Positions 1 through 64,000 of a stretch of 64,000 nt of DNA are shown here, one piece after another. The notes beneath the pieces were generated by a model. That model was given only the letters and a program-made list of their open reading frames with translations, did no database searches and was not told the DNA's origin. The stretch spans positions 157,542,001 through 157,606,000 of the forward strand of contig NC_091469.1 in NCBI RefSeq assembly GCF_036971445.1, in the 5' to 3' direction. The translations under genes were made by a program, and so were the position numbers. The stretch comes from Narcine bancroftii. Its lineage: Eukaryota. Position 1 is the stretch's first letter. Every line of letters begins with the position of its first letter.

Positions 1-3000
1 TTGTCTGCATTAAATTGCCATCTTTCAGCCCATTGTTCCAGCTGGTTAAGATCCCTCTGCAAGCTTTGAAAACCTTCTTCACTGTCCACATCACCTCTAA
101 TCTTAGTGACATCTGCAAACTTACTGATCTAATTTGAGCTTAGAGCATGGATTGGCACTTGGAATCATGATGTTGTGGCAATTAGTGAGATCTGGTTACA
201 GGAGGGACAGGACTGGCAACTAAATATTCCAGAATACAAATGTTTTAGATGTGATAGAACAGGGGGTAAAAAAGGGGGAGGAGTTGCTCTGCTTGTGAAG
301 GAGGACATTACTGCTGGCAGGATGGTTTGGAGGGATCGTCAGTGAGGCTGTTTGGGTGGAATTGAGGGGTGGAGGAGGCATGATGGCACTAATAGGAGTG
401 TATTATAGACCACCAAATGGGCCAAGAAAATTGGAGGAACAAATTTTTAAGGAGATAGCATATATGTGTAACAAACATAAGGTAGTGATCATGGGAGATT
501 TTAACTTCCCTCACATTGATTGGGATACCCATACAGTAAGATGGCTGGATGGGCTAGCGTTTGTCAAATGTGTGCAAGATAGTTTTCTTAATAAATATGT
601 AGAGGAACCGACTCGGGACGGTGTAATACTGGATCTTCTGTTAGGGAACGAGATAGGTCAGGTGTCTGAGGTTAATGTTGGAGAACAAATTGGGTCTAGT
701 GATCACAACTCTATTCGTTTTAGGGAAGAGCAAAGAAGGGCCTAAAGTTGAGGTTCTGGATTGGAGAAAAACAAATTTCGAAGGAATAAGAATGGATTTG
801 GGAAGTATTGAGTGGGACATGATTTTTTTCAGGAAAGGATGTAAATGAAAAATGGAGAATATTCAAAGAAGAAATTTTGAGAGTACAGAGTAGATATGTC
901 CCAGTGAGGATCAAAGGAAAGGCTGGAAGTCATAGGGAGGCCTGGTTTTCGAGGAATATTGGAAATTTGCTTAGGAGAAAAAGGGAGGTGTACAAGAGGT
1001 ATAAAGAGCAGGGAGCTGAGAATTTGAAGGAGGACTACAAGAAGTGTAGAAAAAAATCTTAAGAGAGAAATTAGAAAGGCCAAAAAGAGGCACGAAGAGG
1101 CTTTGGCAGACAGAGTAAGAATAAATCCAAAGGGTTTCTATAGGTACATTAAAAGTAAAGGATTAGTGAGGGATAAAATTGGACCCCTTGTAGATAGTGA
1201 GGGTAGGCTATGTGAAAAGTCGGAGGAAATGGGGGAAATTTTAAATGATTTCTTTTCCTCGATATTCACTAGGGAAAAAAATATTGTACCAGTTGAAGTA
1301 AAGAAAAATAGTGGGGAGGTCATGAATCATATAAGGATAACCGAGGAGGCAGTGATGGCTGTGTTAAAAAAGATAAAGGTGGACAAATCTCCGGGTCCGG
1401 ACAAAGTATTCCCAAGGACACTCAGGGAGACTAATGTACAGATAGTGGGGCCATTAACAGAGATATTTAGGATGTCACTGGCCACGGGGGTGGTGCCAGA
1501 GGATTGGAGGGTGGCTCATGTTGTTCTGCTGTTTAAGAAAGGGTCCAAATGTAAGCCTGGAAATAATAGACCTGTGAGTCTGACGTCTGTGGTGGGTAAG
1601 TTGATGGAAAGTGTTCTGAGGGATGGCATTTACAAATATTTGGAAGAACAGGGATTGATAGGTAGTAAGTCAGCATGGTTTTGTCAGGGGTAGATCATGC
1701 TTAACAAACCTTTTAGAGTTTTTCGAGGGGGTTACAAAAAAAATTGATGAAGGGAAGGCTGTGGATGTTGTCTATTTCGACTTTATTAAAGCTTTTGACA
1801 AAGTTCCCCACAGGAGGTTAGGGAAAAAGCATTAGGTATAAATAAGGAGTTAGTGAAATGGATTCAGCAATGATTGGATGGGAGGTGTCAGAGAGTAGTG
1901 GTAGAAAATTGTTTGTCCAATTGGAGGCCGGTGACTAGTGGAGTTCCTCAGGGATCGGTCTTGGGTCCACTATTGTTTGTTATATATATTAACGATCTGG
2001 AAGAAGGGGTGGTGAATTGGATAAGTAAGTTTGCAGATGATACAAAGATTGGTGGTGTTGTGGACAGTGAGGAAGATTACCGTAGCTTAAAAAGAGATAT
2101 AGAAAAGCTGGAGGAGTGGGCTGAGAAATGGCTGATGGAATTTAATACAGATAAGTGTGAAGTATTACATTTTGGAAAGGCAAATCTAAATAGGTCATAT
2201 ACATTGAATGGTAGACGATTGAGGAGTGCAGAGCAACAAAGGGATTTAGGAGTGATGGTAAATAGTACCCTCAAGGCTGATACTCAGGTAGATGGTGTGG
2301 TGAAGAAGGCATTTGGAATGTTGGCCTTCATAAATCGGAGTATTGAATTCAAGAGTAGGGAGGTTATGATGAAATTGTACAAGGCATTGGTGAGGCCAAA
2401 TTTGGAGTACTGTGTACAGTTTTGGTCACCAAATTATAGGAAAGATATAAACAAAATAGAGAGAGTGCAGAGAAGGTTCACGAGAATGTTGACAGGATGT
2501 CAGGGTTTGAGTTACAGAGAAAGGTTGAGCAGCCTGGGGCTTTTTTCTCTGGAGCGTAGAAGATTGAATGGGGATTTGATGGAGGTGTTCAAGATTTTAA
2601 AAGGGACAGAGAGAGTCAATGTGGATAGGCTTTTTCAATTAAGAGTGGAGGATATTCAAACCAGAGGCCACGGTTTGAGATTGAAAGGGGAAAATTATAA
2701 TGGGAACATGAGGGGAAATTTCTTCACGCAAAGGGTGCTTGGGATGTGGAATAAGCTTCCGGCGGAGGTGGTTGAAGCAGGAATGTTATTTACATTTAAG
2801 GAAAGACTGGATAATTACATGGAGGGGAGAGGATTGGAGGGGTATGGACCAGGTGCTGGTCAGTGGGACTAGGAGGGTGGGGATTTGTTCCAGCATGGAC
2901 TAGTCTGGCCAAACTGGCCTGTTCTGTGCTGTATATGGTTATATGGTTATATAATTTGCTACATTATCATCCAGATCATTGATAGAGATGACAAACAACA

Positions 3001-4600
3001 ACAGTCCCAGCACCGATACCTGAGGCCACACCACTAGTCACAGGCCTCCAGTCTGAGAAGCAATCATCCACCACTACTCTCTGGCTTCTCCCAACCAGCC
3101 ATTGTCAAATCCATTTCACTACTTCACCATGAATATCTAGCGTCTGGACCTTCTTGGCTAACCTCCCATGTGGGACCTTGTCAAAAGCCTTACTAAAGTC
3201 CAAATAGACAACATTCACAGCCTTTCCTTCGTCATCTTTCTTGGTAACCTCCTCAAAAAACTCTACAAGATTGGTTAAACATGACCTACCACGCACAAAG
3301 CCAAGTTGACTATCCCGAATCAGTTTATGGTTATCCAAATAATTGTGCATCCAATCTCTAAGAGCACCTTTCAATAACTGACCTATGAATGATGTCAGGC
3401 TCACTGGCCAATAATTTGCTGGGTTACTGTTGGAGCCTTTTTTAGACAGCAGAACTTGGCTACCTCCAATCCTCCACATCTGTGGCTAAGGACATTTTAA
3501 ATATTTCTGTCAGAGCCATCGCAATTTCTACAGTAGCCTCTGTTGAGGTCCAAAGGAATATTTTGTCAGGTCCTGGGTACTTATCCACCCTTATTTGCTG
3601 TAAGACAGCAAGAACTTCCTCCTCCTCCTTAATTATGTAGGTTCCATGACCTCACTGCTTGCTTTCCTTACACCCCATTACTCTATTCCCATTTCCTGAG
3701 TAAATCTTGAAGAAAAAAAAAAATTAATATCTTCCCCATGTCTTTTGGCTCCATACAAAACTCTGATCTTCAAGGAGACCAATTTTGTCCCTTACTATCC
3801 TTTTCCTTTTAATATACCTGTAGAAACCCTTAGGATTTTCCTTCACATTGTCTGCCAAAGCAACCTCATGACTTCTTTTAGCCTTTCTAATTCCTTTGAG
3901 GTTTTTCTTGTTTTTATTTACACTCCTCAAGTACCTCATTTGCTCCATGTTGCCTATACCTGTTATATACCTCTCTTCTTCCAAATCAGATCCCCAATAT
4001 CGCTCAAAAGCCAAGGTTCCCTATGCCTGCTAACCTTGCCTTTAATCCTGACAGGAACACAAAAACTCTGTTCTTTCAAAATTTCACCTTTGAAGGTCCT
4101 CCACTTACCCCGCACATCCTTGCCTGAAAACAACATCCCAATCAGCACATGCTAGATCCTTTCTCATTCCCTCAAAATTTAGAATCTCATCTCCATACCT
4201 CCATAATGAACTTGAATCTAATGGCATTATGATCACTGGACCCAAAATTTTACCCTACACATACTTCTGTCACCTGTCCTGTCTTGTTCCCTAATATGAG
4301 ATCCAGTATTGCTCTCTCTCTCTAGTTGGTACCTCTAGATATTGATTTAGAAAACTTTCCTGAACACATTTGACAAACTCGAAGCCATCCAGCCCTTTTA
4401 CAGTATGGGGATCACAGTCAATATGTTGAAAGTTAAAATCTCCTACTATCACACCCTTATGTTTCCTGCATCTGTCTGCTATCTCGCTACAGATTTGCTC
4501 CTCCAATTCTCATTTGACTATTGGACAGTCATGGTCACACCTTTTTTCCCCGTTCCTCAACTCCACCCATATAGTCTCAGTAGATGAGCCATCTGGTTTC
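1..4600 (-). mobile_element. Older degenerate CR1 LINE, split by the 137-2951 insertion (pieces 1-136 and 2952-~4600)
   Basis: Minus-strand ORFs 3105-3479 (LDFSKAFDKVPH), 3724-4014 and 4291-4506 (VGDFN). The RT sequence reads through once the insert is removed. Confidence 0.88.
137..2951 (+). mobile_element. 5'-truncated CR1 LINE (APE endonuclease + RT, frameshifted)
   Basis: ORFs 356-745 (GVYYRPP, MGDFN, SDH endonuclease motifs), 1103-1693 (KSPGPD, RPVSLTS) and 1874-2872 (GVPQGS, FADD). Tail (TATGGTTA)n. Flanked by TAATTTG at 130-136 and 2952-2958. Confidence 0.95.
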
Positions 4601-4719
4601 TCCTGCTGTGATATTTTCCCTGAGGAGCAATGCTATACCTACCCCCCCCCCATCACCATCCCCCCCCACCCCTTCCTATCGCGTCTTGACAAGCATCTAA
4701 TTTTCCCTCTCTCCCACCA

Positions 4720-6010
4720 TGTACCTACGTAGGTTCTTTTGAATGTTCTGTTTGTTCCAGCCTCCACCACCATCCCTGGCAATGCATTCCAGGCACCCTC
4801 CACTGTAGAAAAACTAATGTTTCCCTTAAACTTTTCTCCACTCACTTTAAACAGATATCCCCTGTTATCTACTATTGTCGCCCCCAGGAAAAGGGTGGCT
4901 ATCCACCCTATCTACGCCGTTCCTAATCTTATACACCTCTATTAAGTCACCTCTCATCCTTTATTGCTCCAAAGAGAAAAGCTCTATCAAACTTGCCTCA
5001 TGTGACATGTTCTCCAAATCCAGGCAACATCCTGGTCAATCTCCTCTGCACCCTCTCCAGAGCTTCCATATGCTTCCTATAATGAGGAAACCAGAACTGA
5101 ACATCCTCCCAACTTCTCTTGAATCTAATGAAATTCATCGTTTTAGCAAACAAAATAGACATTAAATGACCTAAATGAACTTAAGGCATTCCAGCACAGT
5201 GCAGGCCCTTCAGCTCACAATGATTGACGAGTTTTAAGAAAAGATTGAATAGCTAGGTGGATGGGAGAGATTATGGAACGGGAGCAGATCAGTGGGACTA
5301 GTGGAGTGGTGGTCGGCACAGACCAGAAGGGCCAAATGGCCTGTTTCCTGTGCTGTAGTATTCTATGGTTCTATATAAACTGCTCCACAATAATCTAATC
5401 TTTCCCCACCTGACACCCATAACCCTCTATTTTTCTTCCATCCATGTGCCTGCCTAAGAGTCTTTTAAATGTCCTAATTGTACCAGCCTCCAACTCCACC
5501 ACAGGCAATGCATTCCAGGCACCCACCACCATTCAATAAAAAAAGTTACCTCTGATGTCTCCCCTAAACCTCCCTCCACTCACCTTTAACCAATATCCTC
5601 TGGTGTTTGATATTGACGCCCCACGACAACGTTGCTGGCTGTCCACCCTATCTATACCCCTCAATCATATATACCTCCATTAAGTCACCTCCATTCCTTC
5701 ATTGCTCCAATCGTTACCTGTTCAGTCACAGCCCGACAGCTTATGGGAAGCACAGATAAATCTCCACCATAATTTTCCAAGCATGTGGAAAGAGAAAAGG
5801 GTCAAGGTATTATTCGGGGGAACTTCTTCACGCAGAGAGTGGAGGGAGTGCGAACGAACTGCCAGCTGAATTAGTAAATGCAGTCCCAATTTTGACATTC
5901 AAGAACCATTTGGACAGGTACATGGATGGGAGTCCTGTGCAAATCAGTGGGACGAGGCAGAAAAATAGTTCTGCACAAAGTAGAAAGGCTGAAGGGCCTG
6001 TTTTAGTTCT
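4720..6010. mobile_element. Cluster of short CR1 3'-end fragments in both orientations
   Basis: Repeated GNFFTQR / WNALP-coding segments and CR1 3' UTR hairpin sequence (gggccgaagggcctgtt). Confidence 0.75.
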
Positions 6011-6029
6011 GTATTTTTTTTATTTAAAA

Positions 6030-6245
6030 TTTAAATTTAGACATACAGCACGGTAACAGGCAATTTCGGCCCATGTCACCCAATTAACCTACACCCCCGG
6101 TATGTTTCATATGGGGAGCCCCTGGGGAAAACCATGCAGACACAGGGGAGAATGTGCAAACTCCTTACAGACAGCGCAGGATTTGAGCCCCAATCCCAAT
6201 TGTTGGGGCTATTAAGGTGTTGCACTAATCACTAGGCCAACTGTG
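6030..6245 (-). mobile_element. tRNA-derived SINE (HE1-like elasmobranch family)
   Basis: Reverse complement of the SINE at 26512-26750: ggttagtgca head, gctgtctgtaaggagtttg core, gctgtatgtctaaatt tail. Confidence 0.75.
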
Positions 6246-7169
6246 TTAGACATGGAAGCCTGCAGACCTTGTGATTGTAGTAAATACATGCTGAAATATT
6301 AGAGAAACTCAGCCGGTCTTTTCAGCATTTATATGAGACAAAGATATATTGCCGAACGTTTCGAGCCTGGGTCCTTCAAGGAATAAGTCAGAAGCAGGAA
6401 ATCTCGGAAAGTCTCAGAGTTCAGCCCATACTAAAAATTGTACACATTAGCGCAATGAACATTACAGGCCCTTCAGCCCTCGATGTTGTGCCGACCTACA
6501 TTTTCCCACCAATTAAGAAAAGTTCTAAACCCTCCCTACCCTGTAAACCTCTATATTTCTTTCATCCATGTGCCCGTCTGAGAGTCTCTTCACTGCCCCC
6601 AATGTTTCGGCCTCCACCGCTGTTCCCAGCAAGGCATTCCAGGCGCCCACAACTCTCTGTGTAAAAATAAAACTTACCCCTGATGTCTCCCCTAAACGCT
6701 CCCCTTCACTTTGCAGGGATGTCCCAAATTGTAACCTTGGTCTCTTATAAATGAAGCTGAGTACGTTATTTAGAATATTTTTACATATTTATTTTACATT
6801 GTATTTTTATGTATAGATGTGGATATTACGTGCTGTGTGAGTCTATGTGTGGACACTGTGGTCTGGAGAAATGCTGTTTTGTCTCTGTGTATGTACCGTC
6901 AAATAATTATAAATACACGAACTTAATATTGCACATCGATCATTGATAATGAGAGGCAGGTTGAGAAAGAGGTTAAAGAAACACTAAATTCTGCAGACAC
7001 TGTGATTGTAGTTAAAAACACAAATGGTGGAGGAACTCAGCCAGTTTCGCATTTTGGGTCCAGTGATCATATTGCTGTTAGTTTCAAGTTAATTAAGGAG
7101 AAGGCCCAGGCCTTGGGTTGAGATTCTAAATTGGAGGAAAGCTAATTTTGAGAAAATGAGAAAGGATCC

Positions 7170-7537
7170 AGGATGAGTGAAAACACAAAATGTTGGAGAA
7201 GCCCAGCAGGTCAAACAGTCCCCTTTATGTAGCAAAGGTAAAGATACATCACCGACGTTTCAGGCTTGAGCCCTTCATCAAGGTACGAGATGTCCGAACA
7301 AGAGTCGGGGGAAAGGGGGTAGCAGCAAAGGGAGGAGATGCCAGGGGGAGAAAGGAAGGAAGGGGACAGCAGCGATCAGGAGAATGGTGGGTGGAAGAAC
7401 TAGAAAGACGGGAAGGGAAAGAAAAGCGAGTTTAGTGAAAAACAGCCATCTGGCTGGAGGGTGTGTATATGGAAAATAAGGTGTTGTTCCACCAATTTGC
7501 GGGTGGTCAGGGTGGAATAGAAAACAAGGCCATGGAC
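7170..7537 (-). mobile_element. Penelope-like element 3' fragment
   Basis: Pyrimidine-rich 3' UTR on the minus strand, cttgatgaagggctcaagcctgaaacgtc motif and ctgctgggcttctccaacattttgtg tail, shared with 28970-29365. Confidence 0.65.
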
Positions 7538-7702
7538 AGAAAAATGTAGGTCGGCACAACATCGAGGGCTGAAGGGCCTGTAATGTTCATTGCACTAATG
7601 TGTACAACTTTTAGTATGGGCTGAATCCTGAGACTTCCGGAGATTTCCTGCTTCTAACTTATTCCTTGAAGGACCCAGGCCCGAAACGTTTGGCAATATA
7701 TC

Positions 7703-7911
7703 TGTGGTGAATCTCTGCCAAGCTGCCTGTCTCCCTTCTGGCGAGCCTTGCTGTACTAACATTGGCTGTGCATTATCTCTACCGTTAAAGACACTCCCCT
7801 TGGGTCTAACTGTATATGCACCTATTGTCTTTCATTATTGTACCGTTAGTTTCTGCTAATAAAAGCCACGATTATTGTTTGACCACATCGTCTTCATCAA
7901 CTGGCACTTCA
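7703..7911 (+). mobile_element. Short solo LTR (209 bp)
   Basis: TGTGGTG...CACTTCA termini, 5-bp TSD ATATC (7698-7702 / 7912-7916), AATAAA near 7858. The empty site is visible in the inverted copy near 6340-6350. Confidence 0.8.
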
Positions 7912-8059
7912 ATATCTTTGTCTCCTATAAATGCTGAAAAGACCGGCTGAGTTTCTCTAATATTTCAACATGTATTTACTACGATCACAAGGTCTGCATA
8001 CTTCCATGTTCAACACGGTTGGCCTAGCGGTTAGCACAACACCTTGAAATGGTTGGCCA

Positions 8060-9150
8060 CTGGGAGGTCTCTATGCTTGCAAAATGGTCTCCCAGTCTGC
8101 AACCAGTCTCTCTGATATAGAGAATGCCACAGAGTGTGCACTGGATGCAGTAAATAAGACCTCTGGATGCACAGGTGAAGTGTTGCTTAACATGGAAGGC
8201 CCTTTTGGGGCCCTGGACCGTGGTGAGGGAGGAGGTGTGGGTGAAAGTGTTGCACCTCCTGAGGGCACAGGGCAAGGTGCCAGGGATTCAATTGATGGGG
8301 AGGGATGAGTGCACGAGGGAATCGTGGAGGGAAAAATGTGTCTAGTGGTGGGATCCTGTCATAAATGCTGGAAATTCCGGAGGATAGCTTGTTAGATACA
8401 GAGGCTGGTGGGGTGGTAGGTGAGGATGAGGGGATTCTATGTTTATTGCATCTGGGGGAAAATAAGCAGGAAATGGAAGAAATGTGGGTGAGGGCTGGGT
8501 TGATAGTGGTGGAGGGGATGCTACGTTTGTGGAAGAAGATTGGACTGGAAGACTTCATCTTGGGAACAGATACAGCAGAGACAGAGAATATGGAGGAAGT
8601 GTAGTCCAGGTAGTTGTGGGAGTTGGAGGGTTTGTAGTATACATCAGTGGAAAGCTCATCTCCTGAAATGGAGACAGAGAGATCCAGGAAGGGGAGAGTG
8701 TTGTCAGAGATGGACCAGGTGAATTTGAGGTCAGGATGGAAGTTGGCAGTGAAGTGAATGAAGTTGACAAGCTCATCACAGGTGCATAAGGCAGCCCTGC
8801 TGTAGTTGTCGATATACCAGAGAAAGAGTTGTGGGGGGGGAGGGGGTGCTTGCCTGTGTAGGCTTGCAACATGGATTACTCCACAAAGCCTTCAAACAGG
8901 CAGATGTAGCTGGGACCCATGCAGGTACCCATGGGTACTTCTTTGATTTGGTGGAAGTCAGACTAGTTAAAGCAGAAGTTGTTTAAAGTGAGGACAAGTT
9001 CTGCCAGGTGATGATAGAGGGTGACTAGTCGGGTCTTTAGTCCAGGAAGAGGCGGTACTTTTAGATCTTTGTGTGGGGGATAAAGGTATAAGGGGATTGG
9101 ACACCAGTTGTGAAGATGAGGTAGTCTGACGTCATTGAGGGGATGGAGGC
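8060..9150 (-). mobile_element. Penelope-like retroelement (RT + GIY-YIG endonuclease), degenerate
   Basis: ORF 8024-8275 contains FTCASRGLIYCIQCTLCGILYIRETGCRLGDHF (GIY-YIG-type). RT motif PMGTCMGPSY is encoded near 8900-8945. Confidence 0.85.
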
Positions 9151-9635
9151 CATTTTAGCGGGATTGGACATCCATCGGGAAGATGGATGTCTAATCCCTT
9201 TAGAAAAATGAGTTAAGTTGTTTTCAGGCAAGAATGTGCAAGTGAAGGACCTTGGAAAGGTGAAACTTTAAGAGTGCAGAGTTTATATGTTCCTGTCATG
9301 ATTAAAAGGCAAGATTAGAACACACAGGGAACCTTGGTTTTTGAGGGATATTGGAGATCTGGTTCAGAAGATGTATAACAGGTATAGGCAACATGGAGCA
9401 AATGAGGTGCTTGAGGAGTATAAAAAATCCATGAAAGAAATCAGGAAAGCGAAAAGACATGAGGTTGCTTTGGCCGACAATGTGAAGGAAAATCCTAAGG
9501 GTTTCTACAGATATGTTAAGAGCAAAAGGATAGCAAGGGATGAAATTGGTCCCTTGGAGATCAGAGTGGTCGGCTTTCTATGGAGCCAAAAAAAATTGAG
9601 AGAGGTCTTAAACAGATTTGCTTTCATTAATATTC

Positions 9636-10010
9636 ACTCACAGAGAATAGACCCAAACACACAACTCAGATATAGTTCAGTTAGGCAATTACCAGAATCT
9701 TTACAAGGAATCACAGGTTCAGTACACAGGTGGTCAATCAAGGAAGGTAAACAAATTAGCAGGGTAAGGTGGAGGCAGTCCAAAGATCAAAAAATACGCA
9801 CGAGTAGGTTAACACTGGGGAAGAAGGCCGGACCACTTACAGCAAAGGGCTAAGGTAAACTAGCAAAGAGGGAAGAGTGCATACAGCTTATAGACACAAG
9901 GAGACGGGAGGAGTGCAAGAAACAGGTGGGTGATCAGACACAGATGAAACACATTAGGGCAGGGTAGGGAATCACACAGGAGGGAAGAACAAAACCTGGA
10001 AAGATGAGAC
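9636..10010 (-). mobile_element. Possible LTR-like insertion within the CR1
   Basis: Purine-rich non-CR1 block interrupting CR1 coding sequence and ending in ...GAGACA. The left terminus and TSD are degenerate. Confidence 0.4.
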
Positions 10011-12844
10011 AACATAGCACAGAGTCGTGGGGAGTAAGGAAAACAAGCAGTGAGGTCGTGGAACTAAAACAGATTAAAGAGGAGGAGGCGCTTTCTGTCT
10101 TCCAGTAAATAAAAGTGGATAAATCCATAGGGCCTGACAAGGTATTACCTCGGACCTTGAGGGAGACTAGTTTATAAATTGCAGGCTCTGGAAGAAATAT
10201 TTTAAATGCCCTTAGCTGCAGATGTGGTGCCGGAGGATTGGAGAGTGGCTCGCAATGTACAGTTGTTTAAAAAAGACTCTAAAAGTAACCCTGGAAATTA
10301 TAGGCCAGTGAGCCCGATGTCAGTAATAGGTAAATTATTGGAAGGTGTTCTAAGAGTTCAGCTATGCAATTATTTAGATCGCCAGAAATTGATTAGTCCC
10401 ATGACTTTGTGTGTGGTCGTCCGGATAGTTTCAGATGCTCGGTATTCATGGTGAGGTAGTGAACGGGATTCAACAATGATTGGACAGGAGAAGCCAGAGA
10501 GTAGTGGTGGATGATTGCTTCTCAGACTGGAGCCCTGTTAATTCTAGGTTGTTGAAAAATTCTGACTTTGTTAAGTTTAGGAGGGATCATATACAGTTAC
10601 TTTTGAAAATAAATGTAGATTCGGTTGATAGTAAACTTGTTATGTGGGATGCCTTGAAAGCTTATTTGAGGGGACAGATTATTAGTTATACAGCTAAAAT
10701 TGTAAAAAACAACATTTGATTGATACTAATAAATTAGAGAAAGAGAGAGATTTGGGAAAAAGAATTACAGCGGGATGCTATGGAAACTAAGAGAATTTGT
10801 TTAACTAATTTGAAATTGCAGTATAATTCATTACAAACTTGTAAATTTGAGAAGTTATTGCAGAGGACTAAACAACATTATTATGAGTTGGGTGAAAGAG
10901 CCCATAAAGTATTAACGTGGCAATTAAAGACTGAACAGGCTTCTAGGACAATAAATGCTATTAGACACGACTCGTTAATTACTTATAAACCTCAAGAAAT
11001 TAATGATGAATTTCGTTTATTTTATACTTCTGAAGCATTGAAAGATAAAGCTAAAATTGACTCCTTTTTGTCTGAATTGGCTTTACCATCTTTAAAGGAC
11101 GCAGAGATTAAAGACTTAGATGCTTATTCTACTGTTGTGGAGGTGAAGGAAGCATTACTGTCAACGCCTGGTGGGAAATCTCCAGGAGAGGATAGTTTTA
11201 CAGAAGTAAATTCTTTTATAAAGAATTTCAGTATTTGTTCATTCCTAGATTGATGGATGTATTGAAGCAGGCGATGGAGACTGGCTCTTTTCCATATTCT
11301 TTTTCTAGAGTGCTTATTACGGTTATTCCTAAGAAGGATAGGGACCCATTAAAAGTGGGATCTATAGAGCTATTTCTTTATTAAATGTGGATTCTAAAAT
11401 TGTTGCCAAGGTTCTAGCTAATAGACTAGCTAAATATTTACCAGATTTGATTCATGTAGATCAGGCGGGCTCTATTAAAAATCGGTATTCAGCAGACAAT
11501 ATTTCTTTAATTAATATTTCTCGGAGGCAATCTGACAAACCTATGGTAGTTGCTTTAGATGCTGAAAAGGCCTTTGATAGAGTAGAATGGATTTTTTTTT
11601 GTTTAAAGTGTTAGAAAAGTTTAAATTTGGGGCTCTTTTTATTGGTTGGGTTAAGGCTCTATATAAAAATCCACTGGCTAGACTTGTGACAAATGGACAG
11701 GTATCTTCTTCTTTTGTATTATCTAGATCGACTAGACAAGGCTGTCCTTTGTCACCAGCTCTATTTGGATTGGTTATTGAATCTTTGGCTCAGTTGATTA
11801 GACAAGATGGTAATATTAAGGGTATTAAGGTGAAAGCAGACGACTATAAAATAAATTAATTTGCAGATGATGTTTCAATATATTTAATGCAATCTTTGGG
11901 AATTTGCATGCGAGACTGGAACAATATGGTGAATTATCAGCTTATAATATTAATTGGGATAAGAGAGAAATAATGCCTTTGGCAGATGTGGACTATTCAT
12001 CTTGTAAACATATTACAAAATTTAAGTGGTCTGATCGAATTAAGGGTTTAGGAATTATAATAGATGATCATTATAATCATTTATAATTTTATATGAATTG
12101 AATGATTTACCTTTATTGTCTAAGATTAAATATGATTAAAATCGGTGGAAAGATTTACCAATAGCGTTGATAGGATGAGTAAATTGTGTGAAAATGAATG
12201 TCTTTCCCTGTATACAGTACCTTTTTCAGTCTATTCCATGTAGAAATCCCCCCAAAAATTCTTCAAAGATTTGAATGCTGCGGTGAGGACTTTTCTGTGG
12301 AAAGGTAAAATGGCGAGGGTGTCATTGCCGAAATTGACTTGGAAATAATGCTTTAGGAGGGACCTGCAACTTCCTCATTTTCAGGATTATTATGAGAATC
12401 AGCACAGTTGAAATTTATTAACAGAATGTTTGAAGTGGACAAATCTCCGGTTTGGGCCAAGATTGAATTGTCTCAGATTAATGAGAAGAGAATGGATCGC
12501 TTTATTTATAAATGGAATTCTCAGCTTTTACAGAGTTATATTTACCGGCGTTGAAACTTTTAATGGAATTATGGATTAAGAAGAATGAAATTATAGGTAT
12601 TGAAGGTAAAATTTTGGCTAAAACTCCTTTGTTTCAGAATAAACTATTTTTCTTTTTCATTAAATAGTCAGCTTTTGAAAATGTGGGAACAGGAAGGTAT
12701 TAAATTGTTTTAAAGCTGGGTATTTTATTTAGTTTCAAAGAATGAGGGATAAATATGGAATTTCTTCAAATACCCAGTTTACTTATTATCAGGTTAGAGC
12801 CTTACTCTTAGATAATTTTCCACATATGCTACGATTGCCTAGAC

Positions 12845-15484
12845 CAGGGGTTGGCAATCTCCAGCATTAAAAGAGCCATTCGGGCCTGTTTCCCAACAAA
12901 TTAAACCCATCTGGAGCCGCAAAACCAGTTTGATCCCTGAAATGAAGAAAATGCCGCAGATCTAGTTTCATTACACTTATGCTGTCCATATAAGGACTAT
13001 AATTTGTTACATTTATGAAATAAAGGGACTACAAACAGAAAATGACTGACATTTTATTTCTGTTTGTAACAGTGCAAAGCAACAAATTCTTTTGAACTCT
13101 TAAAAAAAAGACACTGGCACGTACAAGTTACAAATAAAACACACAACAAGGGCCTGTTTGACTCCACCCCTTATTTGTGGAATATTTTTAAAAATAAATA
13201 ATTGTTTTAATTAAAAAGAGCAAACAAAAAAATGCAAGTTTGTATTTTATTCTGAAGGTTGCCGTCATCCGTTGATTTCCTCAGTCTCAGAGGGGAAGTG
13301 AGACAGCATACCTCTCTGTACATCTCTAGCAAACACTCGCGTTCAAACGCCCAAACCTCCTCCAGCACCTGCAGGGCTGTGCCTCCTTTCCCCTGAAGAC
13401 TTTTGTTCAGCATGTTAAGGTGCGCTGTCATATCCACCATTGGCTTTTCCAGCCCATCTGGCTGTTTTAACTCCAGAAAGGTGAGCCCTTTGCTTTCCAG
13501 GAAAGTTTTTACAAGTTCCAGACACGTAGCAAACCATTTCAGCACCTCCCCTTTGGTCGGCCACCAGACTTTGTTGTGCAGCAGGAGATCAGAGTATGTG
13601 CTTTCACTTCTTCCAATAATCAATAACACTGTCAGTGGTTTAATCCTTTTAACATATAACATATAACATATAACAATTACAGCACGGAAACAGGCCATTA
13701 GGCCCTTCTAGTCCGCGCCGAACCAAACACCCCTTTCTAATCCCACCTCCCTGCACAATGCCCATAACCCTCCATCTTCCTCTCATCCATATACCTGTCC
13801 AACCTTTTCTTAAATAATACAATTGACTCCGCCGCCACTATTTCTCCCGGAAGATCATTCCACACGGCTACCACTCTCTGAGTAAAGAAGTTCCCCCTCA
13901 TGTTACCTCTAAACCTCTGCCCCTTAATTCTTAACTCATGTCCTCTTGTTTTAATCTTTCCTCCTCTTGACGGAAATAGTCTATCCACATCCACTCTGTC
14001 TATCCCTTTCATAATCTTAAATACTTCTATCAAATCCCCTCTCAACCTTCTACGCTCCAAAGAATAAAGACCTAATCTGCCCAATCTCTCCCTGTACTCT
14101 AGATGCTTAAACCCAGGTAACATTCTGGTAAACCTTCTCTGCACTCTCTCCACTCTGTTTATATCCTTCCTATAATTAGGCGACCAGAACTGCACACAGT
14201 TAGGCCGCACCAACGTCTTATACAATCTCAACATCACCTCCCAACTCCTATATTCCATGCAATGATTGATAAAGGCCAGCATACTAAAAGCCTTCTTCAC
14301 CACCCTATTCACGTGAGTTGCCATTATTATTATAAGATTCATCACTTCTGTGCGTTCTGGAGAAACCATTTGAGCGCACAATGCCTTTTGATGCAGAATG
14401 AAGTGAAACATCAGCAGTTGTTTCTCTCTCGTGACTTCTGAAGTAAAGTCCACAAACCCCTTCTGTGTTCCTGTCATACTCGGTGCCCCATCAGTAGCCA
14501 CTGACACTAAGTGGGTGGTGTTTATTTCTTTGGTCTTTAAACAATCTAACATAACCTCACAGCTGTCTTTCCCCCCCCCCCCCACCCCCGTGCTTGGCCT
14601 TTAAGTGATATCAACTCAATAATCCTGTGGCCCAGAAGAGTTCATATATCTGCATAATAGCGCTCTTTGTTGAATATCACATAGATCTTTTGATTCATCA
14701 CAGGTGATTGAGTACGCTGGAGCCGAATTAATGTCCCTAATTAGTTGACTGGTGATATTTCCTGCCATTTTGATGGTCCTGTCCTTGACAGTCTTTGCAG
14801 AGAGTGGCATTTCTCTGATTTTCTGAACAATTTCACTCTTGTTTTTGAAGTCCAAGAATAGATGTTCTGATATCTTGATAAACAATTCTTTTATATGTTC
14901 CCCATATGTGAACGGCTATCTCCCGAGCTGCCACAAAACGAGCAGAAGTACTTGAATTTGTAGATTTCATCCACTTCTTTGAAGTATGTTCAGCTTTTCA
15001 CAGCAATTCCAAAACTGCTCTTTTTCTTTCATCTCCAGGTGGGTATTTTTCAGTAAAAGCTGTGGGTTTATTCTGGAAATATCTTTCAACATTTGATTTT
15101 TTTGGTTCTTTGCTCATTTCTCGCCACATAGTAAGCCGACAGGCAAACTTCTTTGTCACATGTAAATGTTCTATTTTCATCAGAAATGTTTCTGTTTTTG
15201 GATCTATCCATGGTTAGTTTACCGGAGGTGGAAAGTTCAAAATGAGTCACTTGCCGGGTAGGGATAGGTGGTATCAACCACTACAGTGCTGCGATGCAAA
15301 TTTTGATCGACAAAATATTACGTCTTTTATTTTAATGTTACAAGATCACCTTAATCTCCAAAATAATAATTATTACATTGATAAAACTTAAAAAAAATTA
15401 AATAAAATAGCCATTTACTGTATTTACATTATCTTTTCAAAGCCACGGCAAAAGGATGAAAGAGCCACATGTGGCAGACCCCTG
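12845..15484 (-). mobile_element. hAT DNA transposon (Charlie/Buster clade, GTF2IRD2/EPM2AIP1-like transposase), degenerate
   Basis: TIRs CAGGGGTTGGCAA / GTGGCAGACCCCTG. 8-bp TSD GCCTAGAC / GCCTCGAC. Transposase motifs SITCDESKD, VATDGAPSMTG, HFILHQKAL, LLLHNKVWW. Confidence 0.92.
13651..14317 (-). mobile_element. Young CR1 3' fragment inserted in the hAT transposase
   Basis: Tail (AACATAT)n. Almost identical to 38750-39410. The transposase reads through (IMA|KGLNH) when it is removed. Confidence 0.92.
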
Positions 15485-18257
15485 GCCTCGACAGTCTAAA
15501 TTTGGAAGCTTACTTACTGAAGGGGGTAAGAGAGGATTTATATCTGAGGTGCATGCCTTATTACAGCATAAAATTCTTAAGCCGGATATTTATAAATCTA
15601 AGTTAAAATGGGAAAAAGATTTGTCTGTATCGATATCCCAGGATGTTTGGATGACTATATGTGAGGACAGTATGACTAAATTAGTGAATGTAAGGTATTG
15701 ATTGGTCCATTATAATTTTATTCATCAGTTATATTTAACTTCTGAGTATTTAAGGAAATATAAGTTTATTTCTTCTGATTTATGCTTTAGGTGCCATAAG
15801 CAAGTTGGCTCTTTTTTGCATTCTACTTGGTTATGTGAAACAGTGCAACGTTTTTTGGAATAAAATTAAGGAACTTTTAGAAGTTTTATTTAAATTTAAA
15901 ATTTTGCTTGATCCTATGGTATTTTTACTGGGTTATATGAAAAAACTGAGTTTGGAATTAAAATTATATAAGTTTCAAATCGCTTTTTTGAGATTGGCAT
16001 TAGCTGTGGCAAGAAAATGTTTGGCAATTACTTGGATAAAGGAAAGTGATTTAAGTATTCAACGGTGGCACTCAGAAATGAGGGCTTGTATCCCATTGGA
16101 AAAGATAACGTATAATCTCTGTAATAATTATTCATTTTTTGTTAAAGTTTGGAGCCCGTATGTAAGATATATGGGTTTGAATTTGTAATAGTTTTTGATT
16201 CCCACGGTTGCTCCAAACCATGGCAATAGTTGTTGATTGTTGCACAAGCTGATCTCCTATTCTTTCCTCTTTTCTTTTAGGGCAGCTTAGAAGGGAGTTG
16301 GGAGGGGTTGGGGAGGGGTTAGGGATGGGGGTGGGGGAATTATAGGGGATAAATATTAAGTATCTACTTGTATTTTGACTTTGATTTTATGATTTATTTT
16401 GATCGATAAATTAAAAATTTTTAAAAGACTGGAGGCCTGTGACTAATGGTGGGCCTCAGGGACCGGTGCTGGGACCATCGTTGTTTGTCATCTGTATCAA
16501 CGATTTGGATGATAATGTGGTGAATTGAATCAGCAGGTTTGCAGATGACACCAAGATTGGAGACGTTGTGGACAGTGAAGAAGGTTTTCAAAGCTTACAG
16601 AGGGATCTGGACCAGCTAGAAAAATGGACTGGAAAGTGGCAGATGGAGTTTAATGCAGACAAAGGTGAAAGACAAACCATTTTGGAAGGACAAAACAAGA
16701 AAAGACATACATGATGAATGGTGGGCCACTGAGGAATGCGGTAGAACAGAGAGCTGGGAATATAGGCACATAATTCTCTGAAAGTGGCGTCACAGGTGGT
16801 TGGGTTGTGAAAAGAACTTTTGACATATTGGCCTTCATTAATTAAAGTATTGAGTTTCATAGCTGGGATGTTATAGTAAAGTTGAATAAAACATTGGTGA
16901 GGCCAAATTTGAAGTATTGTGTGCAGTTTTGGTCACCTAACCAAAGGAAAGAGATCAATAAGACAGAAAGAGTGCAGAGAAGATTTACTGGGATGTTGCC
17001 CAGACTTTTGGAACTGAGTTACTGGGAAAGGTTAAACAGGTTAGGACTTTATTCCCTTGAATGTAAAAGAATGAGGGGAGATTTGAAAGAGGTATTTAAA
17101 ATGATGAGGGGGACAGACAGAGTAAATGTAGGTCGGCTTTTTCCACTGAGGGTGGGTGAGATACAAACCAGAGGACACGGGTTAAGATCGAAAGGGAAAA
17201 AGTTTAGGGGGAATGTGAAGGGGAACTTCTTCACACACAGAGAGTGGTGGGGGTGTGGAACAAGCTGCCAGCTGAGGTGGTGAATGTGGGCTCAATTTTA
17301 GCATTTAAGAAGAATTTGGACAGACACATGGGTGGGAGAAGTATGGAGGGCCATGGACTTTGTACAGGTCAGTGGGACTAGACAAAAACAAATGGTTCAG
17401 CACAGACTTGAAGGGCTGAAGGGAAGAGTTTCTGTGCTGCAGTTGTCTAGGTGTCTATAGTTCTATCAGCCATTGAAAGGTGGAACAGATTTGATGATCT
17501 GGTACAAGTATTTAAAATTGTGATTGGTGTAGACAGGCAGAGGTGGTCAAGAACTGAGTGAAGATGACTGGCAATAGGTAAGATATTTTTTACCATGCAC
17601 ATCAAGCCAGGGTTGAGAATGTATGTCGCAGGATGAGCAGTGGAGACACATTCAGCCTTCAAAAGGGAGCCAGGCAAGTATCTGAAAGCAAACTATTTGT
17701 GGGGCTGCAGGGTGCTGGATTGCACTTACTGGATTTGATGGGCCAAATGGCCTTATGTATCGAAACCATTCTGTGAGTTTATAATGTTGTTAAAGCTTAA
17801 TGAACAGAAAATGTGGGTGAGCTTGAGGTTATGCAGTGGTCCTCAATCTTTTTTCCCCACTTGCATACCAGAGTGCTAGAGGTGCTTTGTAGTTAGTACG
17901 GGTTTATGTATGGTGGTGTGTGAGTGGAAAAGATTGAGAACCACTGGTCTAGAGGTAGCAGAGGGACTAGCAAAGGTTTCAAAGCAATGGTGGAGAGATA
18001 TGCTCAGAAGCATTCAGGAAGCAGGAGAATGGGGTTGAAGAGGAATGCTGGGGTAGACTTGATGGGCTGAATGGCCCAATTCCACTCCTATGTCATGGTT
18101 TTATCATCTTCTGAAAACAAGCTCTCCAGCCACTGATCATCAGCCACCCATTGGTACCAATCTGAGTAATCCAAATTTTTCTACTGTCTCCACATTTTAT
18201 CACCCTACCCAGGTTCTACCACTCACCCGCATAAGTAAAGCAAATGATGGTGGCCAA

Positions 18258-18505
18258 TGGGGTGGCACGGTTAATGTAGCAGTTAGTACAACGCTTTAAC
18301 CACGCCAGCGACCCAGGTTCGAATCTGACGCTGTGTGTAAGAAGTTTGTACATTCTCCCGATGTCTGCGCGGGTTTCCTCCGGGTGTTCCAGTTTCCTCT
18401 CGCCCTCCGAAAATGAATGGTGGTGGTGGGAGGGCTGGAGATATTTGGGTGGGATAAGGTCGTAAGCCAAAGGGTCTGTTAATATGCTGCATGTCTAAAT
18501 GTTTT
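18258..18505 (+). mobile_element. tRNA-derived SINE
   Basis: ggtggcacggtt...gttagtaca head, B-box GGTTCGAATC, family core and tail. Confidence 0.75.
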
Positions 18506-18580
18506 AAAGGTGCTGGCGCTGAATGCAATATGAACACTAATGGAAAAAAAAGCAACATAAAATCCATGCAGGACTGAGTA

Positions 18581-19302
18581 CAGACAGTCCCGAGTTATGA
18601 ACGAGATCCATTCCTATGTGTCTTTAAGTCAAATTTGTAGATAAGTCACAGCAGGTACATACAGTTTTTATTTAGCATCAGTTAGTCAAATGTTTGTCTT
18701 AGTACTGTAAAAAAAAATTTAAAAAACAGTTCTTAAAACAGTTTAGATCAGTCGTTCTCAACCTTTTTCTTTCCATTCACATCCCACTTTAAGTAATCCC
18801 TCTGCCATCATTGTTCTGTGATTAGTAAGGGATTGCTTAAGGAGGTCTGTGAGTCAGAAGAAAAAGTTTGAAAACCACTGTTTTAATCGTCCCTCATTGA
18901 CTCGTCATGTGCACCGTTTCATAACTCCAAAGGAAATGGGCCAATGACCATTTTTCTCAGCAGAATATTTCAGTAACAATTGGGTCTCGAGCAGTGATTC
19001 TCAACCTTCCCTTCCCACCCACATGCCACCTTAAGCAATCCCTTACTGATCACAGAGCACCGATGGCAGAGGGATGACTTAAAGTGGGATGTGAGTGGAA
19101 AGAAAAAGGTTAAGAACCACTGGTTTAGATTAAAAAAAGATCATGATTAAAAGTTATCGTGTACTCTTGTTCCATCGATGTCTTGCATACCGGAAGGGGC
19201 ATTCATGAGGGAACATTATGCGCAGGCACGAATTGGGGGCACAACTTGTTCGTAAGTACGAGCTGTCCGTAAGTTGGACGTTTGTAACCCAGGCGCTCCC
19301 TA
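18581..19302. mobile_element. Tc1/mariner (Tigger-like) non-autonomous element hosting a hAT MITE
   Basis: TA|CAGACAGTCCCGAGTTATGAAC at the left end; degenerate complement (GTTTGTAACCCAGGCGCTCCCTA|TA) at the right end. Confidence 0.6.
18749..19122. mobile_element. hAT MITE
   Basis: TIR CAGT(C/G)GTTCT(C/T)AACC, perfect 8-bp TSD GTTTAGAT, long internal inverted repeats. Confidence 0.9.
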
Positions 19303-19844
19303 TACATCCAGGATCAAGAGTTATGCTGGAACACAAAAGCTGAAGATGCTGGAGTGTTGAGCAAACAATGAGGTGCTAGAGGAACTCAGCAGGTCAGACA
19401 GCACCCATGGGTAGAAATGGTCAGTGAACCATCTCGGGCCTGAACCTTTTATTGAGGAGGAGGTAGAATCGGTAAAATTACATATATGTGGGGGAGAGAA
19501 GCTGGGGAAGGGCCCCAGAGGTGTGGGTGGAGAGAGACAGGCAGAGGGAGAAACCTTTGAGAAGAGAAATGAAGGAAATGTTAGAGAGCGTGAGAGAGCG
19601 AGAAAGAAAAAAGTAAGTTCAGGAGTAGGTGAAGAAGAAATGGAAAGAGTGGAATTCGATAGGGAGGGGGTTTCTAAAATTAGAAAAATCAACGTTGATA
19701 TGTTGTGCCTCAAGATGACGTTTGGCCTCACCCCGACAATGGATGAGACTGAGGACAGACACGTCACAGAATGCAGAGTTCCTCCAGCAATTCTCTGTTC
19801 AAGTACGGCATTTTCTGCTATTACTAATAGAGATGTTTCCTTAC

Positions 19845-20207
19845 CCACAACCTGCAGATCCGTCTCATCCTGAGTCACTGTTTTCCACTCGGGATCCTGG
19901 ACCCAGACATGACAGAAGTAGCGGCTGGTGTCATTCAGACTAAGGTCCGTCACCCTGATGGAGGCATTTCCCTGCTCTGGGTTTCCCACCAGCTCGTATT
20001 GACCTCCTTTATTTACAGTGGCAGTGCAGGGAGGGGACGCAGAGCGGGAACAGGTGTGATTAAAGGCAGTGAACTCTTCCCGTGGATTCCCCTTCATCCA
20101 GACGATAATGATGGAGCTGACATTCCTGCCCGGAAAGTTGAAGGAGCAGAGCAGTATAGCCGAACCTCCCCTTTTCCCAATCACCGGTGATGCTCTGTCC
20201 TTATCAC
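19845..20207 (-). CDS. Exon: Ig V-set domain 2 of a Siglec-15-like IgSF gene
   Basis: Acceptor ...ttcaattaag|GT and donor GTGG|gtaagg. 363 nt, phase 1-1, no stops. Encodes GGSAILLCSF, IIIVW, LVGNPEQGNASIRVTDLSLNDTSRYFCHV, with an extra C-x7-C pair as in the Siglec-15 V domain. Confidence 0.88.
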
Positions 20208-20559
20208 CTTAATTGAAAGGAGTTTAAAGCATGAACATTATTCAGTTGCTCTCTGTTTTTGCCATAACACAAAGACTATTAGTGGTGAAAATACTTACAT
20301 TATTATTCTTGGATATAGGCAATTATTATTATATTTATATATTAGACTAGTCATGACACTACTCCAGGACCAAAAACTGCTACCTCGTTCCCTGGCGAAG
20401 AGTTCAGGCCCGAATCGTTAGTTATATATCTTTGCCTCCCATGGATGTTGCGGGACCTGCTGAGTTTCTCCAGCAATTTTGTGTATTTATCGTTGTTAAC
20501 TTCATTTTTTTCGCACTATCTATATCTGTGAATACTTGTCTATCTTTTTATACTTATCA

Positions 20560-21015
20560 CCTTTTGCTTGAAGCCTACGTCATTAAGAATCAGCGAAGAT
20601 GGAGCAGTCACGTCGCTCAAATGGAAGACAAACATCTGCCAAAAGGAATCGACTCCCACCTTAAAGAAGGCAGGCGTAAAAGAGGTGGGCCATAGAAGAG
20701 ATTCAAAGACGTCTTAAAATGCAGCATGAAGAAATGTAACATCGACCTCAATCGTTGGGAAACCAATGCCAGGAAACTCTGGCAAACCATCAATCGAGAA
20801 GGAACAGCAGCTTTCGATGCCAACAGATGTGCAGAACCAGAAGAGAAGGGAAGCAAATGGTGGAAAGGGAGGCAGCAACAACCAAAGCCCGATCTGCCAT
20901 CTGGAACAACCTGTCCTGACTGCAGAAGATCTTTCAAAGCCAAGAATGGGCTCATAAGCCACTTGAGAGTCCATAATTGGAATGAAATCCATCATCCTCG
21001 ACCTCGAGGGATAGC
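20560..21015 (+). mobile_element. RTE-clade LINE 3' fragment
   Basis: RWSSHVAQMED..LPK, GRRKRGGP and terminal zinc finger CPDCRRSFKAKNGLISHLRVH. Confidence 0.85.
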
Positions 21016-22059
21016 CACGACGATAATGTGGTCATTTAATTTATTGTTTGTCCGTATATATTTAAATACCAGCACGGCTGCAGCAAGTAGCGAGAATTTC
21101 GGTTCAGCTCTACATTTTGCACATGTATATGACAATATACTCCCATTATCCTCATGGGTTACTCCTTGAAACTGACAGTTGTGGTGGGATTCGGCACATC
21201 TGGAGTCCATCTCCTAAAGTCATCAGTGGCGATCGAGTGTGTAGACACCGTAAAGGTTAAAACCTTGTGTTTTTGTTTTGCAGTTAATTCCTTTCAGTGT
21301 TTGTAGTGTTACCAGAGTTACTATGATGTCATATGAAGTAATATCCGAGCGGACGGAGGGTTTTTATCTCATTCTTCGAAGAACCATGAAAGATACGTGT
21401 GCTCGAGATATTTTTCTTTGAATAAGAATATAGACAGCACTTTCCAAGTTCTAATATTTCCCAATTTCATCCTCACAGCAACATAAGAAATGATATTCCA
21501 AATGACTATCTTAATTTATCTTATTTCATGTTCATCATCTTATTTTGTTTATATTTATTTCGGTTTAAAGTAGAATATTGTTATCATTATACGGTATGCT
21601 TTGCTCGTCATTGTGTAAGTCTCAATGCGAAGTTATGCAAAATGTTATATCAAAGAATTAAAGCTATTTACAGCTGCATCTATGAAGTGTGATTTATTGG
21701 ATTAATAAAATAGTAATTCGGAATATTGTTGCTTATATTTCTGAGACGATGTTTTGAAATTGGGAAATATTACAACTTGGAAAGCGTCGTCTATATTCTT
21801 AGCTGGGGGACCGCACAATGCAATCAGTGGATGTGACTGCAAAAAAACTGACATACTGGCTTCACTGTAAATTACCCTGAGGTTGAGACTTTGTAATCAG
21901 TTCCCTGTGCCAGCAAACTACACAGGACAATTTTTTTTTTCAAAGGGTTTGCTTCCTGAAAGAAAATTGGGGATTATGATAAACAGCTTCAAGCTGAACA
22001 CAAAGGTTCTTTCAGACTTGCTGTATCATGTAGGAAGTTGGAGAAACATTAAATTACCT

Positions 22060-22911
22060 TTTATTGAATTTACCAGGTTTAATCGCATTAATGACGCTGA
22101 CACGTTGTGTTAGTTCGACTGACCTAAAAATGCTTTTCTGCTGATTTTCCTTTTGTACTCGGCATCGGATGCCTCTCATGTCAGTGTCTAACAATAATCG
22201 GCCGGCGTTGATGGATTCCCAATTGCCCTGATACCACATTTCCATGGTCGCAATGCCCTGATGAAACCTCTCACTGTGTTCATCGCTGACTGCACCAAGA
22301 TCAGCAGGGAAGAAGTCCAAGTACGAATGCAGAAAATGAATTTTCAATGACATGTTGAACTTTATGGTTTCGTATGCTTGAAGTACGACCATTTGGGCAT
22401 ATGACATATGACCGAAATTTTTAAAAATAAATTTATGCTGTTTATACAGGGCGAGCAAGAGCCAAAATGTTCATACTTACCCTGTTAGTCGGCGTCCCGG
22501 GGTCCGTAGGCTGCGCATGGCCATCTTGATTCCCATGCACATGCACAAGTCTTCGGTTCAGGGTTAAGGGCGCAAATTCAATATCTCGCGCATGCGCCAA
22601 CCGAAACTCCAATACGTGAACCCTCCTCCCATGCGCCAATCAAAGTCTTGCGCATGCGCCACCCAGCTTACGGACCTCGGTACGCCAACTAATGAGGAAA
22701 GTACTCAATTCTGGCATGCGCCCATTCCAAGATACAACTGGGAACGTAGCACGAACCTGACTTAAAATATCATAGAAAATCACAAAAATAGGCTTTATCT
22801 AAAAATCGGTACACGATAGGAACATCTTAAGATGACTTCCGTGATCAACAGCCCAAAATCCATGAAATGCACCCAAACGTGTTCAGGAAGTAAAATCTTC
22901 ATTGTCCAGTG
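22060..22911 (-). mobile_element. Internally deleted DNA transposon, probably CMC/Chapaev3-like
   Basis: Transposase C-terminus MSLKIHFLHSYLDFFPADLGAVSDEHSERFHQ (ORF 22054-22458). Terminus CACTGGACAA on the minus strand at 22911, next to TTA. Family assignment is from recalled motifs. Confidence 0.65.
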
Positions 22912-23568
22912 TTATCAGAGCTTCCGGGAGTCATTTTAAATTGATGGGACTGTAATTAATTTCCATAAATTTATTCAAAGCAGAAGGGAAATTAAAATAT
23001 AAAGTATCAGGTCTGTAACTTAGGAGCAAATTTCGGCCATTTGGCCCATCGGGCTTGTTCTGCCAATTCCAAATCCAATAAGCCAAGTTTCTTGGCTTCC
23101 TGAATGAGCCTGCCATGGGGCACCCTGTCAAGCACCTTACGAAAATCCACATCTTCATCCATTTCTTTTTTCACCTCAAAAAAAACTCGAATGGGCTCAT
23201 GGGGCATGGCCTGTCCCCTCACAAAATCATGCTGACTATCCCTGAGAAGACGTTGATTCCCCACATGCTCATAAATCGTGTCCCGAAGAATCCTCTCCAA
23301 CACTCAATTGCCACTGCAGCATGCACTTATAACACAGCCCAAGATGCAATGCTACAAACAAGACATGGCACTGAGTTGTTATAGAAGGAGAAGACTAAAA
23401 GGCAGGCGGCTTGGTCAGCATAAGCATTTCCAATGATAGGGATTTGGGTGGGGTTCAAATCCATGGGAGCACAATGGGGGTGTGCACCTAATTGTGGAGT
23501 TTCAATGAGTGGACCCCTAAAATATTCCTTCGTATCCAACAGTCCACAAACTATTTTTTTTTTCTCAC

Positions 23569-23955
23569 CTGCTACCAGGAGAAGAGTTTCAGCGAAGCTT
23601 TGGGATGTTTGATTGCTGCACTCCTGAAGATCCACGAGGCAAACATACCGCGCGAGATCATCGTACGCTCTCAGCTGCCTGATGAGGATGGAAGCGTCCA
23701 TCTTCCGGGGGTTCCCCAGGGGTTGGTAGTGCCCCCCTTCACTCCTGTGCACCAGGTTGGTGAAGCCGCCACTCGACGGATAGTTTGTGTAGACGAGGAG
23801 CTGTTTGCCTGTCCGCTCGTCCCTCCAGCTGACGCTGATGTTGCCGGGATATTCCAGGGCAGGGTGAGTGAACTTGCAGAAGAGAACAGCCGACTTCCCT
23901 TCTCTCCCCACCACCTTGTTCGGGGTCTCCACTGTCCAGCTGTTACAAAGGAGCC
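23569..23955 (-). CDS. Exon: Ig V-set domain 1 of a Siglec-15-like IgSF gene
   Basis: Acceptor ...gttttcaccaaag|GG and donor GCAG|gtgaga. 387 nt, phase 1-1, open. Encodes WTVETPNKVVGREGKSAVLFCKFTHP, LGNPRKMDASI and RYVCLV, resembling Siglec-15 AVLPCTFTHP / LLGNPRRNDLS / YFCRV. Confidence 0.9.
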
Positions 23956-24129
23956 CTTTGGTGAAAACAGAATCAAAGAATGAGCAACAACACTCAATCT
24001 TAAGGGATTTTCCCTTTGTAGAGATGAAGGATGAAAGGTTACTTAATAGAGGTATACAAGATTATAAAGTGCTTAGGACAGTCAGCACCTTTTTCCTGAG
24101 CCGACAGTAGCAAATACTAGAGGACATCT

Positions 24130-24730
24130 GTTCCCAACCTTTTTCTATCCACTCACATGCCACTTTAAGTAATCTCTATGTCATCGGTGGTCTGTGATTA
24201 TGTGATGGTACAGCCACCAGACTGCCCGTTCCTGTCTGCATCCCTACCCGCCTACTGCAGGGAGCAACCCACTGTACCTGCAGAGAGGTAACCTGGGAGG
24301 CCGGCCCCTCACGCCAGCCCTTGTGGAGCACAGGGAGCCAGAAGGGGGACTGAACCTTGTGTACACATTTTAAGCTAATTAAAGCCTGGAGTGCAGTCTT
24401 TTGAAGTTCGTGCTTGTTTTGTCTGCATTGCAACTCACCACAGATTAGTAAGGGATTGTTTAAGATGATGTGTAAGTGGGAAGGGAAGGTGAGAACCACT
24501 GCTCTAGACCCAATTATTCCTGAAATAGTTTGCTTGAGAAAAATTCTCATTGGCCCATTTCCTTTGGAGTTACGAAACCCTGCACATAACGAGTCAATGA
24601 GGGACGATTAAAACAGTGGTTTTCAAACCTTTTCTTTCCACCCACATTCCAATCCCTTACTAATCACAGAGAACCTACGGCAGAGGGATTACTTAAAGTG
24701 GTATGTGAGTGGAAAGAAAAAGGTTGAGAA
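24130..24730. mobile_element. hAT MITE (same family as 18749-19122) interrupted by a solo LTR
   Basis: Shared internal sequence and caaccttttt...aaaaaggttgagaa ends. Confidence 0.8.
24201..24442 (+). mobile_element. Short solo LTR (242 bp)
   Basis: TGTGATG...CACCACA termini and 5-bp TSD GATTA. The MITE sequence resumes exactly after it. Confidence 0.85.
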
Positions 24731-25163
24731 TTAAGGTGAGTGGAGAAAAGGTTAGTGGAAATGACAGAGGTAAATAGAACAATACAGCACATATAGGCCT
24801 CGATGTTGTGCCAACCCATATATCCCTTCCTAAAAAAAAGTACTAAACCCTCCCTACCCTGTAACTATTTTTCTTTGATCGTGTCCCTGTCTAAGACTTT
24901 CTTAAATGCCCCTAATGTTTCAGCTTCCACCACCATCCCTGGCAAGGCCATTCCAGGTACCCACAATTCTCTGTGTAAAAAAGACTTACCCCCGACATCT
25001 CCCCTAAACTTTCCTCCCTCCACTTTGTACAGATGTCCTCTAGTGTTTGCTGATCCTGCCCTGGGAAACAGGTGCTGGCTGTCCACCTCTCAGAATCTTG
25101 TAGACCTCTATAAAGACTCCTCTCGTCCTTCTTCGCTCCAAAGTGAAAACTCCCAGCTCTGAT

Positions 25164-25443
25164 TGTGGTGCACTGTCGGTCAGAAGCAAACACACAAAAC
25201 CAAAAGACTGTACTCCACAGAGTCAGTTGTGAGACTGTGCTGCTGTCAGCTGTGAGCTCTGAGAGTGTGACCTCGAAGGGCCAGCGCAGGCTTATATCTC
25301 GGAGGGTGATTGACACTCGACCGGGTGGGGCTTGGTCCATACAGGTCTGCTGATTGACAGCTGGGCAGGTGTTGTCTTGTCCCCATGCTCTTCTGCAGGT
25401 ACAGAGGTTGCCCCCTGCAGTCGGCCACTGGTGGACCACCACA
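25164..25443 (-). mobile_element. Short solo LTR (280 bp) inside a CR1 fragment (~24775-25560)
   Basis: TGTGGTG...CACCACA termini, degenerate 5-bp TSD CTGAT / GTGCT, and core ctgcagggggcaacctctgtacctgcag shared with the 24201 and 29423 copies. Confidence 0.8.
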
Positions 25444-50527: not shown

Positions 50528-52070
50528 TCACTGTGGGCAATATTGCTCCTCCTCTGTCAGCAAAGGGAATTGTCTCTTTGGAGCTAAAGCCGCATGGGGT
50601 GCCTGATGTACCGGGGGTGGCACTGACGATCTCTGGGGCTGGACCCAATGCTCATTTTGTGGTGGTCCATATCCCCTTCCCCCAGTGTCCCGAGGATCCC
50701 AAGCCAGGGGGCAGTCTCTCTTCCAGTGTCCTGGCTGACCGCATACAAAACATACGGCTGGTTGCATTCGTGGAGCACCCCGACCTCTCCCTCTTACTCG
50801 GAATCCCCCCCATTGGACCTCCCATTCTGGCCACATAGGTGGGACCCGGTGCCCAATATGGGGCCGGGTGCCAACTCATATTATTCCCTTGTGGTGGCTG
50901 CGTTGGCTGCTGAATCATCTGGTTCGCACCCTTTGAGGAAATCTTTTTTGCCTCGTTTGCCTTTTTTCTAGCCTCTTCCAATTGAAGCTTAAGGAGTTGC
51001 ACTTGTGCCGACTCCATAGTATGTTTGTCCTCCTTTTGCTTAGCCCTGTAACGTTTCATGTGATGGGTCAAATGTTTTTCCCATTGCTCACTCGAGCAGC
51101 CAGGAATATCAGGGTTATTCTCTAATGCCTCCCTAACTACAGCTGGCAGTCCACTCGTTACTGCAGCCCTAAAGAGTGTAGTCTGCAAGGGATCTGTGGC
51201 TGGGTGTACTCCTGCTTTATCAGTCCAACTCTCCTTACACTGACTCCAAAAGGTCAAGATCTCCTCATCCTCTGACTCCTTTTGTCGATTGTGAGGAGTG
51301 GGGGTGAGTGATCCTCTGACATTCCTACCGAGATGGCATTCTCAAGTGTCTGTTCTTGCTCTCTCTCATTTGTTTTTTCCAGTTGCATACTAGTTTCCCT
51401 TACTTTACATACATTCTGTATTTCCTTTGTTAACTCCTTCATTTCCTCCACCCTTTCCTGCATAACTCTCTTAAGTCTCTCCTTCGCCTCCTGGAGTTCG
51501 TGACCTGCTAATTCAGTGACATTCACTATTCCCTCATTTATCTGCATCACTGGCATCTGGGGAATAGGATAAGGTGGTGGCAATGTCTCTGGTAACTTTG
51601 GATATAGCAGGGCTGACGGCTTAACCTCCCCCGTTTTCTCCTTTATGATAGGGGTCCCTTTTTAATATTATGTTGAAGGTTCGCTTCCACAGCCATGCAA
51701 GCCAATGTGATAATGTGTAAATCTGCCCTTCTCTGTTCCTTCACTTCTCTCTGTTGTTTAAACCTTCTTCTATTCCATACAGATCCTTGTCCTTTTGCCT
51801 CATGTTCCTGTACCTCCTTGGCTGCTTCCCTCTCTGCTTCTCCTAAGTACAGTACCAGCCGGATTTTTTCAAACCCTCGTGGTACCTTCCCCTGACTCTG
51901 CAGCTCTCTCCATATCTGTTCGTACCGTGCCATAGCCTGTACCTCCTCTCCCTTCGGTAATCCTCCCAGTAATTGATTCCTTGTTTTTTCCCACTGTCAG
52001 TTTACAGATGGGGGAACTCCTCTGTCTCCCCCGAGCTCTTGCCCTACATCCCTATTTACTCCTTCCATCT
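50528..52070 (-). pseudogene. gag: ERV-C gag
   Basis: PPPY late domain and CFVCGQPGHWKRDC zinc knuckle; internal deletion near 51255. Confidence 0.85.
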
Positions 52071-52189
52071 CCGTTCTGATCTTTAACCCTTTAGACTTCG
52101 TACTTCACTGGGTCTCTCCCCTGGTAGGATTTTGACACCCTGCAATCTACTTCGTCCCTTCCCACGTTATTATAAACACCAGCAGCACA

Positions 52190-52490
52190 CTACACACGAT
52201 CCTTAAACAAATACTTATTATAAACTATTATGATACACTAGACGATTCCTAAACAGATACTTATCCACTATAGAAGCAAATAACTATAAAACAATACACC
52301 TTATACAGATACTGATTATACACTACTATGGTATACGATCCTTAATCAAATACTTATTACACACTATAAAAACAAATAACCATCACAATGCACCTTATAC
52401 AGATACTTATACACTACTATGGTACACGATCCTTAATCAAATACTTATTACACACTATAGAAGCAAATAACCATCACCATACACCTTATT
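52190..52490. repeat. Imperfect ~90-bp tandem repeat in the ERV-C leader
   Basis: About 3 copies of acactactatggtacacgatccttaatcaaatacttatt...caccttatacagatact. Confidence 0.8.
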
Positions 52491-52593
52491 CTAATTTGCC
52501 AAGTGTCTAAAGCTATCTCTCGAGATCGCTACGAGGGGACTCCAACCCCGTTCTACTAGGAGGACTCCAACCCCCTTTCTGCTAGGAGGACTC

Positions 52594-53281
52594 TGTTAGG
52601 AATTAAAGTACCTTTAAAGAAATTGCTCGAGACAAAAATTGAGAACAAAGAACATTTATTACTACAACAATGCAAAGTTGGGTGCTTCCCCTTACCCTGG
52701 GAATACACACACATACTGGGGCTCACCCAACTTTTATACAGTCAATTTCAGTATCAGAATGCCCTCCCCCTTACATTCTTCTGCCCCCTGGATGGGTTTG
52801 GCATAGGTAATTCTTCCTGCCTACGTGCAGTTTCAGTACACTTGGAGGACCAGGGGGTATCCTGTGGGTGCCCCATCATGTCATTGTCCTTATTCACACC
52901 TTCCTGATTCTCTGGGCTACAGTCTCTTGATATGCAGAGTTGACTCATTCTATCTAGGGTTGGCTAATTTCATATGTATAAATCTGTGTATGGTTAGCTA
53001 ATTAGAAATGTATGACTTGGTACTTCTGTCCAGGGCTAGGAGACCCTTATCTGATCCAGACTACCTCACTTCCTACATTCTATTGTACCTTACCATTCCT
53101 TATCTTAGTCCTATGGTCTTGTCACAAAGGCTAGAAGATTCTTATGTTAATCGTGCTGACTCTGCTTTCCTGCATCCTAAGCCCCAGGCTTATCCTGTTT
53201 GAACTGGTTTCAGCCATTTTACTGATGAACTTTAGTTTCTTCCATGTTCATAATTTTAGGTCAATTTTCCCATCTCTCACA
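52594..53281 (-). repeat. ERV-A 3' LTR
   Basis: TG...CA termini; PPT at 53282-53299; about 2 differences from the 5' LTR by eye. Confidence 0.97.
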
Positions 53282-53459
53282 ATCCTCACTTTTCTTTTAG
53301 ATCAGTAATACTGATCTTTCACCATGATCAGTGTTACTGATCTTTGGTTACTAGTGTCAGTGTGACTGATCCCCCCCCCCCCCTCTCCTCACTTTTCTTT
53401 TAGATCAGTAACACTGATCTTTCAAGTGTAAGGTGTAGTTTTACCCAGCTGGTCAATAA

Positions 53460-54245
53460 CCGAATTGTAATGTCTGTGTAAAGTCTTTAGGTAGGGGAGC
53501 ACCATGAAGGTCAGGGTAGTGAGTCCAGCTGCTTATTAGGGTTTGGAGTATCAGGCTCCAGTTCTCAGTAAAGAGTCTAGTCCATCCCATACGTTGAAAT
53601 ATTGAAGCAGTGTCTTTGAAGCATACGACCTTTGTAAGTGTTGTCCCGACGAAGTCTGTGAGAGACGCTGCCTTCAGCAGCGAACAAGTAGCAGTCTATG
53701 AGAAGCGCTGCCTTCAGCAGCGAACGAGTAGCAGTAGTCAGGCGGTTCCGTTTGATTGTGGCTCGTATCTGATGTCCTCTTCAGCCCCGAACCCTAGGGC
53801 CACCGATCTACGAGGGCTGTCTGGAGCCTGATATTAAAGTGTTAAGCAGCTCACATTGTTGGTAACTGGTGCTCCCTTTCATGGGGTGATGAAAAGTGAC
53901 CAAGCTGGGGGGGATTGTTTCTTGTGGTTTAACTGTGTGTTGCCGCTTGTCTGCTAACATTAGCATATGTATCATCTCTCTCTCTCTCTGCTACATGTAC
54001 AATCCTGACTACCATTCCGTCTGTCTTTGTCCCACCATGTCCTTTGTGCTATCGCCTCAAAACTCTTGTCTCTAATACCTGTGTAGGCTATGATACAAAT
54101 TAGATGTACTCCACTAAAGCTGTTTAATTCCCCTGGTCCGTATTGGGATCCCTTATATCCCATTATGACTATACATTAAATCTATGCCCTGTCTACATTC
54201 TAAAGGAGCTGAATTGTAACCTCTGCTGCCCCTATTCCAGGGGGG
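53460..54245 (-). pseudogene. env: ERV-A degenerate env remnant
   Basis: Collinear similarity to ERV-B 42000-42970, including a duplicated LLAAEGS-coding segment at 53665-53730. No long ORF. Confidence 0.7.
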
Positions 54246-54297
54246 CTTAAAACATTAACGAACAATATTCCAAAGAAATTAGTAAACAACAATGAAC

Positions 54298-54654
54298 AAT
54301 ACATGTAAAGCTCATTAAAAAAAAACAGCAATAAAAGACAACAAGAACTGAATTAACCACAATAAATGTAAAGCTCATTGAAAACAGCATTAAAATACAA
54401 TAAGAACTGAATAAAACCACAATAAATGTAAAGCTCATTGAAAACCGCAATAAAATACAATAAGAACTGAATAAAACCACAATAAATGTAAAGCTCATTG
54501 AAAACAGCATTAAAATACAATAAGAACTGAATAAAACCACAATAAATGTAAAGCTCATTGAAAACAGCATTAAAATACAATAAGAACTGAATAAAACCAC
54601 AATAAATGTAAAGCTCATTGAAAACTGCAATAAAATACAAAAATAACTGAATAA
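54298..54654. repeat. 60-bp tandem repeat (~6 units) just downstream of ERV-A pol
   Basis: Unit aataaatgtaaagctcattgaaaacagcattaaaatacaataagaactgaataaaaccac at 54361, 54421, 54481, 54541 and 54601 (partial), plus one diverged unit. Confidence 0.95.
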
Positions 54655-54672
54655 TCAAAAAAACAAGTAACA

Positions 54673-57600
54673 TTACGGCACTTTGTCACGGCGCAGTGTA
54701 AGTTTCAGGTCTGATGGATGAGGAACTGCACGCCAGGTTGGGGTTTGAATCTGTGTGTCGTGGTGTTGTGGTTCAGAAGCTGGTTTAACCCTTTGAATGT
54801 GGGTCCAGCCTTTCTCTCTTGTTCTTACTGCGGTGTCTGTAATTAAAAGTACACAGAAGGGACCATCCCAGGCAGGTTTTAGTTGATCTTCTTGCCATGC
54901 TTTTACATAAACCCAATCACCAGGTTTAATAGAATGTATAGGAAAGTCTAAGGGTGGTGTTTGGGCTAAGAGTCCTTTTTGCTTTAAATCTTGGATGGAA
55001 GTAGAAAGTCCTCGTAAAAATTTAGAAATGTATTGGTCATTAGCTTCAGGAATGGGAGAATCAGTGTGATATCCCATAAATGGGAGTCCAAACATCATCT
55101 CATACGGTGAGACTGCGAGGTCTTTACGAGGTGCTGTCCTAATTCTAATCAGCGCTAACGGCAATGATTTAATCCAGGACAGACCAGTCTCTTCATGAAG
55201 TCGAGTGAGTTGGAGTTTCAATGTTTGATTCATACGCTCGACTCGCCCCGAACTTTGGGGATGCCATGGGGTATGTAGTTGCCATTCTATTCCTAAGCTC
55301 TTGCAGACACCCTGTAGAATCTTAGAGGTGAAATGCGTACCTCTATCTGAATCAATGGTCTGCATCATACCGTATCGTGGAATGACACATTCAATAAGTA
55401 TTCGGATGACAGTGTTGGCACGATCATTCGGGGTAGGAAAAGCTTCAACCCATCTTGTGAAATGATCAACCATGACAAGGAGAAATTTGTAAATGCCAGT
55501 CTTAGGAAGTTCAGTAAAGTCTATTTGTATGCGCTGGAACGGGCGAACGGCAATGTCGCGACCGCCAGGTATTACTTGGCGCATCGATTTCTTATTAACC
55601 CTTTGACAAATGGGACAAGATCGAGTAGCAGATTTAGTAATATTGTATATGCCAAGGCAGTGAAGGGAACGTGTAAAAGCATCTATAAGGGACTGGGTTC
55701 CCCAATGTGTTTGTTGATGTAACTGATCTATGATTTGGCGGGCTATGGCTTTGTTAATAACTTGCCGTCCGTCTACTGTCCACCACAACCCGTCGGCAGT
55801 CTGGCAAAATCCCTGATCTCTCATTGCAACCTCTTCTTCCCGTGTAAAGATGGGATTCTTTTTAATCTCTATTGGCGTGGGTAGTAGCTGGTATAAATGA
55901 ATCTTTTCTGCTAATGCCGCCTGTTTGGCAGCTGCATCAGCCTGCCTGTTTCCTCTAGCTTCAGGACTGTTACCAGTCTGATGTCCACGCACATGTACAA
56001 TGGCAATATCGGACGGGAGTGCTAAAGCCTCCAGGGATTGGGTGATTAACTGTTCGTGAGCTAACTTTTGTCCTTTGCCAGTTATCATCCCTCTTTCCTT
56101 CCATATCTTACCGAAGGTGTGGACTACCCCAAAAGCATATTTAGAATCAGTGTAGATCGTTCCTACCTTGTTTTCTAGTTCGTGGAGTGCTCTACAGAGG
56201 GCATATAACTCACAGGATTGTGCTGACCAATGGCCGGGGAGGCGACCAGCTTCGATCACAAGTTCCTGTTTACCGTCCACTACGCTATACCCGCTATAGC
56301 GGGTACCTGCAATACAACGTGAAGAACCATCAATAAACAGTTTTTCCCCTTCAGTTAAAGGGACATCGGTTAGGTCTTCCCTAATTTTTGTTTGTAAGTC
56401 GATAACCTCTGAGCACGAATGTTCTAAACTGTCCAAAGGCTGGTCATTAGCTGGGGAGATGAGGAATGCTGCTGGGTTGAGAGTTTTGGTTGTAATTAAG
56501 GTCAAATCATTGCTGTCCATTAATATCGTTTCGTATTTTAGGATTCTCGAATCCGTGAGCCACCTTCCAGCCCGCTGTAATAGAATATTGCGGACTGTAT
56601 GAGGGGTATGCACTGTCATAGGGGCACCGAAAGTAATCTTTCGTCCTTCCTCCACCAAAATTGCAGTGGCTGCGACGGCTTGTATACATTCTGGCCAGCC
56701 GCGACAAACGGGGTCTAAAAGCTTTGACAGGAAAGCCACTGGTTGTCTATAGCCAGCCTTGCTCTCTGTGAGCACGCCGGTGGCTGTTCCAGCTTTGGTA
56801 TTAGTGTACAAATCAAAGGTTTTGTTTAGATCTGGCAACGCTAAAACTGGGGCACTCGTTAGGCATCGTTTAACAAAGTTGAATTTTTCAATCTCTTCAT
56901 CCGTCCAGTCAAGGGTTTGGGGTGTTATACTGGAAATCTTATCATAAAGAAATTTGACCAGAATCGAATAATTCTCTATCCATATTCTACAGAATCCCAC
57001 TAACCCAAGGAATTTCCTGAGTTCTTGAGTATTTTTGGGAGGGGGGATCTGTATAATACCAGTTATTCTTTCTGGGCTAATTTTCCTGGTTCCTTGACTA
57101 ACTAGATGACCTAAGTATTTGACCTCAGTTTGCACAAATTGTAATTTAGACTCACTGACTCTCAGACCTTTCTTCTCCAGAAAGTTTAAAAGTGCCACTG
57201 TAAAATCTTTAGCTAATTCCTGTGTTCTTGCAGTAATTAGCAAGTCATCCACATACTGTATGAGTTGGCAATTTTCTATCTTAGGAGCTTCATCTAGTAC
57301 CCGCTCTAAGACTTGACCAAATAAATTGGGCGATTCGGTAAAGCCTTGGGGAAGGACTGTCCACCGGTATTGGTTTTTACGGCCAGTAAAGGGGTTCTCC
57401 CATTCAAAGGCGAACATGTCTCTGCTTTCTGTGGCCAATGGACAAGTCCAGAATGCATCCTTTAAATCAATGACACTAAACCATTGATTATGGGGGTCAA
57501 TTTTACTCATGATGGTATACGGGTTGGGTACAACCGGGTGACGGGCAAGAATGAATTTGTTAAGCTCCCTCATGTCCTGTACTAGGCGGTAAGTGCCGTC

Positions 57601-58221
57601 TGGCTTTTGAACAGGTAAAATCGGGGTATTAAAGGGAGACATACAGGGTTCGAGTATACCGTCTTGAATCAACTGGTCAATTACGGGCTGTAAGCCTTTC
57701 CGGCCGGCTATCGGAATTGGGTACTGTTTCTGTCTAACAATTCGTTGAGGATCTTTTAGCGTGACTTGTAGCGGAGGAATATCAAGGATTCCTCTATTTC
57801 CCTTCCCTGCCCATACTCTTGGATTTATTAGTTTGCGATCTTCTTCGTTTAAAACATAGAATTGAACTCCAATGCCTGATTGTAGAGGTCGAGTACCGAT
57901 AGCCAATTGGTCCTGTAGATCCCTCCCTAGCAAGCATACTCCGGCTTGGGGAAGTAATAGAAGATCCTCAGTTATGATCTTATCTCCCATTTGAATACTG
58001 ACTTCTCGCAATACTGGGACTGGAAAGTCTCTACCTCCTACCCCAGAAACTGTGACTGTCCCTTCTATTTTCACCCCCTTCGGTTGGTATAGAACGCTAG
58101 ATCGGGCAGCTCCAGAATCGACCAGAAATGTCATCTTATCCCTGTGAGGTCCTATGCATAAATTAACTAACGGTTCTCCTTGCAGCCCCACGGTATGTAT
58201 TAATTGAGAACCGTGACCCCC
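54673..58221 (-). CDS. pol: ERV-A Pol (PR-RT-RNase H-IN), expressed by readthrough of the gag UAG
   Basis: Open frame with FLVDSGA, LPQG, YVDD, FIDGS, YTDS, HHCC, D-D-E (IDFT, IDSDRG, VERMN) and WDGPF. In frame with gag across a single TAG. Confidence 0.96.
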   Translation of the reverse strand, partial: GGHGSQLIHTVGLQGEPLVNLCIGPHRDKMTFLVDSGAARSSVLYQPKGVKIEGTVTVSGVGGRDFPVPVLREVSIQMGDKIITEDLLLLPQAGVCLLGRDLQDQLAIGTRPLQSGIGVQFYVLNEEDRKLINPRVWAGKGNRGILDIPPLQVTLKDPQRIVRQKQYPIPIAGRKGLQPVIDQLIQDGILEPCMSPFNTPILPVQKPDGTYRLVQDMRELNKFILARHPVVPNPYTIMSKIDPHNQWFSVIDLKDAFWTCPLATESRDMFAFEWENPFTGRKNQYRWTVLPQGFTESPNLFGQVLERVLDEAPKIENCQLIQYVDDLLITARTQELAKDFTVALLNFLEKKGLRVSESKLQFVQTEVKYLGHLVSQGTRKISPERITGIIQIPPPKNTQELRKFLGLVGFCRIWIENYSILVKFLYDKISSITPQTLDWTDEEIEKFNFVKRCLTSAPVLALPDLNKTFDLYTNTKAGTATGVLTESKAGYRQPVAFLSKLLDPVCRGWPECIQAVAATAILVEEGRKITFGAPMTVHTPHTVRNILLQRAGRWLTDSRILKYETILMDSNDLTLITTKTLNPAAFLISPANDQPLDSLEHSCSEVIDLQTKIREDLTDVPLTEGEKLFIDGSSRCIAGTRYSGYSVVDGKQELVIEAGRLPGHWSAQSCELYALCRALHELENKVGTIYTDSKYAFGVVHTFGKIWKERGMITGKGQKLAHEQLITQSLEALALPSDIAIVHVRGHQTGNSPEARGNRQADAAAKQAALAEKIHLYQLLPTPIEIKKNPIFTREEEVAMRDQGFCQTADGLWWTVDGRQVINKAIARQIIDQLHQQTHWGTQSLIDAFTRSLHCLGIYNITKSATRSCPICQRVNKKSMRQVIPGGRDIAVRPFQRIQIDFTELPKTGIYKFLLVMVDHFTRWVEAFPTPNDRANTVIRILIECVIPRYGMMQTIDSDRGTHFTSKILQGVCKSLGIEWQLHTPWHPQSSGRVERMNQTLKLQLTRLHEETGLSWIKSLPLALIRIRTAPRKDLAVSPYEMMFGLPFMGYHTDSPIPEANDQYISKFLRGLSTSIQDLKQKGLLAQTPPLDFPIHSIKPGDWVYVKAWQEDQLKPAWDGPFCVLLITDTAVRTREKGWTHIQRVKPASEPQHHDTQIQTPTWRAVPHPSDLKLTLRRDKVP

Positions 58222-59886
58222 CTATTCGTGATCAGCTTCCATCAAGGCATAGGAACGTGTGTCCATTGCTCGCAGTGGGCATTCCTTTTTAAAGTGCCCT
58301 TCCTTTTTACAATGAAAACAAATGAGGGGTCCCGTTTCCCAATCTTTCCCAAAATTTCTAGGGGGTATACGTCGTCCCCGGAATCCTCCTCTACTCCTCC
58401 ATCTGCTGGGGTCTCCACCTCCCCACCCTTGGCTCCCCTCTTTTTGGTGGTGGTCAGCTACTATTCCTTTAACTGTCTGTAATAGAATTTTAGCTTTCCC
58501 TTTTTGTTTATCCTCTGCCCTCTGTACAAATGCTCTCTGAGCAATCTGTAGTAACTGAGTAATTCCTTGCTCATGCCAATTTTCTGTCTTTTGTAACTTT
58601 CTTCGGATGTCTGGGGCTGAGTTGGTAACGAAACCCGTTAGAACCAATTGTTCCCCTGCTGGGGATTCTATGTCGAGACCCCCGTATTGCTGAATTGCCG
58701 TGCGCAGTCGATTGAGAAATGCAGAGGGGGTCTCCTCAGGACCTTGGGGAACCTCAAAGGCTTTTTTAAAGTTCTGTCCTTTGGGGACAGAATCCTTGAT
58801 TCCTCTGATCAAATTTATCCTATACTCCTCCATCAGTGTGCGGCCAGCACTGGTATTTTTGTCCCAATTAGGTTTTGTGAGAGGGAATTTGGCTTCTCCA
58901 GGGATCGCCTCGTGTCCCCCTTGGTGTTCCTTATCCCATGCTTTAATGCCTGCCTGTCGGATCATTCCCCGCTCATCTAAGGTAAACAAGGTTTTAAAAA
59001 TGGCTGTTAATTCCTCCCAAGTATACAAATTTGGTCCCAAAAATTGGTCTAACTGTTCGGCACATCCCTGGGGATCTTCTATCAGGGAGATTAATTCTTT
59101 CTTAAAATTACGTACTTCAGTGCTGGTCAGGGGCACATTTACGAACCCAAGACCTTCTCCTACGGGAACCTCCCGTAGGGGTCGCATCCAGCTAATTTCT
59201 GGTTTCTTTGATTTGTTTTCCTGTTCCCTGAGGAATACATCGCAAGGTTCTGCCACTTCTTCCTGAGGGGTCTCACGCTGTTCGGAGTAACAATGCTCTA
59301 CCTCTACTGTTAACGGGGGTGGTAATCGAGCGCTTTGTGAGCGAGTCACCATACCACTCCGGTTCTCCTCTCTCTTCTCTAGTGGTATGGGAGGAGGAGG
59401 GGGAGGTGCAGAAGGGTAGGCAATAGGAGGGGGAGGAAAGATAGGAGTTGGCATAGGAGGAACATAGGGTGGAGGGAGGGAATGTAACACATCCCAACCC
59501 TGTGGTTCAGGGACAAGAGGTTCCTCCTCTCTCTTATTCCTGAATTCTTTCTCATTCAAAACCAGCTGTTCAATGGATCCCTTGAGCCAGCAGGCTGCAT
59601 ATTCCCTGATCTCAACATTGTCTGGCTGGTTTTGATAGAGCCATAAGTTCAAAGCTTCACACATCCATTCATCCTCGGATCCGAATTTTGGCCAGTACAC
59701 GGAGCTCCCTTTAACCGGGTATCTCACCCATTCATTACAACAATACCTGACCATCGTCAGTTTGTCTTTACCGCGGGTCTTTCCTGTGCCCCACTCAGAT
59801 AACATCAACCCAAGCGGGCTGTACGTAGCTATCTGGTGGTCACGTCCTGTGTCAGGACTCTCATCTCTACTGCCCGCTATTCCCAT
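58222..59886 (-). CDS. gag: ERV-A Gag
   Basis: MG start (possible myristoylation), PPPY and PSAP late domains, MHR QGPEETPSAFLNRL, single CFHCKKEGHFKKEC knuckle, TAG stop. Confidence 0.96.
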   Translation of the reverse strand: MGIAGSRDESPDTGRDHQIATYSPLGLMLSEWGTGKTRGKDKLTMVRYCCNEWVRYPVKGSSVYWPKFGSEDEWMCEALNLWLYQNQPDNVEIREYAACWLKGSIEQLVLNEKEFRNKREEEPLVPEPQGWDVLHSLPPPYVPPMPTPIFPPPPIAYPSAPPPPPPIPLEKREENRSGMVTRSQSARLPPPLTVEVEHCYSEQRETPQEEVAEPCDVFLREQENKSKKPEISWMRPLREVPVGEGLGFVNVPLTSTEVRNFKKELISLIEDPQGCAEQLDQFLGPNLYTWEELTAIFKTLFTLDERGMIRQAGIKAWDKEHQGGHEAIPGEAKFPLTKPNWDKNTSAGRTLMEEYRINLIRGIKDSVPKGQNFKKAFEVPQGPEETPSAFLNRLRTAIQQYGGLDIESPAGEQLVLTGFVTNSAPDIRRKLQKTENWHEQGITQLLQIAQRAFVQRAEDKQKGKAKILLQTVKGIVADHHQKEGSQGWGGGDPSRWRSRGGFRGRRIPPRNFGKDWETGPLICFHCKKEGHFKKECPLRAMDTRSYALMEADHE

Positions 59887-59906
59887 GCTTAGGAACAAGT
59901 AAAATA

Positions 59907-59916
59907 CTCTTACCGA
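59907..59916 (-). promoter_or_regulatory. Probable major splice donor in the ERV-A leader
   Basis: TCG|GTAAGAG just upstream of the gag ATG; conserved in ERV-B near 63960. Confidence 0.6.
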
Positions 59917-60090
59917 GTTCTGGCAGTACTGCTCTAGCGCGCGTCCTTCCGCCGTTTGTTCTCAATGCCTCTTCTCGGATATCACTCGCTTCTTCCACTG
60001 ACCAGCCACCCGTCGCCCGTGAGTCCAGCTGAATCAGCCGGGGTGCACCTACTCTCGTCGTCGGGGCACTCTGTCAGTGGAGGGAGTGTG

Positions 60091-60108
60091 ATCCCGGACG
60101 AGCCCCCA
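60091..60108 (-). promoter_or_regulatory. Primer-binding site, tRNA-Pro
   Basis: TGGGGGCTCGTCCGGGAT, 2 nt from the 5' LTR; the canonical tRNA-Pro PBS. Confidence 0.97.
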
Positions 60109-60110
60109 TT

Positions 60111-60798
60111 TGTTAGGAATTAAAGTACCTTTAAAGAAATTGCTCGAGACAAAAATTGAGAACAAAGAACATTTATTACTACAACAATGCAAAGTTGGGT
60201 GCTTCCCCTTACCCTGGGAATACACACACATACTGGGGCTCACCCAACTTTTATACAGTCAATTTCAGTATCAGAATGCCCTCCCCCTTACATTCTTCTG
60301 CCCCCTGGATGGGTTTGGCATAGGTAATTCTTCCTGCCTACGTGCAGTTTCAGTACACTTGGAGGACCAGGGGGTATCCTGTGGGTGCCCCATCATGTCA
60401 TTGTCCTTATTCACACCTTCCTGATTCTCTGGGCTACAGTCTCTTGATATGCAGAGTTGACTCATTCTATCTAGGGTTGGCTAATTTCATATGTATAAAT
60501 CTGTGTATGGTTAGCTAATTAGAAATGTATGACTTGGTACTTCTGTCCAGGGCTAGGAGACCCTTATCTGATCCAGACTACCTCACTTCCTACATTCTAT
60601 TGTACCTTACCATTCCTTATCTTAGTCCTATGGTCTTGTCACAAAGGCTAGAAGATTCTTATGTTAATCGTGCTGACTCTGCTTTCCTGCATCCTAAGCC
60701 CCAAGCTTATCCTGTTTGAACTGGTTTCAGCCATTTTACTGATGAACTTTAGTTTCTTCCATGTTCACAATTTTAGGTCAATTTTCCCATCTCTCACA
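60111..60798 (-). repeat. ERV-A 5' LTR
   Basis: TG...CA termini; TATAAAA near 60250 and AATAAA at 60172-60177 on the minus strand. Confidence 0.97.
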
Positions 60799-60963
60799 AC
60801 TCCAACCCCCTTTTACTACAGGGGACTCCAACCCCATTCTACTAGGAGGACTCCAACCCCCTTCTACTACAGGGGACTCCAACCCCGTTCTACTAGGAGG
60901 ACTCCAACCCCCTTCTACTACAGGGGACTCCAACCCCGTTCTACTAGGGGGACTCCAACCCCC
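60799..60963. repeat. 51-bp tandem repeat of the ERV-C leader (continues at 52535-52593)
   Basis: Unit ggggactccaaccccgttctactaggaggactccaacccccttctactaca, split by the ERV-A insertion. Confidence 0.9.
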
Positions 60964-61158
60964 TTTTGTTTTATTCTTTGGCTTTAACGAGGGCTTTTGC
61001 AGAGTAGTGACAACACACAATTTATCTTTGCCAATAGCAGAACTTCGTTAAAACAGGCGTCTGCTTACCTCCCTTTGTAGGATGGTCACTTGTTGTTATC
61101 ACCACACCACAATCGACCGGTGTTTCGTATCTTTTTCTTCCGTCACTTCTCCATCTTC

Positions 61159-61176
61159 ATCACGTCGGGGTCACCA
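61159..61176 (-). promoter_or_regulatory. Primer-binding site, tRNA-Trp
   Basis: TGGTGACCCCGACGTGAT, 3 nt from the ERV-C 5' LTR; matches the tRNA-Trp PBS known from avian leukosis viruses. Confidence 0.93.
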
Positions 61177-61179
61177 AAT

Positions 61180-61949
61180 TGTCGGACTCTGGCTTTAACT
61201 TACTCTTAATTTAGTCTATGTGTGGTCTGAGTCCAGCGCGTTCTTTGAATGAAGTGATAGGAGAAGGTATTCGGTTCAACAGTCAATTTATTACACAGCA
61301 CAAGAATAAAACTTAACAGAGCTCTGGGTCAGTCATTAGTTCATAGGTCACCTGCACAGTGAGCTACTCCCCAAGACTGACCCCTATTGTCCAGTTGGCT
61401 CAGTTTATATAGGTCAACCTTATCATACAGAACAAAAGTTGGCTTCCTTTGCTAGATCTTTTTGCATAAGGGTTATCACAAGTCATCTCCTGTTTTGCAG
61501 ATATCTGGGGTGTAGCACTCCCATCTTAATCCTCCAGGCCAGACTATCCTGTTGAGTTGATCAGAAATTAATTCATCCCCAGATATTTCTAATCACCATT
61601 CTGTTCTTGTCTGGCCAATTTCTGCTGTTCTCTTTAACACCTCCTCCTGCCTTAATCTTCCTCCTAGACTGGTTTTCCATTCCCTTTGTTTCTTGCAGGC
61701 CATTCTTTGTTCTGATCTGGCCTGTGTCTCCTGTGCTACTCACCACCTCCTTTAGTTTGAGCATTCCTCCTAAATCGTTTTATGCATTTCCTCTCCCTGT
61801 ATTTGGGAGCAGACAATTTTGCTCAGCCAACTTTGCTCCATGCTGTGATTGCCACTTAATCACATTCCTTTTTCCCTGAACCATGCAGTAAATATACACT
61901 TATTAATTAATCATTTATTTCATACTGTTTTAACCCCTAGATTCCAACA
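61180..61949 (-). repeat. ERV-C 5' LTR (770 bp)
   Basis: TG...CA termini; pairs with 45648-46419. Confidence 0.95.
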
Positions 61950-62025
61950 GTCTCCGTGCAGCCTCACGGTGTGTATTGACTGAGAACCGTGACCCCCCCC
62001 CCCCCCTTCATAATCTGCTTCCATC

Positions 62026-62815
62026 TGTCGGACTCTGACTTTACCCTACCCTTAATTTAGTCTATGTGTCGTCTGAGTCCAGCGTATTCATTAAATGAAG
62101 TGATAGGAGAATCAGTTTATTACACAGCATAAGAATAAAGCTTACAGAGCTCTCGTTCAGTCGTTAGTTCATAGGTCACCTGCACAGTGAGCTATTCCCC
62201 AAGATTGACCTCTACTGTCCAGTCTCTACAGTTTATATAGCTCAACCTTATCATTCAGAACAAAAGTTGGCTTCCTTTGCTAGATTTCTTGCTTAAGATT
62301 TATCACAAGTAATTTCCTACTCTGCAGTTATCTGGGGTGGAGAGCTCCCATCTTAATCCTCAAGGTCAGAATATCCTGTTGTTTTGATCAGAAATCAATT
62401 CATACCCCAGATATTTCTAATTATTTCTTTGTTCTCATCTGGCCATATTCTTCTGTTCTACTCAACACCTCCTTCTGTCTTAGCCTTCTTACTGATTCCA
62501 TTCTCTTTGTTTCTGACAGTCTCTGTCAGATTCTTTTTGTTTGTGCTAATCAACACCTCCTTTTGCCTTAACCTTCCTACTAAATTGTTTCATACATATC
62601 CTCTCTTTTGTATCTTGGGAACAGACAATTCTAAACCTACTGTAATCAGCCAACTTTGCTACATACTGTGGCTGCCCCTTACATTACTCTTTCCCTTCAC
62701 CATGAGGTAAATATTAAATTGTTACATAGTACTGAATTCATGTATACAAACTGAATAGTACATAAGCATATATTCTACATATTTTCTATGATTAATTAAC
62801 CCCTATATTCCAACA
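62026..62815 (-). mobile_element. Solo LTR (790 bp) of an ERV-C-related subfamily
   Basis: TGTCGGAC...TTCCAACA termini and perfect 4-bp TSD CATC. ERV-B gag resumes on both sides. Confidence 0.93.
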
Positions 62816-64000
62816 CATCAGTGCGTAAGATCGCATCTCCCTGGCTCGCATTGGGCATTCTCTCTTAAAATGTCCCTCCTTTTTACAATGGCAGCAAACT
62901 AATGCTCCTGTTTCCCAATTCCTACCGGATTACCACGAGGTCCCAGGGATGGTCGTCGTCCCCAGAATTCCCCTCTACCCTTGCCCCTGCTCTGGTCTCT
63001 ACTCTCCCACTCCCGGAGCTCCTCCCAATGTCCAGGAGCTGGCACACAGCCCCTACCCTTTCCTTGCTGTCCCTCCACGACTTCCTTGACTGCCTGCATC
63101 AAAATCTTAGCCTTTCCTTTCTGTTTATGGGCATTCTCTCTTAAAATTACGCACCTCCGTACTAGTCAGGGGCACATTTACAAAACCGAGACCCCCTCCC
63201 ATGGGAACTTCCCGTAAAGGTCTCATCCAGTTAATTTCTGGCTTATCCTCTCCTTTATAATGTCTAGATTCCTGCTCTCCAGGAAATAAATCAAAAGGTT
63301 CTGCCCTTCCCTCCCGGAGGGTCTCACACTGTTTTGAATCAAAGTCTCCTCCCTCTCTTGTCAATTGAGGTGGTAATCTAGTACTTTGTGAACAGGTCAT
63401 CATACCACCCCTACTTTCTTCTCCTTTCTTTAGTTGTGGGGGAGGAGGGGGAAGGTGCAGAAGGGTAGAGCATAGGAGAGAGGGGAAAGATAGGAGCCGG
63501 CATAGGAGGAGCATAAGGTGGAGGAAGGGAATGTAACACATCCCATCCTTGTGTTTCAGGGACAAAAGGTTCCTCATCCTTCTTGTCCTTACATTCCTTT
63601 TCATTCAAAACCAGTTGATCAACCGATCCACTGAGCCAGCAGGCTGCATATTCTCTGCTCTCAATATTATCTCTTTGGTTTTGATAGAGCCAGATGTTCA
63701 ATGCCTGACACATCCAGTCATCCTCGGATCCGAGCTTTGGCCAATATACCGAACTCCCTTTTATCGGACTTTTAACCCATTCCAGACAGCAATACCTGAC
63801 CATGGTCAGTTTGTCTTTCCCACGGGTTCTCCCCGCACCCCAAGCAGATAGCATTAATCCTAATGGACTTTGCTTAGTTATCTGATTGTCCTGTCCTTCC
63901 TTAGGACTATTTCCCTTGCTACTCACACCTCCCATACTAACAGGTAAGTAAAATTCCTCTTACCGGGATCCAGTAGCTATTCCTAGCGCGCTTCCTTAAT

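Follow-up and report, generated by a model that had tools for sequence, protein, structure and literature searches.

Introduction

Most known cases of env loss with subsequent mass amplification come from mammals, and the mechanism was established in mouse elements of class II with a changed Gag N-terminus. MusD/ETn and IAP both belong to class II; MusD has lost myristoylation, and IAP carries an ER signal. Megafamilies of endogenous retroviruses (ERVs) without env are described in PMC4102558, and the intracellularisation of IAP and MusD is reported to have accompanied a change at the N-terminus of Gag (PMC2791754). MusD also carries a 412-base transport element (PMC11379458, PMC5767303). For a cattle ERV that also had an intact env, the presence of a myristoylation site was taken to indicate reinfection (PMC10924933).

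The provirus described here, a member of what we call family A, lies in a 64,000-nucleotide stretch of the Narcine bancroftii genome, analysed as a whole and referred to as the window. One genome here holds an env-bearing sister family, several env-deleted descendants that have one lesion in common, and a young pair of helper and partner, all in class I and in a cartilaginous fish; such a natural series makes it possible to ask whether a retrovirus without env has to abandon budding or can keep it. Among papers accessible without subscription we found no description of family A, nor of any retrovirus of this ray genus, nor of an env-less helper with a larger partner in this host group and virus class; the supplements of PMC12287698 (13 cartilaginous fish) and 10.1101/2021.11.23.469661 may list it.

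Results

Structure and insertion site of the provirus

The provirus measures 8,205 bp and occupies positions 60798 down to 52594 of the window, on the minus strand. It has two TG...CA LTRs, a target-site duplication (TSD), a primer-binding site (PBS), a polypurine tract (PPT) and the order gag-pro-pol with RT, RNase H and integrase, and is thus an ERV. Its features, in the order of transcription, are:

60111-60798, minus: 5' LTR, 688 bp, TG...CA, with TATAA at LTR position 544 and AATAAA at 622
60091-60108, minus: PBS of what we take, from MLV, to be the tRNA-Pro type, following the 5' LTR after AA
59887-60090, minus: leader, in which a GGTAAG near 59909-59914 resembles a splice donor
58222-59886, minus: gag, 554 aa open from ATG, with an MGIAGS start and an acidic N-terminus, ending in a TAG read-through codon
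54673-58221, minus: pro-pol, 1,182 aa open, with protease, RT, RNase H and integrase motifs
54296-54654, minus: U-rich tandem array, 359 bp, 5.9 units of 60 bp, at the former position of the env signal peptide; absent from ERV-B
53450-54290, minus: env relic, about 0.84 kb, SU N-terminus and TM pieces with internal deletions and frameshifts
53282-53410, minus: hairpin block, about 130 bp, with duplicated PPT and G run; absent from ERV-B
52594-53281, minus: 3' LTR, 688 bp, differing from the 5' LTR at 2 positions
52590-52593 (left) and 60799-60802 (right), no strand: TSD ACTC, within a 26-bp minisatellite that belongs to ERV-C, the host element

Alignment of the LTRs gave exactly 2 mismatches in 688 positions, both transitions, which agrees with the count made by eye in the first-pass annotation. 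The same annotation had called the TSD perfect. As ACTC falls in a minisatellite, its chance repetition is conceivable; at locus L154, however, a second copy of the host element has the paralogous site empty and with ACTC only once, and the repeat is therefore a true 4-bp TSD. The PPT adjoins the 3' LTR on its upstream side (functional copy ~53283-53298), and an identical PBS is found in the env-bearing sister family E1. The provirus is inserted in the leader of ERV-C, itself inserted in ERV-B. Its own flank is multi-copy.

The surroundings (window 38290-64000) form a dense nested ERV cluster with three nested proviruses and further LTRs at 38290-38751 and 62026-62724; a CR1-type LINE lies between two B-type LTRs within it. 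Four copies of a MITE-like self-complementary repeat family (370-390 bp) occupy 18739-19127, 24443-24730, 27004-27377 and 35116-35482 of the window.

Coding capacity and classification

gag and pol share one frame and are joined through a single TAG. Gag combines its MG start with PPPY (138), PSAP (158), an MLV-like capsid and one CCHC finger, so that the N-terminus and the two late domains noticed earlier are indeed retained. In Pol we found DSGA, LPQG, YVDD, the RNase H D/D pair, HHCC and the integrase D-D-E, assigned by what we take to be the standard catalytic patterns; PBS, PPT, Gag and the Pol motifs are all present, as had been claimed. Pfam matches were Gag_p30, zf-CCHC, RVT_1, RNase_H, rve and MLVIN_C, and the best matches among solved structures were MLV-type RT and MLV-type capsid. 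The closest named Gag proteins bear the label of the electric ray Narcine bancroftii (92% and 79% over 56%), followed by sharks, rays and birds, and the named relatives of the RT are bird and rattlesnake ERV proteins.

With an MLV-type RT and capsid, a single gag-pol frame through a stop codon, and a relic of gamma-type env ancestry, family A is by its sequence features a class I, gamma-like ERV. In the RT tree it groups with proteins of a stingray and a rattlesnake and one unnamed protein (SH-aLRT 90), near bird ERVs and far from family E2; this suggests a place within the gamma-containing (Jin) clade rather than the epsilon-like (Mu) one, in a tree that held no named gamma or epsilon virus. 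One survey, which sampled three cartilaginous fish, has the gamma-containing clade infecting only amniotes (PMC6001957).

Copy number, integrity and age

Exact 22-mer counts over the genome gave 84 pol-bearing copies, 871 copies of the insert of a non-autonomous partner (described below) and 2,229 LTRs, with 0 for reversed controls; the counts include copies on small scaffolds that repeat chromosomal loci. At eight near-identical loci (L166-L170, L175-L177) one family A copy is interrupted, each time at an identical position, by a partner copy in inverted orientation; these loci were amplified by segmental duplication or are repeated scaffolds, and the counts are therefore inflated. Eighty family loci that resembled the relic, LTR or RT were sampled (59 pol-bearing, 20 partners and 1 solo LTR), a sample that leans young. 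LTR pairs were obtained from 63 loci, and the median number of mismatches was 2 in the 44 two-LTR full-length copies (window copy included) and 0 in the 20 partners. Such low divergence throughout the family, together with an own 4-bp TSD in 55 of the 63 two-LTR copies, rules out assembly collapse as the cause of LTR identity.

One possible explanation for this fresh appearance is recent extinction, namely that the copies look young only because cartilaginous-fish genomes mutate slowly. It concerns timing alone, is compatible with either of the mechanisms discussed below, and in our judgement falls a little short of an even chance. At the shark rate of 7e-10 per base per generation (PMC10587355), which comes from another species, the window copy would be ~2.1 million generations old (0.25-7.5), identical LTRs would be compatible with up to 3.8 million, and the 20 partners would average 0.47 million; moreover gag or pol is broken in 30 of the 44 full-length copies, with both frames open in the other 14. 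Against extinction, no LTR mismatch at all was seen in 12/20 partners and 7/44 full-length copies, and two-LTR elements account for all but at most ~300 of the 2,229 LTRs, so that few copies have collapsed to solo LTRs. Activity of family A today is possible, although in slow-clock genomes near-identical LTRs are no proof of it, and the description of this copy as 'very recent' was overstated, two differences amounting to some two million generations.

Among the contigs of other sequencing runs that carry the family there was no RNA record for expression or splicing, and one long joint lacked splice ends. Presence in a second species was considered and put down to possible carry-over: near-identical pieces occurred in one run of another organism and in none of two runs of the same sample. 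A third organism holds near-identical family pieces at a depth of ~5, treated in the same way.

A non-autonomous partner

The first-pass annotation did not include a large non-autonomous partner, which could not be seen from the window. This element (5.5-7.0 kb) consists of family A LTRs, PBS, leader, gag as far as early capsid, an insert of ~1.45 kb, and then the array, relic and PPT block. It has no pol, and the insert in its place is AT-rich, non-coding and non-viral (at locus L058, ~4290-5790). Helper and partner stand at ~9:91 (84 versus 871), the partner being about tenfold more numerous. The partner copies are young and have their own TSDs, and they share LTRs, PBS, packaging region and 3' end with family A, by which they are likely mobilised through borrowed enzymes. 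The truncated gag frame is open in 13/20 partners, and the hairpin block is kept in all 20. As to the source of the insert, we found no notable ORF in it, matches in the window only to its ends, and no host flank in contigs, and a genome search was swamped by partner copies; it could be captured host DNA. In some subfamilies (L055, L057, L033, L049) a 40-residue N-terminal block of the partner Gag is repeated in frame two to three times. One partner copy (L031) lies ~16 kb beyond the window.

The region between pol and the 3' LTR

The interval from the pol stop to the 3' LTR is 1.39 kb, and only part of it is env. The earlier view of env as a deleted relic holds, since what remains is ~0.84 kb of frameshifted SU and TM remnants, with a 40-bp duplication at 53653-53735; the env region of ERV-B, likewise said to be shortened, is ~1.13 kb long and collinear with it. 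The hairpin block is unusually stable (z -4.8; 0/200 shuffles equally stable). No known RNA family matched at gathering level in the provirus or in the partner.

A hydrophobic ORF in the array was considered as a protein and rejected: counted from the former env start codon, the frame extends over 106 codons here and over 0-54 in other copies, where units are mostly of 59 bp. Unit spacing in full-length copies is 59 bp in 121/140 cases, and because most units elsewhere have this length the array is non-coding.

Inherited deletions in env

The sister family E1, whose gag-pol is ~73% identical to that of family A, has an env of 599 aa with a TLV_coat domain, to which the relic aligns. A junction from env base 741 to 1219 was present in 17/17 mapped B loci (20 were fetched and three left out of mapping), in the ERV-B of the window and in 20/20 further B/D-type loci; these loci were found by relic queries, and the set favours deleted forms. 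The 741-1219 deletion takes out the furin site and the fusion peptide. The junction also fits family A, which has three smaller deletions in common with B, two of which hit the cysteines of CXXC and CX6CC, motifs that presumably play their usual roles in Env. A and B thus have four deletions at the same places. The deleted middle of env was detected in 0/80 family A loci and in 20/20 env-bearing controls, with 9 of the 59 pol-bearing loci ending or breaking before the env region, and among the fetched family loci no env-bearing A-type pol was found. None of the family copies examined has a full env, and we conclude that env was lost family-wide through inherited lesions.

Env-bearing families reside in the same genome. 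E1 is young (LTR pairs up to 99.7% identical), its R-U5 is 82-91% alike to that of A, and of 73 matches scored ~20 were close, which sets a lower bound on its copies. E2 is also young, with many open env frames of 596 aa. ERV-C (window 45647-61955) is a member of E2, and like L151-L160 it has an RT 42% identical to that of A, a pol of 1,376 aa and a different PBS, which we take to be the tRNA-Trp type. The E2 env is 62% identical to that of E1 despite the distant RT, and an env swap between these distant backbones is likely. In older env-deleted families (L181-L230) many copies keep an open frame of 350-390 aa with signal peptide and anchor; a functional mini-Env in these B/D copies was rejected, with dN/dS of ~1.

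Selection and phylogeny

Comparison of A with B and D gave dN/dS of 0.03-0.10 for RT (dS near saturation for D) and 0.13-0.26 for Gag. For the env relic the values were 0.72-1.01 over 15 pairs, with 1 inside the interval in 14, and an intact env pair gave 0.16. Variants common to at least four A copies had pN/pS of 0.12 in pol and 0.25 in gag and included no stops, whereas singletons included 23. Purifying selection thus acted on gag and pol and not on env, meaning that every lineage depended on the Gag-Pol that it encoded itself but not on its own Env; the proposal that the lineage kept copying after env loss is upheld by this result.

The first-pass annotation had further placed env loss before the A/B split. 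The Gag tree agrees, nesting A on a long branch within the env-deleted clade (100/100) with env-bearing E1 outside (one D row also falls outside, likely through mixed mapping), and so does the shared 3' end. The Pol trees do not bear it out: with whole Pol the order of A, B, D and E1 is not settled, and the test neither rejects a grouping of A+B+D (p-AU 0.49) nor prefers it.

An additional scenario is therefore that A is a recombinant, with pol from a lineage that split off before the env deletion and was possibly infectious, and an env-deleted 3' end and LTR acquired later from a B-like element. We regard this as improbable. The best whole-Pol tree does set A outside B+D+E1 (support 53), and the divergence between A and B at four-fold sites is 0.84-1.13 in PR-RT-RNase H, with 0.57-0.70 in integrase and 0.44-0.83 in gag, as against only 0.21-0.27 over the relic and 0.24 in U3. 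Between B and D, however, the relic likewise lags behind RT (0.21-0.23 versus 0.49-0.55), so that constraint or alignment bias explains part of the difference; A+B+D is not rejected, the Gag tree holds A firmly inside the env-deleted clade, and an env-bearing A-type pol is missing from the loci fetched. A recombinant origin would make the env-less history of A shorter than its long branch suggests, a consequence that we consider equally doubtful. Overall the divergence of the relic is 2-4 times slower than that of synonymous sites, which may reflect either RNA-level constraint or a 3' end swapped into A later.

The Gag N-terminus and budding signals

Among the 44 full-length A copies, Gly2/Ser6 is kept in 37, PPPY in 41 and PSAP in 44. 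Where A has YPSAP, E1 has YPSL, and one late-domain-type motif appears to have been exchanged for another (motif classes in PMC4798954). The net charge of the first 24 Gag residues, counted by hand, is +2 to +4 in E1, +2, -1 or -2 in B/D and -2 in A. The shift is modest, as one B subfamily is still at +2 and one unrelated Gag reaches -3; it is weakly suggestive of a retargeting of Gag like that in the mouse elements. The last 25 codons of the leader are in frame with gag, contain a short hydrophobic run and are open in 34/44 full-length and 20/20 partner copies. This might be an upstream Gag extension like that of IAP, a weak lead, as it has no ATG and is stopped in one subfamily.

Discussion

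We slightly favour the view that family A has been copied in the germ line by its own Gag-Pol, independently of Env, and that it likely also mobilises the non-autonomous partner. This reading is built on structure, copy numbers, the shared env deletions, and selection on gag and pol with none on the env frame. In such a cycle the LTR would drive one genomic RNA, and Gag, with Gag-Pol made by read-through of the TAG, would assemble on a membrane by way of the myristoyl site and PPPY/PSAP. With the basic patch lost, the plasma membrane would no longer be the favoured site of assembly. Reverse transcription would be primed at the PBS and PPT, integrase would yield the 4-bp TSDs, and the helper would package the partner RNA in trans; the U-rich array, hairpin block and relic may act as RNA signals and not as a gene. 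Points that speak against Env-independent copying are the retention of Gly2/Ser6, PPPY and PSAP, the coexistence of young E1 and E2, and the whole-Pol tree, which does not put A inside the env-deleted clade.

Env might instead be supplied in trans, family A budding normally and reinfecting germ cells with Env from E1 or E2. Selection on gag and pol would then reflect cis preference, with Env a borrowed public good. The myristoyl site and both late domains have been conserved since env was lost, the env-intact families are young and co-resident, and a gamma-like ERV of canids whose copies share an env deletion is a documented case of trans-complementation (PMC6407205). Set against this, A and its partner (~950 copies) far outnumber the E1 matches, the basic N-terminal charge of Gag has been lost, and the canid element shares gag/pol lesions among its copies, whereas no stop is common to four or more A copies. 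We find this route rather unlikely, and less likely than copying without Env.

A third route without Env can also be drawn, although we would give it little credence. A gamma-like clade of cartilaginous fish would have lost env once and radiated into several families, in which myristoylation and ESCRT-dependent budding persisted but, once the basic patch of the matrix was lost, operated at internal membranes; what was left of env would have been recycled as an RNA signal, and family A would drive the tenfold larger partner population, which would make a capsid-truncated Gag.

Returning to the favoured reading of Env-independent copying, the closest parallels are MusD/ETn and IAP, with which family A shares env loss, selection on gag-pol, high copy number, an altered Gag N-terminus and a non-autonomous partner with a swapped centre (PMC2791754, PMC10924933). 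It differs from them in being class I and gamma-like, in its cartilaginous-fish host, and in keeping Gly2/Ser6 and two late domains. The cattle ERVK[2-1-LTR] C/D and koala KoRV/recKoRV pairs likewise combine a competent minority with a defective majority (15:85 in cattle, ~9:91 here) that shares LTRs and flanks and has its centre replaced (PMC10924933); the competent cattle type is env-intact, whereas the helper here is env-less and the 1.45-kb insert has no recognised source. The canid CfERV-Fc1(a) resembles family A in its gamma-like nature, PPPY, N-terminal Gly and shared env deletion, but its young copies have env and share gag/pol lesions (PMC6407205), while no examined family A copy has env and the shared gag/pol variants are mostly synonymous. 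With MLV and the class I ERVs of birds and snakes, family A has in common the Gag_p30 capsid, the in-frame TAG read-through, MLVIN_C and, for bird and rattlesnake, 55-66% identity in RT, and it differs in having a cartilaginous fish as host. By analogy with these systems, the best reading is that an env-less helper and a tenfold larger partner population would work here like MusD/ETn or the cattle C/D pair.
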